Origin: Minisyncoccota bacterium
GTDB lineage: Bacteria; Patescibacteriota; Minisyncoccia; Phycocordibacterales; JABMNX01
Reading direction: 5' to 3'
Assembly: GCA_965222715.1 (NCBI GenBank)
Contig: OZ244961.1
Span: 462,277 to 526,276 of the forward strand
DNA length: 64,000 nucleotides
The position numbers were made by a program, and so were the translations under genes. The stretch's first letter is position 1. Each line of letters begins with the position of its first letter. Positions 1 through 64,000 of this stretch are shown here, piece after piece. A model generated the notes under the pieces. That model had not been told where the DNA came from. It was given only the letters and a program-made list of their open reading frames with translations, and made no database searches.

Positions 1-205
1 AAAGAATGACGCCGTTATACCCAGCATCACCAAATACTACATTTGATCCCTCGCCAAGAATATAGAGTGGAAGATTATTTTTATGTGCAAACGTGCACGC
101 TTCAAGGAGATCTTGTTCATTTTCTACTATGATACAAAATTGAGCAGGACCACCGAGGCGAAAAGTTGTTATGTCGCGAAGCAAAACCTGCTCTTGTATA
201 ACCAT
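1..205 (-). CDS. murB: UDP-N-acetylenolpyruvoylglucosamine reductase (MurB), N-terminal part; gene continues beyond window start
   Basis: Minus-strand translation from the ATG at 203-205 reads MVIQEQVLLRDITTFRLGGPAQFCIIVENEQDLLEACTFAHKNNLPLYILGEGSNVVFGD... The TTFR-GGPA FAD-binding N-terminal signature of MurB is present. The ORF runs off the window. Confidence 0.5.
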   Translation of the reverse strand, partial: MVIQEQVLLRDITTFRLGGPAQFCIIVENEQDLLEACTFAHKNNLPLYILGEGSNVVFGDAGYNGVIL

Positions 206-387
206 AGTATTGCGTCAAGAAATGGAGAGCGGGTGCGAGCTCCAAAAAAATCTAATGTGAGTGCCGCCGCCCTCCATTTCTTGAAACAATGACATGTCAT
301 AAGTACATATCTGCGGACGTTCACAGTATACCCTAGACCTGCTACATAGAAAACTCTTACAACATAACAAGTGCTGTAACTATATAA

Positions 388-418
388 ACGCAAAACCCGC
401 CAGAGGCGGGGCTTACGC
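388..418. terminator. GC-rich hairpin (CCCGCC-AGAG-GCGGG) with flanking T/A runs; likely terminator for the 512-2719 gene
   Basis: Inverted repeat seen directly. On the minus strand it is followed by TTTTGCGTTT. Confidence 0.45.
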
Positions 419-511
419 AGATTTTTTTTGAAGCCACAACTTATGTGGCACTCACATTATGAGTATAGCATATTCTCAAAAATATGCAACCCCTCCCCCT
501 TATACACAATA

Positions 512-2719
512 TTACGGGTTTCTTCCTGCCTGAATCTCTTTGATAAGAAACTCCCCTTGTTCTTTAAATGATGGGTCTATTTGTATTGCATTCTGTAGTT
601 CTCTTACTGCGCCCACTCGATCGTTTAATTGAAGTAATGATGCTGCAAGACCAAGTCGTACTTGAATGTTCTGAGGATTTTTCTCTACTCGAAGTGCCCA
701 GATATCTCGAACTCGAGTAAATTCTTGATTATTAAAGTACGCTCGCAACAGGGTGTCATTATCAACAACAACCGAACCGAACTCAGGTACTAAGATTTCT
801 TCGAGTAACTGGGCATCTCTTGAGTAAATAGCACCAACAGCATAGAAGATACGTGCCTGCCGAGATTGATTGGTAAGCTTGTATGCATTTTTAAATATAT
901 CGAGCGCTGCAGTAATATCTCCTCGACTAATTGCATTGAGACCAAGCTGGAAGAGAATGGTTGGCTTTTGTGGAGAGAGCTCATCAGCGCGTTCTAAATA
1001 CGGGAGTGCTTCTTCATGTTGACTGAACGCATCAAGAAGTGTACCCATGAATACTTGTGTACGCGCATCATTAGGTACTGCATGTAGTTGTTTTTGCATC
1101 TCGGTTCGCGCAAGTGAGAGATACTGTTGCCGTATCTCTATATCAACCTGTTCACTACCAGCAATACGTGAAGCTGACTGAGCAATTTGTTCTCGTATCT
1201 CTTGATCGCCAAATGAATTATATGAGAGGGCCTGTTTAAAATGAGTAAGTTGTGCTTCCGTCCCTGGTTGTGTTGCAAGCGCATCAAGAAGTGTACTTGC
1301 TGCAAGGACTCCTTTTGTATTAATGACGTGCACCATAAACAACGTCGCGATGATAATGACCGGAAGATACACTCGGGTAATAAGCCCAGTATCCCTGATG
1401 CCAGTTTCTTTTGTATTGAGCCGCTCTAGATAATGCCCTTTAGTGCTCTCTCGATATGAGAAGTATATGAAAGCAAGAATAGTAAAGAAGAGGATGTAAC
1501 TCATAATATTATCGAACACAAAGAGGTTATGAAATGTGTAGGCAGCAAAGAGTCCTGTGATAACACTCTTTTCAGGTACTGAGAAGAAAGTATTCTTTTT
1601 TCGCCATAGATAGAACAGTGCGGTGAGAAAGATAGATACATACGCGAGAAAGCCAAGTACCCCACCTGCAATAAGCCAGTCGAAGACAACATTATGCACT
1701 CGATCAAACCACTGCTCTTGGGCATAGAGTTCGGGCTTATAGTATGTGTTAAACACAAAGTTAAAGTTTTCCTGTCCCCACCCAAGAAGTGGCCGCTCTT
1801 TTACCCCCTCGATTGCAAGACTCCATACCTGGAAACGCGCGTCAACCGTTCCGCTTGAAAGTGAGAGGGTTGCAAAACGGCTCAGTACTGGTGAAGTTTG
1901 TGCAAACTGCGTATCTTTTATTAAAAAGAATCCACCAACAAGCACGAGAACTGCTACCACGCTTCCTATTGCAACTTTTTGTAATACCTTTCGTTTTCGT
2001 TCAAAAAGTGCAATAAGAAGGCCGGTAAAGAGTACGCCGCCAAGTAATCCTAAAATAGCTCCACGAGTTGCCGTAAAGTAGACCATGAGCACTTGAAGTG
2101 CAACCAGTCCGCCATATACAAAATACCCATACCGTTCGCTCTTATACCGAATCATGAGGAGTGCCGTTATAAAGACATGGAACACCATGTAGATTGCGAG
2201 GTATGTTGCATTACCAAATGTTGCATCAAGTCGCACCCCTCCTTGATTAATAGTAATGAAGCCTAGTAACTGGAAAAGCCCATATATACCGAGAAGCCCA
2301 CTTACTCCAACAGAGGTGTTGAGTAGTCGATTCCATAACTTTTCTGTATTCAAAACGGTTCCAATTATAAGAAAGTACACGAGTAGGTGGACTAGGGTTA
2401 CTAATCCTTCCATTCGCTCAAAGTTACTCCAGATACTTTTAAGTGGGTGCTCACCAAAAATATCAGCTACCGCAATAATACCCACAAACGCAGTGATTGC
2501 TGCCAGAAGCCATGAAAACCGAGGTCGATACGCTGGGTTATAGAGCATCAACAGCACCCACGCACCTAGCATGAGTTCAACAAGTATACGAAAGGCGAAA
2601 TTTTTTCCTGTAATAAAAGGGAAAAAGAGTGAAAAAGAAATAATAAGTGGAATAAAGGGTATAAGAAATGTCCCTACCAATACCACGTACCGCGCCCATT
2701 TTTCAGCCACAGAATTCAT
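512..2719 (-). CDS. O-antigen ligase (Wzy/WaaL)-like polytopic membrane protein with C-terminal TPR repeats
   Basis: 735 aa. At least 10 hydrophobic helices in the N-terminal ~420 aa. The C-terminal ~250 aa carries TPR-like repeats (LGLNAISRGDITAALDIFKNAYKL...). Confidence 0.5.
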   Translation of the reverse strand: MNSVAEKWARYVVLVGTFLIPFIPLIISFSLFFPFITGKNFAFRILVELMLGAWVLLMLYNPAYRPRFSWLLAAITAFVGIIAVADIFGEHPLKSIWSNFERMEGLVTLVHLLVYFLIIGTVLNTEKLWNRLLNTSVGVSGLLGIYGLFQLLGFITINQGGVRLDATFGNATYLAIYMVFHVFITALLMIRYKSERYGYFVYGGLVALQVLMVYFTATRGAILGLLGGVLFTGLLIALFERKRKVLQKVAIGSVVAVLVLVGGFFLIKDTQFAQTSPVLSRFATLSLSSGTVDARFQVWSLAIEGVKERPLLGWGQENFNFVFNTYYKPELYAQEQWFDRVHNVVFDWLIAGGVLGFLAYVSIFLTALFYLWRKKNTFFSVPEKSVITGLFAAYTFHNLFVFDNIMSYILFFTILAFIYFSYRESTKGHYLERLNTKETGIRDTGLITRVYLPVIIIATLFMVHVINTKGVLAASTLLDALATQPGTEAQLTHFKQALSYNSFGDQEIREQIAQSASRIAGSEQVDIEIRQQYLSLARTEMQKQLHAVPNDARTQVFMGTLLDAFSQHEEALPYLERADELSPQKPTILFQLGLNAISRGDITAALDIFKNAYKLTNQSRQARIFYAVGAIYSRDAQLLEEILVPEFGSVVVDNDTLLRAYFNNQEFTRVRDIWALRVEKNPQNIQVRLGLAASLLQLNDRVGAVRELQNAIQIDPSFKEQGEFLIKEIQAGRNP

Positions 2720-2763
2720 GATTGTCTACAACTGTACCACCTTTCACTCCCCTATACCAGGCG

Positions 2764-3729
2764 CTAGCGTAAGGTGTTTTCTATAATATCGTGCATGTGC
2801 ACAAGTGCTATTGGCTTCCGTTCATCAGAAACTAAAAAAAGTGTAGTGACTTTATACTCTTCCATTTGGGATAATGCTTCTTTAAGACTTGCCTCTTGCG
2901 TAATTACGCGAGGATTCGGTGTCATCATGTCTTGAGCAGTTTTATTCTCTACATTCTTTTCTTTAAGTAAGAAGCGTCGTATATCTCCATCAGTAATTAT
3001 TCCAACTAAAGTTCCTTTTGAATCTATAACACCAGTGACTCCAAATTTCTTATCGGTCATCTCTACAAGCACCTCATGAAATGAATGAGACACCTCAACA
3101 AGTGGGAGTGTTATATCTTTTTGTATAACATCAGCTACTTTTGTAAAACTAAGACCAAGACTCCCACTTGGATGAAATTGTGCAAAATGTTTCTGCTCAA
3201 ATACTTCTGGAGAAGTAAGACCAGAAGCTAGGAGATCACCAACTACTAGTGTTGCCGCAGTACTTGCCATTGGCGCAGCATTAATTGGACACCCCTCATT
3301 ATCTATTTGTATATCGATACTTGATTCAGATATGGTGGCAAGTGTACTAGTGCTGCAACCAGTAATACTAACCACTTTAACCTCAAGGCTTTTTTCTAAA
3401 TATTGCACCAGACGAACAACTTCTTTTGTTTCGCCAGAAAATGAAATGGCTATAAGCACATCTCCTTTTGTCACAATACCTAAATCGCCGTGAACCGCTT
3501 CAACGGGATGTATAAAGACAGAAGGGTGACCAAGACTAGTGAGTGTCGCACTAATCTTCATACCAATAAAACCAGATTTGCCGATACCAGTAACTACGAT
3601 TTTTCCTGATCGTTTTTGAATGAGATCAATAGCTTCAATAATATGGGGTATCGAATTCTCAAGGTTAGTAACGCCAGATATCTCGCTCTCTAAAGTGCTG
3701 CGTATTCTTGATTCTATCGTTTTGTGCAT
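2764..3729 (-). CDS. KpsF/GutQ-family arabinose-5-phosphate isomerase (SIS domain + tandem CBS domains)
   Basis: VVTGIGKSGFIGMKISATLTSLGHPSVFIHPVEAVHGDLGIV is a typical SIS phosphosugar-binding motif. The C-terminal CBS pair (GVIDSKGTLVGIITDGDIRR) is present. Confidence 0.7.
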   Translation of the reverse strand: MHKTIESRIRSTLESEISGVTNLENSIPHIIEAIDLIQKRSGKIVVTGIGKSGFIGMKISATLTSLGHPSVFIHPVEAVHGDLGIVTKGDVLIAISFSGETKEVVRLVQYLEKSLEVKVVSITGCSTSTLATISESSIDIQIDNEGCPINAAPMASTAATLVVGDLLASGLTSPEVFEQKHFAQFHPSGSLGLSFTKVADVIQKDITLPLVEVSHSFHEVLVEMTDKKFGVTGVIDSKGTLVGIITDGDIRRFLLKEKNVENKTAQDMMTPNPRVITQEASLKEALSQMEEYKVTTLFLVSDERKPIALVHMHDIIENTLR

Positions 3730-3905
3730 TTGGCTACCCTTTAATTGGTAAAGTAATTAGTAAAGTGTATTCACTGTAATATATGTCTTGATTAATTAAT
3801 ACAGTATAACCTTTTGTATCACACAAAAGTTATATGGAAGAACTAGTTCATCTGATATTTTAGACGTATAGGAAATAGACCTCCTATCCCCTATAATCAG
3901 AAAGC

Positions 3906-5150
3906 ATGGTAAAAATGCGCAATAAAATATACTCAGCCCTTAGGTGGAGTGAGAAATATACAAAAACCGATATGCTCTACCTCACCAAAGGCGGTTTTTG
4001 GTTATTCTTCGGACAAGCTCTCGGTGTGTTTGTTTCACTTCTTTTGGCCATTGCATTTGCAAATTTAATTGAACCAGAGAAGTACGGAAACTATAAATAT
4101 GTACTTTCACTTGCTGCTATCATTGGTGCATTTTCATTAACAGGACTAAGTACAGCGGTTGTTCGAGCAGCAGCTCGCGGTGACGAGGGGACTCTTAAAT
4201 ATGCTTATAGACTTTCACTACTCTGGAGTGTAGGGATGATTCTCATATCAGGAATTGGTTCAATATATTACTTTCTAAATGAAAATTATTTTCTTTCGTT
4301 TTCACTTATTGTTATAGGTGCCACATCTCCTGTTATTTCTGCCAGTTCTTTATATAGACCATTTCTTTCTGGAAAGAAATTGTTTAAAGAGATGGCATTG
4401 TATGGTGTGCTACAAAGTACACTACCAAACATTGCGGTACTTTTAGGTATATTGATGCGCGCAGAACTTATTTACCTTGTCTGCCTATATTTTCTTACAA
4501 ATGCTATTACCGTATTCTTTCTTTACCAAAAGACTAAAAATTTTGTAGAAAACGAGCACATTGATACACAGAAAACACTACATATTGGCAAACATTTAAC
4601 GGTAATGGGCATTATGTCAAACATAGGAGGAAGGCTTGATAGTATTCTTATCTTCCAACTACTTGGTGGGGCGGAGCTTGCTATATACTCTCTTGCAGTT
4701 ACTTTCCCAGACTTAATTCGCGGTTCATTAAAAAATATTACATCTCTTGCCATACCCAAATTTGCACAGAAAACAAAAAGCGAGATGAAGTATGCGGTTT
4801 GGAGTAAAATGGGTATCTTTCTTTTGGTATCAGGAATAGTTGTTATTATGTATATCTTTTCTGCTCCTTATATTTTTAAGTTTCTTTTTCCTCAATACCT
4901 TGTGTCAATACAGTTTAGTCAGATATATGCACTATCGATTCTCACATCTTTCGTGCTTGCATCTGCATATTTTGATTCACAAGTTGCTGTAAAAGAGCGA
5001 TATATACTTAGTGTTACTAACAATGTAAATAAGATTATCGCAGTAGTTCTTGGAGTGTATTTTTTTGGTATTTGGGGGGCGATAGCTGCACGTTTAATTA
5101 CTCAAGTAATTAACTTTGCCCTTTCTGGAATTCTTATTTACCGAAACTAA
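3906..5150 (+). CDS. Wzx-like polysaccharide flippase (MOP/Polysacc_synt family)
   Basis: 414 aa with ~12 TM helices. Typical flippase topology and glycine-rich helices. Confidence 0.5.
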   Translation: MVKMRNKIYSALRWSEKYTKTDMLYLTKGGFWLFFGQALGVFVSLLLAIAFANLIEPEKYGNYKYVLSLAAIIGAFSLTGLSTAVVRAAARGDEGTLKYAYRLSLLWSVGMILISGIGSIYYFLNENYFLSFSLIVIGATSPVISASSLYRPFLSGKKLFKEMALYGVLQSTLPNIAVLLGILMRAELIYLVCLYFLTNAITVFFLYQKTKNFVENEHIDTQKTLHIGKHLTVMGIMSNIGGRLDSILIFQLLGGAELAIYSLAVTFPDLIRGSLKNITSLAIPKFAQKTKSEMKYAVWSKMGIFLLVSGIVVIMYIFSAPYIFKFLFPQYLVSIQFSQIYALSILTSFVLASAYFDSQVAVKERYILSVTNNVNKIIAVVLGVYFFGIWGAIAARLITQVINFALSGILIYRN

Positions 5151-5157
5151 GTTAAAC

Positions 5158-5868
5158 TTACTTTAGTAAATTTAAAAGTTTTTCTTTAATCTTTTCTAGA
5201 GATGTTTTTTCCTTCTCAAAGACAACAGTAAATATTTTTCTAACTACATTTTCTGGACACAACAAAGGCTCGACTGCATGCCAAGAATGATTCGTTCGAG
5301 TAAATAACAAGCTATAATTCTCACGATACGGGACCAGAATCTTTTCTGGAAAATCAGAAATGTCTGGCGCCGAATCACAGTTGAATTTTTCTTTATCATC
5401 TAAAATTATTGTCTCTCCACCCCACTCTTCTTCCCAGTTATCATCTGCGTTGAAATAAAATATGTGTGAACCCAACTTATTCTTACTATCACAATGAGGA
5501 GAAACAGAGCAGCCATTTACCGAATATTGCCATTGAAATCGCATATTGAAATTACGTGTACCAAACAGTCGCTCAACTTGAGTGCGGTATTCTCCTTCAC
5601 CTAACTCTCTTATAAATGAGTTCCATTCTTTAGAAACCCCAAGACTCTTCTCATATTTTAATTCATAACGATTGTGTGGCTTCTGACCATAGCCACGTTC
5701 TATGTTAAACGTCTTTGTAAAAAGAGAAATATCTGGAAGATTTTTTTCCAATTCATTAAAACCCTCCTTTGTGATTAAGTGCCTAAACACATGCCACGGA
5801 TATGGCTTTTTGCCTCTATATTCATCTCCAGAAATAGAGCTAAGTTTTGTGGTATCTATAAATTTCAT
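5158..5868 (-). CDS. 2OG-Fe(II) oxygenase superfamily protein
   Basis: H-x-D (SPHCDSK) ... H (HSWHAV) facial-triad arrangement in a ~230 aa soluble protein. Confidence 0.4.
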   Translation of the reverse strand: MKFIDTTKLSSISGDEYRGKKPYPWHVFRHLITKEGFNELEKNLPDISLFTKTFNIERGYGQKPHNRYELKYEKSLGVSKEWNSFIRELGEGEYRTQVERLFGTRNFNMRFQWQYSVNGCSVSPHCDSKNKLGSHIFYFNADDNWEEEWGGETIILDDKEKFNCDSAPDISDFPEKILVPYRENYSLLFTRTNHSWHAVEPLLCPENVVRKIFTVVFEKEKTSLEKIKEKLLNLLK

Positions 5869-6641
5869 GCTCTTTCAAAAATGTAGTTTTTGACCCCATT
5901 ACCTAATTCAAATTCATTAACAACATTGAAACTGTACTTTTTTACAATTTCAAATATTTCTTTTTTTTTCTCATCTTCAATTTCAATAAGCAAATGTTTA
6001 AGATTTTTATGAGCAAGTGTATTTTTGGCACCATTAAGTACATTAATTTCTGCACCATCAACATCAATCTTTATCATTGTTGGAATTGGAATATTAAAAA
6101 TACGTACACACTCATCAAGACTCATGACTAATAACTGTTGAGTACATGCATCTTTTTTCCTTTGGAATTCACTGAAAGTATGTGTTGCCCCCGAGGAGTT
6201 ATCGTCTAAAGAAAATGATTGAATAATGTTACCTACACCTAACACAAATGGAAGAGGTGTTATATTTCTATTTAATTTGTTAAGGAATATATTATCTTGA
6301 AGCGTTTCTATGTTTTTATACGACGGTTCAAACGCATAGACTTCTATCCCCAAAGATCCAGCAATGAGACTGTATGCACCGATATTTGCACCGATATCAT
6401 AAAAAACAGATTTTTTTTCACCACAAGATTCAAGCCAATTCACTGTCTCAGGTTCTTTTTTAACGCTATTTGCTCGAGTGTAGTATTCACGTAATGTCTG
6501 AGTTGTTATGTATATATCTTTCTTTGCATAATCAAGCTTTCTTACACCATACCAATGGCTTACAAGGCGCTTTATTTTAAAAACACCTAATAAAAATTTC
6601 CATTGAATTTGTTTAATTATAGCCATAAATATGCTATACAC
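5865..6641 (-). CDS. FkbM-family SAM-dependent methyltransferase
   Basis: VFYDIGANIGAYSLIAGSLGIEVYAFEPSYKNIETL matches the FkbM motif. Overlaps the upstream gene by 4 nt. Confidence 0.6.
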   Translation of the reverse strand: MYSIFMAIIKQIQWKFLLGVFKIKRLVSHWYGVRKLDYAKKDIYITTQTLREYYTRANSVKKEPETVNWLESCGEKKSVFYDIGANIGAYSLIAGSLGIEVYAFEPSYKNIETLQDNIFLNKLNRNITPLPFVLGVGNIIQSFSLDDNSSGATHTFSEFQRKKDACTQQLLVMSLDECVRIFNIPIPTMIKIDVDGAEINVLNGAKNTLAHKNLKHLLIEIEDEKKKEIFEIVKKYSFNVVNEFELGNGVKNYIFERA

Positions 6642-6658
6642 TATAGCATAGCGGTACC

Positions 6659-7543
6659 ATGAGAGTACTTACCAAAGAACAAAGAGATTTTTTTCATAAA
6701 AATGGGTATCTTCACCTAAAGAGTTTTTTTACACAAGAGGAAGTGGTGAGTTTCAGAAAAGGATGTCAATTAGACAAACCTGGTGATTCTATGTGTACAC
6801 AAGAATTTAGACACATCATGTTTTCACCTAAAATTATTGGTGTCATGAAAGACATTCTTGGAGAAGAAATTATTTATCCAGGACTCTCTTTAACTCGTAC
6901 AGGAGATTCTCCAAAGAAAGTAGGTAGTCGCAAGTTTCATGCCGATACCGAAGGAGATGATCTAGAGTTCTCTCATCCCTACCCAGTGATTAATACTGGG
7001 ATCTACCTACAAGACCACAAGAACTATAGTGGGTGTCTTAAAATAAGTCCAGGTTCACATAAGTGGCCATGTGTACTTACAGAATCAATTACTCAATCTC
7101 TTAAATTAATTATCAAAAGTCTTCTTAGAGGAGAATTTAAAAAAGCCTATAACATACTGAATTTGCATAAATCAGTGAATATACCATCAGAAGCAGGTGA
7201 TCTGATTATTTGGTATGTTCGCACACATCATTCAGGATATGGCGTGCGACTTAAATTTTTTAAAAATATCTCTCTTCCACCCGTAATTGAAAATTGGATA
7301 CCTTCTTTTTTGCGACTTCCTGATAATCCGAAGCGCGATGTTATGCTCTCAATATTCACTGCACCAAGTAAATATTTAGAAGAATATATTAGAGTACAAA
7401 TTAACAAAGACCGCCGCATTAATCACTACCTACATAATAAATGTCTAGATTCCCCTAAAATACAAAAAATGGCAGAGGAAGCTGGGATTGTAATTCGGAA
7501 CGATGGGTATTATAGAGCATTAAAAATAAATTCTAAGTCCTAA
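6659..7543 (+). CDS. Phytanoyl-CoA dioxygenase (PhyH)-family 2OG oxygenase
   Basis: N-terminal LTKEQRDFFHKNGYLHL. HxD (KFHADTEGDD) plus distal His (GSHKWP, HHSGYG). Confidence 0.45.
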   Translation: MRVLTKEQRDFFHKNGYLHLKSFFTQEEVVSFRKGCQLDKPGDSMCTQEFRHIMFSPKIIGVMKDILGEEIIYPGLSLTRTGDSPKKVGSRKFHADTEGDDLEFSHPYPVINTGIYLQDHKNYSGCLKISPGSHKWPCVLTESITQSLKLIIKSLLRGEFKKAYNILNLHKSVNIPSEAGDLIIWYVRTHHSGYGVRLKFFKNISLPPVIENWIPSFLRLPDNPKRDVMLSIFTAPSKYLEEYIRVQINKDRRINHYLHNKCLDSPKIQKMAEEAGIVIRNDGYYRALKINSKS

Positions 7544-8259
7544 TTTTCTTTTCTTATATAAACAAATAAACCAGCTGAAAAAAGTCCCGGCAAAATTTTA
7601 TTGAGGATAGGCACACCTTTATAGGAATATATTTTGTAATTTGTATACTGCTGTGCATTAAGCCACCATTTCATATCATTAAATGTCCAGAATCGTAAGT
7701 GTTCTGAAGGTGAAATTGACCACTGAGCTGGGAACTTACCAAACAGTAGACGCAGACGATAAGTAATGTACCCTGAGTTGGGAACCGAGAAAAAGACCGC
7801 TTTTTGTGATTTTCTATACGCCTCTTGAAGTGTTATCTCTGCACTCGGGATATGCTCGAGCACTTCAAATAAAAGATATATATCTGCTTCTGGCAATTTC
7901 TTAAAGTCTTCTTTTGAGACAATATTACTGTGAAAAGTCTTAATGCCTAATTTTTCCACCAAAGAAAGAGCAACTTCTGAAATATCAACCCCAATAACAT
8001 TGGTGAGCGATCTCTTTTTTTTAAGAAAATATAACAACCCCCCATCGCCACACCCAATATCAACCACGCTTGGATCTTCATTTTCCTTAATATATTTTTG
8101 TACAAATCTCACCCGCTCAACCTGCCAGTCATTTAAACCTGGTTCTCCATCAGGTCTTCGTGAAAGCCAGTAGTTATCATTGTTTTGCGTATCCTCTTGA
8201 GATATTTTCTTTTTGGGATAGAGGAAAATATCTTTTATGGTTTTTTTTAGTAGATGCAT
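7540..8259 (-). CDS. Class I SAM-dependent methyltransferase
   Basis: Motif I VVDIGCGDGGLLYFL. Confidence 0.6.
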   Translation of the reverse strand: MHLLKKTIKDIFLYPKKKISQEDTQNNDNYWLSRRPDGEPGLNDWQVERVRFVQKYIKENEDPSVVDIGCGDGGLLYFLKKKRSLTNVIGVDISEVALSLVEKLGIKTFHSNIVSKEDFKKLPEADIYLLFEVLEHIPSAEITLQEAYRKSQKAVFFSVPNSGYITYRLRLLFGKFPAQWSISPSEHLRFWTFNDMKWWLNAQQYTNYKIYSYKGVPILNKILPGLFSAGLFVYIRKEN

Positions 8260-8281
8260 ACTCTTTCTATAATTCTGAATA

Positions 8282-9751
8282 CTACTTTAGCTCATTTTTA
8301 TATGTAATTGACTCTAATACATTTTTTAACAGTACTTTATTAGAACCAAACAATCTATCTTTGCGTTTTTCTGTAACCTCTTTTGGGGTCTTATAGAGAG
8401 CTTCAATCTTAAAACAAATATTTTCCAAGTTCAACCAATCAGCCAGATCATTAGCCACCATGCCTTCACCATAATCTGACGATGTTTTGAGCAAGGCAAT
8501 TGGTTTTTCGTACGCTATAAGATCATATAATAAAGTGGAGTACACTCCAACCGCTACGTCAACTTGGGCTATCGCCTCTTTCATATCTTCTAAAATTAGA
8601 ACACTAGTGTCCCCAGTAAGGTTGTATTCATCAAGCTGTTCCTTTTTTGAAACACCTGGCTTAACTTTAAATATAAGTTGAATATTAGAGCAGTTTTTTA
8701 AAGCATCAATAAAATGTAGTACTTCTTCTCTAGGAATTTCTGATTCGTACGGGATGAGTACACGAATCTTATTGTTTATTTTTCCCACCTGCGAACTCTT
8801 CACTTCTCTTTCTTGGGCTGCTACATGAAGTTCGTCATCCGTAAAATACGTACCAAGTCGCTTTAGTTCATCTTTCCAGTATTCACTCCACAGATACAAA
8901 ACATCAGGTTTTATTATCTCTCCACTAAAAGAATCATTTGTAAGATATCCTACATGGTACTTAGTAAAATGTCCGTGCTGAAAGGCGTATGTTGGTATAT
9001 TATTTAGCTTACATGCAAGTATCAACTCATAATAATTTCTTACATCATCTATGGTAAATAGAGTTTTTATATTGGATAGTTTTATAATCTTAGTCAAAAT
9101 TTTTACCCTAAAAATAAAAAAAGGGATTCTGTTGAGATAAGATAAAATTATTGGTTCAAACAACTCTTTCTCTTTTTTTGAGATATTTTGAGGATATATT
9201 AAATCACTTTCTTTTACCTTCTCTTCTGGTTTAAGAATATGAAAAAAAGAAAGTATTGAAAAAACAAAATCGATAGACTCTAAATAGATTGCTGGTCGTA
9301 ATCTTTTAAATATATTTATAATAGACGTTTTACTTGGTATGGTATGAAAAAACTCGACGTATTTTATAGAATTTTCGTCTAAGAAAGTGTAAACGCTCTC
9401 CAGTCTCATGTCGTTCCGTGAAGTTTTTGAGCTCACTTTGTCAACGGAGTATACACCTACTCTCCTTTTTGAAATTACAAGGAAAACTACGGAGAAAAAA
9501 GAATATGCCGCAAGAAAAATGTGTAGTAAAAAAACACGGCAATATCCTAAAAGACTAAAACTGGTATGAGCATCTTTTCCTGTCCTCAACTCATTAAATA
9601 GTAATGTGACCTGAAAACAATGCCAAACATTATATTTCCCATATAACACAAAGGATGAAAGTGGGTTATTTCTATACCTAACTTTATTTAGTTTTGCAAG
9701 TTGTTTTAGAGCTCTTTTTAGGTCGAGTGATTTCTTGGAAAAGTATTCCAT
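8282..9751 (-). CDS. Hypothetical membrane-anchored polysaccharide-biosynthesis protein (possibly TagF/capsule-synthesis-like)
   Basis: 489 aa. N-terminal hydrophobic segment. C-terminal region has YAFQHGHFTKYHVGYL. Family assignment is uncertain. Confidence 0.3.
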   Translation of the reverse strand: MEYFSKKSLDLKRALKQLAKLNKVRYRNNPLSSFVLYGKYNVWHCFQVTLLFNELRTGKDAHTSFSLLGYCRVFLLHIFLAAYSFFSVVFLVISKRRVGVYSVDKVSSKTSRNDMRLESVYTFLDENSIKYVEFFHTIPSKTSIINIFKRLRPAIYLESIDFVFSILSFFHILKPEEKVKESDLIYPQNISKKEKELFEPIILSYLNRIPFFIFRVKILTKIIKLSNIKTLFTIDDVRNYYELILACKLNNIPTYAFQHGHFTKYHVGYLTNDSFSGEIIKPDVLYLWSEYWKDELKRLGTYFTDDELHVAAQEREVKSSQVGKINNKIRVLIPYESEIPREEVLHFIDALKNCSNIQLIFKVKPGVSKKEQLDEYNLTGDTSVLILEDMKEAIAQVDVAVGVYSTLLYDLIAYEKPIALLKTSSDYGEGMVANDLADWLNLENICFKIEALYKTPKEVTEKRKDRLFGSNKVLLKNVLESITYKNELK

Positions 9752-9820
9752 GGATATTTTATAAACTAAATTTTGAGTACTATCAAATGCCCTTCTATTT
9801 AGTGTATACTAAAATTTATT

Positions 9821-11614
9821 ATGTGTGGTATAAACGGCTTTAACTGGGAAGATGCTCGGAAAATAGATAGCATGAATGCTTCGACCAAACACAGAGGTCC
9901 GGATCAAAGCGGTCAGTATGTAGGGGGTCGCGTTAGCCTTGGTCATAATCTCCTCTCTATACGTTCAACATCAGAAAAATCCAAACAACCATATCTTAAA
10001 AACAACTCTCCTTGGGTGCTTGTTTACAATGGGCAACTATATAATACAAAAAAAATGCAAAGGGAGTTAGGGTCAAAATACAAAGATGAAGAATTGGATA
10101 CAGCGCTTTTGTTCGGGATGATAGAAAAACATGGGTGGAATTTTATATCAAAAATACAGGGGATGTTCTCTGTCGCACTCTTTAATACAAGAGAAGAGAA
10201 AATCTGTTTGTATCGGGATCCATCAGGTCAAAAAAATTTATATTATTATTATAAAGATGGAGTTTTTATATTTAGCTCTGAAATTAAAGGTATACTGAAT
10301 TCTCATTCAGTAGATATGTCTATCGATGAAGAAGCTGTTGCTATTGCTACAAGTCTCGGGTACATTCCAGGAAACAAGACACTTTTTAAATATATACATA
10401 AATTAAACCTTTCAGAAATCATAAGCTTTGACATAAGAACAAAAAAAATATCCAACAAAATTTATACTAGTCACACAGAAGATTATTATGTAAATACTAC
10501 TAATGTTTTCACTGATCTTGTTACTGAACATCTTCAAGGAAGAGAAAAGACTTCCTTAAACTTGAGTGGTGGATTAGACTCATCAATACTTCTACACGAA
10601 ATGAGCGGCCTAGAAAACGAAGTTTCTACTTATACAAACTTTTTTGAAAATGCGCCAGATATTTATAATGAGGACGCTTTGCTTGCCAGGAAACTCTCAA
10701 AAAAATATAGCACAAGACATACTGAGATAAATATTACAAAAAAGAAATATTTAGAAAACTTAATTGATGCTTATAGCGCTATAGAAGAGCCGAATTACAA
10801 TATAAGTAACCCATCCTACCTATGTACTGCAAAAATAGAAGGGCTGGGTGGTGACGGCAATAGAGTTATATTATCAGGTGATGGTGGAGATGAGTTGTTT
10901 GGAGGATATGAATATTACTTAAAAAATAGAGAAATGGAATATCAACAGGCCATATTAACATCTTTTATATTTAATATTATTAAAAATAAAAGAAATAAGA
11001 CTTGTCTTAATTTTAATAACAGTGTAGATAGATGGTTTTTTTTCAAAGATTTTTATAAAAAATATTTACTTACGCCGCAACACCTAAACACTTTAGCTTA
11101 TCTACATGAAATAACTAAAGAGCTTTTTGAAGTGTATGGAATAAAAAAAGGTTTTGTATATGAATGCATGCTTATGGATAGGTTTATATGGCTTGGTGGC
11201 GAAAATTTTATTAGGTCAGATAAACTATATATGAGTCAGTCAGTTGAATTACGATCTCCTTTTGCTTTTCCTCCACTCAGAACACATTTTGATAAGAAGC
11301 TTACAGTAAATGAATATATAGATAAGGAAGTAAATAAAAAATATATCCGAAAACTATACGATGGTGTACTACCAGACTTTATCCTTAAAAAAGAAAAGAA
11401 AACTGGATGGAGAAACCCTTTAGAATTTTGGTATGACCCTGAAATAAAAAATAAATTTTTAGAAATAATAAGTGACGTAGAATCAAATAAAGCTATTGTG
11501 GACTGGAAAGAAATTAGAAAAATTATAGAAAGATCAGATAGCTGGCCAGGGAAAAATATACATATCTACCTTTCAATAGCTATTCTTTCAAGAAAATTCC
11601 GTGTCTTAATTTAA
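9821..11614 (+). CDS. Asparagine synthetase (glutamine-hydrolysing)-like amidotransferase, AsnB family
   Basis: MCGINGF N-terminal Cys2 class-II GATase. PP-loop SGGLDSS. 597 aa. Confidence 0.75.
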   Translation: MCGINGFNWEDARKIDSMNASTKHRGPDQSGQYVGGRVSLGHNLLSIRSTSEKSKQPYLKNNSPWVLVYNGQLYNTKKMQRELGSKYKDEELDTALLFGMIEKHGWNFISKIQGMFSVALFNTREEKICLYRDPSGQKNLYYYYKDGVFIFSSEIKGILNSHSVDMSIDEEAVAIATSLGYIPGNKTLFKYIHKLNLSEIISFDIRTKKISNKIYTSHTEDYYVNTTNVFTDLVTEHLQGREKTSLNLSGGLDSSILLHEMSGLENEVSTYTNFFENAPDIYNEDALLARKLSKKYSTRHTEINITKKKYLENLIDAYSAIEEPNYNISNPSYLCTAKIEGLGGDGNRVILSGDGGDELFGGYEYYLKNREMEYQQAILTSFIFNIIKNKRNKTCLNFNNSVDRWFFFKDFYKKYLLTPQHLNTLAYLHEITKELFEVYGIKKGFVYECMLMDRFIWLGGENFIRSDKLYMSQSVELRSPFAFPPLRTHFDKKLTVNEYIDKEVNKKYIRKLYDGVLPDFILKKEKKTGWRNPLEFWYDPEIKNKFLEIISDVESNKAIVDWKEIRKIIERSDSWPGKNIHIYLSIAILSRKFRVLI

Positions 11615-12468
11615 TGAAAAAAACCTTTATACAGACAAATAATAAACAGTTGCTCGGTGCAACCCTTGCAAAATATGCGATACAGAAGAATGCGACTCAA
11701 CCAATTGTAGTCGAGATTATTAACGTGGATGAAATTGATACTTTCAAAAAGTTCTCTGGTAAATCTTTTTTGAGAAACGGTAAGGAGCGGGTCTATGACT
11801 CAACTGATTTGCAATCTTTTACTATTTCACGATTTATGCCCCCAGAACTTATGGGGTTTTCTGGTAAGGCGATTGTTATAGACCCTGATATTTTTATATG
11901 TGAAGACATACATCAGTTGTTCAATACAGACATGCAAGGTCACGCTATTATGGCTTGCAAGAAAGGAAACACTTGGGACACTAGTGTTATGATGCTCGAC
12001 TGTAAACAGCTAAGACACTGGCGTGTCGAGGATATTATTTCTCGTCTTTCAAGTAAAGATCTTGATTATGCTGATTTATTTAAACTTAACTATGAGAACT
12101 CTAAGGGTATGATTTTAGAAATGTCTCGCGCATGGAATAGTCTTGATAAGCTTAATGGCGATACAAAAGCACTACATACAACAAATCGACTAACGCAACC
12201 GTGGAAAACTGGTTTACCTATAGATTTTACAAGAAATAAAATGCCAAGGTTTCTTGGAATAATTCCCCGAGAGTTAATACATAAAATCCTTGGTAAGTAC
12301 AATACACACTATCTCCCGCACCCTGACAAAAAAATTATTGAGTTCTTCTTTGCCCTTCTGCGAGAAGCCCTTAAGGAAAAAGTGATCACGGAAGATTTTC
12401 TACATAGAGAGATTAAACTAGGTCACGTACGAAAGGACATGTTTAAAGAACTCAAAAACTTTAAATAA
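11614..12468 (+). CDS. Hypothetical protein, possible GT-A-like nucleotide-sugar transferase (DPD motif)
   Basis: Start ATG overlaps the upstream stop (TAATG). Contains KAIVIDPDIFI, which resembles a DXD motif. No firm family. Confidence 0.3.
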   Translation: MKKTFIQTNNKQLLGATLAKYAIQKNATQPIVVEIINVDEIDTFKKFSGKSFLRNGKERVYDSTDLQSFTISRFMPPELMGFSGKAIVIDPDIFICEDIHQLFNTDMQGHAIMACKKGNTWDTSVMMLDCKQLRHWRVEDIISRLSSKDLDYADLFKLNYENSKGMILEMSRAWNSLDKLNGDTKALHTTNRLTQPWKTGLPIDFTRNKMPRFLGIIPRELIHKILGKYNTHYLPHPDKKIIEFFFALLREALKEKVITEDFLHREIKLGHVRKDMFKELKNFK

Positions 12469-12472
12469 AATA

Positions 12473-13375
12473 TTATTTCTCAACAACAATCCAAATATAA
12501 TCCTCTCTTCCAAGCAGGTGAATGATCTTTCTCAACAGAGATCGTAAAACATTTTTCAAAAATCTTTTTATACCATTTTCTTTCACTGGCTCAATATTAT
12601 TGTTTTCTTGAGACATGCTATGGTTTACTTGATTAAACTTACTCTCATCATCACCCATCCCAATTTTAAATAATAATTCACGAATACTTTGCGTGTATGA
12701 TACAAAATCTCTTTTCCCCGAAGCAACGCTTGTAAAACCAACCTCTTCAAGTAATTTTTGTAAACTTACTGGAGTAAAGTAAAAAAGGTGTTCAGTATAA
12801 ATAAGGTCATGCTTGTAGTTAAGTCTTTCGAGTATATACGAATCAATATTTGGAGTTTCAATGAGTAACCTATCCCCCTGTTTCATAACATCAAATATTT
12901 TCTTTATAGAATCAATAGGGTTATCAAGATGCTCAATTACATGAAAGAGAGTGAAAGTGTGTACTGTATCTTCAGTAAGTATTTCTCTTAAATTGTTTAG
13001 TGTTCCATACCTAACATCTAAACTATTTTCCTTTGCAAACCCTGATGCCTGATTACTTGGCTCAATACCTATTCCGTCTTTATACCCCTTTTCTTTTAAA
13101 GCCTTAAGGAATATTCCTTCTCCTGAACCAATATCACATACAGAATTAAAATCTACATACTTCCTCATCCTCTTTATACGATCAAAAGAATTGAACATCC
13201 TGTCACGTATTTTTATTTCATCAAGCCTTACTAGTTTTTGAGTATAGTGCGATTCAGGTATATCAAAAGATTGTCTCCACACAAGACCACACCTACCACA
13301 CCTGAACATAGGGAGGTCGTTCATGGTTGTAGAAGAGACTGATGAAGTCTCACATATTGGGCATTTATTACTCAT
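12473..13375 (-). CDS. Class I SAM-dependent methyltransferase with N-terminal zinc-ribbon
   Basis: CPICETSS...CGRCGL zinc ribbon. Motif I VCDIGSGEGIFL. Confidence 0.6.
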   Translation of the reverse strand: MSNKCPICETSSVSSTTMNDLPMFRCGRCGLVWRQSFDIPESHYTQKLVRLDEIKIRDRMFNSFDRIKRMRKYVDFNSVCDIGSGEGIFLKALKEKGYKDGIGIEPSNQASGFAKENSLDVRYGTLNNLREILTEDTVHTFTLFHVIEHLDNPIDSIKKIFDVMKQGDRLLIETPNIDSYILERLNYKHDLIYTEHLFYFTPVSLQKLLEEVGFTSVASGKRDFVSYTQSIRELLFKIGMGDDESKFNQVNHSMSQENNNIEPVKENGIKRFLKNVLRSLLRKIIHLLGREDYIWIVVEK

Positions 13376-14507
13376 GCTTCTTTATAAAATGAATTAAATC
13401 ATCAACTTCCTTGGTTACCATTTCAACTGTAATGGATTCCGTTTGCCTTAGAGCTTCGTCTTTATTATACCCTCGTGCATTCAGAATATGTAATTCAGGC
13501 TTTTCTCGATCTGTTGGTATTACAACTCGATGTATATCGCTTATTGGCGGCTGCTCTTTTTCATCCATAGGACCAACAATATCAATAGTTGGCACGCCAA
13601 ATGCTTCCGCAATGTATATTGGGCCAGTATCAACGCTAATAAATAGACTTAGTTTGCTTATCAGTGCTTTTGTTTCATCAATTGACGAACCGGTTGTATC
13701 TATATATTCAACATCTTCAGTAAGTTTATTCTTCATACCTTCTGAGTACACCCCATCATTTGGTCCACCAATAATTAAAATGAGTGCGTTATAGTTTTTA
13801 GCAATATAATTTCCCACTTGTGCAAAACGTTCAATTGGCCATTCTTTAATTTTATTACCAACTGAAGGAGATATACCTACTAACAACTTTCCTCTATGTT
13901 GGACGAGTAATTGTTCAATTTTTTTATCAGCCTCAGAGGAGAAAGATAGGTATTTTTTTGTGTTCTTTGAAAGGATATCAAGTGGCTCAAGAAGTCGTAG
14001 TCGCTCTTGTGGAGCATACGCACCAAACCTAAAATCTTTGGTTACAACAAAATGAGAGAGAAGGGTATATGTGCGAGTAATTATTCCCCTACCCCCAACA
14101 GCAGTTGGGGTAATAATAAAGGGGGTGTCGGACAATATTGCTATCACCAAAGAAATGAAGTCAGGACCTACAACGACGCATACATCAAATTTCTCTTTTT
14201 TAACTTTTTTACTGAAACGTAATATTCCCTCCTTTTCATTGAATACAAAATAGGTGTCAACATCTGTATTCCCATCAAGAAGACTTTTATTAACACCATC
14301 ACCAATAACTCCTATTTCAGAAGATGGGTATTTTTCTTTTATAGCTCGAAATACTGGCGTGGTGCACACCATATCTCCAAGCTTCGCTGTCTGTATAACA
14401 AGTATTTTTTGTGGACTAAGAGACTTTTTATTTCTATGGTTAAAAAACACATGTACTAGTGCAAGAGTGAATAGGAATATATTTCTTAATTGAGCCCATA
14501 TTTTCAT
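13368..14507 (-). CDS. Glycosyltransferase family 9 (ADP-heptose:LPS heptosyltransferase-like)
   Basis: KILVIQTAKLGDMVCTTPVFRAIKEKYP is the canonical GT9 N-terminal motif. Confidence 0.6.
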   Translation of the reverse strand: MKIWAQLRNIFLFTLALVHVFFNHRNKKSLSPQKILVIQTAKLGDMVCTTPVFRAIKEKYPSSEIGVIGDGVNKSLLDGNTDVDTYFVFNEKEGILRFSKKVKKEKFDVCVVVGPDFISLVIAILSDTPFIITPTAVGGRGIITRTYTLLSHFVVTKDFRFGAYAPQERLRLLEPLDILSKNTKKYLSFSSEADKKIEQLLVQHRGKLLVGISPSVGNKIKEWPIERFAQVGNYIAKNYNALILIIGGPNDGVYSEGMKNKLTEDVEYIDTTGSSIDETKALISKLSLFISVDTGPIYIAEAFGVPTIDIVGPMDEKEQPPISDIHRVVIPTDREKPELHILNARGYNKDEALRQTESITVEMVTKEVDDLIHFIKKHE

Positions 14508-14528
14508 ATCCTGATAATAATATAATTT

Positions 14529-15209
14529 TTACTTTTTCAATATAAAATGAAACGTATCGAAGTAAAAAAAACGTGCAAATATATATACTGGTATCGCTAT
14601 ATATCGAAATACACCTAAAGACTTTTGTATTTTTAACAACCGTATATCTAAAACCAAGAAGCCAACATCGTGCATTTTTTGCTTGGCGCGAGTAAATGTG
14701 TCGTAGTACATCTCATCTAAACGTTGTCTACCTGATCTATCTGAATAGTATTTATGTTTTCCAAAAAGTGATATGAATGAGCTCGACATAAAACGTGGAA
14801 TCCAATTTACAAAATATAAATCAAAATGTGGATCTTTGAAACAAAATCGATTTGGCACACTTATATATGCACACCCATTGCTATCAAGCACTCGATAAGT
14901 TTCTTTTAGTAACAACTCTGGATCAGAAACATGTTCAATAACCTCAGCAATATTTATAAAACCAAATTTTTTATCAGAAAAAGGGAGGTTTTCTGCTTTT
15001 CCTTCAATTAAAGTAATTTTTAGACCTTCTCTAGCAGCAACCTCTTTTGTTTTTTTAATATTTTCTGGGTTTATCTCTAATTCAACAACATTACCCCCTT
15101 TTTTACTAATATTTAATACGAAATCGCCTTTACCAGAACCAATATCAAGTATTTTTCTATCCAAGAGATCTGGTATATGTTCTGTGAGGTTTTCTATATG
15201 TGTTTTCAT
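14529..15209 (-). CDS. Class I SAM-dependent methyltransferase
   Basis: ILDIGSGKGDFVL motif I. Confidence 0.6.
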   Translation of the reverse strand: MKTHIENLTEHIPDLLDRKILDIGSGKGDFVLNISKKGGNVVELEINPENIKKTKEVAAREGLKITLIEGKAENLPFSDKKFGFINIAEVIEHVSDPELLLKETYRVLDSNGCAYISVPNRFCFKDPHFDLYFVNWIPRFMSSSFISLFGKHKYYSDRSGRQRLDEMYYDTFTRAKQKMHDVGFLVLDIRLLKIQKSLGVFRYIAIPVYIFARFFYFDTFHFILKK

Positions 15210-15212
15210 AAT

Positions 15213-16310
15213 TTATTTCAAAAAAGAAGTGACATGTTTTACCCTTTCGTTCCAAGTAAATGACTGCACTGCTTTATATGCGGCTGCAGTCTTATCTTTT
15301 GATTCTTTTTCATGTCCTAAAACCCATCGTACTGAATTTGCAAAAGACGTGTAGTCATCTGCTACCGCAAAGTAGACTGTTTCTTCAGAGAGAACCTCAC
15401 GCATACTCGGTAAATCTGAGACGACTATTGGCACTCTTGATGCCATGTGAGCAAATACTTTCAGTGGCGAAGTGTAGAGGCGTGATATTTCACTTTTACC
15501 TGAATTTGGAATAACCAACACGTCTGCTGTTTTTTGATTATACGGCAAATCACGATATGGGAGTGAGCCAAGAAATAGTACGTCTTTATATTTTTTCTTG
15601 AAGTAGTCTAACTGACTTCCCTCGCCAATAACAGCAGTTTGTGTATTTTCAGGGAATTCTTTTGACGCCTTTAGTAGTGTCTCAACACCTTTCCAGGGAT
15701 CAAGTCGTCCAATATACATCACTATTTTTTTATCTTGTGGTAAACCAAGCTTTTTTTGTATTTCTTTTTTATCAACCTCTACATCAAACTCCTCTACATC
15801 AACTCCATCATGTGCTACTAAGATATTTTCTTCAGGTACTTCTTTTTTAATATAGAAATCTTTAAGTCCTTGAGAAATAGTAATTATTTTCTGTAAGCGT
15901 TTTAAGAGTAGCTGAGAGAAGAAATTATTTCGAGGCATGTGTATTTCCCACACTAAATTTCTTCTAATAAAACTAAGTGGCCATAACACAACGTCTTCCC
16001 GTGAATAAATAATGTCTACTTTTTTAAAAAGAACGTATAAGCTAGCAAAAAAAGAAAAACTTATGATTTGGACTAAAAAACCGAATTTACCCAACCAAAC
16101 AAAATCAAGAGATGGGAGTTTTGTGATTTTAAAATTTTTTTTGATATTAAAGTAAGAAAAAGGATTTTCTTTTATGTGATTAAAACGCCACGGAGCAACT
16201 AACGTTACTGTATGTCCTTCTTCCACAAATGCTTCGCACATTTTCATAATTTGAATACCGTGAGCCTTCTCTGTTGGAATACGTGCGTTTGTTAGATAGA
16301 TAATTTTCAT
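15213..16310 (-). CDS. Glycosyltransferase family 4 (GT-B)
   Basis: N-terminal MKIIYLTNARIPTEKAHGIQI. C-terminal GT1 domain. Confidence 0.6.
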   Translation of the reverse strand: MKIIYLTNARIPTEKAHGIQIMKMCEAFVEEGHTVTLVAPWRFNHIKENPFSYFNIKKNFKITKLPSLDFVWLGKFGFLVQIISFSFFASLYVLFKKVDIIYSREDVVLWPLSFIRRNLVWEIHMPRNNFFSQLLLKRLQKIITISQGLKDFYIKKEVPEENILVAHDGVDVEEFDVEVDKKEIQKKLGLPQDKKIVMYIGRLDPWKGVETLLKASKEFPENTQTAVIGEGSQLDYFKKKYKDVLFLGSLPYRDLPYNQKTADVLVIPNSGKSEISRLYTSPLKVFAHMASRVPIVVSDLPSMREVLSEETVYFAVADDYTSFANSVRWVLGHEKESKDKTAAAYKAVQSFTWNERVKHVTSFLK

Positions 16311-18133
16311 ACTATAACGTTATATTTTTTTACCCAAACTTGAAAAGAGATGAGTGCCCAAAGAATAGTTAGGTTATATTCTCTTTTATCGTAATGTGCG
16401 TCAAGCATATTCTGGATTTCAGACCAATTAAATAAATTCTGTGTTGATGTATGATAAGTAGGTGAAAGCACTTCTTTTGCAAGATTATATACCTCTTCGT
16501 ACCGAAGCCATTTGGCACCAGGAGAAAACCATCCACGCTTTGGTTGTGTAAATAAGTATTCCGGCAAACGACCTTTGAACGCTTCTTTCAAGATAACTTT
16601 TGTATCCCTAAGAGTAATTTTTTGGCGAACTGGAATAATGTGAGCAAAAGACACTGTGTTTGTATCAAGAAGTGGAACACGAGCTTCCAGCCCAAACGCC
16701 ATAGACATTTTATCTGTACGAAGTAACGACTCGTCAACCAGCCAACTTCGTATATCGATATCCATTAGTAACGCCTCAGGTGATACCCCTTTTTCTTTTT
16801 TAAAGTACTTATTAGAAAAAAATTCTTTTGTACGACTATTTACGTATTTATGAGCAATAACTCTTTTTAAAACCGAGTCTTTTTGAAACATAAAAAGTTC
16901 AAATTGATCAATCCCCTCCTCAGTGTTTAATTTTCTAGCTATAGAAAAATAAGAAAGCATTTTCCGCAGGGAACTGGGTATACACTTTTGATACAGTGAC
17001 ATAAAATATGCAATCCGATACCGTTCATACCCACCAAAAAGCTCATCCCCGCCATCGCCCCCAAGTACAACATCGACCCCTTCATTTTTTACAAACTCGG
17101 CAAGCTTATACTGAGCAATAAGTGTTGGATTTGCTATTGGCTCATCAAGTTGATAAATAGCTTCTTTGAGCGCATCTACCACATCAGTGTGAGAAAGTAA
17201 CACTTCATGATGTTGTGTATGATATTTTTCAGCGGTTTTGCGGGCGAGGTAAAAATCTTTATTAAATTTCTCTGATTCTTCATCTTCTTTTAAACTAAAA
17301 CCAATTGAAAACGTTTGTATATCTTTACGTAGTAATGACATAACATCAAGAACGATACTGGAGTCAATCCCACCAGAGAGATATATACCGACCGGTCTAT
17401 CAGACACAAGTTGTCTTTTAACGCTTGATGAGATATTTTGTCGCACCTCCTCTTTTGTTACTTTTTTTACCACTTTACTCCCATCTAAAGAGTAGTATCT
17501 TTCAATCCTTAATTCATTATTTGAGAGGGTTCCTTTGTGTCCAGGTGGTACTTTAAAAACATCTCTAAATAATGTTAACGGCTCGGGAACATAGAGTACC
17601 CGAAAATAATGCTCAAACGCTTCTGTATTTAATATCCGGGGTATATTGTGTTCTAAAACACCTTTTATTTCAGAAGAAAATATAAACACTCCCTCCTTAA
17701 AATAGTAATACAGAGGTTTCACCCCAACCTGATCACGTGCAAAAAACAACTCTTTTTTCTTTACGTCCCAAATTGCGAATGCAAATATCCCGTTAAATCT
17801 ATCAACACACTTACTTCCCCACCTCTTATACGCAGCGAGTACAACCTCAGAATCACTCTCCGTCCGAAATACATAAAAATTTTCCAACTCACTTCTTAGC
17901 TCTTTAAAATTATAAAGTTCTCCGTTGTACGTAAGTATAATCTCTTTATCTTCACTATACATAGGTTGGTTCGCCTCTTCAGAAAGATCAATAATGCTCA
18001 AGCGATTGTGTCCAAGAGAGATTTTTTCATCAGTAAAAATTCCTGTACCATCAGGACCTCGATGTTTTGTAACGCTATTCATTGCTGTAATAAGCTCTGC
18101 GTCCTTAAAATTAAATCCGTTTATTGCGCACAT
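16307..18133 (-). CDS. Asparagine synthetase-like amidotransferase, AsnB family (second copy)
   Basis: MCAINGF plus SGGIDSS PP-loop. 608 aa. Overlaps the downstream GT4 by 4 nt. Confidence 0.75.
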   Translation of the reverse strand: MCAINGFNFKDAELITAMNSVTKHRGPDGTGIFTDEKISLGHNRLSIIDLSEEANQPMYSEDKEIILTYNGELYNFKELRSELENFYVFRTESDSEVVLAAYKRWGSKCVDRFNGIFAFAIWDVKKKELFFARDQVGVKPLYYYFKEGVFIFSSEIKGVLEHNIPRILNTEAFEHYFRVLYVPEPLTLFRDVFKVPPGHKGTLSNNELRIERYYSLDGSKVVKKVTKEEVRQNISSSVKRQLVSDRPVGIYLSGGIDSSIVLDVMSLLRKDIQTFSIGFSLKEDEESEKFNKDFYLARKTAEKYHTQHHEVLLSHTDVVDALKEAIYQLDEPIANPTLIAQYKLAEFVKNEGVDVVLGGDGGDELFGGYERYRIAYFMSLYQKCIPSSLRKMLSYFSIARKLNTEEGIDQFELFMFQKDSVLKRVIAHKYVNSRTKEFFSNKYFKKEKGVSPEALLMDIDIRSWLVDESLLRTDKMSMAFGLEARVPLLDTNTVSFAHIIPVRQKITLRDTKVILKEAFKGRLPEYLFTQPKRGWFSPGAKWLRYEEVYNLAKEVLSPTYHTSTQNLFNWSEIQNMLDAHYDKREYNLTILWALISFQVWVKKYNVIV

Positions 18134-18137
18134 GTTT

Positions 18138-18569
18138 TTAGAATTTGTTGAGTAAATTAATTCCGTAAATAAAGAATTTTGCTCTACTTGGGCTTGTGTA
18201 GTGTCGTATCACAACTTCATTAGTCACTGGTCCCTTAATTAAGTAATGTTTTGTGGGAAGTATTTTTAAATTCTTAAGTATTGTGGCATAGCATGCTTGA
18301 TCAGTAAATTTTTTATGCATGTAATCTGTTTTTGCCAAGTAAGAAACGAAAGTATCAAAATCAAAGTTCTCGCGATTGTATAGCACAATACCTGAGTTAG
18401 CATTTGCTACCCTCTCGGATGTTTTGGTTCCATCCTTAAACTCAACATGTATGTATACATCTTCACCATTAGACATCATGAGAGACCTTTCAGCACCACG
18501 TTCAACCTCTTTATCAATTTCTATTGGTTGATGAAACCAAAGAATATCTGAATCTAGGATAAGTAACAT
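18138..18569 (-). CDS. Hypothetical protein with DXD motif (LILDSDILWF); possibly the C-terminal part of a disrupted glycosyltransferase
   Basis: 143 aa. An adjacent 91-aa ORF (18755-19030, same strand) may be the N-terminal part of the same gene. Confidence 0.3.
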   Translation of the reverse strand: MLLILDSDILWFHQPIEIDKEVERGAERSLMMSNGEDVYIHVEFKDGTKTSERVANANSGIVLYNRENFDFDTFVSYLAKTDYMHKKFTDQACYATILKNLKILPTKHYLIKGPVTNEVVIRHYTSPSRAKFFIYGINLLNKF

Positions 18570-19032
18570 TTTTTTGTCAGAAACAAAATACGGATCAATG
18601 AGTTTCTTTGATTGAAATTTTGTATATGTTTCTCGAAATTTTTTTAAAGTTGGATACGCGTTAAGTTTCTCTCCGTGTATTTCTAAAAAAGTATTGTTAT
18701 CAACAATAGTAGAAGACGGGAAGAGTCTTTTAAATATCTTCTTATCTTCCCTACTTAAAGTTCCATCATTATGTAAAAAAGCTTTCCGATTGACTGGGCA
18801 ACACTATAATAGGAGGCAAGAGACCAAAGAGCAATTAAAAAATCTTGATGGCCAGTGAGCATATGTATTGATAGATCACCATTCGTAATAGGTTTTTCAA
18901 AAGATTTTTTTGATTTCAGAATTCTTGGTGCAACAATATATCTCTGCCAAAGGAAAAAGAAACCTCGTCGTATACCATACAGAGAGAATGCCAGTTTTAT
19001 ATAAAAAATTTCACGCTTAATTTTTTTCATAG

Positions 19033-20016
19033 CTATACTATATGTTTGGAAAGAAGTTGTATAAGTTTTTGTAAAGAATGTAGCTCAACAATGTAGCTTC
19101 TTGTCTCCTTTTTGCTATTTAGCGCTTCGGTAAAGCTGTGGTTTACAGGATATTCGGTATCGTTAAAAGCCTCATTGGTGGTATAGACCGGTACATTCAT
19201 TGAAAGTGCTTCAAGAACAGCCTTATCAAGGCTCCCAGTAACGCTAAGATTAATGAATACTTTCGCCTTCGCATAAAATGGTGGTAATTCACCTTGTGGC
19301 ACATCACCAACTATTTCAACTTGATTATTCAATTCTCTCTGTTCTACCTCATTCAGAAACCTATCTCTATATATAAAATCTTCTTTAGTAACAGGTGAGC
19401 CAACAATGACTAGCTTAAAAGAAGGATAGTCCTTAAGTATATCAAGCATCTTAATAATTTGTTTTGACTCTGAAATTCGACCAACTGTCAAAATAGTGTC
19501 GTCTTTTCTGTTAGAATACTTCTCTGGAGAAAATAGTGAAGTGTCAATACCATGCCCAACAACCATAACTTTCTTACTCTTCAGACGAAAACTTTTTTTA
19601 GATGCTGTGAATATAGTATCCACAAACCCCTCTGCAACACGAAGTGAGAATGTTACTGACTTATGCGTATACCAGATGGAAATTTTTTTACCCAAAATTC
19701 TCCACAACAAACCACCGAGAATAACGTACACTTGATTCATATGCACAAAAATTGAATCGTATTTTTTACGTTCTTTCCATATATAACGATAAAAATTATA
19801 TATGTATTTTAATCGTGAAACTCCACCCTCTTTACCCAAAGAAAGTACCTGAACGTTTTCAGGAAGTGTGTACTCACCCTTCTCTAAGCAGATCACAATA
19901 ATGGATTCACACTGTGTTGCAAACTCTTCAATCCATCGGTGGAAAAAGCCGAGAATTGGATCGTTCTTGTCTACTTTCTGTGTACAAATTAAAAGCTTCA
20001 TAGTGATTCCTGCCAA
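19033..20016 (-). CDS. Glycosyltransferase family 4-like
   Basis: 327 aa. GT-B C-terminal region. Confidence 0.5.
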   Translation of the reverse strand: MAGITMKLLICTQKVDKNDPILGFFHRWIEEFATQCESIIVICLEKGEYTLPENVQVLSLGKEGGVSRLKYIYNFYRYIWKERKKYDSIFVHMNQVYVILGGLLWRILGKKISIWYTHKSVTFSLRVAEGFVDTIFTASKKSFRLKSKKVMVVGHGIDTSLFSPEKYSNRKDDTILTVGRISESKQIIKMLDILKDYPSFKLVIVGSPVTKEDFIYRDRFLNEVEQRELNNQVEIVGDVPQGELPPFYAKAKVFINLSVTGSLDKAVLEALSMNVPVYTTNEAFNDTEYPVNHSFTEALNSKKETRSYIVELHSLQKLIQLLSKHIV

Positions 20017-20897
20017 CGCTTAGCCCACTCTTCTTTTGATAAAAGTTTTATACGAAGAGTAGCAGTTGGTTTTTCTGTAAGCACACGAACTACATCCGCT
20101 ACTATTTTTTCTGGTGAAGTAATATGAGCGCCCGCCTCTTTTGCGACACCAACGTCATATGAGACAACCGGCACACCTGACGCAAGTGCCTCAATGATAC
20201 TGACACCAAAACTTTCGTATGGAGAAGTACTTAATACCACATTAGTCATTGATAAATGTGGGAGTGGGTCATCCCACCCGTGAAATGTGACCGGTAGATT
20301 TTTTGCCGCTTTCTTGAGGTCTTCCCTCATACTTCCATCACCAAGCATAGTGAGTTCTGCATTAATACCAGCATCTCTAACCTTCTTAAGTACTGAGAGT
20401 GCTTCAAGAGGGTTCTTCTCTTTTTCAAATCGACCGATCCAAAGTATGCGAGCGTCAGTATGCGCTTTTCGTTTAATATTTCTAAAGCGATCAAGATTAA
20501 CAAATACTGGGAGTATTGAGATTTTTGAATTACTATACTTTATTACCTCTTTCTGTATACGCTCTGATACAACTCGTATACTATGAGCTCTTTTGAGTAC
20601 AAAGTGGGCGCAGGTTCGGCGCAGTACCTTTTGTGTGTGCAAAAGAGTGTGCACCTGCACATTAAGCTTACTGCCCTTTCTCCAAGCAATATAAAGAGCA
20701 AAGAGACCTCGCCAAAATGGATCTTGCACTGTCACTACATCAAAATCTCCTCCTGGTATTTCTGGAAATACACTTCCTTTTCCCCAAAAGACTACCTCAA
20801 GTCTATCTACTGCATTTTTTTGTAAGATAAAACGCTGATAGGCTTCTGTGCCTTCAGAAAAGATATTTGTATCACCAGTAATCATTAAAACATTCAT
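19998..20897 (-). CDS. Glycosyltransferase family 4
   Basis: ESFGVSIIEALASGVPVV motif. Confidence 0.6.
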   Translation of the reverse strand: MNVLMITGDTNIFSEGTEAYQRFILQKNAVDRLEVVFWGKGSVFPEIPGGDFDVVTVQDPFWRGLFALYIAWRKGSKLNVQVHTLLHTQKVLRRTCAHFVLKRAHSIRVVSERIQKEVIKYSNSKISILPVFVNLDRFRNIKRKAHTDARILWIGRFEKEKNPLEALSVLKKVRDAGINAELTMLGDGSMREDLKKAAKNLPVTFHGWDDPLPHLSMTNVVLSTSPYESFGVSIIEALASGVPVVSYDVGVAKEAGAHITSPEKIVADVVRVLTEKPTATLRIKLLSKEEWAKRWQESL

Positions 20898-22006
20898 ATC
20901 TTCAACGTGGTAACAAACTTTTTAACCATATTTTCAGGGGTATGTTGGGCTAATCGCTCTTTACCATTACGCACAAGTCGAGTTGCTAACGACTCATTGT
21001 CGAGAATTTGACTCACTGCCCTAAATAATTCTTTCTTATTATTATATTTCACCAAAAGTCCATTTTTTTCATCAGTGATTAATTCAGGGTTCCCACCCAC
21101 GTTTGTTGTCACAATTGGTGTACCAATCCCCATAACTTCCAGTAGTTGATGCGAAAAACCTTCATAATTTGTATTTAAGACAAACACATCGGCCATGCGG
21201 ATGTATTTAAAGAGGACTGCTTGCTCGAGTGAGCCAGTGAGTGCAACATGTTCGTGAAGTTTTTTCTTCTCGACCATCTTTTCAAGGCGACTCATATCAG
21301 GACCATCGCCTGCAATCAAGAGTTTAAATGATGGGTACTTCTTAATAAATTCAGGGACTAGTGAAATAAGGGTATCAAACCCTTTCCAGGGCACTAATCG
21401 ACCTGCACTCACCACAATCTTCCCATTAAATTTGAGCATTCTGCGAAAATCTGCTTTTCGTCCTTGAAACGGAATCTCTTCTGGAACTGAGTGGATAACA
21501 ATTATCTTTTTTACATCAGTCACCCCCCAATTTTTGATCACACCTTTAAAATATTCACTCGGTACAATAATTTTCTCTGCATACTCTGCAATAGTTTTTT
21601 GTATTTTTTTAAGTATAAGTACCGGTACTAAATATTCATCCCCTTTCTTTGAAAACACATCAAGGTGATCAGTTACTTTAAAACGCTGTGTTCCCTGCTC
21701 CCACGCATAATCCCCCGCGATACGTACAAAAAATCGCTTGGAGCGCATTTTTGCAACAAGCGCAGCAGGAACGCCAACACTCACTGGGTCAAGCGCATAA
21801 ACAAGGTCAGCAACCTGAGCTTTTTTGTACAGCTGAAAGGTATATACCAGATGCCGAATTCCCCACGGAAGATGGGAAACTGAGTTAAACGGCGCCACCG
21901 ATACTGAAATCTGGTGTTTAGGGAGATGCTCTTCGAGCATCTTAACGTATGTCGCCGGACCCCCTATTTGAGGTGCATATGCCCCTGTTGCGATAAGTAT
22001 GTGCAT
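20894..22006 (-). CDS. Glycosyltransferase family 4
   Basis: EGFSHQLLEVMGIGTPIVTTNVGGNPE motif. N-terminal MHILIATGAYAPQIGG. Confidence 0.65.
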   Translation of the reverse strand: MHILIATGAYAPQIGGPATYVKMLEEHLPKHQISVSVAPFNSVSHLPWGIRHLVYTFQLYKKAQVADLVYALDPVSVGVPAALVAKMRSKRFFVRIAGDYAWEQGTQRFKVTDHLDVFSKKGDEYLVPVLILKKIQKTIAEYAEKIIVPSEYFKGVIKNWGVTDVKKIIVIHSVPEEIPFQGRKADFRRMLKFNGKIVVSAGRLVPWKGFDTLISLVPEFIKKYPSFKLLIAGDGPDMSRLEKMVEKKKLHEHVALTGSLEQAVLFKYIRMADVFVLNTNYEGFSHQLLEVMGIGTPIVTTNVGGNPELITDEKNGLLVKYNNKKELFRAVSQILDNESLATRLVRNGKERLAQHTPENMVKKFVTTLKI

Positions 22007-22181
22007 TGTTAGCTACAATTTAGTAACTTTTCTACTGCTACCTCCTTTCTACAGAGAAAGTTATATTGCCTTATTGTAGCAGATTGCTTAGTAGCCAGCG
22101 AACGCACAATTAGCAGTTTATTTTGGTCACTTTTTTGCTTATTTTAAGGTAGTACATGGTACACTACTGTATACATCCGTT

Positions 22182-22730
22182 ATGAAAATTCTCGTACTCA
22201 CACCACTTTTCCCGCCAGATATTGGAGGCTCAGCGCCATATATAAAAGAATTGGTGACCCGTCTCTCAAACAGGAAATATTCGGTTACTGTTCTCGCCTA
22301 TGGATGTCTCCCCGAAGACGTTCCTGGAGTGATGTTTAGATGTGTTAATAAAAAAATTCCTACGTTCTTGAGAATATTCCTGTTTAGTATGAAAACATTT
22401 CGTGAGGCACGAAAACATGATTTCATATATGCAGAAAACGGACCTTCGGTAGAATTACCCCTACGACTATTGAAGTTTTTTCTAAAAACACCACTAGTTT
22501 TTCACATAGGAGACCACCCTGCATATACATACGGACAAACAAAACCATTTCTAAATAAAAATCAAAAGGTGGTAGAGAGGTATGCACATACAGTCGTGGA
22601 AGAAACTCCGGAACCACGTCCAGAAATACTTCCACATAAAAAGTACCCGACAGATTTGTTTAAAGCGTATGAGAAAAGCTGGGACACGCATTTAGAAAAA
22701 CTTGAGCATATATTTCATTATGTCAGATAA
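22182..22730 (+). CDS. GT4 N-terminal domain only (truncated glycosyltransferase fragment)
   Basis: MKILVLTPLFPPDIGGSAPYIKELV matches the Glyco_trans_4 N-terminal domain. No C-terminal GT1 domain. Overlaps the next gene by 29 nt in another frame. Confidence 0.4.
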   Translation: MKILVLTPLFPPDIGGSAPYIKELVTRLSNRKYSVTVLAYGCLPEDVPGVMFRCVNKKIPTFLRIFLFSMKTFREARKHDFIYAENGPSVELPLRLLKFFLKTPLVFHIGDHPAYTYGQTKPFLNKNQKVVERYAHTVVEETPEPRPEILPHKKYPTDLFKAYEKSWDTHLEKLEHIFHYVR

Positions 22731-23826
22731 TTACGAAATACAGTGGAGGGAGTACTGTACTAAGGAATTACAACGTATAACCCCCATACTAAAAAGCTTG
22801 GGTTTTGAACTTGAAGATACACAAACCCACCTCGGAGGTGAACGCTACCTTATGCAATCCGTAACGACAACTAGTGGCAAGAAGCTTATCCTAGTTGGTC
22901 GAAAGGTAAACACTCGCAAAAGAGTAATTATAAAAGCAACGTCTGATGTAGAAGGAAAGAAAGAAATAGAGCACGAACGAACGAGCCGCTCAGCACTTCA
23001 AAAACTTAACTTTGCGTATGACGTTTTTTTTGCCCCACAGGAAATACTTTTTACAGAAAAAGATGGGTTTACTATTTCTATCCAAGAATTTCTAGAGCAA
23101 GAATGTCAATTCTTGGATAGACCGATCGATGAGCAATTCACCTTTGCATTGAAAGCGTTTAAAGCTCAAGAGAGCGCTCACGCTACTACGAATTCACATA
23201 TACAGTTCATTAAAAAATATTTTGACAGTAAGGGTGCTCGTGAATATACACAGCTTTTTACTACTTTTTCTCATTCTATAGAAACATATTACAAAGAAGA
23301 CCCCGAGAAAATAGAGCTTATTGAACGAGCAGTAAAGTTGCTAAAAGATAACAAAAAAACAATTGAACAATATTCTGGATTTCTTACACACACTGATTTT
23401 GTACCTCACAATTTTCGCATAGTAAATCGTGTAATGTATCTTCTCGATTATTCGTCGGTGCGTTTTGGAAACAAGCACGAAGGGTGGGCACGATTTATAA
23501 ACTTTATGGAACTTTATAATAGAGAACTCGCACAGATAGTTGTAGAGTATGTTGAGAAAAACCGTTCAAAAGAAGAGGTTCTTTCATTAAAACTTATGCG
23601 AATGTACCGACTAGGAGAAATTATTCACTACTACATTTCAGTACTTCCCAAGAGTAGCGGTAACGTGCTAACCCTTAACACAGAAAGAGTCCGTTTGTGG
23701 ACGTACGTACTTGAGAGTGTACTTGCTGACAAAGCTCCCTCACAAGAAATAATAGATCAGTATAAAAAAACACGAGACTCTCTACGAAGTGCCGAAGAGA
23801 AACTACGACAAAAAGGACTTCATTAG
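22702..23826 (+). CDS. Protein-kinase-like phosphotransferase (APH/ChoK fold)
   Basis: HTDFVPHNFRIVN (HxDxxxxN catalytic loop) followed by LLDYSSVRFGN (D-containing activation motif). Confidence 0.4.
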   Translation: MSIYFIMSDNYEIQWREYCTKELQRITPILKSLGFELEDTQTHLGGERYLMQSVTTTSGKKLILVGRKVNTRKRVIIKATSDVEGKKEIEHERTSRSALQKLNFAYDVFFAPQEILFTEKDGFTISIQEFLEQECQFLDRPIDEQFTFALKAFKAQESAHATTNSHIQFIKKYFDSKGAREYTQLFTTFSHSIETYYKEDPEKIELIERAVKLLKDNKKTIEQYSGFLTHTDFVPHNFRIVNRVMYLLDYSSVRFGNKHEGWARFINFMELYNRELAQIVVEYVEKNRSKEEVLSLKLMRMYRLGEIIHYYISVLPKSSGNVLTLNTERVRLWTYVLESVLADKAPSQEIIDQYKKTRDSLRSAEEKLRQKGLH

Positions 23827-23833
23827 CAGTATA

Positions 23834-24517
23834 TTAATTTTCTTCGTATTTTTGAATTAAATCTTCCCACTCTTTTAAAAAGACATCTTGTCGATCTGTC
23901 TTTAAGATATCCATCGCACGACGAGCAAGAATATGGTTATTATTCTTTGGCCTATCACCGCGATGTGGCTTTTCAAAAATAACAACGTCTTCCATTGTTG
24001 TATCATCAAATAATGTACTCGAGGGCAATATACTTATCGTGTGCCGAAATACTGCATATTTATCATTAGACGTGATACAAGATAATACTGTTCTAATACT
24101 ACGTGGTGCGTGAGACGCAACCGCAATAAGTTTTACATTAAAAATATCTTTATCGAGACATTTATCTAGGAAAGTTGGGACTTCTTGTCGTGTATTCTGT
24201 GTTTCGGTATCAATATAGGAACGATCATTAAGGAATGTTTTTAATTCTTCTGGTGGACATTCACAAATTTTTGCCAAATCATCAATATGCTCTAGAGCAT
24301 ATTTATATGTATACTCAGATTCTTTAAGTCCATCCTTCTTAGATGCACCAGTACCCCAGAAAATAAAATTTGCTTGAGATTCCCAAGCAGCTTCTATACC
24401 TCGCGGAATCGTACCCCAATCACCGTTCAGAGGATCGCCCCAAACAATTTTATTCCAATTACCAGCCTCTAGATGTAATCCGTGAATGAGTACTGCAGTT
24501 TTGTCTTTTATATTCAT
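23834..24517 (-). CDS. Hypothetical protein
   Basis: 227 aa. Begins ...TAVLIHGLHLEAGNWNKIVWGDP. No confident family. Confidence 0.3.
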   Translation of the reverse strand: MNIKDKTAVLIHGLHLEAGNWNKIVWGDPLNGDWGTIPRGIEAAWESQANFIFWGTGASKKDGLKESEYTYKYALEHIDDLAKICECPPEELKTFLNDRSYIDTETQNTRQEVPTFLDKCLDKDIFNVKLIAVASHAPRSIRTVLSCITSNDKYAVFRHTISILPSSTLFDDTTMEDVVIFEKPHRGDRPKNNNHILARRAMDILKTDRQDVFLKEWEDLIQKYEEN

Positions 24518-24555
24518 TTTATTTAAAGTATTACGTTATCCTCTTTAATACAAGT

Positions 24556-26679
24556 TTAATTTTTCATTACTGACCCAAACACATCGTTTTTCATTGCTTT
24601 TGCAATTTTCTCCCAATTATACTCTTCTTCAATCATTTTTCGACCATTTCCCGATAACTCTCTTGCCTTTTCTGGTTGTTCTATAACACTTTCTACTGCT
24701 TTTGCGATTGCTTTTGGGTCCTCTTGCGGTACGATCCACGCCGTTTTACCGTCGATAGCATAATCTGCAATACCGCCAACCCCTGTTGTTACAAGTGGCA
24801 AGCGAGATGCAAGTGCTGAAACAAATGCATTACCCAGTCCTTCCGAACGTGACGGTGCAACAAATATGTCACATGCTTTTCGATACAAAGTCACTTCCAT
24901 TCGATCAACACGCCCAGTAAAAATAACTCGACCTCGCAATCTTAATTCACGCACTAAATCTCGTAATTTTGGCTCTTCTTCTCCATCACCAACAATAACA
25001 AGTTTAATATGATTGGGTAAATATTGAAGTGCTTTGATTGCAATGTCGAAGCCTTTTTGATGCTCGAGACGTGAAGTGTTGATTAAGAAAATTTCTCCTT
25101 CTTTTTTACCTAATTCTTTTTTAATATCATCAACTTCTGCTTGTGTGTAGGACTCATTGAAGTCATTTGGGTTAGCACCATTTTTAACCAACACAATCTT
25201 TCCTTTATACCCCATTGTACGTGCCCACGTACTTAAGTAATTTGAAATACTTTGTATAACTGTTGCTTTTGTAAACACCTTGGTAAAAACAGGCCACACT
25301 GGCTTCATTACCTTTTCAATGTGTTCCGTTGGGTCGCCCTCTTGTAGGGTTAAAATGTAAGGCGTACGCGGGAAAAGTATTTTAAATAAAACAGCTGGAA
25401 TACCTGCTGAATGTGCCATCATCGCCCAAATACCATCATATTTATAACGCATATTAAGTTGGATGGCTTTGAGCGTAGCGAGTATTTGAAATAAATACTT
25501 ATTACTACGTAATATCAGTTTATTTCCATAATCTTCAAATGTTGGGTTTTGTAAGCCAAATCCAATACGATGAACGAGTACATTCCCATATCGCTCTGTG
25601 CGAGGTATTTTTGAATTCCACAAACAAGTTACGAGATGGAATTCAATATCAGCTGGGTCAATCCTGTCAGTTATTTCTTTAATGGCGGGCTCTGCGCCAC
25701 CGTGAAAATTCGGGTAATACACGAGTGAAAATGCTAAGACACGTTTTTTTGGTTTTAACTTAGAAAAGTCATACTGCTCTCCCGAACGCATACCACTTTC
25801 TGTTTCTTTTATATTTTGAATATATTCTTTAAGTGTGTGTTTTTGTTCCCACCCCAATGCCTTCAGTTTTGAAGTATCAACTGCTTCTGAAGAACGAGTT
25901 GATTTTGTTGCCATTGAGTATTGAATATGACCTCCAAACATACGCGCAACATCAAGTAAACTGTACGATTCTCTTGCACAAATGCCGTATTCGTCTCCCG
26001 AACCTTTTTCACTTGCAAGAAAAATCCCTTCCACTGTATCAAGTACATGTGTAAAGGCACGCTTTTGATTCCCTGCGCCAGAAATACGATGCGGTTCATT
26101 ATGTAGCCAGTTTTGATGCAAAATCTCAATAAAAGTCCCGTATCGATCCCCTCGTTCACGAGGTCCATATACATTATAAAAATAGACAGTCGCATACTGT
26201 AGTTCATACCAAAAAGCATACTGATTTACTAAATCACTCATCGATGCCTTTGACCAAGTGTACGGTGCCAAATTTTTCCCTTCAACTCCATCTAAAATAC
26301 GGTGCGCAAACTTAGTTGATGATCCTGCATATACAAGCTTACAACGTCTATCACGCCAAAATTCCAACACGGCAAGTGTTCCTTCTAGATTTAACTCGAA
26401 TGTCACAGATGGTTCTGCTAGCGAATGTCGCACTCGTGAGTACTCACCTAAGTGGTAAACAATGTCAGGGTCTTCGGAAATGTGTTTTTGAATGTTTTTC
26501 GTGTGTCCCTCTCGGTATTCAACTCCCTCGACGTGATTATCTTTTGAGCCAGTGAAATAGTTATCAAGAGAAATGACTCGGTACCCTTCTTGTACTAATC
26601 GCTCACAGAGGTGTGAGCCAATAAAACCGGCGCCACCAGTGACTACTGCTAATTTTTTCTCAGTCATAATTACAGGCAT
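24556..26679 (-). CDS. Fusion protein: NAD-dependent sugar-nucleotide epimerase/dehydratase (extended SDR) + C-terminal GT4 glycosyltransferase
   Basis: N-terminus VVTGGAGFIGSHLCERL...LDNYFTG and a YxxxK (YTWSK) motif. C-terminal RSEGLGNAFVSALASRLPLVTTGVGGIADYA GT4 motif. 707 aa. Confidence 0.6.
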   Translation of the reverse strand: MPVIMTEKKLAVVTGGAGFIGSHLCERLVQEGYRVISLDNYFTGSKDNHVEGVEYREGHTKNIQKHISEDPDIVYHLGEYSRVRHSLAEPSVTFELNLEGTLAVLEFWRDRRCKLVYAGSSTKFAHRILDGVEGKNLAPYTWSKASMSDLVNQYAFWYELQYATVYFYNVYGPRERGDRYGTFIEILHQNWLHNEPHRISGAGNQKRAFTHVLDTVEGIFLASEKGSGDEYGICARESYSLLDVARMFGGHIQYSMATKSTRSSEAVDTSKLKALGWEQKHTLKEYIQNIKETESGMRSGEQYDFSKLKPKKRVLAFSLVYYPNFHGGAEPAIKEITDRIDPADIEFHLVTCLWNSKIPRTERYGNVLVHRIGFGLQNPTFEDYGNKLILRSNKYLFQILATLKAIQLNMRYKYDGIWAMMAHSAGIPAVLFKILFPRTPYILTLQEGDPTEHIEKVMKPVWPVFTKVFTKATVIQSISNYLSTWARTMGYKGKIVLVKNGANPNDFNESYTQAEVDDIKKELGKKEGEIFLINTSRLEHQKGFDIAIKALQYLPNHIKLVIVGDGEEEPKLRDLVRELRLRGRVIFTGRVDRMEVTLYRKACDIFVAPSRSEGLGNAFVSALASRLPLVTTGVGGIADYAIDGKTAWIVPQEDPKAIAKAVESVIEQPEKARELSGNGRKMIEEEYNWEKIAKAMKNDVFGSVMKN

Positions 26680-26713
26680 TCTACACTAAAATACATATAA
26701 AATCAGTGCTGTA

Positions 26714-28138
26714 TTATTCATCAATAATAGTAATTTCTTCTCGTCCGATACGTCTTAATATGAGCACACTACACACTCCAAAGAGAACTGTGCCACCAAG
26801 TAATAGAAACCATTGTATTCCAATTCCCGACGTATCGTTGGAAGCTTGGTACACATTTGCAACATTGTATGAGGTATCTTCTGGGTTTTCTTCTGGAGGC
26901 GTGATTGATTCCGCTATGTTATTTTCTTGAGTTGTTTCTTCTCTAACAACAGTCGTACCTACAATTGAACGAGATGGTGTTTGTACTCTAGGAGAGTCGT
27001 TGTGTTCTGTAAAAGCATTCAGCGACAGGTTTCTTGTTTCTCTTTCTTGAAAAGCTCTAACCAGAGAACCGTTTGGATATAGGAAGGTAACTTCCTCAAC
27101 ATGTTGCGGGGTAAGTCCCGTTACCGTAGCTGGAAAGACGACTGACCGCTTTGGCAACATTCGTGTACCTTGAGGAAGGTAAAATACAGTATTATGAGCC
27201 ATAAGCATCCAATGCGAAATATCGAGCACACGGTCACTCTCATTTCTCAGTGTAATACTTTGAGGAGACGCATCTGCCACAAACACGTCTGCGGGTTTTG
27301 CCGTTACCACAATATAATCAGAAGCAGAGTATTTACCTGAAGAGACGGTGAGGACCACTACGTACTCCCCTGGATACTCATAGTGATGCAAGACCACTTC
27401 TCCGTCCTTGTGACTTCCATCACCAAACGCCCATAAGTATCGAGCTTGCTCCAACGGCTCATTTTGAAGACCAAACCCTATTCCTTTAAACTCACTATCG
27501 GCACCAACGGTTACTACCCGATCTTCTCCTGCATACGCCCTAATACTACCGGTATCTTCAATAAATACAGACGAACTGGGTGATGAGCTTTGAGGGCTGC
27601 TACTTTCCCCTTCTTCGCTACTACCTATTAGATTTATACTTCCTGTTCCTGGTGTTGGTGTTTCTGCTATCCACGTATTTCCATCATACTGAAGTGACAT
27701 CCCGTCTCCAGCAGCACCCCACTCAGAAAGATATGAAACGGTATCTCGATCAATTAATTCAGCGTCTCTTAAAACGAGAGTTTCTCCTGTATTTTTTAAT
27801 GAAAAAGAACTATCGACAAGTACTCCATTATAAGAAGGGTTATCAGCAAGAAAAACATCAGTGTTATCAGCAATAACAGCGTATGAACCAGGTGAGAGCG
27901 TGTCGCTTCCTGAAACTACCGAAAGACCATGGTTTACCCCACTTTCAAAAAATTTCCATTCGGTAAGTAGAATATTTTCAGTGCCCTTGTTAAATACTTC
28001 AATCCACTCTCTATCGGTGTCAGAACCTTCAAGGTCATACACTATCTCACTGAAAATAAGTTGTGCTTCAACGATAAGGGGTATACAAAACACACAAAGT
28101 GAAATACCAAGTGCGTATGTATGCTTATTACTTATCAT
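26714..28138 (-). CDS. Membrane-anchored protein with lamin tail domain(s) (LTD)
   Basis: N-terminal signal/TM. LIFSEIVYDLEGSDTDREWIEVFNKGTENILLTEWKF matches the LTD signature. A second LTD-like block (ITLRNESDRVLDISHWML) follows. C-terminal TM anchor. Confidence 0.5.
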   Translation of the reverse strand: MISNKHTYALGISLCVFCIPLIVEAQLIFSEIVYDLEGSDTDREWIEVFNKGTENILLTEWKFFESGVNHGLSVVSGSDTLSPGSYAVIADNTDVFLADNPSYNGVLVDSSFSLKNTGETLVLRDAELIDRDTVSYLSEWGAAGDGMSLQYDGNTWIAETPTPGTGSINLIGSSEEGESSSPQSSSPSSSVFIEDTGSIRAYAGEDRVVTVGADSEFKGIGFGLQNEPLEQARYLWAFGDGSHKDGEVVLHHYEYPGEYVVVLTVSSGKYSASDYIVVTAKPADVFVADASPQSITLRNESDRVLDISHWMLMAHNTVFYLPQGTRMLPKRSVVFPATVTGLTPQHVEEVTFLYPNGSLVRAFQERETRNLSLNAFTEHNDSPRVQTPSRSIVGTTVVREETTQENNIAESITPPEENPEDTSYNVANVYQASNDTSGIGIQWFLLLGGTVLFGVCSVLILRRIGREEITIIDE

Positions 28139-29873
28139 CCTTTAAAATATTTTCAAGGACCTCTCGTGGCACCTCATTAGGTATGTGTTGAGAATTTTCT
28201 TGCTGTGCGCTCTGCTGTTCTACAGTTTTTCCTCTACCCTTATTTTTCTTTGCAGTATCTTCTTTCGTATCAACTTTTTTTTGAGTAGTACCATTTTGAA
28301 TTGAAGCAAGCGCTTCTCTTAGTGCATCACGCTGTTTTGGTGATGGACCCTTATCATCACCGTTAGTGCGCATCTTTAAGGTATTAAGTGATACCGTTCT
28401 CTTTTCTCTTTTATGTTGCTGTTTTTGTTGTTTCTCTTCCTTTCCACGAGACTCTAGATGAGAAGCGGTATTTCCATGATTGGTACCATGCCCACTACTT
28501 TTATCTTGTGATGGTGCTGTTTTTCTTTGTTGTTTTTGCCCCTGCTGCTTCTGTTGTTGTTCTTTTTTCTGCTGTGCTTGGGGACTATCAAGTATGCCAC
28601 GATCAGCAATAGACTTCTCAACAGCATCTCGAGGGCGACCATATTTCTCACGTGAAGTCTTTAAAATTTCATCTCGAAAACTTATTTCTGGTTCTTTTAT
28701 GGGTGGTAATGTGGTTGCTGAGAATGGAGGTGAGCCAACACCATCAATCATGAGGGTGAGGTAAATTTGGGCGAACCCAAGGTTCACCAAATCTTCTGCA
28801 AAAAACTTTGGTTTAAAGACGGTTTCGAGTACCTCAGCATCAAAGGGGCCCACTCGAAAGGCAATAGTACTACCCACGTTACCAAAAACTGCATTACGTA
28901 CATTTTCTTCCATCTGCTCAACATACTGATGCGCAATGGTGAGCGCTAACTTATACTTTCTTGCCTCAGAGAGAATGTCAGCGAACGAGTCGTTTGCGAT
29001 TGACTGGAATTCATCAACATAGAAATAAAACGGTGGGAGCTTTGCTTGTGTTGCACTTGGTTCATCTGCTCGAGACATTGCAGAGAGATAGATTTTGGTC
29101 GTGAGCATACTTCCAATAAGGTCCGCGTTGGTTTCTCCCATACGCCCCTTTGAGAGGTTCGCAATAAAAATTTTCTTACTATCCATCACCTCCCTAATAT
29201 CAAAACTTGATCTTTGTTGCCCAACAATATTTCGAATCAATGGGTTTGAAGTAAACTGACCGACCTTGTTTTGAATCGCCGGTGTTGCTTCTTGTGTATA
29301 GCGATCGGTATAGTTTGCAAACTCATCAACCCAGAATGATTTCACGATCGGGTCAGTAACATGCTCGACAACCTTCTTTCGAAAACTTTTATTAACTAGC
29401 ATGCGATTCACATCAAGAAGTGTTGAATCGGGATATTCAAGAAGTGCGAGTAGTACATTACTCAAAATGTACTCCATACGTGCTGACCACGCATCTTTCC
29501 AAATCTTATTAAATGCACTCATCAACCCAGAGACCACAAGGTGCCGCTTGTCGTACCCCACATCTTCCATTACGTTAAACGCAACTGGAGTATCCATATC
29601 AAAGGGAGCAAAATAGATGACATCCTCAATGCGATGCTCTGGCACATAATCAAGGAGTTTCTCAGCAGTTGAGCCGTGGGGGTCAATAAATCCGAGGCCG
29701 TTTCCATGCTGGATATCCTGAATGGCCATATTCTCAAGCAAGGTCGACTTACCCATACCGGTCTTACCGATAATGTACATGTGCTTTGAGCGGTCGATTG
29801 CTTTGATGCCAAATGCTCGTTGCTGCCCACGGGCATCAGTTGCACCAATATAGGTTACTTTCTCAAGATCCAT
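28128..29873 (-). CDS. VirD4/TraD/TraG-like (T4SS coupling protein / HerA-FtsK superfamily) P-loop ATPase with low-complexity Lys/Gln-rich C-terminal tail
   Basis: Walker A IIGKTGMGKSTLLENM. Walker-B-like FYFYVDEFQ. C-terminal ~130 aa are KQE-rich. Confidence 0.5.
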   Translation of the reverse strand: MDLEKVTYIGATDARGQQRAFGIKAIDRSKHMYIIGKTGMGKSTLLENMAIQDIQHGNGLGFIDPHGSTAEKLLDYVPEHRIEDVIYFAPFDMDTPVAFNVMEDVGYDKRHLVVSGLMSAFNKIWKDAWSARMEYILSNVLLALLEYPDSTLLDVNRMLVNKSFRKKVVEHVTDPIVKSFWVDEFANYTDRYTQEATPAIQNKVGQFTSNPLIRNIVGQQRSSFDIREVMDSKKIFIANLSKGRMGETNADLIGSMLTTKIYLSAMSRADEPSATQAKLPPFYFYVDEFQSIANDSFADILSEARKYKLALTIAHQYVEQMEENVRNAVFGNVGSTIAFRVGPFDAEVLETVFKPKFFAEDLVNLGFAQIYLTLMIDGVGSPPFSATTLPPIKEPEISFRDEILKTSREKYGRPRDAVEKSIADRGILDSPQAQQKKEQQQKQQGQKQQRKTAPSQDKSSGHGTNHGNTASHLESRGKEEKQQKQQHKREKRTVSLNTLKMRTNGDDKGPSPKQRDALREALASIQNGTTQKKVDTKEDTAKKNKGRGKTVEQQSAQQENSQHIPNEVPREVLENILKDDK

Positions 29874-29929
29874 AGTTAGTAGTAAGTATAGTATGAAATA
29901 TCATCACAAAAAAGAGTGTGTTTGAGTAG

Positions 29930-29968
29930 AAAGGCGCGTCCGGGTAATGGAAACGAACGCGCCTTTTG
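29930..29968. terminator. Hairpin AGGCGCG-(N21)-CGCGCCT followed by a T-run
   Basis: Inverted repeat seen downstream of the 30163-31491 gene. Confidence 0.35.
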
Positions 29969-30162
29969 TGTTACTCCTTTCCTGTGCTGTCTACTGAATG
30001 TGTTTGAGAGCGATAACCCCTGGTGGCTCTCAGGGAGATAACTCGATCACCTCCTTTCGGCGGGGTGCTGGTTCGGGACGTGAATCATACGCGACTTCAT
30101 GAAAGTCATTTCAGTATCTCCCTTTGTTGCGGCACAGGATCGTACCACTTTCATCATACCGA

Positions 30163-31491
30163 CTATTCGGAAGCAGTTTCAAGTGCTCCCCGTGTATAAC
30201 GATTACTTGGTGACCATAACATCCAACTCGTAAGACCAGTATCATATGTGGCTTGAATTTGAGCACGCACCTCCTCAACATCATAATCTCCCCCATAATC
30301 AAAATCCTGAAGCCAGGGGCGAAGTTTTTGAATATCGTAGACTGGCTTCGTGTACTCCCCTGTTGCCACCTTTCTGGTGCTTGTTGCGATAAACACTCCT
30401 TCTTCGGTGTGGTGCGCAGGGACAATCTCTTCTTTAAAGACTTCTTTTCCTTCAAGGGTACGGATTGGGGTCGTCTCTCTACGTAACCGCTCTACCGCTT
30501 CTTTCATTGAGACAAATATAACTTTATATGGATCTGAGTTTGGGTTTGAAAGGCCGGCAAAACCAGCATTGTAATGAGAGGGGTACACCATTGGTGCAAT
30601 GTAATCAAAATATGGGAGTGCTCGTTCAAGCTGCTGCCCGATACCAAGGTCATTCGTAAAGACTGTGGTATACCCAAAAAGGTCTGCGGATGTAACGACT
30701 CCAATTGAACTTACCTCTTTGTGAAGGTATTTAAAGAATGTTTCCAGAGCTTCGGCTTTGTTATCATTCACAAACTGCGCGTCCGCCATGGGCCCATCCG
30801 AAGGATAGCGAATATAGTCGTAGTTTAACTCATCAAAACCAATTGCGTATGACTCTTTTGAGAGCTCCACAATATACTCCCAAAACTTTCGAGAACTAAC
30901 ATCAATAAATGAAAGACCTTTGTTATCCTCCCATGGCTCTCCTACCCTACTCACACTCTGAACCGCGAGCTCGGGGTGTAATTGAGAATAGTATGGATCT
31001 TGAAAGACAGTAATGCGTCCAATGACGTATATACCTTTCTCATGAAGAAGTGCAATAAACTCACGCATATCTCGAGCACCACACTGATCAGATACAAAAT
31101 CTTTTAATGTAGGGTTCTCGGTCGGAAATGCAATCTTACCTGTGTAGTCTTTAATATCGATAATAACGGAGTTTAGTTCTGTTTCTTCAATGAGCGCAAC
31201 GAGTGACTCGCGAAACGATGGGGTGCCCACAACACACTGAGACATATATATTGCACGAACAGCCTCTGGGGTATCTATATGAGAAGCAGTTGGTTTTTGT
31301 GGAGTAACATCTTGCCTATCTTCAATAACTGTTGGCGAAGCAGTGGACACAGAATATGAGACTGGAAAGAGTGCTGGCACTGTGAAGTACGCACCAACGA
31401 AAAAACCCATCGCAATAACACCAACGGAATAATGAAATGCTCTACCCGTTGTGCTTTTCTGGATCTTCTGTGCGTGTTTCCGAATTTTCAT
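30163..31491 (-). CDS. Putative glycoside hydrolase (DUF4015-like TIM-barrel) with N-terminal membrane anchor
   Basis: N-terminal TM. Motifs IIDIKDYTGKIAFPT and LNYDYIRYP are typical of the uncharacterised GH-like family. Confidence 0.4.
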   Translation of the reverse strand: MKIRKHAQKIQKSTTGRAFHYSVGVIAMGFFVGAYFTVPALFPVSYSVSTASPTVIEDRQDVTPQKPTASHIDTPEAVRAIYMSQCVVGTPSFRESLVALIEETELNSVIIDIKDYTGKIAFPTENPTLKDFVSDQCGARDMREFIALLHEKGIYVIGRITVFQDPYYSQLHPELAVQSVSRVGEPWEDNKGLSFIDVSSRKFWEYIVELSKESYAIGFDELNYDYIRYPSDGPMADAQFVNDNKAEALETFFKYLHKEVSSIGVVTSADLFGYTTVFTNDLGIGQQLERALPYFDYIAPMVYPSHYNAGFAGLSNPNSDPYKVIFVSMKEAVERLRRETTPIRTLEGKEVFKEEIVPAHHTEEGVFIATSTRKVATGEYTKPVYDIQKLRPWLQDFDYGGDYDVEEVRAQIQATYDTGLTSWMLWSPSNRYTRGALETASE

Positions 31492-31756
31492 TGTGTTCTG
31501 TTAATACACTACTTTGGGTGTAGCTATCAGTATGTTTCTCTGCGGTAAGGTGCGTACAAATTGCACCTGAAGTAATATCTTTACGAAGGAGTAGCGCGGT
31601 AACAATAATCAGGAGTCCAAGTATGTTAAATATGATTGTTTTCCAGGAACTAGGCACTCCAAGAAATGTTGCGAGTACCACAAGTGCGCCAAGAAATATG
31701 AGAAACGAGTCTTTTGTCATAGATATCGGTATTATACGGGAAAAATGAGTGTGTTT

Positions 31757-32056
31757 CTATCCCCTACGTCTGACGTACACGAGGGCTTTTTCATTCTCAA
31801 CCAGCACCTCTTCTCGAGTGTAGCGATACTCAACTCGTTCATATCGATCAAGTTTCTCCAATTCGTCGTGAGAGACAGTGATAAGAAAACCATGGACAGT
31901 ACTTGGTGCATCTTCTACGACCGTCATACCAAAGAAAGGTTTCCCAACACGCTTCCAGCCCACTAAAGCAGCAGGTTGTGCCTCAACAAAACGACCGAGT
32001 ACGAGAAATCGTACAATACCAAACGCAAGAGTACCGTATACAAACACTTTGATCAT
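31757..32056 (-). CDS. Gamma-glutamylcyclotransferase-like (AIG2/GGCT family) protein
   Basis: MIKVFVYGTL motif. ~99 aa. Confidence 0.45.
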   Translation of the reverse strand: MIKVFVYGTLAFGIVRFLVLGRFVEAQPAALVGWKRVGKPFFGMTVVEDAPSTVHGFLITVSHDELEKLDRYERVEYRYTREEVLVENEKALVYVRRRG

Positions 32057-32745
32057 TTCTCTGAAATAACCACAACAAACTCTCCTTTAGTTGGTGTACG
32101 ATACTCTTGAAAAAACTCTTTAATCCCTTTGGCCTCACCAATCTGTATTTCTTCAAATTTTTTTGTCAGTTCACGAAGTACTACCACTTCTCGCGTACCA
32201 ATAACGTCTGCGAGTTCATCGAGCAGCTTCTGTATGCGATGTGGTGATTCATACAACACCACAGCATGATCAATGTGTGCAATCTCTTTAATGAGAGTTG
32301 CTCGACCTTTTTTGTGTGGTAAGAAACCTAGAAATACAAATTGGGTAGCAGGAACGCCCGCAACAGAAAGTGCTGCGGTGAGTGCCGAGGGTCCAGGAAT
32401 AGGTTCGATAGGAAATGTATCACCAAGCGCCTGCCGGACAGAGGCCACTAATCGATATCCAGGATCGGATATACCTGGTGTCCCCGCATCAGTCACGTAG
32501 GCAATATTCTCTCCTTCAGTAAGGCGATTGATAATCTCTTGTGCTCGCGTTTTCTCAATATTCGCATCAAGTCGTTTTATTGGTGTTGTAATTTCGTAGC
32601 GATTCAGTAGTTTTTTAGTCACTCGCGTATCTTCACAGAAAATAACATCTACCTCTTTAAGTATACGAAGGGCGCGAAGCGTAATATCCTCGAGGTTACC
32701 AATGGGAGTGCCGACAATGTAGAGCGTTGCCATGGTGGGTATCAT
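32053..32745 (-). CDS. rsmI: 16S rRNA (cytidine1402-2'-O)-methyltransferase RsmI
   Basis: LYIVGTPIGNLEDITLRALRILKEVDVIFCEDTR tetrapyrrole-methylase-like fold, typical of RsmI. Confidence 0.75.
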   Translation of the reverse strand: MIPTMATLYIVGTPIGNLEDITLRALRILKEVDVIFCEDTRVTKKLLNRYEITTPIKRLDANIEKTRAQEIINRLTEGENIAYVTDAGTPGISDPGYRLVASVRQALGDTFPIEPIPGPSALTAALSVAGVPATQFVFLGFLPHKKGRATLIKEIAHIDHAVVLYESPHRIQKLLDELADVIGTREVVVLRELTKKFEEIQIGEAKGIKEFFQEYRTPTKGEFVVVISEK

Positions 32746-32868
32746 ACACGCCTCAGTAGTAAAAATACAGTTTGTATATCTTTAATGTATTAGTTGCGTC
32801 TACTGTTGAGGTGTTTTAGGATAAGTAGTGGAATAGAAAAGAAACGCAAAATACGGGAGCATACAAAC

Positions 32869-33078
32869 ATGAATTGTACAGGAAAAGATCCCCTCAATGG
32901 TACACCAAGTGCTGGGGTCGTCCGAAGTCCGATAGACGAAGAGGAAGATCTTGTCACTCCTGAGGAATCTACTGGGGTGTCCTCAGATGACACACCAAAA
33001 GAAACCTCAAAAGAAATAAAGAGTGACATCTTTGACCCTGAAGATGATCAGGGTATACATTCCATTGTCGGTCGCTAA
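32869..33078 (+). CDS. Small acidic hypothetical protein
   Basis: GGGAG 8 nt upstream of the ATG at 32869. 69 aa, D/E-rich. Confidence 0.25.
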   Translation: MNCTGKDPLNGTPSAGVVRSPIDEEEDLVTPEESTGVSSDDTPKETSKEIKSDIFDPEDDQGIHSIVGR

Positions 33079-33474
33079 CGTTTCTCAACCACACATATAA
33101 CACCCAAACCGGAGCGCACACGCTCCGGTTTCTCTATATTTATCTACTAAAAAGAAGTCGCCGAACAGTATGAAGTGTTCGGCGACGAATCGGGTGTGAG
33201 TCAGTGCATCGACTCAAATTTTGGAGGCGATCTCCAGATTTCGAGAAGGTATTCAATGGGTCCTTTCACGTGGGCGAATACGAGCACCCAAATGATTGGA
33301 CTGGATACCAGGCGGACGAGCCACCAGAAAACGCTCAACATAAAACAGTAGAGAACCAGGATGTGATTGAGCATAGGATACCCCCCGTTTTTTGCTCGAG
33401 AAAAATGAGGAAGGCCAAGACGGCAATGATGCAATTTGGTATCTCACCGCACCACCACCAGAATGAACCGTATT

Positions 33475-33747
33475 TCATGATCCCCTCCCCAGCGAACCAA
33501 ACGCGTCCGGGTCATCAGCTTGTTGAATCAAGGCTGAAATAACCATGAGGGCATCACCGTATTTCTCGTCCCCGTAAAGCTCGCTGAAAAGATGTGCAAG
33601 TACGGATTTGTCGTGACCAGAAAGAGGTCGAGCATCCGGATCATGTGTTACTCGATACCCTTCTGCAAGCTCATTAACACGAGCTTGAAATTCTTCTTGA
33701 TCGATACTCATGAGTTCCTCCTTTTGGAACATCAATTTTTTAACCAC
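33475..33747 (-). CDS. Hypothetical small protein
   Basis: ORF only. Confidence 0.3.
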   Translation of the reverse strand: MVKKLMFQKEELMSIDQEEFQARVNELAEGYRVTHDPDARPLSGHDKSVLAHLFSELYGDEKYGDALMVISALIQQADDPDAFGSLGRGS

Positions 33748-33834
33748 TGTGACTATAGCACAGAAAAATAAAAAATCTAGGTGTTTGTATGTTGGGTAAC
33801 AATAACGTTTAAAGCTGTATCAGGTACTTTCCAA

Positions 33835-34030
33835 GGTGCGGATGCCAAGACTCGAACTTGCCTCCCTGCAGGAGCTGTACACCTTGTCGATATTTTCAGA
33901 GAACATATCTGGCAAGGTCTTGCGAAGCTTCAAGTATTCGCTTCTCACCTCGTCATTATCAGGAGAAACGACATGCGTTTCTCCGCTCTACGCCTGAGCA
34001 CAAGTGGTAGAGCCTTCAAGCTCATTGAAA
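33835..34030 (-). other. tRNA-like remnant: partial duplicate of the tRNA-Ile anticodon-loop/3'-half, interrupted by a ~90 nt insert
   Basis: Minus strand contains CTGATAATGACGAGGT ... GGAGGCAAGTTCGAGTCTTGGCATCCGCACC. This is near-identical to tRNA-Ile positions 32-73, but with a ~90 nt insert between the anticodon stem and T-arm. An upstream GCTCAGG..TAGAGC D-arm-like segment is present. No clean acceptor 5' strand. Confidence 0.3.
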
Positions 34031-34034
34031 TCTA

Positions 34035-34108
34035 GTGCGGATGCCAAGACTCGAACTTGGGACCTCGTCATTATCAGTGACGCGCTCTAACCACCTGAGC
34101 TACACCCG
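34035..34108 (-). tRNA. tRNA-Ile (anticodon GAT)
   Basis: GCGGGTGTAGCTCAGGTGGTTAGAGCGCGTCACTGATAATGACGAGGTCCCAAGTTCGAGTCTTGGCATCCGCA folds as a canonical cloverleaf. CCA is not encoded. Confidence 0.85.
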
Positions 34109-34496
34109 CAAAGTACAGCACATAGTAGCAAAATGAGTCTATAATCTCAACGCCTAGCAGATAACTTAGTGAGTACTTGAAGAATCTTGCAGTATTTGCT
34201 ACCCTCCCTAATGGAATAACCCTAACCTAATTGGAGGCTTTTCGTGTGTCAACGATATAGTGGAAGAAACCATATCCCGCAAGATCAAGGTACGTCGCGT
34301 GAAAACGGAGGTGGCTGCTCCGTTGCCGGCAAGGAAAATAAGTGCCAAGGCAAAAAGAGACTGCCTCGGAAGAGAAAGCGGGACCAAGCATCGAGACCGA
34401 GGAGCGGCTCGATTCTTCAGGCACATTGGGCATGAATACAACAACCGCGCAGATCAGTGATCTGCGCGGTTTCTCGTTACAGCTATCACGGATAGA

Positions 34497-34535
34497 AATA
34501 AAAAACGCCAAAGGTACCTTTGGCGTTTTTTTACG
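34497..34535. terminator. A-run / CGCCAAAGGTACCTTTGGCG hairpin / T-run (bidirectional-terminator-like) inside the 16S-to-tRNA-Ile region
   Basis: Perfect 20-nt palindrome flanked by A7 and T7. Confidence 0.4.
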
Positions 34536-34749
34536 GCTCTGTAGAGCCATTTTTATTAATATACTTTCTTTTGTTCCGTTCAATCTCCAAGTAACGCACT
34601 TCTTGGTTAGCGAGTGTAGCCCCGATATGAAATCGGGACTCCGACAGAACCGTCGGAGATAAGAGTACAACACTATTGCTCTTTCCATGCTCGTACGAGG
34701 CATAGAAGATCGACCGGTTAAGTTGTATACCGTAGTACACAACGTCTCC

Positions 34750-36212
<1,463 letters not shown>

Positions 36213-36536
36213 TCTGCCTTACGACAGTTCATAGAATGAACGAAACAAAAGAAAATATATTAAGTGATTCTCTTTTTTCTGGTTGCCTCGTTGCGACACG
36301 AGGACTTTTTTTGGATTCACAGGACCTGTTTGAAACAGGTCCTTAGACGAACTACACAGCCCCGTCAGAGCTATGTATTAAGGTTCGCACAAATTGCTAT
36401 TCAGTTTTCAAAGGCTGTATTCATAAGTGAACTGAGCCAAACAAAAACTGCCCTACGCAGTTGTAGAAGAGTATATAGGAGTCTAGCTCTAGAGTCAAGA
36501 AAGAAAAAACCGGAAAGTAAAGATGCTTTCCGGTCA

Positions 36537-37283
36537 CTATTTGAGTGGATTTTCCGATCCAAGCAAACCGAGAGTCACTCGAATTGCTGGAAGGTTTCTT
36601 CCAAGGGATATCCGAGTTTTAGAACTCTTTGCATAAGAACGTAAGTGTACAGCAACCACTTCTCCCCTACAGTTTAAAACTGCTGAGCCAGAACTACCTG
36701 GCCGAATTGGCCTTGACGGTAGCTGAGCAATGTATGATTCAAATGCTCGATCTCTACCAAGGAATGTGATTGGAGAAACCATAAATGGCCACCTTGATGG
36801 ATTCCCTACAACAAACCCGCTTTCACCTTCGCGTGGTTCTCGCTCTGAAAAAGTTGCTGGTACAACAGAAGTAAGAGGTGTGGCTACTTCAACAACACCA
36901 AGGTCGTACACTGAGTGGCGAACCCGAAGTGTTATTGTCCGTTCATACTCATTGAGATTTTCTGCAGACGGTAGACGTATATACGAACGTGACATTCTTA
37001 CTAATCGTAGGATGTTATCGAAAGTGAGTATGGGAATATCCCTGCTCTCACCAACTTCATTCAGCTCGACCATCTTCAAAAAATGATGGTTGACTAGCAG
37101 TAATGTAGGAGAGAGAACTACTCCTGTTGCGTGTGCATAGGAACCTCGCTCAACCCCAACCCACACAACTGATGATTCGATATTTCCAAGAATTCTTGGA
37201 CACGTATTTACAGTACTCGCAAATGCAACTTCTCCAATAAAAAACTTGAGAAGAAATATTGCGATGATGCTTAATCGGCACAT
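36537..37283 (-). CDS. Secreted trypsin-like (S1 family) serine protease
   Basis: Signal peptide MCRLSIIAIFLLKFFIGEVAFAS. His region ATGVVLSPTLLLVNHHF. Ser region RPGSSGSAVLN. Confidence 0.5.
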   Translation of the reverse strand: MCRLSIIAIFLLKFFIGEVAFASTVNTCPRILGNIESSVVWVGVERGSYAHATGVVLSPTLLLVNHHFLKMVELNEVGESRDIPILTFDNILRLVRMSRSYIRLPSAENLNEYERTITLRVRHSVYDLGVVEVATPLTSVVPATFSEREPREGESGFVVGNPSRWPFMVSPITFLGRDRAFESYIAQLPSRPIRPGSSGSAVLNCRGEVVAVHLRSYAKSSKTRISLGRNLPAIRVTLGLLGSENPLK

Positions 37284-37363
37284 TTATTCCTCCTTGAACT
37301 AGACTCCTAGAAACCTGGAGTGAATTAAACATTATTTTTTATAAATAATCAAAAAATTATTTT

Positions 37364-38260
37364 CTATTTCTCTCTATTCCACGACACAAGTAGTGGAGTT
37401 GCAAGACAAATTGAGGAGTAAGTACCGGCAATTACACCCACAAGAAGTACTAGTGCAAAGTCTTGGGTGACTGGAGCACCAAGGAAAAAGAGGGTGAGAA
37501 GTACGAAAATAGTTGTGAGTGAGGTATTCACTGAGCGCATGTATGTTTGCTCAAGACTCTTCCCCACAGTGAGCTCAAAATCTTCTTTTCTATTGAGTTC
37601 TCGGTTTAACCGCAAATTTTCACGCACTCGGTCAAACACTACGATGGTGTCATTCACTGAGTAGCCGAGAATTGCAAGAAGTGCCATCACAAAAAGTACA
37701 TTTACTTCTGAACCAAAGAGATACCCGAGCCCAGCAAAGACACCAATAGGAATGAGTATATCGTGAAGTAGTGCAACAATAGCAATCACGCCGTACTTCC
37801 ATGACGACACTGGTTCAGATACTTTACGAAAGACAAACGCAACAAAGAGAATAATAACGAGTGATGCAAGTGCAATGGCAACTAACGCTTTATTCTTTAA
37901 CTCATTTCCAATAACTGGACCAATAGTATTGATACGATCTTGCACTACTTCATACTGACCATTAAATGAAAGAGTTTGTAAGAGTGCCACACGAGCATCC
38001 TCAGAAAGTTCTTGGGTACGTAAAATAAAACCGCTCTCTCCTGTTTCTCGTAATGAGAACTCCCCTGGTTGTGTATTTTGAAGACGAGAGACAATGTCAC
38101 TCTTCTGGGGTACTTCAGTAGTATATGAAAACTCAACGAGTGAACCGCCAGTAAAATCAATGCCGAAATTAAGACCAAAGACAGATACACTTATAATTGC
38201 CGCAATAACAAAAAGTGCGGTGAGTGCGTAAAATATTTTTCTGTAGGTGACAATAAACAT
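37364..38260 (-). CDS. secF: Protein translocase subunit SecF
   Basis: GIDFTGGSLVEF motif. Six TM helices. Confidence 0.8.
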   Translation of the reverse strand: MFIVTYRKIFYALTALFVIAAIISVSVFGLNFGIDFTGGSLVEFSYTTEVPQKSDIVSRLQNTQPGEFSLRETGESGFILRTQELSEDARVALLQTLSFNGQYEVVQDRINTIGPVIGNELKNKALVAIALASLVIILFVAFVFRKVSEPVSSWKYGVIAIVALLHDILIPIGVFAGLGYLFGSEVNVLFVMALLAILGYSVNDTIVVFDRVRENLRLNRELNRKEDFELTVGKSLEQTYMRSVNTSLTTIFVLLTLFFLGAPVTQDFALVLLVGVIAGTYSSICLATPLLVSWNREK

Positions 38261-38262
38261 AT

Positions 38263-39588
38263 TTAGAAATAAAAACCACTACCAAAGAAGAGTCGCGTGA
38301 GACGTCGATTGGCGTAGCGACCAAGACTCACGAGTAGTGTGCGAGTAATGACAACCGCAGTAAACATACTTACTAAAACTCCGAGTCCAAAGGTAAGAGC
38401 AAACCCCTGTACTAAAGAAGTACCAAACCAAAAGAGAATAACAGCAATAATTAAACTTGAAATATTACCATCTCGAATTGAAAGCCATGCTCGAGCAAAC
38501 CCTTCTTTGATTGCGTCTTTGGTATCCTTCCCCTCCTTAAGTTCTTCTTTCAGGCGCTCAAAAATGAGGACATTTGCATCAACTGCAAGACCGATGGTGA
38601 GAATAAAACCAGCAACGCCTGCAGCGGTAAGGGTTACCGGAATGAGTTTAAAGAGTGCGAGCATGAGAGCGATATAGATACTCAAAGACACCACTGCAAT
38701 AAAACCAGGAATCCGGTACCACACTACCAAAAAGACAGCGACCAGGAGTAGACCAAGTACCCCAGCTACCACACCTCGCTCAAGTGCAATGGAGCCAAGC
38801 GATGCACCAATAGTCTGGGTACTCAAAAGTTCGATTGGTACCGGAAGTGCTCCAAAGTTTAAATTGCGAACTAACTCTCGTGCTTCTTCTGGATTAAAGT
38901 TGCCAGAGATAACTGCGGTACCATTTGGAATTTCGTCTTGGACCACTGGATCTGAAATAAGTTCTCCATCAAGGAAAATACCAACAATCTCCCCAATGTT
39001 ATTTCGGGTAATCTCAGCAAATAACTCTCTTCCTTCGCTATTAAATTCGATAACAACGACTGGCTCATTTGAGAGCCCTGATGAAGCATTCCCAAACTGT
39101 AACGTTGCTCGCTCAAGAAAACGACCAGTAAGACCAGTGTCTTGATACGAGGCGTTGAGGTTGAGTGTACCATCTTCATCAACCCCAGCTTCTTCTGTAA
39201 CCAACAGTTTGAATTCAAGTACAGGCGTTTCACCAATAAGGGCAATTGCTTCTTCTGTATCAGTAACTCCAGGAAGCTCAACAATCAAACGCTCTTCTTC
39301 TACACCAGAAAACAAATCACTTCGCTCAGTTTGCACTATTGGTTCAGCAACACCAAAGAGATTTACTCGTCGCTCAATCACATCTCGAAGTGAGGACATT
39401 GCATCCCCTACTTCACCTTCAGGTACACTTGAGGTGTCGGCACGGTAGACAAGGTGTGTACCGCCAGCAAGATCAAGGCCAAATTTAAACGGAAAGGCGC
39501 CCTCCCCTCGTTCAGATTGAAAGACAAAAGAGCCGACAAGAAGGCCGGCAACAAGAAGTATGAGTGCTAGTAGGCGCACTTTCCACAT
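38263..39588 (-). CDS. secD: Protein translocase subunit SecD
   Basis: LGLDLAGGTHLVY motif. Periplasmic domain plus C-terminal TM bundle. Confidence 0.8.
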   Translation of the reverse strand: MWKVRLLALILLVAGLLVGSFVFQSERGEGAFPFKFGLDLAGGTHLVYRADTSSVPEGEVGDAMSSLRDVIERRVNLFGVAEPIVQTERSDLFSGVEEERLIVELPGVTDTEEAIALIGETPVLEFKLLVTEEAGVDEDGTLNLNASYQDTGLTGRFLERATLQFGNASSGLSNEPVVVIEFNSEGRELFAEITRNNIGEIVGIFLDGELISDPVVQDEIPNGTAVISGNFNPEEARELVRNLNFGALPVPIELLSTQTIGASLGSIALERGVVAGVLGLLLVAVFLVVWYRIPGFIAVVSLSIYIALMLALFKLIPVTLTAAGVAGFILTIGLAVDANVLIFERLKEELKEGKDTKDAIKEGFARAWLSIRDGNISSLIIAVILFWFGTSLVQGFALTFGLGVLVSMFTAVVITRTLLVSLGRYANRRLTRLFFGSGFYF

Positions 39589-39655
39589 ATCACAGTAGTA
39601 TAGGGGGTTTTGGGGTAGTTGTAAAACCCAATATAGTTAGGCGGTATGTAGATGC

Positions 39656-40720
39656 TTAACGACGAGATTCTTCAGGTACATACTCTTCGTATCGTCCATC
39701 AGTGTGATAAAAAGCGTCAAACGACGAATGTTTGTAGTGATATCCGTACATATCAGTAAGTTTTGAACCATCCATAACAATGGGGTATGAATAGAACCGC
39801 CACCCACCACGAGATGTTGGTATCTTTCCACGTGTGAGGTGCCAAAACCAAAAAAATGCGAATCGAATAAGAAGTGGTGGCACCATAATGACTCGCTTCC
39901 CCACAGCCTTTCCCATATCTTTCGGTCGCACCACTTCTCCAGGAGGTGTAATGTTAAAGACTTCATAGGCACCTGTAATATCTTCAAAAGAAAGAAGGGC
40001 GACAATATCTGTCACATCATCCTCATGAATAAATTGGCGACACCATTTTTTAGTCGCAGGGACATTTGCAACTAAGAATGAAACCATGCGATACACGAAT
40101 GAATCCTTAAGTTGACCTGAGAGTGCTGACTGTAAACCAAAGCGGATACGCATAAAACGACCACGAGGACCAGTAATGGCTGCAGGGCGTACAACGAACA
40201 CCTGAGGGGTGCTGTCTTTGGCTTGAGCTTTATATGCATCTTCTAAGAGCTCTTCAACAATTCGTTTTTCATTACCATACGAATACTCTGTTTCTCGAAA
40301 CTCTTCTGTCTCTTTAAACATGTGTTCAAGAGTGTTGTCTTTATACGCACCATACGAAGAAGCGGTTGAAAAATAAATGAGTCGTTGTACTGAATCTTGA
40401 TTAAAAGCAAAATCAAATACTTTCTTCGAACCTATAACATTCCACTGGTACTGCGTGTCTCGATCTCCATACATTTCTCGAATCTGCCACGCTGTATGAA
40501 TGACAATATCTGGATTATACGAAGCAACCTTGTCTTCCCATGAACTGTCAGTAGTATGTGCCGTAATCCAGACAATTTTTTCATTACTCTCAAGAAGTTC
40601 TGGCTTCTCTTCTTTATCAAGCGCAATAATTTGCTCTACATCATCACGTTGTGAAAATTGGTCACAGAGCATCGCACCAACGTACCCCGCTCCTCCAGTT
40701 ATAAATAGTGTGTGTTTCAT
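39656..40720 (-). CDS. NAD-dependent epimerase/dehydratase family protein
   Basis: MKHTLFITGGAGYVGAMLCDQF Rossmann motif. Confidence 0.6.
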   Translation of the reverse strand: MKHTLFITGGAGYVGAMLCDQFSQRDDVEQIIALDKEEKPELLESNEKIVWITAHTTDSSWEDKVASYNPDIVIHTAWQIREMYGDRDTQYQWNVIGSKKVFDFAFNQDSVQRLIYFSTASSYGAYKDNTLEHMFKETEEFRETEYSYGNEKRIVEELLEDAYKAQAKDSTPQVFVVRPAAITGPRGRFMRIRFGLQSALSGQLKDSFVYRMVSFLVANVPATKKWCRQFIHEDDVTDIVALLSFEDITGAYEVFNITPPGEVVRPKDMGKAVGKRVIMVPPLLIRFAFFWFWHLTRGKIPTSRGGWRFYSYPIVMDGSKLTDMYGYHYKHSSFDAFYHTDGRYEEYVPEESRR

Positions 40721-40725
40721 ACGAA

Positions 40726-42087
40726 TTAACTTCCCAGTCGTGAAAATATAGTAGTAAGTGTTTGTAGTGCTATCTGTATATCTAAGATAAGTGAACGATT
40801 TTTAATATAATACACATCATACGCTAAACGTACCTCTGTATCTACAACTGACTGCGGAGAGACTTGGTTCTTTAGACCGTAGTCTTGTTTTATTTGTGCC
40901 CATCCAGTGAGTCCTGGTTTAATGAAGTTACGAACAGTGTAGTGAGGGATTTCTTCTGAAAGTCGCTTATGCAGGCCAGCAATATCTGGACGAGGCCCAA
41001 TGAAAGACATGTCACCAATAAATACACTCCAGAGTTGTGGGAGTTCGTCAATACGTGTCTTTCGTAAAAAGGAACCAACCCGAGTGATTGTATTGTCAGT
41101 TTCACCAATCCATACACCATCTTCGTTTCGTGTCATTGTTCGAAACTTTACAACAACTATTTCTTCTCCATCCTCTCCAATACGGGTCTGGGTGATGAAG
41201 ACACTCCCACCATCCTCGAGTTTAATTAAAAGATACACGAATGGATACACTAGTAATGACAGTAACCCCAGTGTGACAGAACCTAAAATATCTATAGCAC
41301 GCTTTGCTAGAGCGTAAAAAATTCGTGGACGTGTTGAGATAGTGTTCATGATCCAACGCTCGTTAAGCGCCGAGAGAGGAATGCGTTCAAATATATCTTC
41401 GTAGAGATTATGAATATCAAGGTAGGTGACGTCTTTCTCAGTAATTGATGATAGAGAGTTAAGTACAGACTCAATACTTCGACTTTTTATATCAGCAACA
41501 ATAACTGAGACCTCGCCACTATGTATCTTCTCTTTTATTCGAGCAATAACCTCGCTAACTCCTTCGGGACCATCGAGTAGTATTGCGTCAACAAACTCAA
41601 GTGCATATCGAGGGTTTCCATTCACTTCAGTAGTGAGCTCATCTACTTCTGTTTGGTATCCAATAATGACTGCTTTTTGCTTCTTTCGAAAACCAATGTA
41701 TGGGAAAAAGTTGATTCGCCACATAATAATAAAGAGTGACGAAAAGACGAGATAGAGTACTAAATTAGTTTTGGGAGCAATATCAAAGTACGGCACAAAG
41801 AAGAAAAAGAGAGCTGCAATAATGATATTTATTGCCTGAGCATTAAGTATGATTGATGGTATTTTCTTCCGGAGAATAGAGGTATGTTTGTTATATAAAC
41901 CAGAAATAAAGAATACTAATACCCATACAATAAAAAGTAACGAAAAAGGAATGATGTGGTTATATAAGAGTGTAGCTGATGGTGTCTCCACGTAACGCAC
42001 AAGAAGCGTCACCCACAGTGCAAGTAAGAAAAATACAACATCTCCAACAAGAAGAATGATAGGTTCCTGTTTAATAGCTATAGTCAT
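40726..42087 (-). CDS. Polyprenyl-phosphate glycosylphosphotransferase (bacterial sugar transferase, WbaP/EpsL-like initiating enzyme)
   Basis: N-terminal TM helices. C-terminal Bac_transf motifs FRTM...GPRP...KPGLTGWAQI. Confidence 0.7.
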   Translation of the reverse strand: MTIAIKQEPIILLVGDVVFFLLALWVTLLVRYVETPSATLLYNHIIPFSLLFIVWVLVFFISGLYNKHTSILRKKIPSIILNAQAINIIIAALFFFFVPYFDIAPKTNLVLYLVFSSLFIIMWRINFFPYIGFRKKQKAVIIGYQTEVDELTTEVNGNPRYALEFVDAILLDGPEGVSEVIARIKEKIHSGEVSVIVADIKSRSIESVLNSLSSITEKDVTYLDIHNLYEDIFERIPLSALNERWIMNTISTRPRIFYALAKRAIDILGSVTLGLLSLLVYPFVYLLIKLEDGGSVFITQTRIGEDGEEIVVVKFRTMTRNEDGVWIGETDNTITRVGSFLRKTRIDELPQLWSVFIGDMSFIGPRPDIAGLHKRLSEEIPHYTVRNFIKPGLTGWAQIKQDYGLKNQVSPQSVVDTEVRLAYDVYYIKNRSLILDIQIALQTLTTIFSRLGS

Positions 42088-42190
42088 TATGTCGCTTACA
42101 ATACAACAAAAAACCTTCTTGGCAAGTTACTCCCTTGCTTTCTCTATCGCTTTCTCTATTGAGAAAAATTTGCTCTACTAATAGATATAA

Positions 42191-42236
42191 ATGAAAAAGA
42201 AAATCCTTTTTGTCATAACTAAATCAAATTTTGGCG
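42191..42236 (+). repeat. 46-nt direct repeat of the GT4 gene start (copy 1); copy 2 at 42370-42415
   Basis: ATGAAAAAGAAAATCCTTTTTGTCATAACTAAATCAAATTTTGGCG occurs twice. Confidence 0.7.
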
Positions 42237-42369
42237 AAGCAATGCTAGCACATTTTAGAAACCCACGGTTTCTAACGCTCACTACGTTCGCTGTTTTCCT
42301 CAACGGGAACCTCCCGGTTCCCGACCCCTCCCCACGCCCCGCCAAAATATATTGTGCTACATTTTCATT

Positions 42370-43512
42370 ATGAAAAAGAAAATCCTTTTTGTCATAACTA
42401 AATCAAATTTTGGCGGGGCGCAACGCTATGTGTATGATCTTGCACGTTCACTACCGAGCGAGAAGTACGATGTAGCGGTCGCCTTTGGAGGTAGTGGCAT
42501 CTTACAAGATAAACTTGAGGCGGCAGGAATACGCACACTACCACTTGGACGACTTGGACGAGACGTACACTTTTTTGATGACCTATCTTCTTTTTGGCAA
42601 CTCTATAAACTTTTTAAAGATGAGCACCCTGACGTGGTCCATCTTAACAGCTCAAAAGGTGGAGGAATAGGTGCCTGTGCAGCTCGTATAGCAAGAGTAC
42701 CCTGCATACTCTTTACTGCTCATGGGTGGGCATTTAATGAGAAGAGACCGTGGTGGCAAAAAGGTATTATTGTGCTACTCGCATGGTTCACAGTTATCCT
42801 ATCCCATACAACAATCGCGGTATCGAAAAACATCAAACACCAGATGCGACATCTACCCTTCACACAAAGAAAAATGGTTGTTATCTATAACGGAGTTGAT
42901 GTTGCTGGGGTACTTTCGCAAAAAGAAGCACGTGAAGTACTACGTCATAACAATGAAAAAATACGAAACATACCAGAAGATGCTGTATGGGTAGGAACAG
43001 TCGCTGAACTTCACCCCACTAAAGGTCACCGTTACGCAATTGATGCAATAGAACGGCTTATTTCCTCAGGATATAACGTCTACTTTATTATCATTAGTGA
43101 CGGTGAAGAGCGATACGAACTTAAGAAGTATATTCAAAAACACAATCTCGAAGATCGAGTAATCCTCTTTGGCTTTCTTGACTCGGCGCCACAGTATTTA
43201 AAGGCGCTTGATATCTTTACTCTTACTTCAATATCAGAAGCACTTTCTCTTTCAATACTTGAAGCAGGGCTCTCTGAACGTGCGGTGGTTGCAAGTAATG
43301 TTGGTGGTATTCCTGAAATTATTACCCACAAAGAAAATGGATTTCTTGTACCCAAAAAGAACCCTGCTGCTATTGCGGAGGCGTTGATTCGCTATATTGA
43401 ACACCCTGAAGTGAGGGAGGTATATGGAAAAGCATTACGAGAAAAAGTAGCATCAGTATTTTCTCTTGAGAGAATGGTTGAAGAAACACAAAGACTGTAT
43501 ACAAAAAATTAA
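42370..43512 (+). CDS. Glycosyltransferase family 4
   Basis: MKKKILFVITKSNFGGAQRYVYDLA N-terminal. C-terminal ISEALSLSILEAGLSERAVVASNVGGIPEI. Confidence 0.65.
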   Translation: MKKKILFVITKSNFGGAQRYVYDLARSLPSEKYDVAVAFGGSGILQDKLEAAGIRTLPLGRLGRDVHFFDDLSSFWQLYKLFKDEHPDVVHLNSSKGGGIGACAARIARVPCILFTAHGWAFNEKRPWWQKGIIVLLAWFTVILSHTTIAVSKNIKHQMRHLPFTQRKMVVIYNGVDVAGVLSQKEAREVLRHNNEKIRNIPEDAVWVGTVAELHPTKGHRYAIDAIERLISSGYNVYFIIISDGEERYELKKYIQKHNLEDRVILFGFLDSAPQYLKALDIFTLTSISEALSLSILEAGLSERAVVASNVGGIPEIITHKENGFLVPKKNPAAIAEALIRYIEHPEVREVYGKALREKVASVFSLERMVEETQRLYTKN

Positions 43513-44672
43513 ATACCTACAAACTCTTTGTGTGTATCGTCTTTATGGGTTGCACGAGCGTAACGTCGCATCCCCATGAGCATACCGAGACCAACAAACT
43601 CAGTGATGAGGTGTGAGCCACCGTAACTCATAAACGGTAGCGTCGTTCCAGTTACCGGAAGTAGTCCTATATTCATACCAATATTTATTGCAATGTGACT
43701 TATGAGAAGTATTGCAAACCCAAGACCAAAAAGTATCTCAAAGTTAGTGGCGCCGAGCATTGCGCTTTCAAGGACTCTCCATACCACAATCCCAAAAAGT
43801 ATGAGTACTAGAATGACACCGACAAAACCCCATTCTTCAGCAAAAGCTGCAAAGATAAAATCAGTCTCGTACTCGGGTAAGAACTGTAGTTTTGATTGAG
43901 TACCATATCCAACACCTTTACCTAAAACACCCCCTGAACCAACAGCGATAGTTGATTGATAGGCGTTATACCCCGTTCCCTGTATGTCAGTCAGTGGATT
44001 AAGGAACGTCATAATGCGCGCTTTTTGATAGTCCTCAAATACGTAGGTCCACATACCAAAGAGCGCAACAACACCGATGAGAAACACCAGCAATAGATGT
44101 TTCTTTGATATACCTGATACAAGGACCATACCGAGCCATATAAGAGCAATAATAACTGCTGAACCAAAGTCTGGTTGAAGTAATACAAGCAAAAAGATGA
44201 CAAACGCATACAATCCTGAGACGAAAATGTGGCGTATGTTTGCAATTTCAATATGTCTCCGTGAGAAATATTTTGCGAGTAATAGAATGACTACGAGCTT
44301 AATAGGGTCAGATGGTTGGAGCGCAAATGCACCAAAATCAAACCGACTTTGTGCACCTTTGGTAATATCACCAAAAACAAAGAGTAGTAACAAGGTAAGT
44401 GTCGAGAGAAGAAATAGTGAAACAATGACACTGGTTCTTCGTAAAAATCTAAAATCAACAAAGCTTAAGAGAAAAAAAACACTCACCCCTACTACCGTCC
44501 AGATAAGCTGGTTTTCAAAAAAATAATTAGTCTCACCAACAAACGAATTCATAGTGAGCACCCCAGCACCAACAATAAACAAAACTGATACAAAGAGTAT
44601 CCAATCTATATGAAAGAAAAGGTTTCGAGCTCGATGTGTTGTAGTGTTGTGTTGAAAAAAACTCTGTAGCAT
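43509..44672 (-). CDS. SEDS-family peptidoglycan glycosyltransferase (FtsW/RodA)
   Basis: GYNAYQSTIAVGSGGVLGKGVGYGTQSKLQFLPEYETDFIFA conserved SEDS motifs. Confidence 0.75.
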   Translation of the reverse strand: MLQSFFQHNTTTHRARNLFFHIDWILFVSVLFIVGAGVLTMNSFVGETNYFFENQLIWTVVGVSVFFLLSFVDFRFLRRTSVIVSLFLLSTLTLLLLFVFGDITKGAQSRFDFGAFALQPSDPIKLVVILLLAKYFSRRHIEIANIRHIFVSGLYAFVIFLLVLLQPDFGSAVIIALIWLGMVLVSGISKKHLLLVFLIGVVALFGMWTYVFEDYQKARIMTFLNPLTDIQGTGYNAYQSTIAVGSGGVLGKGVGYGTQSKLQFLPEYETDFIFAAFAEEWGFVGVILVLILFGIVVWRVLESAMLGATNFEILFGLGFAILLISHIAINIGMNIGLLPVTGTTLPFMSYGGSHLITEFVGLGMLMGMRRYARATHKDDTHKEFVGI

Positions 44673-44678
44673 AAGGTA

Positions 44679-45440
44679 TTATTCTTCGAATGGCGCTCGA
44701 GGAATAATATCAATACTCGTTACCGTTTCAGTAAAACCTTGTGGCCATGTAAATACAATGTCTTCAGATGATTGTCGTGGCAGTAAACTAATGAATGTCT
44801 CTGAGGAACCAATGGCAATATTTTCTGCATTAAAGAGTGTTGCAACAACGGTGATATCAGAAATATCCGTAAATGAGCTATTAGTAATTGTTGCATCAAT
44901 ACGAGGTGTGGTTCCTGCACCCGTTAACACACGCTCTTCAACAGCGATGCCACTGACTGGACGTCCGACACGTTCCCATTGTGGTTCATCAAGAAATTCA
45001 AAGAATGTTCGAGCGACTCTTCGCTCTCCAGTTTGAATTGCACCTTCAAATACTGGAGTGATTGCATTCGGGACAAGGTATGCTCGCCCTTGTCGCTCTG
45101 CAACCAAAATATTACTTTGATCAAAAAGCTTGAATGTGTACGGAACATCACGAACACCTGCATCAAAATTTGGATTATCAATATACGCAACAGCGTTGTA
45201 TACACCAGGAACTACTTCAAACGAACGTGACCAAAGAATTGCTGGTCGATCAACTTCTGAAGGTGCAAGTAGTGTACAAGGGCCACCACGATCTACTCTC
45301 ACCTCTCCTTGATTTTGTACTCCATCAAAACATGTTGGCGCTTCATACCAGAACAAGAAGCTTGGTATGCCAAGAACAAGAAGTAAGAAGAGGAGCACTC
45401 CTCCACCATAGAGCATTTGTCTTTTTCGAGCCCATGACAT
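44679..45440 (-). CDS. Hypothetical membrane-anchored protein
   Basis: N-terminal TM (GGGVLLFLLLVLGIPSFLFWY). 253 aa. Confidence 0.4.
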   Translation of the reverse strand: MSWARKRQMLYGGGVLLFLLLVLGIPSFLFWYEAPTCFDGVQNQGEVRVDRGGPCTLLAPSEVDRPAILWSRSFEVVPGVYNAVAYIDNPNFDAGVRDVPYTFKLFDQSNILVAERQGRAYLVPNAITPVFEGAIQTGERRVARTFFEFLDEPQWERVGRPVSGIAVEERVLTGAGTTPRIDATITNSSFTDISDITVVATLFNAENIAIGSSETFISLLPRQSSEDIVFTWPQGFTETVTSIDIIPRAPFEE

Positions 45441-45456
45441 TACCTAGTATTGTACC

Positions 45457-45483
45457 AAAAAAACCGCCTAGAGGCGGCTGTGT
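45457..45483 (-). terminator. Rho-independent terminator downstream of 5S rRNA
   Basis: Minus strand CAGCCGCCTCTAGGCGG followed by TTTTTTT. Confidence 0.5.
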
Positions 45484-45774
45484 GTATCTAAAAGAAAAAA
45501 CGGGAAGGGCGGATTTTCTCTCGAATCCAAACCTTCCCGCGGTCGCGTACTTGTTACAATGCCTCGGTTAAACATTGGAGCAGCAGGTGTGGTGCGCTAC
45601 ACACCTCTATATCAGCGTAACTATCCTACACAAGGCGGTCACGTATGTGATTGAGTGGTGATGCGGCTTTATACCACCAACCACAACACCTTCTCGAACA
45701 GTAGTACTGATAGCACAGCCGCTCTTCCGCGCCACTTTTTGGCATTAACACAGGTATGGGCTCCTTCCCACCCT

Positions 45775-45888
45775 TAAAGCTGGCATCGACCTACTTTCCC
45801 CAACATAGAGTATCATCGGCGCAGAAGGGCTTAACTTCCGTGTTCGGAATGAGAACGGGTGTACCCCCTTCGCTTAAATACCAGCTTT
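45775..45888 (-). rRNA. 5S rRNA
   Basis: Plus strand GGCGCAGAAGGGCTTAACTTCCGTGTTCGGAATGAGAACGGGTGTACC is the reverse complement of the conserved 5S core (CCGAACACGGAAGUUAAGCCC...). Ends are approximate. Confidence 0.55.
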
Positions 45889-46048
45889 AAAGGTGCGAAA
45901 AAATGTAAGAATATAAGCAGCGTTCAGATTTCCTAATAAGAGACAAACGACGAATTAGTACTCCTTGGCTAAACACATTACTGTGCGTACACCGAGAGCC
46001 TATCACCTAATCATCTCTTAGGGGTCTATGATTTCTTATCTTGAGGTT

Positions 46049-46081
<33 letters not shown>

Positions 46082-46225
46082 GTTCCCGACATAGCTACTC
46101 GGCAGTGCTCCTGGCGGAACAGCCGATACACCAGAGGTCAGTTCATTCCGGTCCTCTCGTACTAGGAACAAATCCTCTCAAAAATCGACGCCTACAGCAG
46201 ATTAAGACCAACCTGTCTCACGCAT

Positions 46226-46558
46226 GTTCTCATACATTACTGTATGCATTGGACTGTAGCTTTAACTGACACACCATTACAGTGCACAGATAACTGACGT
46301 TCAGTCTCTACGGGCTGAAAATTAATTTTCATTCCCTCGGTATTGTCCTTTGGAAGAGGATTCTACCGATATTAGTCAGCTTGTTCCCGATGTAATATCG
46401 GGACCGCCGTGATTGGATTGCTTAATTCCCAACCCTTTATTAAAGGGTTGGGATCCCGATTGTTACATCGGGACTTATTTCATAGACGAAAAGAATCGAT
46501 TTGTGTCGTTAGAGTGAGCGCAGACTGTGTAGCATTCCATTCAAAGAATCAAATACTA
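46226..46558 (-). other. ORF-less intron-like insertion (~330 nt) in 23S domain V
   Basis: The 23S blocks GAGCTGGGTT.AGA.CGT and CGTGAGACAG are adjacent in E. coli near position 2585. Here they are separated by ~330 nt with no rRNA counterpart. No ORF over 60 aa spans the whole insert. Confidence 0.5.
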
Positions 46559-46694
46559 CACGGTCTGAACCCAGCTCGCGTACCTTTTTAATTGACGAAC
46601 AGTCAAACCCTTGGGACCTTCTCCAGCCCCAGGATAAGGTGAGCCGACATCGAGGTGCCGAACATTGCCGTCGATATGGACTCTTGGGCAATAC

Positions 46695-46728
<34 letters not shown>

Positions 46729-47210
46729 AATCTCCAGTGCCGTCTAAAGGCAACTGTCGGTTCACTATGCTCCGCTTTCGCGCCTGCTCGAGATGTACCT
46801 CTTGCAGTCAAGCCCTCTTTTGCCATTACACTATCGGCACGGTTTCCATTCGCGCCTAGAGGACCTTAATAGACTCCTCCGTTACTCTTTAGGAGGAGAG
46901 CGCCCCACTCAAACTACCCACCAGATACTGTCTCTCGACGTTTTTTCCGTCGAGGTTAGAGAATGCAAAATAAAAGAGTGGTATTTCACTGACGACTCCA
47001 CTACCCCCAAAAGGGTAGCTTCAAAGTCTCCCACCTATCCTACGCAGTTATTTCACACCCCCAATATCAAGCTGTAGTAAAGCTCCCGGGGTCTTTTCGT
47101 CTAGCTGCAGGTAACCGGCATCTTCACCGGTATTGCATTTTCACCGAGCTCTTCCTCGAGACAGTGCCCCAGTCGTTACACCATTCGTGCACGTCTAAAA
47201 TTACTAGACT

Positions 47211-47257
<47 letters not shown>

Positions 47258-48078
47258 CAGGGCTTACACAGTCCAGCATATCTCTAAAAGAAATATACCC
47301 CCCGTGCTTAACCTTCTGGCATTGGTCAGGCGTCACCCCCTATACATCCTCTTACGAGTTCGCAGGGAGCTGTGTTTTTGGTAAACAGTCGCCAGGGCTC
47401 TTTAGCTGCGGCCTACGCAGCCAATAGAGGATTCGATATTGTACATATCGAACACAACACCTATATTGTCTCAATTATTTTCTTCTCAGTTTGAACTCCT
47501 CTATTGGCTGCACAGGCAGACCTTATTCCGAAGTTACGGTCGCTGTTTTGCCGAGTTCCTTGAGGAAGACTCACTCGTTCGCCTTGGTCTACTCGACCTG
47601 ATCACCTGTGTTGGTTTGCGGTACGGTTTTACGAATACTGAAGCTTAGAGGCTTTTCTTGGAAGCGTGCTCCTCTGAATTTGCTTTGGCGAACCGCCACA
47701 TTTCCGCTCTTCTTGGAGTTAGTGTTGCCCGGACTTCCCTAAGCAACCTCCTCAAAGCACGGACGCAAATCCGATAATGCGCTCAGAGTACAACACTCCG
47801 TCCCCTCGTCGCATATTCGTAAAGTCATGGAATATTGACCATGTGTCCATCGTCTCCCCCCTTCGGGATCGACTTAGGCCCGACTAACCCTTCGCTGATC
47901 TACATCGCGAAGGAAACCTTGATCTTTCGGCGGGCAGGAATCTCACCTGCCTTGCGGTTACTCGTGCCAACATTCTCACTTCCATACGCTCCACCATGGG
48001 TTATCCCTTTGGCTTCATCGCAGAATGGAACGCTCTCCTACCGCTTATGAACTTCATTGAGGACCTAAACGAGCGTTT

Positions 48079-48155
48079 AGGAAAATCTTGGTTGCCGCCG
48101 GGGAGATTCGAACTCCCGACCTCGTCCTCACGAAAGACGCGCTCTACCACTGAGC
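48079..48155 (-). tRNA. tRNA-like element (Thr-like, anticodon CGT) embedded in the 23S intervening sequence; imperfect acceptor stem
   Basis: GCCGTTCGTAGCTCAGTGGTAGAGCGCGTCTTTCGTGAGGACGAGGTCGGGAGTTCGAATCTCCCCGGCGGCAACCA. Canonical D-arm, anticodon arm (loop TTCGTGA) and T-arm. The acceptor has a mismatch and an extra nt. Confidence 0.4.
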
Positions 48156-48185
48156 TACGAACGGCATTTTATCCAAGATTGTGTT

Positions 48186-48261
48186 TGGCTGAGGTGGCAG
48201 GGGTCGAACCTGCAACCTCTCGCGTTTTAAGCGAGTGCTCTACCATCTGAGCTTCACCCCA
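48186..48261 (-). tRNA. tRNA-like element (Phe-like, anticodon AAA) embedded in the 23S intervening sequence
   Basis: TGGGGTGAAGCTCAGATGGTAGAGCACTCGCTTAAAACGCGAGAGGTTGCAGGTTCGACCCCTGCCACCTCAGCCA. Full cloverleaf with encoded CCA. Anticodon loop TTAAAAC gives A34-A35-A36, which is unusual. Confidence 0.4.
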
Positions 48262-49096
48262 TTCACCAAACAACAAAAAGAACTATGGAAGGCTTGATAC
48301 AATGACCCAAACCAACCACACGATAATCAAGGAAGTTCCCACTCCCCCAATGATAGTATTTCGGTTTAGTGCCATAGCACACCTCCTATTTTCCTCAATG
48401 AAATTCACAAGCCCCCAGTTTCGGTATCATACTTAGCCCCGATCATTTGCGGCGCGACATCTCTGAATGAGTGAGCTGTTACGCTATCTTTAAAGGATGG
48501 CTGCCTCTAAGCCAACCTCCTCATTGTCTGAGAAATCTCACCTCCTTAAGTGCACTGAGTATGAATTTTGGGACCTTAACTTGGGATCTGGGCTGTTTCC
48601 CTTTTGACCAGTGGAGCTTAGCCCCCACAGTCTAACTGCCGTACTGTAACTGTTGGTATTCGGAGTTTGATAGGAGTGACGAGGTTTCCCCCTATTCACA
48701 CCTTCCAGTGCTCTACCCCCAACAGGATCATACGACGCTAACCCTAAAGCTATTTCGGAGAGAACCAGCTATTACTCGGTTCGATTAGCTTTTCACTGCG
48801 TACCACAGGTCATCCGAATGCGTTGAACGACATTTCGGTTCGGGCCTCCATCTGTGTTTCCACAAACTTCACCCTGCCCATGGTAAGCTCACCGAGCTTC
48901 GGGTCGTATGCACACTACACTTATTTCGCGCTATTCACACTCGGTTTCCCTGTGACTCCACCCGAAAAGGGCTTAGCCTGCAATATACATACACTCGTTG
49001 GCTCATTCTTCAATAGGCACGCGGTCATGGCGCAAGCGCCACTCCCACTGCTTGTAAGCGTGTAGTTTCAGGTCTATTTCACTGTCCTCACCGGAC

Positions 49097-49135
<39 letters not shown>

Positions 49136-49861
49136 ATCTGAAAAAGTATTTAGCCTTACCAGTTAGTGCTGGCAGATTCACTCAAGCTATTCGTGTCTTG
49201 AGCTACTCAAGAACAACAACAAAAGAGTTGTAGAAGTTTTCACATACGGGACTGTTACCCTCTGGGGTGCTTCTTCCCAAAAGCTTCTGTTAACTTTACA
49301 ATTTGTAACTCTTCTTGTTTTAAAAACAAACGTTGTTGCCTTACAACCCCCGATACCACCTCCGTCACCTGACCATACAGATGGCAGAGGTGAAATCAGG
49401 TTTGGGCTACTCCCCGTTCGCTCGCCGCTACTACGGGAATTCCTATTGGTCTCTTTTCCTCCAGGTACTGAGATGTTTCACTTCCCTGGGTGCGCTCCTT
49501 TGCGTCAAGCACAAAGGTAACTACCTAACGTAGTTGGGTTTCCCCATTCGGAAATCTCCGGGTCAAAGGTTGCTAGTCACCTCGCCGAAGCTTATCGCAG
49601 ACATGCCACGCCCTTCATCGCCTTTTTCAGTCTAGGCATCCACCACACGCTCTTCAGATCTCCTATTAGGAAATCTAAAAACCGCTTATAAACTTACATT
49701 TTGTTTATGTCCCATCTTTCTTTTTGTTTAAAGAAAAAGATGGGACTTACCTGCATGAACCTCCTCTCTCCGAAAGTGTTGAAAAGAGGTTCAAGCTATT
49801 ATGACGTTGTCAAAGAGTCGCGTAATTCCCTATGAGCTTTTATATATCACTAGTCATCAAA

Positions 49862-49882
49862 AAAACCGCCGAGGCGGTTACG
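49862..49882 (-). terminator. Hairpin AACCGCC-GA-GGCGGTT with T-run on minus strand, upstream of the 23S promoter region
   Basis: Minus strand CTCGTAACCGCCTCGGCGGTTTTTTTT. Confidence 0.45.
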
Positions 49883-50420
49883 AGAGTCGTGAGCACCTGC
49901 TCAAGCTACCGCTTCCGCTGTGATGATTTCTTGAAAGTGTTACTCATAATTACGTGCTTGCTAGTATACACAAAGTACTTTTTTGAGTCAATAGAAATGG
50001 GAAACCGCGCGTTTCCGACCTTGATCACGGTGTGTGAATAAGGTGGAAACGCGCGGTGTGGCGGGTTTAGGCAGACTCGTCGGGTCTTAGGTCGACAAGG
50101 GAGAAAGCGGGGTAACCATCTTCGTCAAAGGATACGACGAAGACAAGTTGTAGTGCTTCATCCTTGGACACTGAGAAGGATAGAGAGTCTCCAGGTTGGC
50201 AATCTTGACCGATAGCCTTGCTAGAGCCACTTGATTCGTGAAGAATGCATGCGCGTAACATGACGAACCTCATAGGTTGTTACTTACGGCATAGCGATCT
50301 CCTTTCCTGTCTAATGAACTCCTACAATTTAGGATAACAGTATATACAAAACGAAACAACTCTACCAAGAAGGCAGAGTTGTTTCTTTGAAAAAATGTAA
50401 GAGTTCTTACGTTTGAGTCC

Positions 50421-51107
50421 TTACTTGTCTTTCACTTCGCTTCGCAACTTATCAAGGTATGCTGCTGCTGCTTGTTGTCCACCAAGACCGAATGCGAGTC
50501 CGAATCCAAGTGAAAGCGCAACAATCACACCAGTGAAGAGTGTCTGCACGAATGCAGTAGCAACTCCAAGTTGGTTAAGCGCTGCGAGTACTGCAAACAC
50601 CCAGATAGACCATTTCGCAACACTTCCAAGAAGGTTTGCTGACATCATACCTGCTGCCTTTGCAGCTCCGGCAACAACGTTGCGTGCGACTTCAGCAATA
50701 ACTGCTGCAACAAGGAGAATAAGTACTGCCACAATCACTTGTGGGAGATACAAGAGTACTACCTCTTGCAAGAAGATATTCACCTGGTTGAGTCCAAGCA
50801 CTTCAAGCGCTGCTACCAAGAAGACAATGATAACGAACCACTTCACCAATCCCCCAAGAAAACTTCCTGAGTTGAGGTTAAATCCAGCGCGGTTGAAGGT
50901 GTCTTCAAATCCTGCACTGCGAAGTGCGTTATCTACTTTGAGGGATCCAACAATCTGTGCAACCACGCGTCCGAGCACTGCTCCCACAATCCAACCAATC
51001 ACGAAGATGATCAACGCAACGATTAGACTTGGAACGAATGCAACAACACCAAGCCAGAGATCCTGGAATGACTGTTGAAGTACCTCAGTCCATGTTTGTA
51101 ATAGCAT
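50421..51107 (-). CDS. Integral membrane protein with repeated conserved TM-helix motif (MscS-associated TM_helix-like repeats)
   Basis: Three similar hydrophobic repeats (FVPSLIVALIIFVIGWIVGAVLG / GGLVKWFVIIVFLVAALEVLG / GSVAKWSIWVFAVLAALNQLG). Confidence 0.4.
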   Translation of the reverse strand: MLLQTWTEVLQQSFQDLWLGVVAFVPSLIVALIIFVIGWIVGAVLGRVVAQIVGSLKVDNALRSAGFEDTFNRAGFNLNSGSFLGGLVKWFVIIVFLVAALEVLGLNQVNIFLQEVVLLYLPQVIVAVLILLVAAVIAEVARNVVAGAAKAAGMMSANLLGSVAKWSIWVFAVLAALNQLGVATAFVQTLFTGVIVALSLGFGLAFGLGGQQAAAAYLDKLRSEVKDK

Positions 51108-51410
51108 AATAGTTGTGTAATTCTACTGCCGAATCAGGCAGTAAAGCCTAGGCTTACCACTGAGTATATACTCAGTGAACTACTATTAAGTAATAATCAC
51201 GTGCTCTCTGTGAGCACTTCGACCATATATATTTTCTAGACGTAATGTTCTACGCCTACTATATATAGTACCACCACAGAAGCACAGCTAAACCTACGGT
51301 ACTGTGGACATCGATAGATACGTTACTCTATCTAAACATGCACACAAAAACGGCTTTTCAAAGCCGTTTTGTCTATAGAAAAAATATAAGTGTGTGCGTA
51401 GTGTGTGCTA

Positions 51411-52058
51411 TTAACGAGCAGAGAATGAATCCCCATCGTATTCATCCCCTAGTGAGTTGAGCACTGTTTGGTGTGGGAAATCGAAAAGGTCACGAAGAAG
51501 CTTGTCGTAAATATCCATGCGATACATAAAATCTTGTGTTGAAAAAAGTGCGTAGCGTAACTCTCGCCCAATCTCAGACTCTATATCTCGCACTGCTCGT
51601 TCGAGCTGTGTATCTTTAATGCGATCTCCTACAACCAACAGATCAAGTGATCCATTCCAATCTTGAATAAAAGTACCCGCAACAACAACCAGTTTTGGAT
51701 TCCCTGCAGTCTTTAGCTTTTTAACAATTTCGTTTTTGTGAATTGGGGTTGCAGTGAGAAGAAAATTTCGTAATGCAACTAAATATTTAAATCGAGTATC
51801 GAGTGTCCAGCCTCTTACTTTTTTCTTTTTTATTTTTTTTGCTTTTCCACGCCCCACCTCATTCTCAATATAAAATGTTCGACGTTTAATAAGACCAATG
51901 CTTTCCATCATCGAGACTTCTTTACGGACAGTAGTTGCAGCAACGCGGGTGCGTTTTGCAATTGTCGTATTGTCAAAGTTCTCCCCTTCATTAAAGAGAA
52001 ATAGTCGGAGGATTTTCACCCGAGCAGGACTACCAAACAGTTTTCCAAGAATTTGCAT
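51411..52058 (-). CDS. Hypothetical protein with N-terminal winged-helix DNA-binding domain
   Basis: ARVKILRLFLFNEGENFDNTTIAKRTRVAATTVRKEVSMMESIGLIKRR resembles a MarR/ArsR-like wHTH. Confidence 0.35.
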   Translation of the reverse strand: MQILGKLFGSPARVKILRLFLFNEGENFDNTTIAKRTRVAATTVRKEVSMMESIGLIKRRTFYIENEVGRGKAKKIKKKKVRGWTLDTRFKYLVALRNFLLTATPIHKNEIVKKLKTAGNPKLVVVAGTFIQDWNGSLDLLVVGDRIKDTQLERAVRDIESEIGRELRYALFSTQDFMYRMDIYDKLLRDLFDFPHQTVLNSLGDEYDGDSFSAR

Positions 52059-52218
52059 GATGGTCGTATTGTACCGCTACTACTAGAGAGTGCAATACTC
52101 GAAAAAAAATATATATTAGCAACAACAGTACGCAAGGAGTATGTTGCCATATATAATATTTTGTGATTTAATACTATCCGGACTATATTTCTAAAAACAA
52201 TATAAAAGGAAATTAATT

Positions 52219-52515
52219 ATGAGTAATATATGTATTTCCGAATTATCTCCTGATTTCAAAGAAGCTGAAGATGCGCTACTTAAGCTGCTTGATCAATTTG
52301 AAAACGGCCCTGCGAGAAGAAATAAGGACATGATTGATAGACGTCTTAACCAGGCTGTGAGCGCGGCATCTTCGTTGAGAGAGGTCGAGAGATTGGTTAA
52401 GTACGTAGATCCTGGGTATCGTCCTACTTCCTCTGAGCTATTTCAAAAATGGAGAGACTGCGCAATAGAAGAATTTCCTGAACTAAGAGCCTTTCTTGAA
52501 AAATCACATGAATGA
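52219..52515 (+). CDS. Hypothetical small protein
   Basis: GGA 9 nt upstream of the ATG. Followed by a 12-bp stem hairpin at 52527-52556 and by a bidirectional terminator. Confidence 0.35.
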   Translation: MSNICISELSPDFKEAEDALLKLLDQFENGPARRNKDMIDRRLNQAVSAASSLREVERLVKYVDPGYRPTSSELFQKWRDCAIEEFPELRAFLEKSHE

Positions 52516-52595
52516 ACTCACTAGCAGCAATGCGGATTCCCCCGCATTGCTGCTTTATAGTTGCGGTTTTTAAAAATCACAGAATTATTATATGC

Positions 52596-52629
52596 AAAAA
52601 AACGCCAAGAGTACTCTTGGCGTTTTTTG
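52596..52629. terminator. Bidirectional terminator: A7 / CGCCAAGAGTACTCTTGGCG / T6
   Basis: Perfect palindrome between the convergent genes 52219-52515 (+) and rplL (-). Confidence 0.55.
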
Positions 52630-52645
52630 TATGGTGGTATACAGC

Positions 52646-53170
52646 TTATTTAAGCTCTACCTTACCACCAGCTTCTTCTACCTTGGCTTTAATCTCATCA
52701 GCCTCCTCTTTCTTTACTCCTTCCTTAAGTACAGCTGGTGCACTCTCAACGAGATCCTTTGCTTCTTTAAGGCCAAGACCCATAAGGTCTTTCACTACCT
52801 TAATTACCGCAATTTTCTGATCTCCAGCACTTGCAAGCTCAACGATGAAATCACTTTGTTCACCACCATCAGCATCTCCGCCGGCAGCGGGTCCAGCTGC
52901 TGCAACAGCAACTGCTGATACACCAAATTTCTTCTCAAGTACTTTTACTAACTCATGGAGCTCAAGAACAGTCATGTTCTCAATGTCTTCAATAAGTTTT
53001 TTAAACTTCTCAGGCACTTCAACTTCTTCCCCTGCTTCTTCTGCAGGCGCTTCAGCTGCTGCCTCTTCTTTAGTTTCTTTTTTTTGCTCTTCTGCAGCAG
53101 GAGCCTCTTCTTTGGTCTCTTCAGCGGCTACCTCCTGTGCATCATCAGTTTTCTTTTCTTCGTCTGACAT
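52646..53170 (-). CDS. rplL: 50S ribosomal protein L7/L12 with unusually long acidic N-terminal extension
   Basis: C-terminus [44 protein letters not shown]. Dimerisation region [18 protein letters not shown]. First ~60 aa are E/K/A-rich low complexity. Confidence 0.8.
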
Positions 53171-53230
53171 AGTATCTTAATTACCTAGTAATCCCGATGC
53201 TTTGATCGGGACCCCGATAGTGTATCGGGG

Positions 53231-53722
53231 TTATGCTTCTTTCTTTTCAGCAACTTGCCCAAGTGCAATAACCAATCCTTGAATTGGTGAATTGATCACA
53301 TTAGCAAACTGTCCGTAGAGTGTCTGAAGTGGTGGAATTGATGCAATCACCGTCATCTCATCTTTGTTCATCAATTTCTGCTCGAACACTCCTCCGAGAA
53401 TTGAAAGCTCATCTTTATGATCTTTAGCAAAGGCGTGGACACCTCGTGCGGGGGCAACCGCGTCGTCTCCCCACGCAAGAGCAAGCTCTCCTTCGAGCTC
53501 AGGCACCTCGCCTTGAAGACCAGCGTCGTTAAGTGCGCGGCGTACCAGTGTCTTTTTTGCTACAAAGTACGTCACGTTATCTTCCTTAAGTTTTGCACGC
53601 ATCTCATTGGTGTCAGTCACCCCAAGACCATGGAAGTTCACAAACACCACTGAAGCAGCATTCTTGAGTGCCTCAGTAAGTTTTGCGAGTGTTTCTTCTT
53701 TTTGTTGATATGTTTTTGCCAT
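53231..53722 (-). CDS. rplJ: 50S ribosomal protein L10
   Basis: MAKTYQQKEETLAKLTEALKNAASVVFVNFHGLGVTDTNEMRAKLKEDNVTYFVAKKTLVRRAL. Confidence 0.8.
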   Translation of the reverse strand: MAKTYQQKEETLAKLTEALKNAASVVFVNFHGLGVTDTNEMRAKLKEDNVTYFVAKKTLVRRALNDAGLQGEVPELEGELALAWGDDAVAPARGVHAFAKDHKDELSILGGVFEQKLMNKDEMTVIASIPPLQTLYGQFANVINSPIQGLVIALGQVAEKKEA

Positions 53723-54013
53723 TGTTGTAGGTGTATTGTCCTAAACAAAAAAATCGACCACTACTGGCGATCTGAAGGAAATATAAGAGTTGTGATAACA
53801 CACAGAGTGCGACATCACAGTACCTCGGTAGGATTTATGCGCCATACTTCCGGCGTACCTACTGTCTTCAGTCCAGTGTTAGAGAGTATACCCGACTTAT
53901 ATCACCTGTCAATCAATTAGTACTCTGGCAATGCGAAAAAGAAAGTATATACTAAGAGGTAGAATCATTCTCATAATCACCTGCGGCAGCATGTAAAAAT
54001 ACAGGAGTACACC

Positions 54014-54301
54014 ATGGATGATGCACACAACGTGTGTACAGATGTAAGAGAGACAACAGAAGAAAAGCCAGATGATGTCACCTGGCCACAGCGATGCAAC
54101 TACTGTGTCGATGAGCCGTCAGACGCGGTACTCAAGGCGACATGCACGTCCCCTATCCACCGTCTAGAAGTCACGATGCACGCGTGCAGCAAATTCAGTC
54201 ATCAAGAATGGGCACGACTTGATGCGCGAGAGAAGTTGATAGAACACATTGGCGCACTAGAATCTGCAGAGGAAAAAGAGCATAAACGAGGGGGCCTGTA
54301 A
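54014..54301 (+). CDS. Hypothetical Cys-rich small protein
   Basis: CAGGAG 8 nt upstream. CNYC...C...C pattern. Stop codon lies inside the terminator hairpin. Confidence 0.35.
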   Translation: MDDAHNVCTDVRETTEEKPDDVTWPQRCNYCVDEPSDAVLKATCTSPIHRLEVTMHACSKFSHQEWARLDAREKLIEHIGALESAEEKEHKRGGL

Positions 54302-54317
54302 GCCCCCTTATTTTTTA
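54288..54317 (+). terminator. Rho-independent terminator (GGGGGCCTGTAAGCCCCC + T7)
   Basis: Seen directly. Confidence 0.6.
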
Positions 54318-54335
54318 TGTGGTATTACTTAAAAA

Positions 54336-54824
54336 CTACTTTCCTTCAACAGAGCGCTTGAGTGACTCGGCACGCCACCCCACCATATTTGAAAGTAATT
54401 GGAGAAATGTTGCGACTCCCGCAACGGCAAGAACAAGTATCACGAACCACGCGTACGGCGTGAGGTAGTAGAAAAAGACAACGGCGAGTGCTGCCCACAC
54501 TCCGAAACACCACGGACACCCGAGTAGATCGTGGAGTGTGCGCAATGGTCCTCGTACGTACGGCTGACGCACTACCACCATATCACCACCCTCTTCTGAA
54601 ACGACAGTCTTTCGTACAAACCAATCACGAACAAACTGCGTTACTTTGTCATACACAAAGAGCCGAGTGAGTCTAAATGTTGCAAGAATAATGAGGGTAA
54701 AATCAAAGAGTGAAATAGCAATGGGTAATCTGCCAAGTGAAAAGAGTAGCCACCCAGCAGCTATAAACAGTCCTACAAAAAGTAGTGAAAAGATAAAGTT
54801 CCAGACACCTTGATCATCATGCAT
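54336..54824 (-). CDS. Hypothetical integral membrane protein
   Basis: Four predicted TM helices. CPWCFGVW motif. Confidence 0.4.
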   Translation of the reverse strand: MHDDQGVWNFIFSLLFVGLFIAAGWLLFSLGRLPIAISLFDFTLIILATFRLTRLFVYDKVTQFVRDWFVRKTVVSEEGGDMVVVRQPYVRGPLRTLHDLLGCPWCFGVWAALAVVFFYYLTPYAWFVILVLAVAGVATFLQLLSNMVGWRAESLKRSVEGK

Positions 54825-54936
54825 ATAAAAATAGTATACCCTACTTACAACATCACATCGAGATACTTGACTGTATTATTTATACATGATATAATAAAAA
54901 ATAAAAATGACTTAAGTGATACAAGGAGGTACCGAC

Positions 54937-55245
54937 ATGTCATTACACCACACAGCTCAGCGAGGACTGGAATTTCTCGCCCAGCACAAGGGTGCTGATC
55001 TCTTTCTTGAGTACCTCAAGAAGAGAAATGTGATTCGACTGTACGCAGGTTCGTGTTCTCTCACGGTGCCAGCGTTTATCAACATCTGCACCCTCTACGG
55101 TATCGCGATACAGGTGCGTGACGACAAGGAGAAGTTACATGGGCTCAACCCAGAACTCCCTTCCCTCCTGTTCATCGTACCGGATCACATCCAGATACTG
55201 ATCGAGAACGCTTCGATCAAAGACGGCGAAGTTGTGTTCTCCTGA
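54937..55245 (+). CDS. Hypothetical protein
   Basis: Canonical AGGAGG 6 nt upstream of the ATG at 54937. The ORF-track start at 54916 would include the SD. Followed by terminator CCCCCCGAGCATTCGCTCGGGGG plus T at 55261-55290. Confidence 0.4.
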   Translation: MSLHHTAQRGLEFLAQHKGADLFLEYLKKRNVIRLYAGSCSLTVPAFINICTLYGIAIQVRDDKEKLHGLNPELPSLLFIVPDHIQILIENASIKDGEVVFS

Positions 55246-55260
55246 ACCGACCGCCAGACG

Positions 55261-55290
55261 CCCCCCGAGCATTCGCTCGGGGGTTTATGT
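55261..55290 (+). terminator. Rho-independent terminator
   Basis: CCCCCGAGC ATTCG CTCGGGGG TTTATGTATTT. Confidence 0.55.
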
Positions 55291-55351
55291 ATTTGTACAC
55301 AAATAAAAAAACCGCATGATGCGGATTTCATATTAAAGAACAAGACCAGTA

Positions 55352-55428
55352 TGGTCGGAATGAGTGGATTTAAACCACTGACCTCTGCCTCCCGAGGGCA
55401 GCGCTCTATCAGGCTGAGCTACACTCCG
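55352..55428 (-). tRNA. tRNA-Pro (anticodon CGG), CCA encoded
   Basis: CGGAGTGTAGCTCAGCCTGATAGAGCGCTGCCCTCGGGAGGCAGAGGTCAGTGGTTTAAATCCACTCATTCCGACCA. Clean cloverleaf. Downstream hairpin terminator on the minus strand at 55307-55330. Confidence 0.8.
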
Positions 55429-55992
55429 TTTCCATACAGTGTCGTGACTCCCTCGACAATCCTTCTAAGAATCCAGATTGCCGAGGGGAGCCTGCTAAAG
55501 GTGTACGTCAGGTCGACGATGAGGCGCTAGATGAGCGACCCGCCGTCACCCGTGTTCGCGACGCCGAGGATCTGGAGCGCGTTGATGCTCGGACCGTAGC
55601 GGGCGCCGGTGATGCGATCGAAGTTCGCGGCCGTATGCATGCTCTGACCCTGGTTCGTCGGGTCGTGCATGGAGATCATCGTCCGTTTCATGAGACGTGT
55701 CCTTTCCTGTCGTGGTTTCCGATGTGGACTCACTTGGTCCATTACTAATGCTACCTTACTTCTCTAGGGTGTCAATAGATATCCACAGGAGAAACGCAGG
55801 AGGAAAATAGTATAAAAAGAAAAGCCTGAGCCGGGGTCCCGCGCGGAATTCGAAAGCTTCGGGGAAAGCATCCGACACATCTGGGGAAGATGGATCCGCG
55901 CGGGACGAGAGCCGGCCAGGCTCTGCGAGCGTCATGGACTGGGTAGAGCCCACACGCCACCACTATAGTACTACACCACCATATACTATGCA

Positions 55993-58551
55993 CTATATTC
56001 CTCCTCCAGGGTTAGGTGGTGGCGTTGCGCTATTGAGTGCCTTTGGAGTTCCATAGATTTGGTTTCCGTCACTATCAGTGCCATTTATCTTTGTCGTATT
56101 ATTTGAACCCCAATTTGATGCATCTTCCCCACTATTCCCAGCGCGAACTCGTTCCATTGAGATAGGGGTTGTGGTTGCCTCACCTGAACACCACCCACTA
56201 CATGTAGATACATCTGGTGTAGCGTCAAGTGTACTTGTCGCAGTACCACCCAGTGATTGAACCAAATATAGTTTCTCTCCATCATTTGAAAGACCTGATC
56301 CGCTACCCACACCACTAAATACAGTTGTAAGATCTTCTGATTCACTGGTCGTACTTCCGTTACTTCGCTCAATTAAGTAATATGCACCCGAAGCAACTGA
56401 TCCAGAAAGTTTTATATATGGAACAAGGTCAGTCGCATAGAGTACCAGGTGCGAAAGATCGATCGTGTTGCTTGATTGATTATAAAGCTCTATCCACTCA
56501 TCCATACTACTTGCTTGTGTTCCTGCCCAAGCAACCTCATTTATAACCACAGTTGATGTGGCGACTGATACACTTTGTGAAGAAGAGGTTGCTATGTTCC
56601 CTACTAAATCATAGGCAACTACAGCAATATTTGCAGTTGTATTATTTGAAACCGTGATTGAAGTACTTTTTGCTGTTGTTGTTGCAACAACCACGTTGTC
56701 TTTAGCAACACCATAATATTCAACGTCAGTGTTAGTTGAATCCCATTCAACAAAAATTTCCTCACTACCAGAAAGACATGCATCAGATCGCAACGAGTAG
56801 CTACACGCCAATACACTCATACTTGAAAACGTTGGTAAAGTGGTATCAACATACACAGATACACTAACTTGGTCAGAGACTGTATTTGTTCCTGTGTCAG
56901 TTACTTTAAAAGATACAGTGGTCGTACCTTCTGAAAAACTATCGAGAGTAATTTCCCAATCACCATTACTATCTACTGATGTTGTTGCGTTTGAAAAATC
57001 CTGAGAAAGAACTAAGTTTGATTGACTGATTCCTGAGAAGGTAATAGTTGTAGTTCCCAGACGAGTATTGTTTGTAGGAGATGTAATAGTAGGAGCATCT
57101 GGTTCTGTTGATTCTTGAGAGCTTTCTTCTGCTTCACGCGCTTCTTGTAGAGCTTTTGATGAGCCGCCGTCACCACCAAAACCTATAAATGGAGTTAGGA
57201 CAGGAATTGGATCAGGTATTGATGAGTGAAATTTCTCCTCAACTCCAATAATTTCTTCTATCTCTAGTGCATTTTCTTTGGAGACAGACTCTTTCTCTTC
57301 AATGCTTGGCCTCACATCAACTGTCTCTGTATTCTCAACCTCTTCTTCACCTTCTTCTATTACCTGAGCCTCAGAGTTAGTATTCAGAACACTAGCAAAA
57401 GCATCAACAACTGAGGCAACGTTCTGTTGTGGTGTCACGTCACCTTTTGTATAGGAAGGAGCAAACTGCTTGGGCAAAAATTTACTCAAGAAACTTTTAT
57501 TTTTATTATAAAGCGCTAAGGTTTGTTTTTCTTTCTCAACTTCATCAAAGAATAATTTAATCACTCCAGCACCATGTAACACCGCCTGTTTTGAGAGGAT
57601 ATTCCAGTAATCAGCCATGATTTTTTCTCCTCCATCCTTACTATCTATTGAGTATTTCTTATTTATATTTTGAGTTACATTATCTTTATGTTCCTGTAAT
57701 TCAAAAACATGATAGGATTTACCATCAAACATACCCATACCGAATTTTTGTACTCTACCACCTGAAAGTACACCAACTCCTATTAACGAGTATTGAGGTA
57801 CCGGGTATTTATTTTCTGATACTGACGACGTTCCTGCTTCTGGAAATGGTAGTGTATCTTTGCTAAAAAAGTGTGTGTTCGTAAAGAATGCAAGATTAAA
57901 GAAATATTCATTAAGCGTGTTGTAATAGACTGGCATCTTTCGGTCACGAAGCAACTTCTCTGCGATAACAAGATTTTGAGGAGTAAAAGCGCTCGTCCAC
58001 GCCTCATATGGCGAACCAAAATCAAGTGCGGGTGGGTGGGGATCATCTCGAACGTGCGGCGGTACTGTCAGATCTTGAATCAAATGTAGTATTTGACCAA
58101 GTCCACGGAGAGCTCGTTTCTTGTCGCCATGTACATACTCATATACAGAACGTTCCCAAGAATAATCACTTGATGCACTATAGAGTGGTGCTGAAACACC
58201 AGCTACAAAGTTTCCAGAATATACCGCTTGCTGTTTGGGGCTTTGCGCCCAAGTCATTGCTGAGGTATATCCCCTAAGCCCTCGATCATAGACGGGGTCA
58301 TGAAAGTGATTGAGCACACGCACTGCCGGACTATCCTCAAGAGACGAACCGGACATAAGCATTTGCTTTTCTTCTTCAGAAAATCTAGTTTGCGGATAGA
58401 AGCGATTATACAATTCTACGGTTTCACTTGTAAGTGCGGGGTGTGTTGTTTCAGCAGAGTATGCGTAAATAGTATATACAGGTAGGAAAAGCGCACTAAG
58501 TATAAGTGCGGATATAAGTAATATGTGGATTAAAATTCGTCCAGCTTCCAT
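55993..58551 (-). CDS. Large secreted surface protein: N-terminal Zn-dependent PLC/P1-nuclease-like region, central Ig-like (Big) repeats, C-terminal lamin tail domain
   Basis: Signal/TM MEAGRILIHILLISALILSALFL. C-terminal VVINEVAWAGTQASSMDEWIELYNQSSNTIDLSHLVLY LTD signature. T/S-rich beta repeats. The N-terminal His/Asp-rich block (LNHFHDP...ILHLIQDLTVPPHVRDDPHPP) is only weakly PLC-like. Confidence 0.5.
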   Translation of the reverse strand: MEAGRILIHILLISALILSALFLPVYTIYAYSAETTHPALTSETVELYNRFYPQTRFSEEEKQMLMSGSSLEDSPAVRVLNHFHDPVYDRGLRGYTSAMTWAQSPKQQAVYSGNFVAGVSAPLYSASSDYSWERSVYEYVHGDKKRALRGLGQILHLIQDLTVPPHVRDDPHPPALDFGSPYEAWTSAFTPQNLVIAEKLLRDRKMPVYYNTLNEYFFNLAFFTNTHFFSKDTLPFPEAGTSSVSENKYPVPQYSLIGVGVLSGGRVQKFGMGMFDGKSYHVFELQEHKDNVTQNINKKYSIDSKDGGEKIMADYWNILSKQAVLHGAGVIKLFFDEVEKEKQTLALYNKNKSFLSKFLPKQFAPSYTKGDVTPQQNVASVVDAFASVLNTNSEAQVIEEGEEEVENTETVDVRPSIEEKESVSKENALEIEEIIGVEEKFHSSIPDPIPVLTPFIGFGGDGGSSKALQEAREAEESSQESTEPDAPTITSPTNNTRLGTTTITFSGISQSNLVLSQDFSNATTSVDSNGDWEITLDSFSEGTTTVSFKVTDTGTNTVSDQVSVSVYVDTTLPTFSSMSVLACSYSLRSDACLSGSEEIFVEWDSTNTDVEYYGVAKDNVVVATTTAKSTSITVSNNTTANIAVVAYDLVGNIATSSSQSVSVATSTVVINEVAWAGTQASSMDEWIELYNQSSNTIDLSHLVLYATDLVPYIKLSGSVASGAYYLIERSNGSTTSESEDLTTVFSGVGSGSGLSNDGEKLYLVQSLGGTATSTLDATPDVSTCSGWCSGEATTTPISMERVRAGNSGEDASNWGSNNTTKINGTDSDGNQIYGTPKALNSATPPPNPGGGI

Positions 58552-59108
58552 ACGCCAGTGTATGGGTTTTTTGTAAATTCAAAATAATATCCGGGCGTTC
58601 CATCAATTGTTGATTCAAAACTAGCACCTAAGTTTTCTGACTCTTTCCAAGTTCCACCGTCCTCTATATCAGCAATAATATCAGGTAATACGCTATTTTT
58701 CTTGCTCTCCTCCATTCTCTCAAGCGCACCAGATCGGTACTCGACCAAAAAGTACGTACTCGCCTTTTCTAAATTACCTTCTTTCACTGCCTCAACCCAA
58801 AGCGCGAGCGTCTCTTGAGGTGTCTCACCTCCAATATCATCTTTTCTGTACGCTTCTTCAAGTGCAGTAAAATACCGCTCTACTTCAGCTTGTGAACGTG
58901 GTTTTTCATTCAACCACTCACTCGTCTCCTTAAACTCAATCTGAGAAACCGGCACCAATAGATACGAGTAATGATATCCAACAACACTAAGACTGACGAC
59001 AATAATAAAAATGAGGGACTTCTTCCACCACGAAAGCGCAAACACTTTCCGTATAAATTCCATTATTTTTATACTATCAACAAAAATCTTATTTAACATA
59101 ATTGCCAA
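58530..59108 (-). CDS. Hypothetical membrane-anchored protein
   Basis: N-terminal TM (SLIFIIVVSLSVVGYHYSYLLV). 192 aa. Confidence 0.35.
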   Translation of the reverse strand: MAIMLNKIFVDSIKIMEFIRKVFALSWWKKSLIFIIVVSLSVVGYHYSYLLVPVSQIEFKETSEWLNEKPRSQAEVERYFTALEEAYRKDDIGGETPQETLALWVEAVKEGNLEKASTYFLVEYRSGALERMEESKKNSVLPDIIADIEDGGTWKESENLGASFESTIDGTPGYYFEFTKNPYTGVWKLDEF

Positions 59109-59206
59109 ATAAAAACTGTTAATAACTCCTCATTTTAAGACTGTTTAATATCTCAGCTATAGCTGAGATATTAAACAGTGCTTTTTACACCTTTTACCAG
59201 AAAAAA

Positions 59207-59770
59207 TCAGATGGAAAATGTTCTTCTTAGCTCTGTATCTTTACCAATATTCTTTGAAACAATAACTCTACACTCTTCATCACTTATATTGAAATAATCT
59301 TTCACGAGCTCAATTTCCTTCTTGCAGTTGAATGGATACACCCATACACTTTTTTGCATTTGAATAAATCCGGAGCGCTTAAGTACTCTACGTAAAGCGT
59401 CTCTCTTTATCTTTTGACCATCAGTTATATCAAAAATAACTACGTACCACACACCATTCCATCTTTTTTGTTTTGATTTATTTTGTAATCTTGATTGAAT
59501 AAAATAAATATTTGCTTTCTCTTTACCTTTTTCAGAAAGTGCAACAAGGATCTTATCTGCTTTCTTTTGAGTTTTAATATATCCCCTACCCCGTAAGTAG
59601 TTAAAAGCATTTCTTGTTTTTTCTACATTATTTTTATCTTTTACCTTAAGATAATGAGCAATGAAAATTGCAGGGGTAAGCAATACTGGGTTAGTGAGGG
59701 CAATAGCAATTCCGCCACTTACAAGTAAATCGATCATTACTTCTTTTGAAGTACTATTTTCAACCCTCAT
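59207..59770 (-). CDS. Membrane-anchored protein with Cas2/PaaX-C-like ferredoxin-fold domain
   Basis: N-terminal TM helices. C-terminal WYVVIFDITDGQKIKRDALRRVLKRSGFIQMQKSVWVYPF resembles the Cas2 / PaaX C-terminal fold (YDV...RR...QNSVF pattern). No CRISPR array nearby. Confidence 0.35.
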   Translation of the reverse strand: MRVENSTSKEVMIDLLVSGGIAIALTNPVLLTPAIFIAHYLKVKDKNNVEKTRNAFNYLRGRGYIKTQKKADKILVALSEKGKEKANIYFIQSRLQNKSKQKRWNGVWYVVIFDITDGQKIKRDALRRVLKRSGFIQMQKSVWVYPFNCKKEIELVKDYFNISDEECRVIVSKNIGKDTELRRTFSI

Positions 59771-60020
59771 ACTCTATAATATATGCGCGATAGCTGAGAT
59801 TCTCAACAGTTCGGTGTGATTTGTTTTTTATGAGTTATCAAAACCTTTACTAACAACTTGCGTCGTTTTGGCAAGCAGTTTGAGAGGTGGTCTCAGGGAA
59901 TTCAGAAGTACTCACAAAGAAACCGGTTATTGCAAAACTAAGGAGTACAATACCAATAAAACCGAGGAGAAATTTAAAAAAGGTATTATTGAATACTGGT
60001 TTCATACTTACTCAGTCAAA

Positions 60021-60845
60021 CTATTGCTTAAGTTTTTCAATTTCAGTATTGATTGCATTTACCAATCCTTGATTATCAAGTTCTTCTGCTAATTCACGAG
60101 CGTCTTCATATGCGCCAATTGCCTCTTCTACTTGATCATTATTTTTATAGTACGAAGCGAGTGTGGTAACGAGGTCTATATTGTCAGGAAGTGCTGCAAT
60201 TCCCTCTTTGAGGACATCTTCAGCAAGCGTGGTATTAATTTTATATGAGTAGAGATAGAGTTCGTGAAGACCAAGATACGCCTGTGGGGTACTTGCTTCT
60301 ATACTAAGCGCTTCTCTAAAATTCTCTTCTGCTTTTTCATACTCTTGTAGTTCGTAGTGATACACACCACCTAGATTGACTCGACTCAGGGTGTTTTGTG
60401 GTGCAGTTTCATTAAGGTATTCCCATATCTCTATCGCCCCTTCGTAATCTTGGATAATTTTATATTGAGACGCAAGGTTAATCCATGACTGAAATAAGTC
60501 TGGGTTTTCTTCAATTTCATTTCGTAATGTTTCAATGTTTTGCCGCACTATCACCTCAGCATCGGCAGGAAAATTATCAGGAACGGTAACTGCTCGATAT
60601 AGCTCTGGTGCAGGAGTGGTGGGGATTTTCTCAAAATTTATTGTATATCCTGGGTCGTCTTTTGCAGCCACTTCTTCATTTTCAGTTTCTTGAACCCTTT
60701 CTTCTCTTTGTATGTCATTAAAGACGTACCATCCGCCTCCAGCAAGTAGGATGACCGCGAGTAGCACTCCAAGGGCACCCTGTACTTTTTTATTTTCAAA
60801 CATATGGACCGTATTGTAGTGTAAAAAAAGTATCGACGCAAACAC
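60021..60845 (-). CDS. TPR-repeat protein with N-terminal membrane anchor
   Basis: TM GALGVLLAVILLAGGGWYVF. Multiple TPR-like repeats (AIEIWEYLNETAPQN..., EKAEENFREALSIEAS...). Confidence 0.55.
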   Translation of the reverse strand: MFASILFLHYNTVHMFENKKVQGALGVLLAVILLAGGGWYVFNDIQREERVQETENEEVAAKDDPGYTINFEKIPTTPAPELYRAVTVPDNFPADAEVIVRQNIETLRNEIEENPDLFQSWINLASQYKIIQDYEGAIEIWEYLNETAPQNTLSRVNLGGVYHYELQEYEKAEENFREALSIEASTPQAYLGLHELYLYSYKINTTLAEDVLKEGIAALPDNIDLVTTLASYYKNNDQVEEAIGAYEDARELAEELDNQGLVNAINTEIEKLKQ

Positions 60846-60848
60846 AAA

Positions 60849-60915
60849 AACCCTTCGTACAAGAAGGGTTTTTGTTTATATATTTCTAACGCAAAACCCC
60901 CGCCAAAGCGGGGGT
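60849..60915 (-). terminator. Tandem hairpin terminators (AAACCCTTC-GTACAA-GAAGGGTTT and AAACCCCCGC-CAAA-GCGGGGGTTTT)
   Basis: Two GC-rich inverted repeats with flanking T-runs, downstream of the large 60986+ gene. Confidence 0.55.
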
Positions 60916-60985
60916 TTTGCTGTCTAGGAGAGGTTACGTGTTAGCGAACAACCTACCTAGTGTCTCAGAAATAATCAGTGACTGA

Positions 60986-63900
60986 TTATTTTGAGATTGT
61001 GTGTGCATCAGTTCCATCTGATGGAAGTCCAGATACGAAGTATCCGTTTGTCCAGTCAATGTGTCCTGCTGCTGACGTTGTAGTTGCGTTTGGTGACCAC
61101 ACAAAGTCATCATTCGTGTCAGCTTGGATTGTTGCAGCTGCTCCCATAAGTCCTGAAAGAACTGGGTATGCTGCGTCACCTGCTAGACGGGTTGTAACTG
61201 AACCTGAGAAGGTTCCTGTTCCCGCTGTTAGCGTGGTGTCTCCAAGTACTCGGAAGTAACGAGTCTGTCCTGCTGGGATTTGAAGGATTGATGAGAACGC
61301 TACTGCGTTGTCATTTCCTCCTGCACCTAGAGGCTCAGAGATAGCCGTTGCAAGAACTCCGTTAGTAAATCCAGATACTGGACTTGAGAAGCTTGCGTCG
61401 GTGTATGCTCGTACTTCAAGGTTGGTTACTGTAGTTGTTCCCGATACCGCTGAACCTGTTGAGGTTGCAAGGTTAACGTTCACTTCAGTAAGACCAATTC
61501 CGCTTCCACCTGCGCTAGCAGTAATGCTGAATCGGTAGAGGTCTACGTCTGTTGCTGTTGTAAGGGTTGTTGCTGCTCCTGAGAGCTTAGTAACCGTTGG
61601 GTATGACCGGAAGACACGTACACCTTCGAAGGTTGTTGAACCTGAAGCATTCACGGTTGTTCCTGATTCTTGTCCTACACCTTGGGTGTTTGTGTTTGCT
61701 GTGTCAATGTCAACTGCGATCAATGCACCTTGGGTACCAGCTTGGCTGGTACCAATGTTTGCAAGGTCAACCTTAACAATAAGGTCCTTGTCAGTGTCCT
61801 TAGGAAGGGTGACAGGAGTTGTAAGGGTTGATGTTGCGTTAGTGTTTGATCCAGTGAAGATTGCTGAACCAACCTTAGTTGCGCCATCGTAGATTCCAAC
61901 CTGTACGAGGTCTGAAGCTGATGATGATGCTGTGTTGGTAAGGGTCAATCCTACGCGCTGAAGTGTAATTGCTTCGTTTGCTGCGCGGAAGTTAATGGTT
62001 CCCATAGTTACTCCAGTTGAGCCACCTGCCACAATTTGGTATGACGGGCTTGCTGCATCTTCTGAAGCAACGAGTGAAGCTGCTGCAACGGTCATTGTCT
62101 GACCTGCTGAAGCAGTAATGGTTTCAGTTACTGAGTTTGATGATGTCACACCAGTGACTGTTGGGTTAGCATCTGAGTTAATTCCCCAAGCAACCGTTTC
62201 ATCATTTGCAACGGTACTTGCAAGGTCACACTTAAGTGCAAGAGTCTTAACTGTTCCTTTCGCAACAGTAAGCGCTTGGTCAAATGTGAATGTTTCTCCT
62301 GCGTCAGACGCAGCAGATGGGTTTACTACGTTTGAACCGGTGTTCAATACAGTTGAACCGTCGAAGAGTTGACACGCAGTCACCTCTGAAACAGTTACGT
62401 CGTATGTCATTGAGAGTTCAAGTGATGAGAATCGTACATCCTCACCTGACTGAGTAGCGTCAAGCTGTACGTTTGCAAACGTAAAGTCTTGTGCTCCTGC
62501 AGTAATGTTCTGTGCAACTGGTGTTGGTGAAATACTGATATCAAGTGCAGCTGCTTTCACAGTCATTGTGTTGAGTGTGAATGAGCTGTTTGAAATGCTA
62601 ATAGTATTTCCTGTTACATCACCTGTTGGGCTGGTCCATGTTGATGGATCAACGGTCACAGTGTAGGTGATTCCGTTTGATTGATCAGAACCAATTTTAC
62701 CTTGAAGACTGTATACCTGCTTTCCAGTTGGAAGAGTAATTGAGTCAGTGAAGGTAAGTGTCTGTGTTGCATCTGACGTTGTTGGGTCAGTTGCGTCAAC
62801 TGGTCCAGCAACAACTGAGCCATTTTGATCAACGATTGATACGTTGGTCAAAAGGTCATTACCAGTACCACCTGTTGAGGTAGCAACAGTAAATGTCATT
62901 CCTGAAATGTTGATTGCTTCACCCTTGATGTCTGTTTCAAAGGCACCAAGTGGTTGGTTTGGAACGTTAACTGCAACGTTCTGTGCAGCAACTGATGCTG
63001 ATTTCTGAATTGTAGTTACAGAACCAGCTGAGATGGTTGTTCGTGAACCATCAAAGAATGGTGTTCCAGTGGTGAACTGTGAACTTGTTTCTGATGCTGA
63101 TGAAGTTGAACCTGCTGATGGAGTAATTCCATAGTTAAAGGTTTCACCTGTCACATAGATATCAGTATCTTTGTCGATGTCCATGAACACAGTTCGGCTT
63201 GCGCCGCTAAGGATATCTGCTTTTACGTAGATATCAATGTTGTTTCCTTCATTAACAACAACTCCTGAACCGAAGTTTGCAGTGTAGAACTTACCATCTG
63301 CTGAAACAGTTGTTGGATACTCAGTACCATCAACAACAGTCATCACATTAGAGATATCAGTTGAACCTGCTGAACCCGTTTGGTTCCATCGAATGTTTCG
63401 AATGCGGATATCTTCAGCTGATCCTGCAGTTACACGGATTCCTGAGAGACGTACACCTGTGGTGCCAATCTCTTTAGTCTGTGCAGTGTTTGGATCGAAT
63501 GAAGATACGTTAAGTGTTGCAGCACCAATGGTAAGTGTTGCGTTAATAGTGTGTTGTGTTCCTGAAATTGGAAGTGAACCTGAAACTGCTGCTGAAGTGT
63601 TAACTGCAACAACGTCAAGTCCCACAACTTCACCAGCTCGTAATGAGTTGTCTGATGCCATGTTACCGGCAACTGTGAAGGTTCGAGTTGTTCCCGCTGG
63701 AATGGTTACTGACTCACCTACTTTCGCTTGGTCGTTTGAACCAAGAGTTTTAGCAGTTCCGAGTTGTACTCCATTTGAGTCAAGAAGAACGATACCTGCA
63801 AATGATGCGTTTGCACCAAGACCGACTCGCTTCACAGTAACGCTGTCAAGAGTTACTGCTCCGTCTGTACCAGCAGTTACGTTGAACTTAGTAAACGGTA

Positions 63901-64000
63901 CACGTGCTGCACTGTCAGGAGCAAGTGATGCTGCTACCTGCTGTGCTGCTGAAACAGTAAGACCGGTTCCAGTTGCTGGAGGATTTGTTGTTCCAGTTCC
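60986..64000 (-). CDS. Very large Ser/Thr/Gly/Ala-rich repetitive secreted/surface protein (C-terminal part; ORF continues upstream past the window end)
   Basis: Open frame on the minus strand continues beyond 63835 to the window edge. Composition and beta-rich repeats (TVTVDPSTW..., TFTVA...) look like adhesin / S-layer-like proteins. No catalytic motifs recognised. Confidence 0.5.
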   Translation of the reverse strand, partial: GTGTTNPPATGTGLTVSAAQQVAASLAPDSAARVPFTKFNVTAGTDGAVTLDSVTVKRVGLGANASFAGIVLLDSNGVQLGTAKTLGSNDQAKVGESVTIPAGTTRTFTVAGNMASDNSLRAGEVVGLDVVAVNTSAAVSGSLPISGTQHTINATLTIGAATLNVSSFDPNTAQTKEIGTTGVRLSGIRVTAGSAEDIRIRNIRWNQTGSAGSTDISNVMTVVDGTEYPTTVSADGKFYTANFGSGVVVNEGNNIDIYVKADILSGASRTVFMDIDKDTDIYVTGETFNYGITPSAGSTSSASETSSQFTTGTPFFDGSRTTISAGSVTTIQKSASVAAQNVAVNVPNQPLGAFETDIKGEAINISGMTFTVATSTGGTGNDLLTNVSIVDQNGSVVAGPVDATDPTTSDATQTLTFTDSITLPTGKQVYSLQGKIGSDQSNGITYTVTVDPSTWTSPTGDVTGNTISISNSSFTLNTMTVKAAALDISISPTPVAQNITAGAQDFTFANVQLDATQSGEDVRFSSLELSMTYDVTVSEVTACQLFDGSTVLNTGSNVVNPSAASDAGETFTFDQALTVAKGTVKTLALKCDLASTVANDETVAWGINSDANPTVTGVTSSNSVTETITASAGQTMTVAAASLVASEDAASPSYQIVAGGSTGVTMGTINFRAANEAITLQRVGLTLTNTASSSASDLVQVGIYDGATKVGSAIFTGSNTNATSTLTTPVTLPKDTDKDLIVKVDLANIGTSQAGTQGALIAVDIDTANTNTQGVGQESGTTVNASGSTTFEGVRVFRSYPTVTKLSGAATTLTTATDVDLYRFSITASAGGSGIGLTEVNVNLATSTGSAVSGTTTVTNLEVRAYTDASFSSPVSGFTNGVLATAISEPLGAGGNDNAVAFSSILQIPAGQTRYFRVLGDTTLTAGTGTFSGSVTTRLAGDAAYPVLSGLMGAAATIQADTNDDFVWSPNATTTSAAGHIDWTNGYFVSGLPSDGTDAHTISK

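Follow-up and report, generated by a model that had tools for sequence, protein, structure and literature searches.

What occupies the tip of helix 45 (H45) in this genome's one 23S rRNA gene: a part of the ribosome, a pair of tRNA genes, or a spacer that is cut out? The window, by which we mean the whole 64,000-nt (64-kb) stretch of DNA analysed here, comes from the ultra-small genome of a Kaiserbacteria/Paceibacteria-like member of the Patescibacteria (CPR). Its 23S rRNA gene lies at 45934-49666 (Rfam RF02541, 2374 bits, model positions 1-2925) on the minus strand, as do all parts of the insert described below; the gene aligns with the model end to end, with a length of 3733 nt against 2925 model positions. 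The 5S gene lies at 45778-45885 (Rfam), separated from the 23S gene by a 48-nt spacer without a tRNA.

An initial annotation, made from the sequence alone, had proposed an insert at 48055-48410, in H45, carrying two tandem tRNA-like elements on the rRNA strand, and had suggested an alignment to the LSU model RF02541 as a check. That alignment is full-length and leaves one unaligned block only, between model positions 1218 and 1219 (local alignment). The block is the loop of the model hairpin just before GGUAGGAGAGCGU, i.e. helix 45. Compared with the 23S gene of the syntenic relative L001, which is 90% identical and has a short H45 without the insert, the extra DNA comprises 48411-48281 plus 48256-48046, so that the proposed interval was right to within ~10 nt. 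Taken together, the LSU model, the comparison with L001 and the predicted fold place the entire intervening sequence, including its closing stem, at 48043-48412. The LSU model, Rfam and ARAGORN also confirm the insert with its two tandem elements. The apical loop of H45 is replaced by this ~370-nt, stem-closed insert, and the remainder of the 23S gene is intact by the LSU covariance model, with continuous, seamless flanks on either side. The minimum free energy (MFE) fold of 48043-48412 has a stability of -157.3 kcal/mol (z = -7.0 versus shuffles).

The variable cargo is closed off by a conserved extension of H45, 21 bp long and perfectly paired. Its 5' strand (GCUUGUGAAUUUCAUUGAGGA, 48392-48412) pairs in the MFE fold with its 3' strand (UCCUCAAUGAAGUUCAUAAGC, 48043-48063; also supported by a 15-sequence comparison), giving 21 contiguous base pairs, 48412-48392 with 48063-48043, free of bulges. 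This is a long, perfect duplex of the type that RNase III cuts in classical intervening sequences (IVSs); the initial annotation had recognized the insert's position as that of the classical H45 IVS. Across the 15 sequences, pairing is intact in 315 of 315 cells (21 pairs x 15 sequences); compensatory changes, with both sides altered, occur at 13 of the 21 pairs; and neither shuffled sequences nor slid registers approach this. Beyond its pairing, the stem is conserved in sequence across records of Kaiserbacteria, Nomurabacteria, Parcubacteria and Saccharibacteria.

Within the stem, the cargo consists, in order, of: a 30-codon hydrophobic ORF led by a Shine-Dalgarno (SD) sequence; a GUUCUUU motif; two tRNA-shaped modules; and a small hairpin. 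The mini-ORF (MALNRNTIIGGVGTSLIIVWLVWVIVSSLP, 48283-48375, from the ORF list) is of uncertain status. AGGAGG at 48382-48387 stands 6 nt upstream of its ATG and pairs with the end of the mini-ORF in the MFE fold, and the 30-aa peptide is hydrophobic (GRAVY 1.42). A search with a 41-aa GTG-start version found no homologue, and a Pfam scan gave no family over threshold, its sole match being a sub-threshold PspC transmembrane region. The insert of L129 contains an analogous SD-led hydrophobic ORF of 23 aa. The motif (GUUCUUUU, 48276-48283), read from the sequences ahead of the first tRNA leader, holds the same position in most family members read; GTTCTTT is not enriched across the 64-kb window as a genome-wide signal would be. 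The hairpin (CCUAAACGCUCGUUUAGG, 48064-48081, MFE fold) directly precedes the 3' stem strand and recurs at this place in other family members read. Counts of internal promoters and terminators in the insert are not above those of shuffles. Rfam finds two tRNAs as the only families in the cargo, beyond sub-threshold YrlA and lncRNA noise. An intron identity was rejected: with a cutoff as loose as E <= 1, group I and group II models (RF00028, RF00029) still give no match to the insert, and the 21-bp stem has no bulge for a bulge-helix-bulge site. In relatives' 23S genes, group I introns were detected at other places.

Module 1 (48186-48261), the first of the two in transcript order, is a complete cloverleaf with anticodon AAA. 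RF00005 matches it at 48189-48261 with 61.9 bits (threshold 29, E = 5e-11 over the whole 64-kb window), and ARAGORN calls tRNA-Phe(aaa) at 48186-48261. The coordinates given for this element in the initial annotation are exact, and its A34/AAA anticodon and encoded CCA hold. The module has U1:A72 and G3:U70, with G73 preceding the CCA, and carries a lesion: U8 is near-universal in tRNAs, and here position 8 is A, a departure from standard core geometry. This A8 was absent from the initial annotation. To our knowledge, A34 in bacteria is essentially restricted to tRNA-Arg-ACG. The AAA anticodon is nevertheless not absurd, because UUU makes up 77% of the Phe codons in the window (646 versus 193). 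We take G3:U70 to be an Ala-type acceptor and neither G3:U70 nor G73 to fit tRNA-Phe, by identity rules that may not hold for CPR; on this assumption the module mixes Phe-type (anticodon AAA) and Ala-type (G3:U70) features, together with G73. The nearest sequence is the tRNA-Ala(UGC) of the L044 insert, at 75% similarity. As a more exotic possibility, a tRNA with such an Ala-type acceptor and an AAA anticodon might decode UUU as alanine. A leader (UUGUUGUUUGG, 48266-48276) pairs with a trailer (CCAAACACAA, 48179-48188) to enclose the module (-11.8 kcal/mol; 4% of shuffled trailers pair equally well).

Module 2 (48089-48166, 78 nt) is Thr-like, with anticodon CGU. Its RF00005 match at 48094-48164 scores 50.0 bits (threshold 29, E = 1e-7 over the whole 64-kb window), and ARAGORN calls tRNA-Thr(cgt) at 48089-48166. 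The predictors therefore recover both elements of the initial annotation, which had recognized the Thr-like one with its defective acceptor correctly, but had set it at 48079-48155, ~10 nt away. The D, anticodon and T arms are intact, and A73 is followed by CCA, as a CCA follows both modules. In the ARAGORN model the acceptor stem needs two extra nucleotides after its 5' strand and one before its 3' strand, giving a core geometry that is non-standard in its 4-nt connector and in the 1-nt bulge that separates the T stem from the acceptor stem. CGU combined with a GCCG... acceptor is presumably Thr-like, again by rules that may not hold for CPR. The leader (AAUCUUGG, 48173-48180) pairs perfectly with the trailer (CCAAGAUU, 48084-48091) at -9.9 kcal/mol, and none of 300 shuffled trailers pairs equally well. 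Both modules have a 7-nt anticodon loop with U33 and purine 37, G18 G19, and the T-loop UUCGA. We infer that each descends from a real tRNA, module 1 from an Ala(UGC)-like and module 2 from a Thr(CGU)-like one. Standard decoding is doubtful, because both carry lesions. These lesions, like the CPR host, the lineage-wide conservation of the stem and the SD-led mini-ORF, go beyond the initial annotation.

The same frame recurs in related genomes with different contents. Relatives were sought via the downstream neighbour gene (the contigs of L008, L009 and L135-L137 end at the rRNA and give no H45). Presence of the insert is sporadic among them: L001 has a short H45, L011 an extended H45 hairpin alone, and L002, L003, L005, L013 and L015 the same stem with ~525 nt of non-tRNA cargo, for which an RNA-family search of the L002-type sequence matched nothing. 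Cargo length and content vary between related genomes, from ~60 to ~520 nt. The 21-bp stem is, in L011, also present without cargo.

Two collection scans found at least 12 further distinct inserts in other assemblies with the same stem and tRNA-shaped cargo (L012/L033, L025, L044, L046, L107, L109, L116, L129, L019, L038, L039 and L093), making at least 13 with that of the window. Two of the loci come from complete assemblies (OZ253947.1 and CP174360.1), and the data behind L129, as behind L002-L007, are from groundwater. Among the matches listed, all are Patescibacteria where a taxon is named. In the eight loci scanned with Rfam, the scan match lies inside an LSU match and the tRNAs score 47 to 74 bits, with the exception of L129, whose tRNA module is detected by ARAGORN only. 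Three scan matches were rejected: L099 (Bartonella) has no 23S 5' flank upstream, but an ordinary tRNA-Tyr and tRNA-Gly beside a chance match, and L043 and L124 likewise have no 23S flank upstream. A scan of viral contigs for the 3' frame gave no match. A chimeric join, which the initial annotation had considered, is largely ruled out: the 23S flanks are continuous, and different projects have independently assembled inserts with this stem and architecture.

Comparison of the 15 family modules indicates which parts of the tRNA are retained. Every module retains its acceptor and T arms, and nearly all retain a D arm; the acceptor stem is paired 7/7 in 12 of the 15. The anticodon arm is canonical in six and non-canonical in nine, with 6-nt loops, C33, a tetraloop, or insertions of 39 to ~90 nt. 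Some members contain flawless tRNAs: a Trp-CCA in L107 and, in L044, an Ala-UGC with G3:U70, A73 and CCA. A leader-trailer helix encloses each module (15/15), although the helices are unrelated in sequence, and in 13 of 15 it beats at least 96% of shuffles. Because ordinary tRNAs of these genomes carry the same flank design, each module resembles a tRNA transcription unit native to its genome. In addition, the 23S-5S spacer of relatives L001, L002 and L025 holds tRNAs co-transcribed with the 23S rRNA; relatives have two such tRNAs there.

The explanation we favour, and to which these sequence comparisons lend about an even chance, is that the insert would be a lineage-specific H45 IVS: an RNase III-type internal spacer that splits the 23S rRNA and releases tRNA-derived RNAs. 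If so, the process likely involves: transcription of the whole unit within pre-23S rRNA; cleavage of the 21-bp duplex by RNase III, as in classical IVSs; and trimming of the excised ~330-nt RNA, by RNase P at the 5' end and by 3' trimming to the encoded CCA. The resulting 23S rRNA would be in two pieces (~1.25 kb and ~2.1 kb) that stay associated through non-covalent contacts, and the products would be tRNA-sized (~76-nt) RNAs at rRNA-level expression. A bulge-free duplex of at least 21 bp is a textbook RNase III substrate, and H45 is the classical site of excision (PMC4990558, PMC11270868). On these grounds we propose that RNase III excises the insert, that the 23S rRNA is fragmented as a result and that ~76-nt RNAs are set free. 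'tRNA-like cargo inside an rRNA IVS' was among the meanings first offered for the locus, and the comparison, which covers the short, hairpin-only and cargo-bearing forms of H45 and a frame common to at least 13 inserts, supports it. Because each module is lesioned and the anticodon arm is unconserved across the family, we think that what is selected is the tRNA shape (for processing, for stability or for the binding of proteins) and not decoding. We consider it less likely than not, though by no means remote, that one or both modules are working decoders.

A fuller role in translation would make both elements ordinary working tRNA genes, a tRNA-Thr-CGU and a UUU-reading tRNA, with the H45 spacer serving as an operon slot. 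This would parallel the tRNAs of 16S-23S and 23S-5S spacers, in a genome with very few promoters. Both modules score far over the Rfam threshold and keep the loop features and CCA described above; their flanking helices resemble those of ordinary tRNAs; UUU is the main Phe codon; and the 23S-5S spacer is empty here, as against the two spacer tRNAs of relatives. Since flawless tRNAs such as Trp-CCA and Ala-UGC occupy the same slot in L107 and L044, decoding may be selected in some genomes, possibly including this one. Yet module 1 has A8 in place of U8, an AAA anticodon, and an Ala-type G3:U70 with G73 that is unfit for tRNA-Phe; the acceptor of module 2 can form only if a 4-nt connector and a bulge at the T/acceptor junction are allowed; and 9 of the 15 family modules cannot decode. 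We consider this reading unlikely, if still a serious one.

Alternatively, the tRNA-shaped tip of H45 could be a selected, lineage-wide functional module of Paceibacteria LSU rRNA, acting either as a retained expansion segment or as RNase P punctuation; we judge this broader proposal improbable, though not greatly so, and its two forms individually are less credible. On this broader view the anticodon arm would in many family members have been exchanged for other hairpins, some of them similar to conserved 16S rRNA loops. In the first form, the insert would stay in the mature 50S subunit with its tRNA-shaped domains at a solvent-side tip, where their role might be to attract proteins that bind tRNA or to make the subunit more stable. 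Because the stem exists without cargo in L011, it may be a stable expansion segment and not a cleavage site. Consistent with this, its sequence is conserved across the four groups of records named above, the cargo is built of nested closed helices as expansion segments are, and the tRNA body is kept under selection while the anticodon is not. However, the stem has the hallmarks of an RNase III substrate at a classical excision site (PMC4990558, PMC11270868), a cargo ranging from ~60 to ~520 nt among related genomes is unlike a functional ribosome part, and an SD-led ORF is odd in ribosome-resident RNA. Retention is accordingly a distinctly improbable outcome.

In the second form, RNase P and a 3' endonuclease acting at the module ends would separate the 23S halves, in the manner of mitochondrial polycistrons, and RNase III would be unneeded. 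The family keeps precisely the parts that bacterial RNase P recognises, the acceptor-T minihelix and the 3' CCA, as the anticodon arm varies, and most IVS cargos among the matches listed contain at least one tRNA module. Against this, L011 has nothing but the stem and the L002-type IVS is free of tRNA modules, so the frame is conserved without the punctuation marks; the leader-trailer helices, moreover, bury the CCA and the cleavage site and should hinder RNase P until opened. Processing by tRNA punctuation, also raised in the initial annotation, is not needed, because RNase III could plausibly act on the stem by itself. We regard it as possible but distinctly improbable.

An artefact or junk origin, whether an assembly misjoin or a dead insertion decaying neutrally, would accommodate two lesioned modules and a mini-ORF without homologues (41-aa version searched), but is barely credible given the seamless 23S flanks, the recurrence of the frame in at least 13 distinct inserts from unrelated assemblies, the covariation of the stem and leader-trailer helices, and the family-wide intact acceptor and T arms, which neutral decay would not spare. 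The 'decayed mobile insertion' first suggested is likewise a poor fit to a family that keeps acceptor, T and nearly all D arms.

The favoured reading, an excised IVS with tRNA-shaped cargo, has partial precedents. Classical H45 IVSs of Salmonella, Yersinia, Campylobacter, Leptospira and Coxiella are excised by RNase III. The insert shares with them its site at the H45 tip, a long complementary closing stem, sporadic presence, a possible ORF, and a place in a single-rRNA-operon, reduced-genome organism (PMC4990558, PMC2801512). Unlike them, it carries tRNA-shaped genes and a mini-ORF without the S23p (23S_rRNA_IVP) four-helix-bundle domain, which is absent from the insert, its sole SD-led hydrophobic ORF being 30 aa; its stem sequence is conserved across a class-level lineage; and its excision is proposed from sequence features. 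In CPR bacteria, a survey by Tsurumaki et al. (2024, PMC11270868) classed short insertions at the 23S sites 23IS2 and 23IS4 simply as uncharacterised, with neither intron nor ORF. These occur in the same bacterial group and at the same kind of site, and 23IS4 is putatively the H45 site; the word 'tRNA' has no occurrence in the main text of that paper. In the literature searched, we found no mention of tRNAs within CPR rRNA insertions and no published description of tRNA-shaped cargo in an H45 IVS, in agreement with the initial annotation, which knew of no described bacterial example.

Other systems resemble parts of the insert. Like tRNAs of rRNA spacers (16S-tRNAIle/Ala-23S, and the 23S-tRNA-5S of L001, L002 and L025), the modules would be co-transcribed with rRNA and released by ordinary tRNA-end enzymes, and they share the leader-trailer flank design seen in these genomes. 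Here, in contrast, the 'spacer' lies inside the sequence that encodes 23S rRNA, and the tRNAs cannot be freed without breaking that rRNA. In organelles with tRNA punctuation or fragmented rRNA, such as oyster mitochondria with their split LSU gene (PMC2996981), tRNA-shaped elements also separate rRNA pieces on one transcript. Those elements are working decoders and the only processing signals, whereas the insert has a long RNase III-type duplex too and resides in a free bacterial genome. Finally, in YrlA, the tmRNA tRNA-like domain and viral 3' tRNA-like structures, a long stem joining distant ends likewise bears a tRNA-like body that keeps acceptor, T and D parts and has an altered anticodon arm. 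Membership in YrlA was rejected (RF02553, 21.1 bits against a threshold of 69, E = 0.04, spanning the junction of both modules), and neither a Ro-binding site nor a tag reading frame was found in the insert.

Bacterial rRNA IVSs have so far been treated as selfish or neutral spacers with at most one odd ORF. The H45 site described here would instead be a slot, within the genome's only 23S gene, from which RNAs shaped like tRNAs are expressed, perhaps along with a mini-protein of the membrane. Release of these RNAs would give bacteria an equivalent of the fragmented, tRNA-punctuated rRNA of organelles, and counts of tRNA and tRNA-like genes in CPR would then depend on searching inside rRNA genes; retention would mean a tRNA-like appendage on CPR ribosomes. 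In either case, a conserved 21-bp frame with modular cargo represents a new structured-RNA family, one that the pipelines now used to annotate rRNA and tRNA will mislabel.

The window's single 23S rRNA gene (49666-45934, minus strand; 3733 nt) matches the Rfam LSU model over model positions 1-2925 with 2374 bits. Local cmscan of this gene leaves one unaligned block, with continuous alignment on either side. The block falls within the loop of a hairpin (model positions ~1203-1226) that we take to be helix 45 in standard 23S numbering, and lies immediately 5′ of the universal GGUAGGAGAGCGU. Comparison with the 23S gene of a relative, L001 (90% identical), places the extra DNA at 48411-48281 plus 48256-48046. 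The covariance model and this comparison agree, and the initial annotation was correct in assigning 48055-48410 to a helix-45 intervening sequence (IVS) with two tandem tRNA-like elements. Helix 45 is the classical IVS site (PMC4990558, PMC2801512). Elsewhere in the gene, ~450 nt beyond the Rfam model are common to the window and L001, and a separate 46-nt insertion relative to L001 lies at 46432-46477.

A 48-nt spacer, which is empty, separates the 23S gene from 5S rRNA (45885-45778). The 23S-5S pair lies 9.5 kb upstream of 16S rRNA (36210-34751) and tRNA-Ile(GAU) (34109-34035), all on the minus strand; this unusual order of unlinked rRNA genes is separated by protein genes that include cell-envelope and glycosyltransferase genes. 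Homologues of the protein adjoining 5S are named Candidatus Kaiserbacteria, Paceibacterota or Pacebacteria, and the window comes from a CPR/Patescibacteria genome in which the rRNA genes are unlinked. Relatives share the gene order L10, L7/L12, MS channel, 23S, 5S, 253-aa protein, RodA, and among them helix 45 is found in every state: a short hairpin in L001, an extended hairpin alone on the same base stem in L011 (a 745-kb circular contig), and the same stem with a ~525-nt cargo that lacks tRNA in L002, L003 and L005. This last cargo matched no Rfam family and may represent a structured RNA not yet described. The 23S genes of relatives also contain LAGLIDADG ORFs and group I introns.

The insert folds with a minimum free energy of -157.3 kcal/mol (z = -7.0). 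In this MFE fold, a perfect 21-bp stem (48412-48392 with 48063-48043) closes the insert. The 5′ stem strand is followed by a long ORF-containing hairpin and then by two cloverleaves, around each of which a separate leader-trailer helix closes; a small hairpin is the last cargo element before the 3′ strand. The leader of the first cloverleaf (module 1), UUGUUGUUUGG, pairs with trailer CCAAACACAA, and that of the second (module 2), AAUCUUGG, with CCAAGAUU. The encoded CCA lies inside the helix in each case. Within the insert, promoter and terminator signals do not rise above shuffles, and an Rfam search finds neither introns nor further families.

Both modules exceed the 29-bit threshold of the Rfam tRNA model and are called by ARAGORN. 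Module 1 scores 61.9 bits (48189-48261; E = 5e-11 over the whole window) and is called as Phe(AAA) at 48186-48261, with the complete cloverleaf, AAA anticodon and encoded CCA that the initial annotation had described. It carries U1:A72, G2:C71, G3:U70, and G73 followed by CCA, with the anticodon loop UU-AAA-AC. Its nearest counterpart in the compared set is the tRNA-Ala(UGC) of the L044 IVS (75%), which has an identical T stem and the same acceptor pairs 2-4 and 6-7; module 1 looks like an Ala-type body with an altered anticodon. Module 2 scores 50.0 bits (48094-48164; E = 1e-7 over the whole window) and is called as Thr(CGU) at 48089-48166. Here, the clean D and T arms, the CGU anticodon and the defective acceptor had been recognized correctly, whereas the coordinates were ~10 nt off. 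The anticodon arm (UU-CGU-GA) is also clean, and A73 precedes CCA. The acceptor reaches seven pairs only with two extra nucleotides after its 5′ strand and one before its 3′ strand; read one base later (GCCG...), the module looks like a tRNA-Thr carrying one inserted nucleotide.

The strongest rival is that these modules are plain functional tRNA genes. UUU makes up 77% of Phe codons in the window, which favours decoding. Position 8 in tRNAs is almost always U8. Module 1 has A8, and this, its AAA anticodon and its mixture of G3:U70 with G73 argue against decoding, as does the distorted junction of module 2. That at least one of the two is a real decoder seems to us somewhat doubtful.

Other inserts form a family with this one. 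Scanning metagenomes for the stem sequence recovered L012, whose insert has the same frame, with tRNA-Trp(CCA) occupying the corresponding position. When species-representative genomes were scanned more generally for a T-loop lying 21-81 nt ahead of the 23S flank, at least 119 loci were obtained, and inspected loci from this set hold tRNA-shaped modules inside helix 45. Trp-CCA recurs in L107 (Paceibacterota) and in L033 (unclassified MAG), whose insert is identical to that of L012. L044 (Parcubacteria) carries an Ala-UGC module in addition to one with 39 inserted nucleotides; L025 (Nomurabacteria) has anticodon GUA, a short variable arm and a 1:72 mismatch, without CCA. The anticodon loop is 6 nt in L046 (a Paceibacterota chromosome) and in L109 (Kaiserbacteria, with an 8-bp acceptor), and carries C33 in L116 (unclassified MAG). 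The anticodon arm is self-complementary in L129 (Kaiserbacteria, 8-bp acceptor), extended in L019 (Saccharibacteria) and greatly expanded in L093 (Kaiserbacteria). Class II bodies occur in L039 (Saccharibacteria), with an inserted anticodon arm, and in L038 (Patescibacteria, complete genome), where a tetraloop replaces the anticodon loop. All eight Rfam-scanned loci lie within LSU matches; their tRNA hits score 47-74 bits except for L129, whose module is seen by ARAGORN only. Among the matches listed, taxon-named members are Patescibacteria without exception. Matches in L099 (Bartonella), L043 and L124 were rejected, the 23S flank being absent; L026, L079 and L098 have a short helix 45 and no cargo.

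Stripped of cargo, 15 frames align free of gaps. All 315 cells of the 21-bp stem are paired, both sides are changed in 13 pairs, and no shuffle or slid register is comparable. A leader-trailer helix accompanies all 15 modules, in unrelated sequences, averaging -10.3 kcal/mol as against -4.8 for mismatched partners and surpassing at least 96% of shuffled trailers in 13 of 15. The same flank design occurs at several ordinary tRNAs of these genomes, including the window's tRNA-Pro(CGG) (55352-55428, minus strand), L001:9288-9365 and L002:4058-4132, where the upstream leader can pair with the 3′ trailer and with the encoded CCA in it (-9 to -12 kcal/mol). The pattern is suggestive of an unusual architecture or processing route for pre-tRNAs generally in the lineage.

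Within the modules, the acceptor stem is fully paired (7/7) in 12 of 15, T arms are intact in all, and nearly every module has a D arm. Only six have a canonical anticodon arm: both window modules, L012, L107, L044b and L025. In the remaining nine, the loop is 6 nt long or carries C33, the stem is 7 bp with a tetraloop, or hairpins of 39 to ~90 nt, too short by far to be group I introns, are inserted. The family looks to be selected for tRNA shape rather than decoding, because neutral decay would have eroded the upper half of the tRNA too and a decoder would retain its anticodon loop. Judged by sequence, it has been seeded repeatedly from real tRNAs, with type I bodies and Leu/Ser-like class II bodies both represented.

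Site, stem, nested helices and tRNA-model matches are the direct observations on the insert. In the overall reading proposed here, it would be transcribed within pre-23S; RNase III would cut the duplex of 21 bp, as it does in classical IVSs, giving a two-piece 23S; and RNase P and 3′ processing would trim the released RNA to tRNA-sized products. We regard this sequence of events as evenly balanced between true and false. Its rivals are that the insert is retained as an expansion segment, or that RNase P punctuates the transcript and RNase III is not involved. Artefact or junk is essentially excluded because the inserts recur and their helices covary.

The feature is real, and the initial interpretation is supported. 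On comparative sequence grounds, the insert is a helix-45 IVS with a new class of cargo in a frame conserved in Patescibacteria. A survey of CPR rRNA insertions describes many short, non-intron, ORF-less insertions at 23IS2 and 23IS4, suggested to be RNase III-type IVSs, and its main text does not contain the word "tRNA" (PMC11270868). The available part of a 2026 Patescibacteria tRNA-intron survey does not address tRNAs that lie inside rRNA genes (PMC13011429). As the initial annotation had supposed, full-text literature searches, mostly outside subscription journals, turned up no account of a bacterial 23S IVS that contains tRNA genes; with few subscription texts covered, this absence is not proof.

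The 5′ hairpin of the insert contains a strongly hydrophobic 30-aa mini-ORF, MALNRNTIIGGVGTSLIIVWLVWVIVSSLP (48375-48283, minus strand; GRAVY 1.42), with AGGAGG 6 nt before its ATG; in the MFE fold this SD pairs with the ORF's own end. A database search with a 41-aa GTG-start version found no homologues, no Pfam family scored above threshold, and a small membrane-peptide gene is possible. The L129 insert has an SD-led mini-ORF of 23 aa, also strongly hydrophobic (MRRVDNIVMLVQIVALIGFVFNL, GRAVY 1.47), likewise towards the 5′ end of the IVS of a Kaiserbacteria-like genome, with no similarity to that of the window and no database homologues. Both may encode small membrane peptides or be genes of the type I toxin kind; chance is another possibility.

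A GUUCUUU(U/G) motif (48276-48283, minus strand) lies ahead of the first tRNA leader and is conserved in most inserts, at the same position in L129, L093, L038, L046, L025, L044, L012 and L019. The rest of the window shows no enrichment for it, and it could be a cleavage or binding site. The motif ahead of IVS tRNA leaders also appears, as GTTCTTTTGG, in the 23S-5S spacer of L001, which holds a tRNA-Pro and an aberrant Ala-like element; the spacers of L002 and L004 hold Ala-UGC and Lys-UUU tRNAs. The aberrant element (L001:9106-9263; Rfam 36.9 bits) has G3:U70, A73 and CCA but no recognisable anticodon arm, and its large insertion contains the motif.

Five non-window cargos, L002 (75-634), L012, L107, L109 and L116, share UAGUAa-[stem]-GAUCAGcaUG-[stem′]-GAAU, which looks like 16S rRNA helix 43; its stems covary by eye across the five. 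Short copies of conserved rRNA also lie inside cargos: GGGATTAGATACCCC, the 16S 790 loop, in L107 (blastn-short E = 0.002); CAGCAGCCGCGGTAAT, the 530 loop, and GTGCCAGCACGGCAATAC, which is 530-loop-like, within the expanded anticodon arms of L019 and L093, respectively; and TCCGAATGGGGAAACCC and CTGCGATAAGC, derived from the 23S 5′ domain, in L116.

Follow-up and report, generated by a model that had tools for sequence, protein, structure and literature searches.

The GC-rich island beside tRNA-Pro(CGG) is best read, with moderate confidence on our part, as a pair of small functional units, distinct from each other and both on the minus strand. The gap that holds them, between the gene of a lamin-tail-domain (LTD) protein and the DUF1360-rplJ-rplL block, varies among lineages; the genome is that of a member of the Paceibacterota, among the ultra-small CPR bacteria. 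Positions are those of the 64,000-nucleotide stretch of DNA that was analysed, referred to here as the window. Unit 1 (55924 to 55814) would end transcription of the LTD gene by means of a three-way-junction hairpin of about 100 nt and a U-tract, and probably persists as a stable 3'-end RNA exposing two UUCCCC loops. The transcript of unit 2 would be leadered and run from its own promoter (55775 to 55748) to a terminator (55324 to 55305), taking in tRNA-Pro(CGG) and, ahead of it, a 54-codon ORF and a 17-bp hairpin. A cut by RNase P at the 5' end of the tRNA would free a small mRNA with a protective 17-bp hairpin at its 3' end, and the ORF may be translated into a soluble peptide of 54 aa. The features of the region are as follows.

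55993-58551, minus strand: LTD gene, encoding an 852-aa lamin-tail-domain surface-type protein (ORF list; Pfam LTD, 1.7e-09)
55993-55995, minus strand: stop codon of the LTD gene
55798-56005, minus strand: larger predicted closed fold, bounded by the 14-nt inverted repeat I3 (13 of 14 pairs)
55814-55924, minus strand: three-way-junction hairpin with U-tract (fold; inverted repeat I5)
55825-55814, minus strand: U-tract UUUUCUUUUU, directly after the hairpin
55846, 55849, 55854 and 55892: restriction sites GAATTC, TTCGAA, AAGCTT and GGATCC, respectively
55748-55775, minus strand: promoter-like sigma-70 site TTGACA-16-TAGCAT, with 10 of 12 consensus matches
55700-55708, minus strand: SD-like motif AGGAAAGGA, 8 nt before the ATG
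55527-55691, minus strand: small ORF of 54 codons plus TAG, MKRTMISMHDPTNQGQSMHTAANFDRITGARYGPSINALQILGVANTGDGGSLI, with GC1, GC2 and GC3 of 0.54, 0.48 and 0.89
55446-55492, minus strand: 17-bp hairpin with no U-tract, between the ORF stop and tRNA-Pro (inverted repeat I7; fold)
55352-55428, minus strand: tRNA-Pro(CGG), with CCA encoded
55305-55324, minus strand: intrinsic terminator at the end of the ORF-tRNA unit, CCGCATCATGCGG and then TTTTTTT
55262-55283: GC-rich terminator of the 102-aa gene
54937-55245, plus strand: convergent 102-aa orphan gene with a canonical SD (AAGGAGG) and a GC3 of 0.61-0.63

Sliding-window analysis put the GC content at 0.563 across 55440-55990 against 0.407 for the whole window and, the 16S gene aside, the only 200-nt windows with a GC of at least 0.56 were those of the island. 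This agrees with the preliminary description of a GC-rich island abutting the 5' side of tRNA-Pro(CGG); its figure of about 40% GC for the flanks holds for the window as a whole, whereas the immediate flanks have a GC of about 0.47-0.53. The island consists of two parts, with a GC of 0.627 at 55500-55700 and 0.661 at 55830-55950, split by an AT-rich promoter spacer (55700-55825, GC 0.42). We attribute the high GC to G:C-rich RNA stems in unit 1 and to an extreme third-position G/C preference in unit 2. The reported cluster of 6-bp palindromes was likewise observed. Palindromic hexamers number 18 in the island, where 1000 dinucleotide shuffles give 9.6±2.9 (p about 0.006) and other stretches of 551 nt in the window contain 8.4±3.3; the 71-nt hairpin core accounts for six of them, with 1.5 expected. 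All of the EcoRI, BstBI, HindIII and BamHI sites described were found, and all lie inside the hairpin stems. These palindromes can be accounted for as by-products of self-complementary stems and GC-rich coding sequence.

The base of the unit 1 hairpin is 70 nt downstream of the stop codon of the LTD gene, whose protein has homologues in Paceibacterota/Parcubacteria. It has an outer stem AGCCUGGCCGG/CCGGCUCAGGCU and a 12-bp inner stem GUCCCGCGCGGA/UCCGCGCGGGAC, and in both the minimum-free-energy and centroid folds two small hairpins of the element expose the C-rich (UUCCCC) loops, as UCCCC and CCCC. The fold has an energy of -60.2 kcal/mol, with a z of -6.1 on the minus strand versus -2.9 on the plus strand. 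A G:C-rich stem followed by a U-tract was thus found on the transcribed strand after a gene, as in intrinsic terminators, and the element is the predicted intrinsic terminator of the LTD gene; a simple terminator scanner missed it, its loop limit being 3-8 nt. The hairpin is also a candidate 3'-end-derived small RNA, and may be a terminator only, the window copy having no convincing promoter of its own. In the larger closed fold, the 14-nt repeat would pair the end of the LTD coding sequence, stop codon included (56005-55992), with the sequence just past the U-tract (55811-55798) and take in two further hairpins besides the three-way junction; the predicted energy is -102 kcal/mol, with a z of -7.2. 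Of the 4227 Rfam families searched by cmscan, none matched the hairpin, either in the whole window at the gathering score or in 55200-56200 with a cut-off of E<=10. RNase P, tmRNA, SRP, 6S, riboswitches, ROOL/GOLLD and RsaE were unsupported as identities, the only Rfam matches in 55200-56200 at E<=10 being to tRNA.

The translation of the minus-strand ORF of unit 2 (55691 to 55527) was identical to the 54-aa product already quoted, although the ORF is absent from the annotation of the source record. Its GC3 is the highest among the 391 ORFs of the window, long ORFs having a mean of 0.30. A 3-base periodicity (permutation p=3e-5) spans the frame from ATG to stop and goes no further, and a composition boundary coincides with the start codon. 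With a GC of 63%, an open frame of 54 codons is not significant alone, and the frame on the antisense strand is open too. The SD-like motif pairs weakly with the host 16S tail (-5.5 kcal/mol), yet it ranks first among 48 start regions; the promoter call is a single consensus match, with three such sites in the scanned region versus 1.6 in shuffles. As would be expected of a protein-coding gene, a periodicity confined to the frame was found together with a promoter, an SD-like motif, a start and a stop.

No match to the small ORF was obtained in Pfam, NCBIfam, PHROGs or PADLOC, nor in a word-indexed search of 5.8 billion proteins, by tblastn against plasmids or in IMG/VR. A phmmer search against 1.8 billion cluster representatives returned two weak matches to internally repetitive proteins, which were judged spurious. 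The peptide, which includes the segments MKRTMISMHDPTNQGQSMHTAANFDR and ITGARYGPSINALQILGVANTGDGGSLI, lacks both a signal peptide and a hydrophobic segment, and no enzyme that could modify it was found nearby. AlphaFold prediction from the single sequence gave a pLDDT of 58 and a pTM of 0.16 and was unusable. When the region of the ORF was considered as a structured RNA, it showed no excess structure (z -0.7).

Between the small ORF and tRNA-Pro no promoter-like site was detected. Since neither such a site nor a terminator intervenes, the two are probably co-transcribed, as judged from the sequence. The ORF uses CCG as its sole Pro codon and tRNA-Pro(CGG) reads CCG. In its D- and T-loops this tRNA departs from the three other tRNAs of the window.

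On the opposite strand, the convergent 102-aa gene had no family match in profile and plasmid/phage searches, and it likely belongs to the same variable cargo as the small ORF. The host 16S tail is GGAUCAAUUCCAAU, in which AUUCC replaces CCUCC, and this altered anti-SD is accompanied by the absence of an SD from 44 of 46 long host genes. Because of both properties an SD-led, leadered small ORF is atypical in this host. As a separate observation, tRNAs and a small ORF were found inside a 23S intervening sequence. These side observations, on the anti-SD, on the scarcity of SDs and on the contents of the 23S intervening sequence, are probably of wider interest than the island itself.

Related loci, labelled here with the prefix L, place the island in context. 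The window has the gene order TPR, PaaX_M, 192-aa gene, LTD, gap, DUF1360, L10, L12 in common with L001, L004 and L008. The gene content of the LTD-to-DUF1360 interval is different in every relative, and its opposite-strand genes are mutually unrelated. None of the 16 distinct related loci, near-identical contig copies being counted once, has a tRNA in the interval, and several carry similar GC-rich small units. A positional counterpart of the hairpin was found in the closest relative, L027 (2224-2316), after the orthologous LTD gene and without the restriction sites of the island. Both hairpins are about 90 nt long, C-rich inside, end in TTTTCTTTTTAT and lie 70-90 nt past LTD genes of 54% identity. 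In 572 kb, both strands included, a search for the descriptor CCCnGCG...CGCnGGG with a T-run after it found these two hairpins and nothing else, and shuffled controls gave 0-1 matches. A looser stem descriptor gave eight matches in IMG/VR, all in phage contigs of 59-70% GC and none with a U-tract, and these were put down to chance. In L001 the same place is occupied by a promoter, a pair of hairpins whose loops are C-rich, and a terminator. When C-rich hairpin candidates of four loci were aligned with MAFFT, the result was not structurally meaningful.

Small ORFs with their own SD also occur at this locus in L007, L006 and L016 (GC3 0.77, p=0.006) and in L005 (GC3 0.76, p=0.04). The copies in L006, L007 and L016 are identical in DNA and so provide no substitution pattern. 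The ORFs of L005 and L007 are complete and have the same SD spacing as that of the window. The C-terminal ends read ...GDGGSLI* in the window, ...IDGGSAI* in L007 and ...GAGGFAS* in L005, and near the N-terminus L007 has TGISPF and L005 TGFSPH. No phmmer link among the three was obtained even at E<=50; their position, composition and end motifs of 5-6 residues suggest that they may be related. Genes that are SD-led and elevated in GC3 cluster in the interval in L001, L003 and L007. The 148-aa gene of L001, considered as a longer relative of the small ORF, showed no similarity to it, and a candidate ORF of 47 aa in L027 had no coding periodicity. In L030 and L031 there is no intergenic region after the LTD gene, and a search of the genome-contig collection with L10 peptide patterns and a degenerate tRNA-Pro pattern gave no match.

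Two accounts of the origin of the island have to be weighed against these data. The preliminary description had proposed vector-derived or contaminating sequence, to which a chimeric join in the assembly may be added, and we hold this to be very improbable. An overlap of EcoRI, BstBI and HindIII sites with a BamHI site within 60 nt, and a roughly two-fold enrichment of palindromic hexamers, are what such an event could leave behind, but the sites sit in paired stems exactly where a terminator is needed, and the site-free counterpart in L027 comes from an independent assembly. Comparison with the plasmid and phage collections (PLSDB and GenBank; 72,556 plasmids and 50,697 phages) gave no match at the DNA level (blastn, word size 11) or at the protein level, an AT-rich, native-looking promoter interrupts the GC-rich pieces, and syntenic genes flank them. 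It is considerably more plausible, and a possibility that we take seriously while leaning against it, that the small ORF, probably with the 102-aa gene and perhaps with tRNA-Pro(CGG), was imported horizontally from a GC-richer, SD-using donor into the site between the LTD terminator and DUF1360. As this account concerns origin, it is compatible with the two-unit anatomy. The GC3 values of the ORF and the 102-aa gene against the genome mean, the canonical SD of the latter in a host with an SD in just two of 46 long genes, the variable interval with its clusters of SD-led, GC3-elevated genes, the match of the tRNA to the sole Pro codon of the ORF, its deviant loops and its absence from the locus in every relative all argue in favour. 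Against it, no donor-like homologue was found in the protein or DNA collections searched, no integrase, transposase, att repeat or terminal repeat surrounds the segment, and similar GC3-rich ORFs at the same locus, beside LTD proteins that are about 50% identical, point to long residence and not to a recent import. The earlier proposal of a horizontally acquired gene for a small secreted or modified peptide is retained in part: the GC3 outlier, the variable interval and the atypical 102-aa neighbour are compatible with acquisition, and nothing points to secretion or modification, no signal peptide, hydrophobic segment or modifying enzyme having been found. Its companion, a remnant at a tRNA integration hotspot, is unsupported as worded in view of the location on the 5' side of the tRNA, of the 16 loci without a tRNA, of the tRNA 3' end (24 nt), which occurs once in the window at up to three mismatches and leaves no att-type repeat, and of Pfam scans of the predicted proteins in about 36.5-45.4 kb and 50.4-64 kb, in which the nearby integrase that had been proposed as a check, or any recombinase domain, was not found.

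Other accounts differ from the two-unit reading in the function that they assign. The 54-codon frame could be untranslated, 55440-55700 being a decaying fragment of a GC-rich gene or a structured 5' leader of the tRNA-Pro precursor; we consider this unlikely. The frame is an unannotated orphan of a length expected by chance at its GC, open on the antisense strand too, with an uninformative AlphaFold model and in a host that rarely initiates via an SD, all of which would suit an untranslated segment. However, the periodicity that runs from ATG to stop, the compositional boundary at the start codon, the presence of promoter, SD-like motif at a spacing of 8 nt, ATG and stop, and the positional analogues in two other genomes, complete and with the same SD spacing and GC3 periodicity, all favour translation, and the excess RNA structure expected of a leader is absent. 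Rather more doubtful is a regulatory role of the hairpin RNA, in trans or in cis, in which its C-rich UUCCCC loops would pair with G-rich ribosome-binding regions, the small ORF being its first candidate target. The RsaE/RoxS RNAs of Firmicutes, which are reported to pair with G-rich ribosome-binding regions through C-rich motifs, provide a precedent for such a mechanism (PMC6158497, PMC5419742, PMC8216469). Two C-rich loops are exposed, loop C-runs also occur in the L027 and L001 counterparts, and the junction interior can pair with the SD-to-AUG region of the ORF at -26.7 kcal/mol, rank 1 of 48 start regions (p about 0.01-0.03 from shuffles). Set against this, duplex energies are inflated by the GC richness of the ORF's start region, most of the nucleotides that would pair are tied up in stems of the native fold, complementarity in L007 is not comparable (p=0.39), and there is no Rfam match to RsaE or any other sRNA family. 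Moreover, a regulator that masks SDs would have few targets, because the host is almost without SD-dependent genes. The pairing, hinted at in the window and absent in L007, was not adopted. More speculative still, and in our view a long shot, is that in this Paceibacterota clade the gap downstream of the LTD gene is a dedicated nursery of mini transcription units. One kind would be a conserved RNA with C-rich loops; since these UUCC(CC) loops resemble the altered anti-SD AUUCC of the host, the RNA could vie with ribosomes for those few mRNAs that are leadered and SD-like. The other kind would encode a fast-evolving family of micro-proteins, GC3-rich and SD-led, that begin with MK... and end in ...GG-S/F-x-I/S. 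If true, the two would make up a regulatory module so far unrecognised, in a lineage whose mRNAs are otherwise translated without leaders.

On the two-unit reading, a feature that looks like a polylinker or an insert would be native micro-anatomy, regulatory and coding, of a CPR genome and should not be trimmed as contamination. The reading would also give this group, whose small RNAs and micro-proteins have hardly been described, one candidate small RNA and one small ORF that annotation has missed. The GC3 bias recurs in the positional counterparts of two genomes and, if it is selected, may inform on mRNA stability or decoding.

Both units can be compared with known systems. The unit 1 hairpin shares with RsaE/RoxS a length of about 100 nt, unpaired C-runs in its loops and an end at an intrinsic terminator; the unpaired C-rich motifs and the terminator hairpin of that class were both found in the element. 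It differs in that it belongs to another phylum and had no covariance-model match by cmscan to the 4227 Rfam families, with nothing at E<=10. In addition, the anti-SD of its host is altered and SD-led genes are all but missing there, and no target was supported by other genomes. With intrinsic terminators and 3'UTR-derived sRNAs it has in common the G:C-rich stem and U-tract, the position 70 nt past a stop on the coding strand and a fold far more stable than that of shuffled sequence. Unlike them it has a branched three-way junction with a stem of about 100 nt and two C-rich loops, enclosed by a further long-range pairing of 14 bp, whereas the other terminators of the region have stems of 5-9 bp.

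An atypical segment that adjoins a tRNA gene recalls tRNA-associated islands, in which an integrase accompanies an attB in the 3' half of the tRNA. Here the segment adjoins the 5' side of the tRNA, neither an integrase nor a second copy of the tRNA 3' end was found, nothing in the phage and plasmid collections resembles it, and relatives that lack the tRNA carry comparable units. Unit 2 can also be set beside co-transcripts of tRNA and mRNA, of which the thrU-tyrU-glyT-thrT-tufB operon of E. coli is an example. In contrast to that operon, the ORF of the island precedes the tRNA and has only 54 codons, and its co-transcription with the tRNA is probable in the light of the signals around it. What the two share is a coding frame and a tRNA in the same orientation, with one promoter-like site ahead of them and one terminator behind.

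In agreement with the preliminary description, the island (55440-55990) is rich in GC: its content is 0.563, compared with 0.407 for the whole window, reaching 0.627 at 55500-55700 and 0.661 at 55830-55950. The 16S gene aside, only the island's 200-nt windows have a GC of at least 0.56 anywhere in the window. The sliding profile shows two peaks with a dip between them (0.42 at 55700-55825), and the island is two different things, both on the minus strand. It abuts, as had also been described, the 5' side of tRNA-Pro(CGG); ARAGORN and Rfam place this gene at 55352-55428 on the minus strand, hence the island lies upstream of the tRNA. We cautiously favour an explanation in which a hairpin element (unit 1) would be the intrinsic terminator of the preceding gene, which encodes an 852-aa lamin-tail-domain (LTD) protein and ends at 55993, and unit 2 would be a small-ORF/tRNA-Pro transcript made from an independent promoter. 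The GC-richness would have two sources, the unit 1 stems and the third positions of the unit 2 codons, and the palindromes would be by-products. We consider the anatomy itself to be well supported, and infer transcription, processing and translation. The features are:

55924 to 55814, minus strand: three-way-junction hairpin (unit 1), starting 70 nt past the LTD stop codon
55775 to 55748, minus strand: promoter-like TTGACA-16-TAGCAT, in the AT-rich spacer
55691 to 55527, minus strand: small ORF of 54 codons
55492 to 55446, minus strand: 17-bp hairpin without a U-tract, between the ORF and tRNA-Pro
55324 to 55305, minus strand: simple terminator past tRNA-Pro

In unit 1, two stems, an outer one and a perfect one of 12 bp (GUCCCGCGCGGA/UCCGCGCGGGAC), close the junction, which carries two small hairpins with the loops UCCCC and CCCC, followed by UUUUCUUUUU. 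Its minus-strand fold (-60.2 kcal/mol, z -6.1) was equalled by none of 200 shuffles, and the plus-strand fold of the segment gave a z of only -2.9. Through an additional 14-nt inverted repeat the last LTD codons pair with sequence just past the U-tract, closing a 208-nt fold with a z of -7.2. No Rfam match to the element was obtained, even at E<=10. Unit 1 is probably kept as a stable structured 3'-end RNA. The restriction sites noted previously are all present (GAATTC 55846, TTCGAA 55849, AAGCTT 55854, GGATCC 55892), and their clustering was borne out: the island holds 18 palindromic hexamers, against 9.6±2.9 in dinucleotide shuffles (p about 0.006) and 8.4±3.3 elsewhere in the window. Six of the 18 fall inside a core of 71 nt (expected number 1.5), and all four named sites and both CGCGCG palindromes lie in the stems of unit 1.

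Loci for comparison were drawn from LTD homologues, a JGI metagenome scan with a DUF1360 alignment, and the window itself. When both strands of 572 kb were scanned with a simple descriptor that combined the inner stem with a T-run, there were matches at only two places (0-1 in shuffles), the window element and positions 2224-2316 of L027, a locus whose LTD protein (54% identity) is among the closest. The L027 element (93 nt, 74 nt past the LTD stop) is very C-rich in its interior, shares the 3' end TTTTCTTTTTAT with the window hairpin, and contains none of the named restriction sites. At the same place, the related locus L001 has a promoter-like site, a terminator and two hairpins with C-rich loops (CAUCCCCCCUC, CUCUUCCCCUCAAG). 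The post-LTD intergenic stretch in relatives (L027 2150-3330; L007 3140-3860) is dense in short terminator-ended units, many of them C-rich-looped; our scan found 8 terminator-like sites in L027 (1.8 expected) and 9 in L007 (1.1 expected).

The translation of the small ORF is identical to the 54-aa peptide reported previously. At its first, second and third codon positions the GC content is 0.54, 0.48 and 0.89. Of the window's 391 ORFs with 25 aa or more it has the highest GC3; long ORFs average 0.30 (range 0.21-0.43, leaving out the 102-aa gene nearby and spurious frames within rRNA genes). The periodicity (permutation test, p=3e-5) is confined to the ORF in sliding windows, the composition boundary falls at its start codon, and the region shows no excess RNA structure (z -0.7). 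This 3-base signal indicates a coding sequence, and it is unlikely that the frame goes untranslated. Since no promoter-like site was found between the ORF and tRNA-Pro, a single ORF-hairpin-tRNA transcript is suggested; an RNase P cut would free a hairpin-capped small mRNA, which would encode a 54-aa soluble peptide. The D-loop of tRNA-Pro(CGG) (AGCCUGAUA) lacks the usual GG and its T-loop is UUUAAAU, with U at the usual C56, unlike the canonical loops of the other three window tRNAs; such loops could result from covariation of the A19:U56 type or mark a different origin.

Small ORFs with similar properties were observed in relatives. The one in L007 (identical in L006 and L016) encodes MKHEKTGISPFATASPTEWKQIISRALDNTERIDGGSAI from a GAGGAG-N8-ATG start, with a GC3 of 0.77 against 0.5 locally (periodicity p=0.006), and that in L005 encodes MKKILMTGFSPHQNISEGAREAQEINEGAGGFAS from AGGAG-N8-ATG (GC3 0.76, p=0.04). 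The C-terminal residues are DGGSLI in the window peptide and DGGSAI in that of L007, and the L007 and L005 peptides share TG[IF]SP[FH] near the N-terminus; phmmer found no link among the three. It is probable, though not proven, that they are fast-evolving relatives. These small ORFs maintain a strong G/C third-position bias, although the genomes are AT-biased.

The 16S 3' tail (34751-34765, minus strand) reads GGAUCAAUUCCAAU, where the consensus is GGAUCACCUCCUUU, with AUUCC instead of CCUCC as anti-SD. An SD-like motif was found in 2 of 46 long genes. In most long genes a -10-like box (TATACT, TACAAT) precedes the ATG by a few bases, which suggests that mRNAs are predominantly leaderless. 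Canonical SDs are rare clade-wide and lie mostly within the variable LTD-to-DUF1360 interval. The ORF had been credited with a good RBS: its start region (AGGAAAGGA) is indeed the best of 48 against the altered tail, but pairs at only -5.5 kcal/mol, so that the site is at most weak in this host. The rRNA genes are unlinked (34035-36210; 45778-49666), the 16S gene, with tRNA-Ile downstream, lying ~10 kb from 23S-5S, with about eight protein genes between them, including FtsW/RodA and glycosyltransferases. The 23S gene (45934-49666) measures 3733 nt against a 2925-nt model, and a ~330-nt insertion in its helix-45 region (48043-48413, minus strand), closed by a 20-bp stem, holds an AGGAGG-led 30-codon hydrophobic ORF (MALNRNTIIGGVGTSLIIVWLVWVIVSSLP, 48375 to 48283) and, unusually for a 23S intervening sequence, two tRNA genes with encoded CCA:

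48261 to 48186, minus strand: tRNA with anticodon AAA ('Phe')
48166 to 48089, minus strand: tRNA-Thr(CGU)

Each of the neighbouring proteins has a single entry in the public protein collection, from one NCBI/ENA contig of 617,472 bp. The best homologues of the LTD protein, at 40-55% identity, are annotated Candidatus Paceibacterota or Parcubacteria, indicating a CPR/Patescibacteria genome without a close sequenced relative. The order LTD, gap, DUF1360, L10, L12 is kept in L001/L002, L004 and L008, and LTD, gap, DUF1360 in L006/L007; the upstream TPR and PaaX_M genes are also in conserved order in the window and L001. Gene content between LTD and DUF1360 differs in each genome, with four genes in L001 and one opposite-strand gene each in L004, L008 and L007, which show no kinship to each other or to the 102-aa gene of the window. 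No related locus checked has a tRNA in this interval; the distant L017 and L018, without an LTD gene, have tRNA-Ser upstream of DUF1360. The 102-aa gene (54937-55245, plus strand) is convergent on tRNA-Pro and has a GC3 of 0.61-0.63; its SD is the canonical AAGGAGG, its terminator is GC-rich, and it matches only its own database entry. Right after the LTD gene of L003, a different small gene fills the slot, a GAGGAGG-led 52-aa ORF (11246-11404) whose CxxC...CxxC spacing (MKRVCSYCKKVYGEKEPYEDKSETHGACDKCYEIELKK...) suggests a zinc ribbon. Two copies of a 40-nt sequence (59140-59179, a perfect palindrome, and 59771-59810; 78% identical) surround the PaaX_M/Cas2-like gene (59207-59770). In the window this gene shares its strand with the LTD gene, but in L001/L002 the two lie on opposite strands. 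An inversion of the segment could account for this; alternatively, the palindromes may be no more than terminators that act in both directions. A transposase gene of the Y1 type (IS200/IS605-like), absent from the window, recurs beside the LTD cluster in diverged relatives and could be domesticated or a source of local rearrangement:

L003, 6815-7507
L004, 4508-5179
L028, 1-664
L031, 3369-4055

It is possible, though we doubt it on balance, that the small ORF and the 102-aa gene, perhaps together with the tRNA, are foreign cargo of a hotspot, which would be compatible with the same anatomy. Such an origin would fit the extreme codon bias of the small ORF, the canonical SD ahead of the 102-aa gene (the host's anti-SD is not canonical), the hypervariability of the locus, and a tRNA-Pro(CGG) that reads CCG, the only Pro codon in the small ORF; against it, no donor homologue was found in the collections searched and no mobility gene around the segment, and similar ORFs recur in diverged relatives. 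The integration hotspot proposed in the preliminary description fails in its classical tRNA-integrase form: the island is on the wrong side of the tRNA, there is no att repeat, and the predicted proteins scanned at about 36.5-45.4 kb and 50.4-64 kb include no integrase domain. Its other proposal, vector-derived or contaminating DNA, is extremely improbable, as is a chimera, given that no plasmid or phage matches and that the hairpin has a native counterpart in L027. By analogy with RsaE/RoxS, the C-rich hairpin loops might be regulatory, and a pairing of -26.7 kcal/mol with the region around the ORF start (p about 0.01-0.03) hints at this; we think it quite unlikely, since L007 does not reproduce the pairing and the host has few SD-led targets.

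It is very doubtful, but conceivable, that an anti-SD-like C-rich RNA and a micro-protein family form a module in this leaderless-translating CPR clade. The features themselves are of known kinds, namely a terminator/3'-end RNA and a small ORF apparently co-transcribed with a tRNA; both occur here as unannotated, lineage-specific instances.
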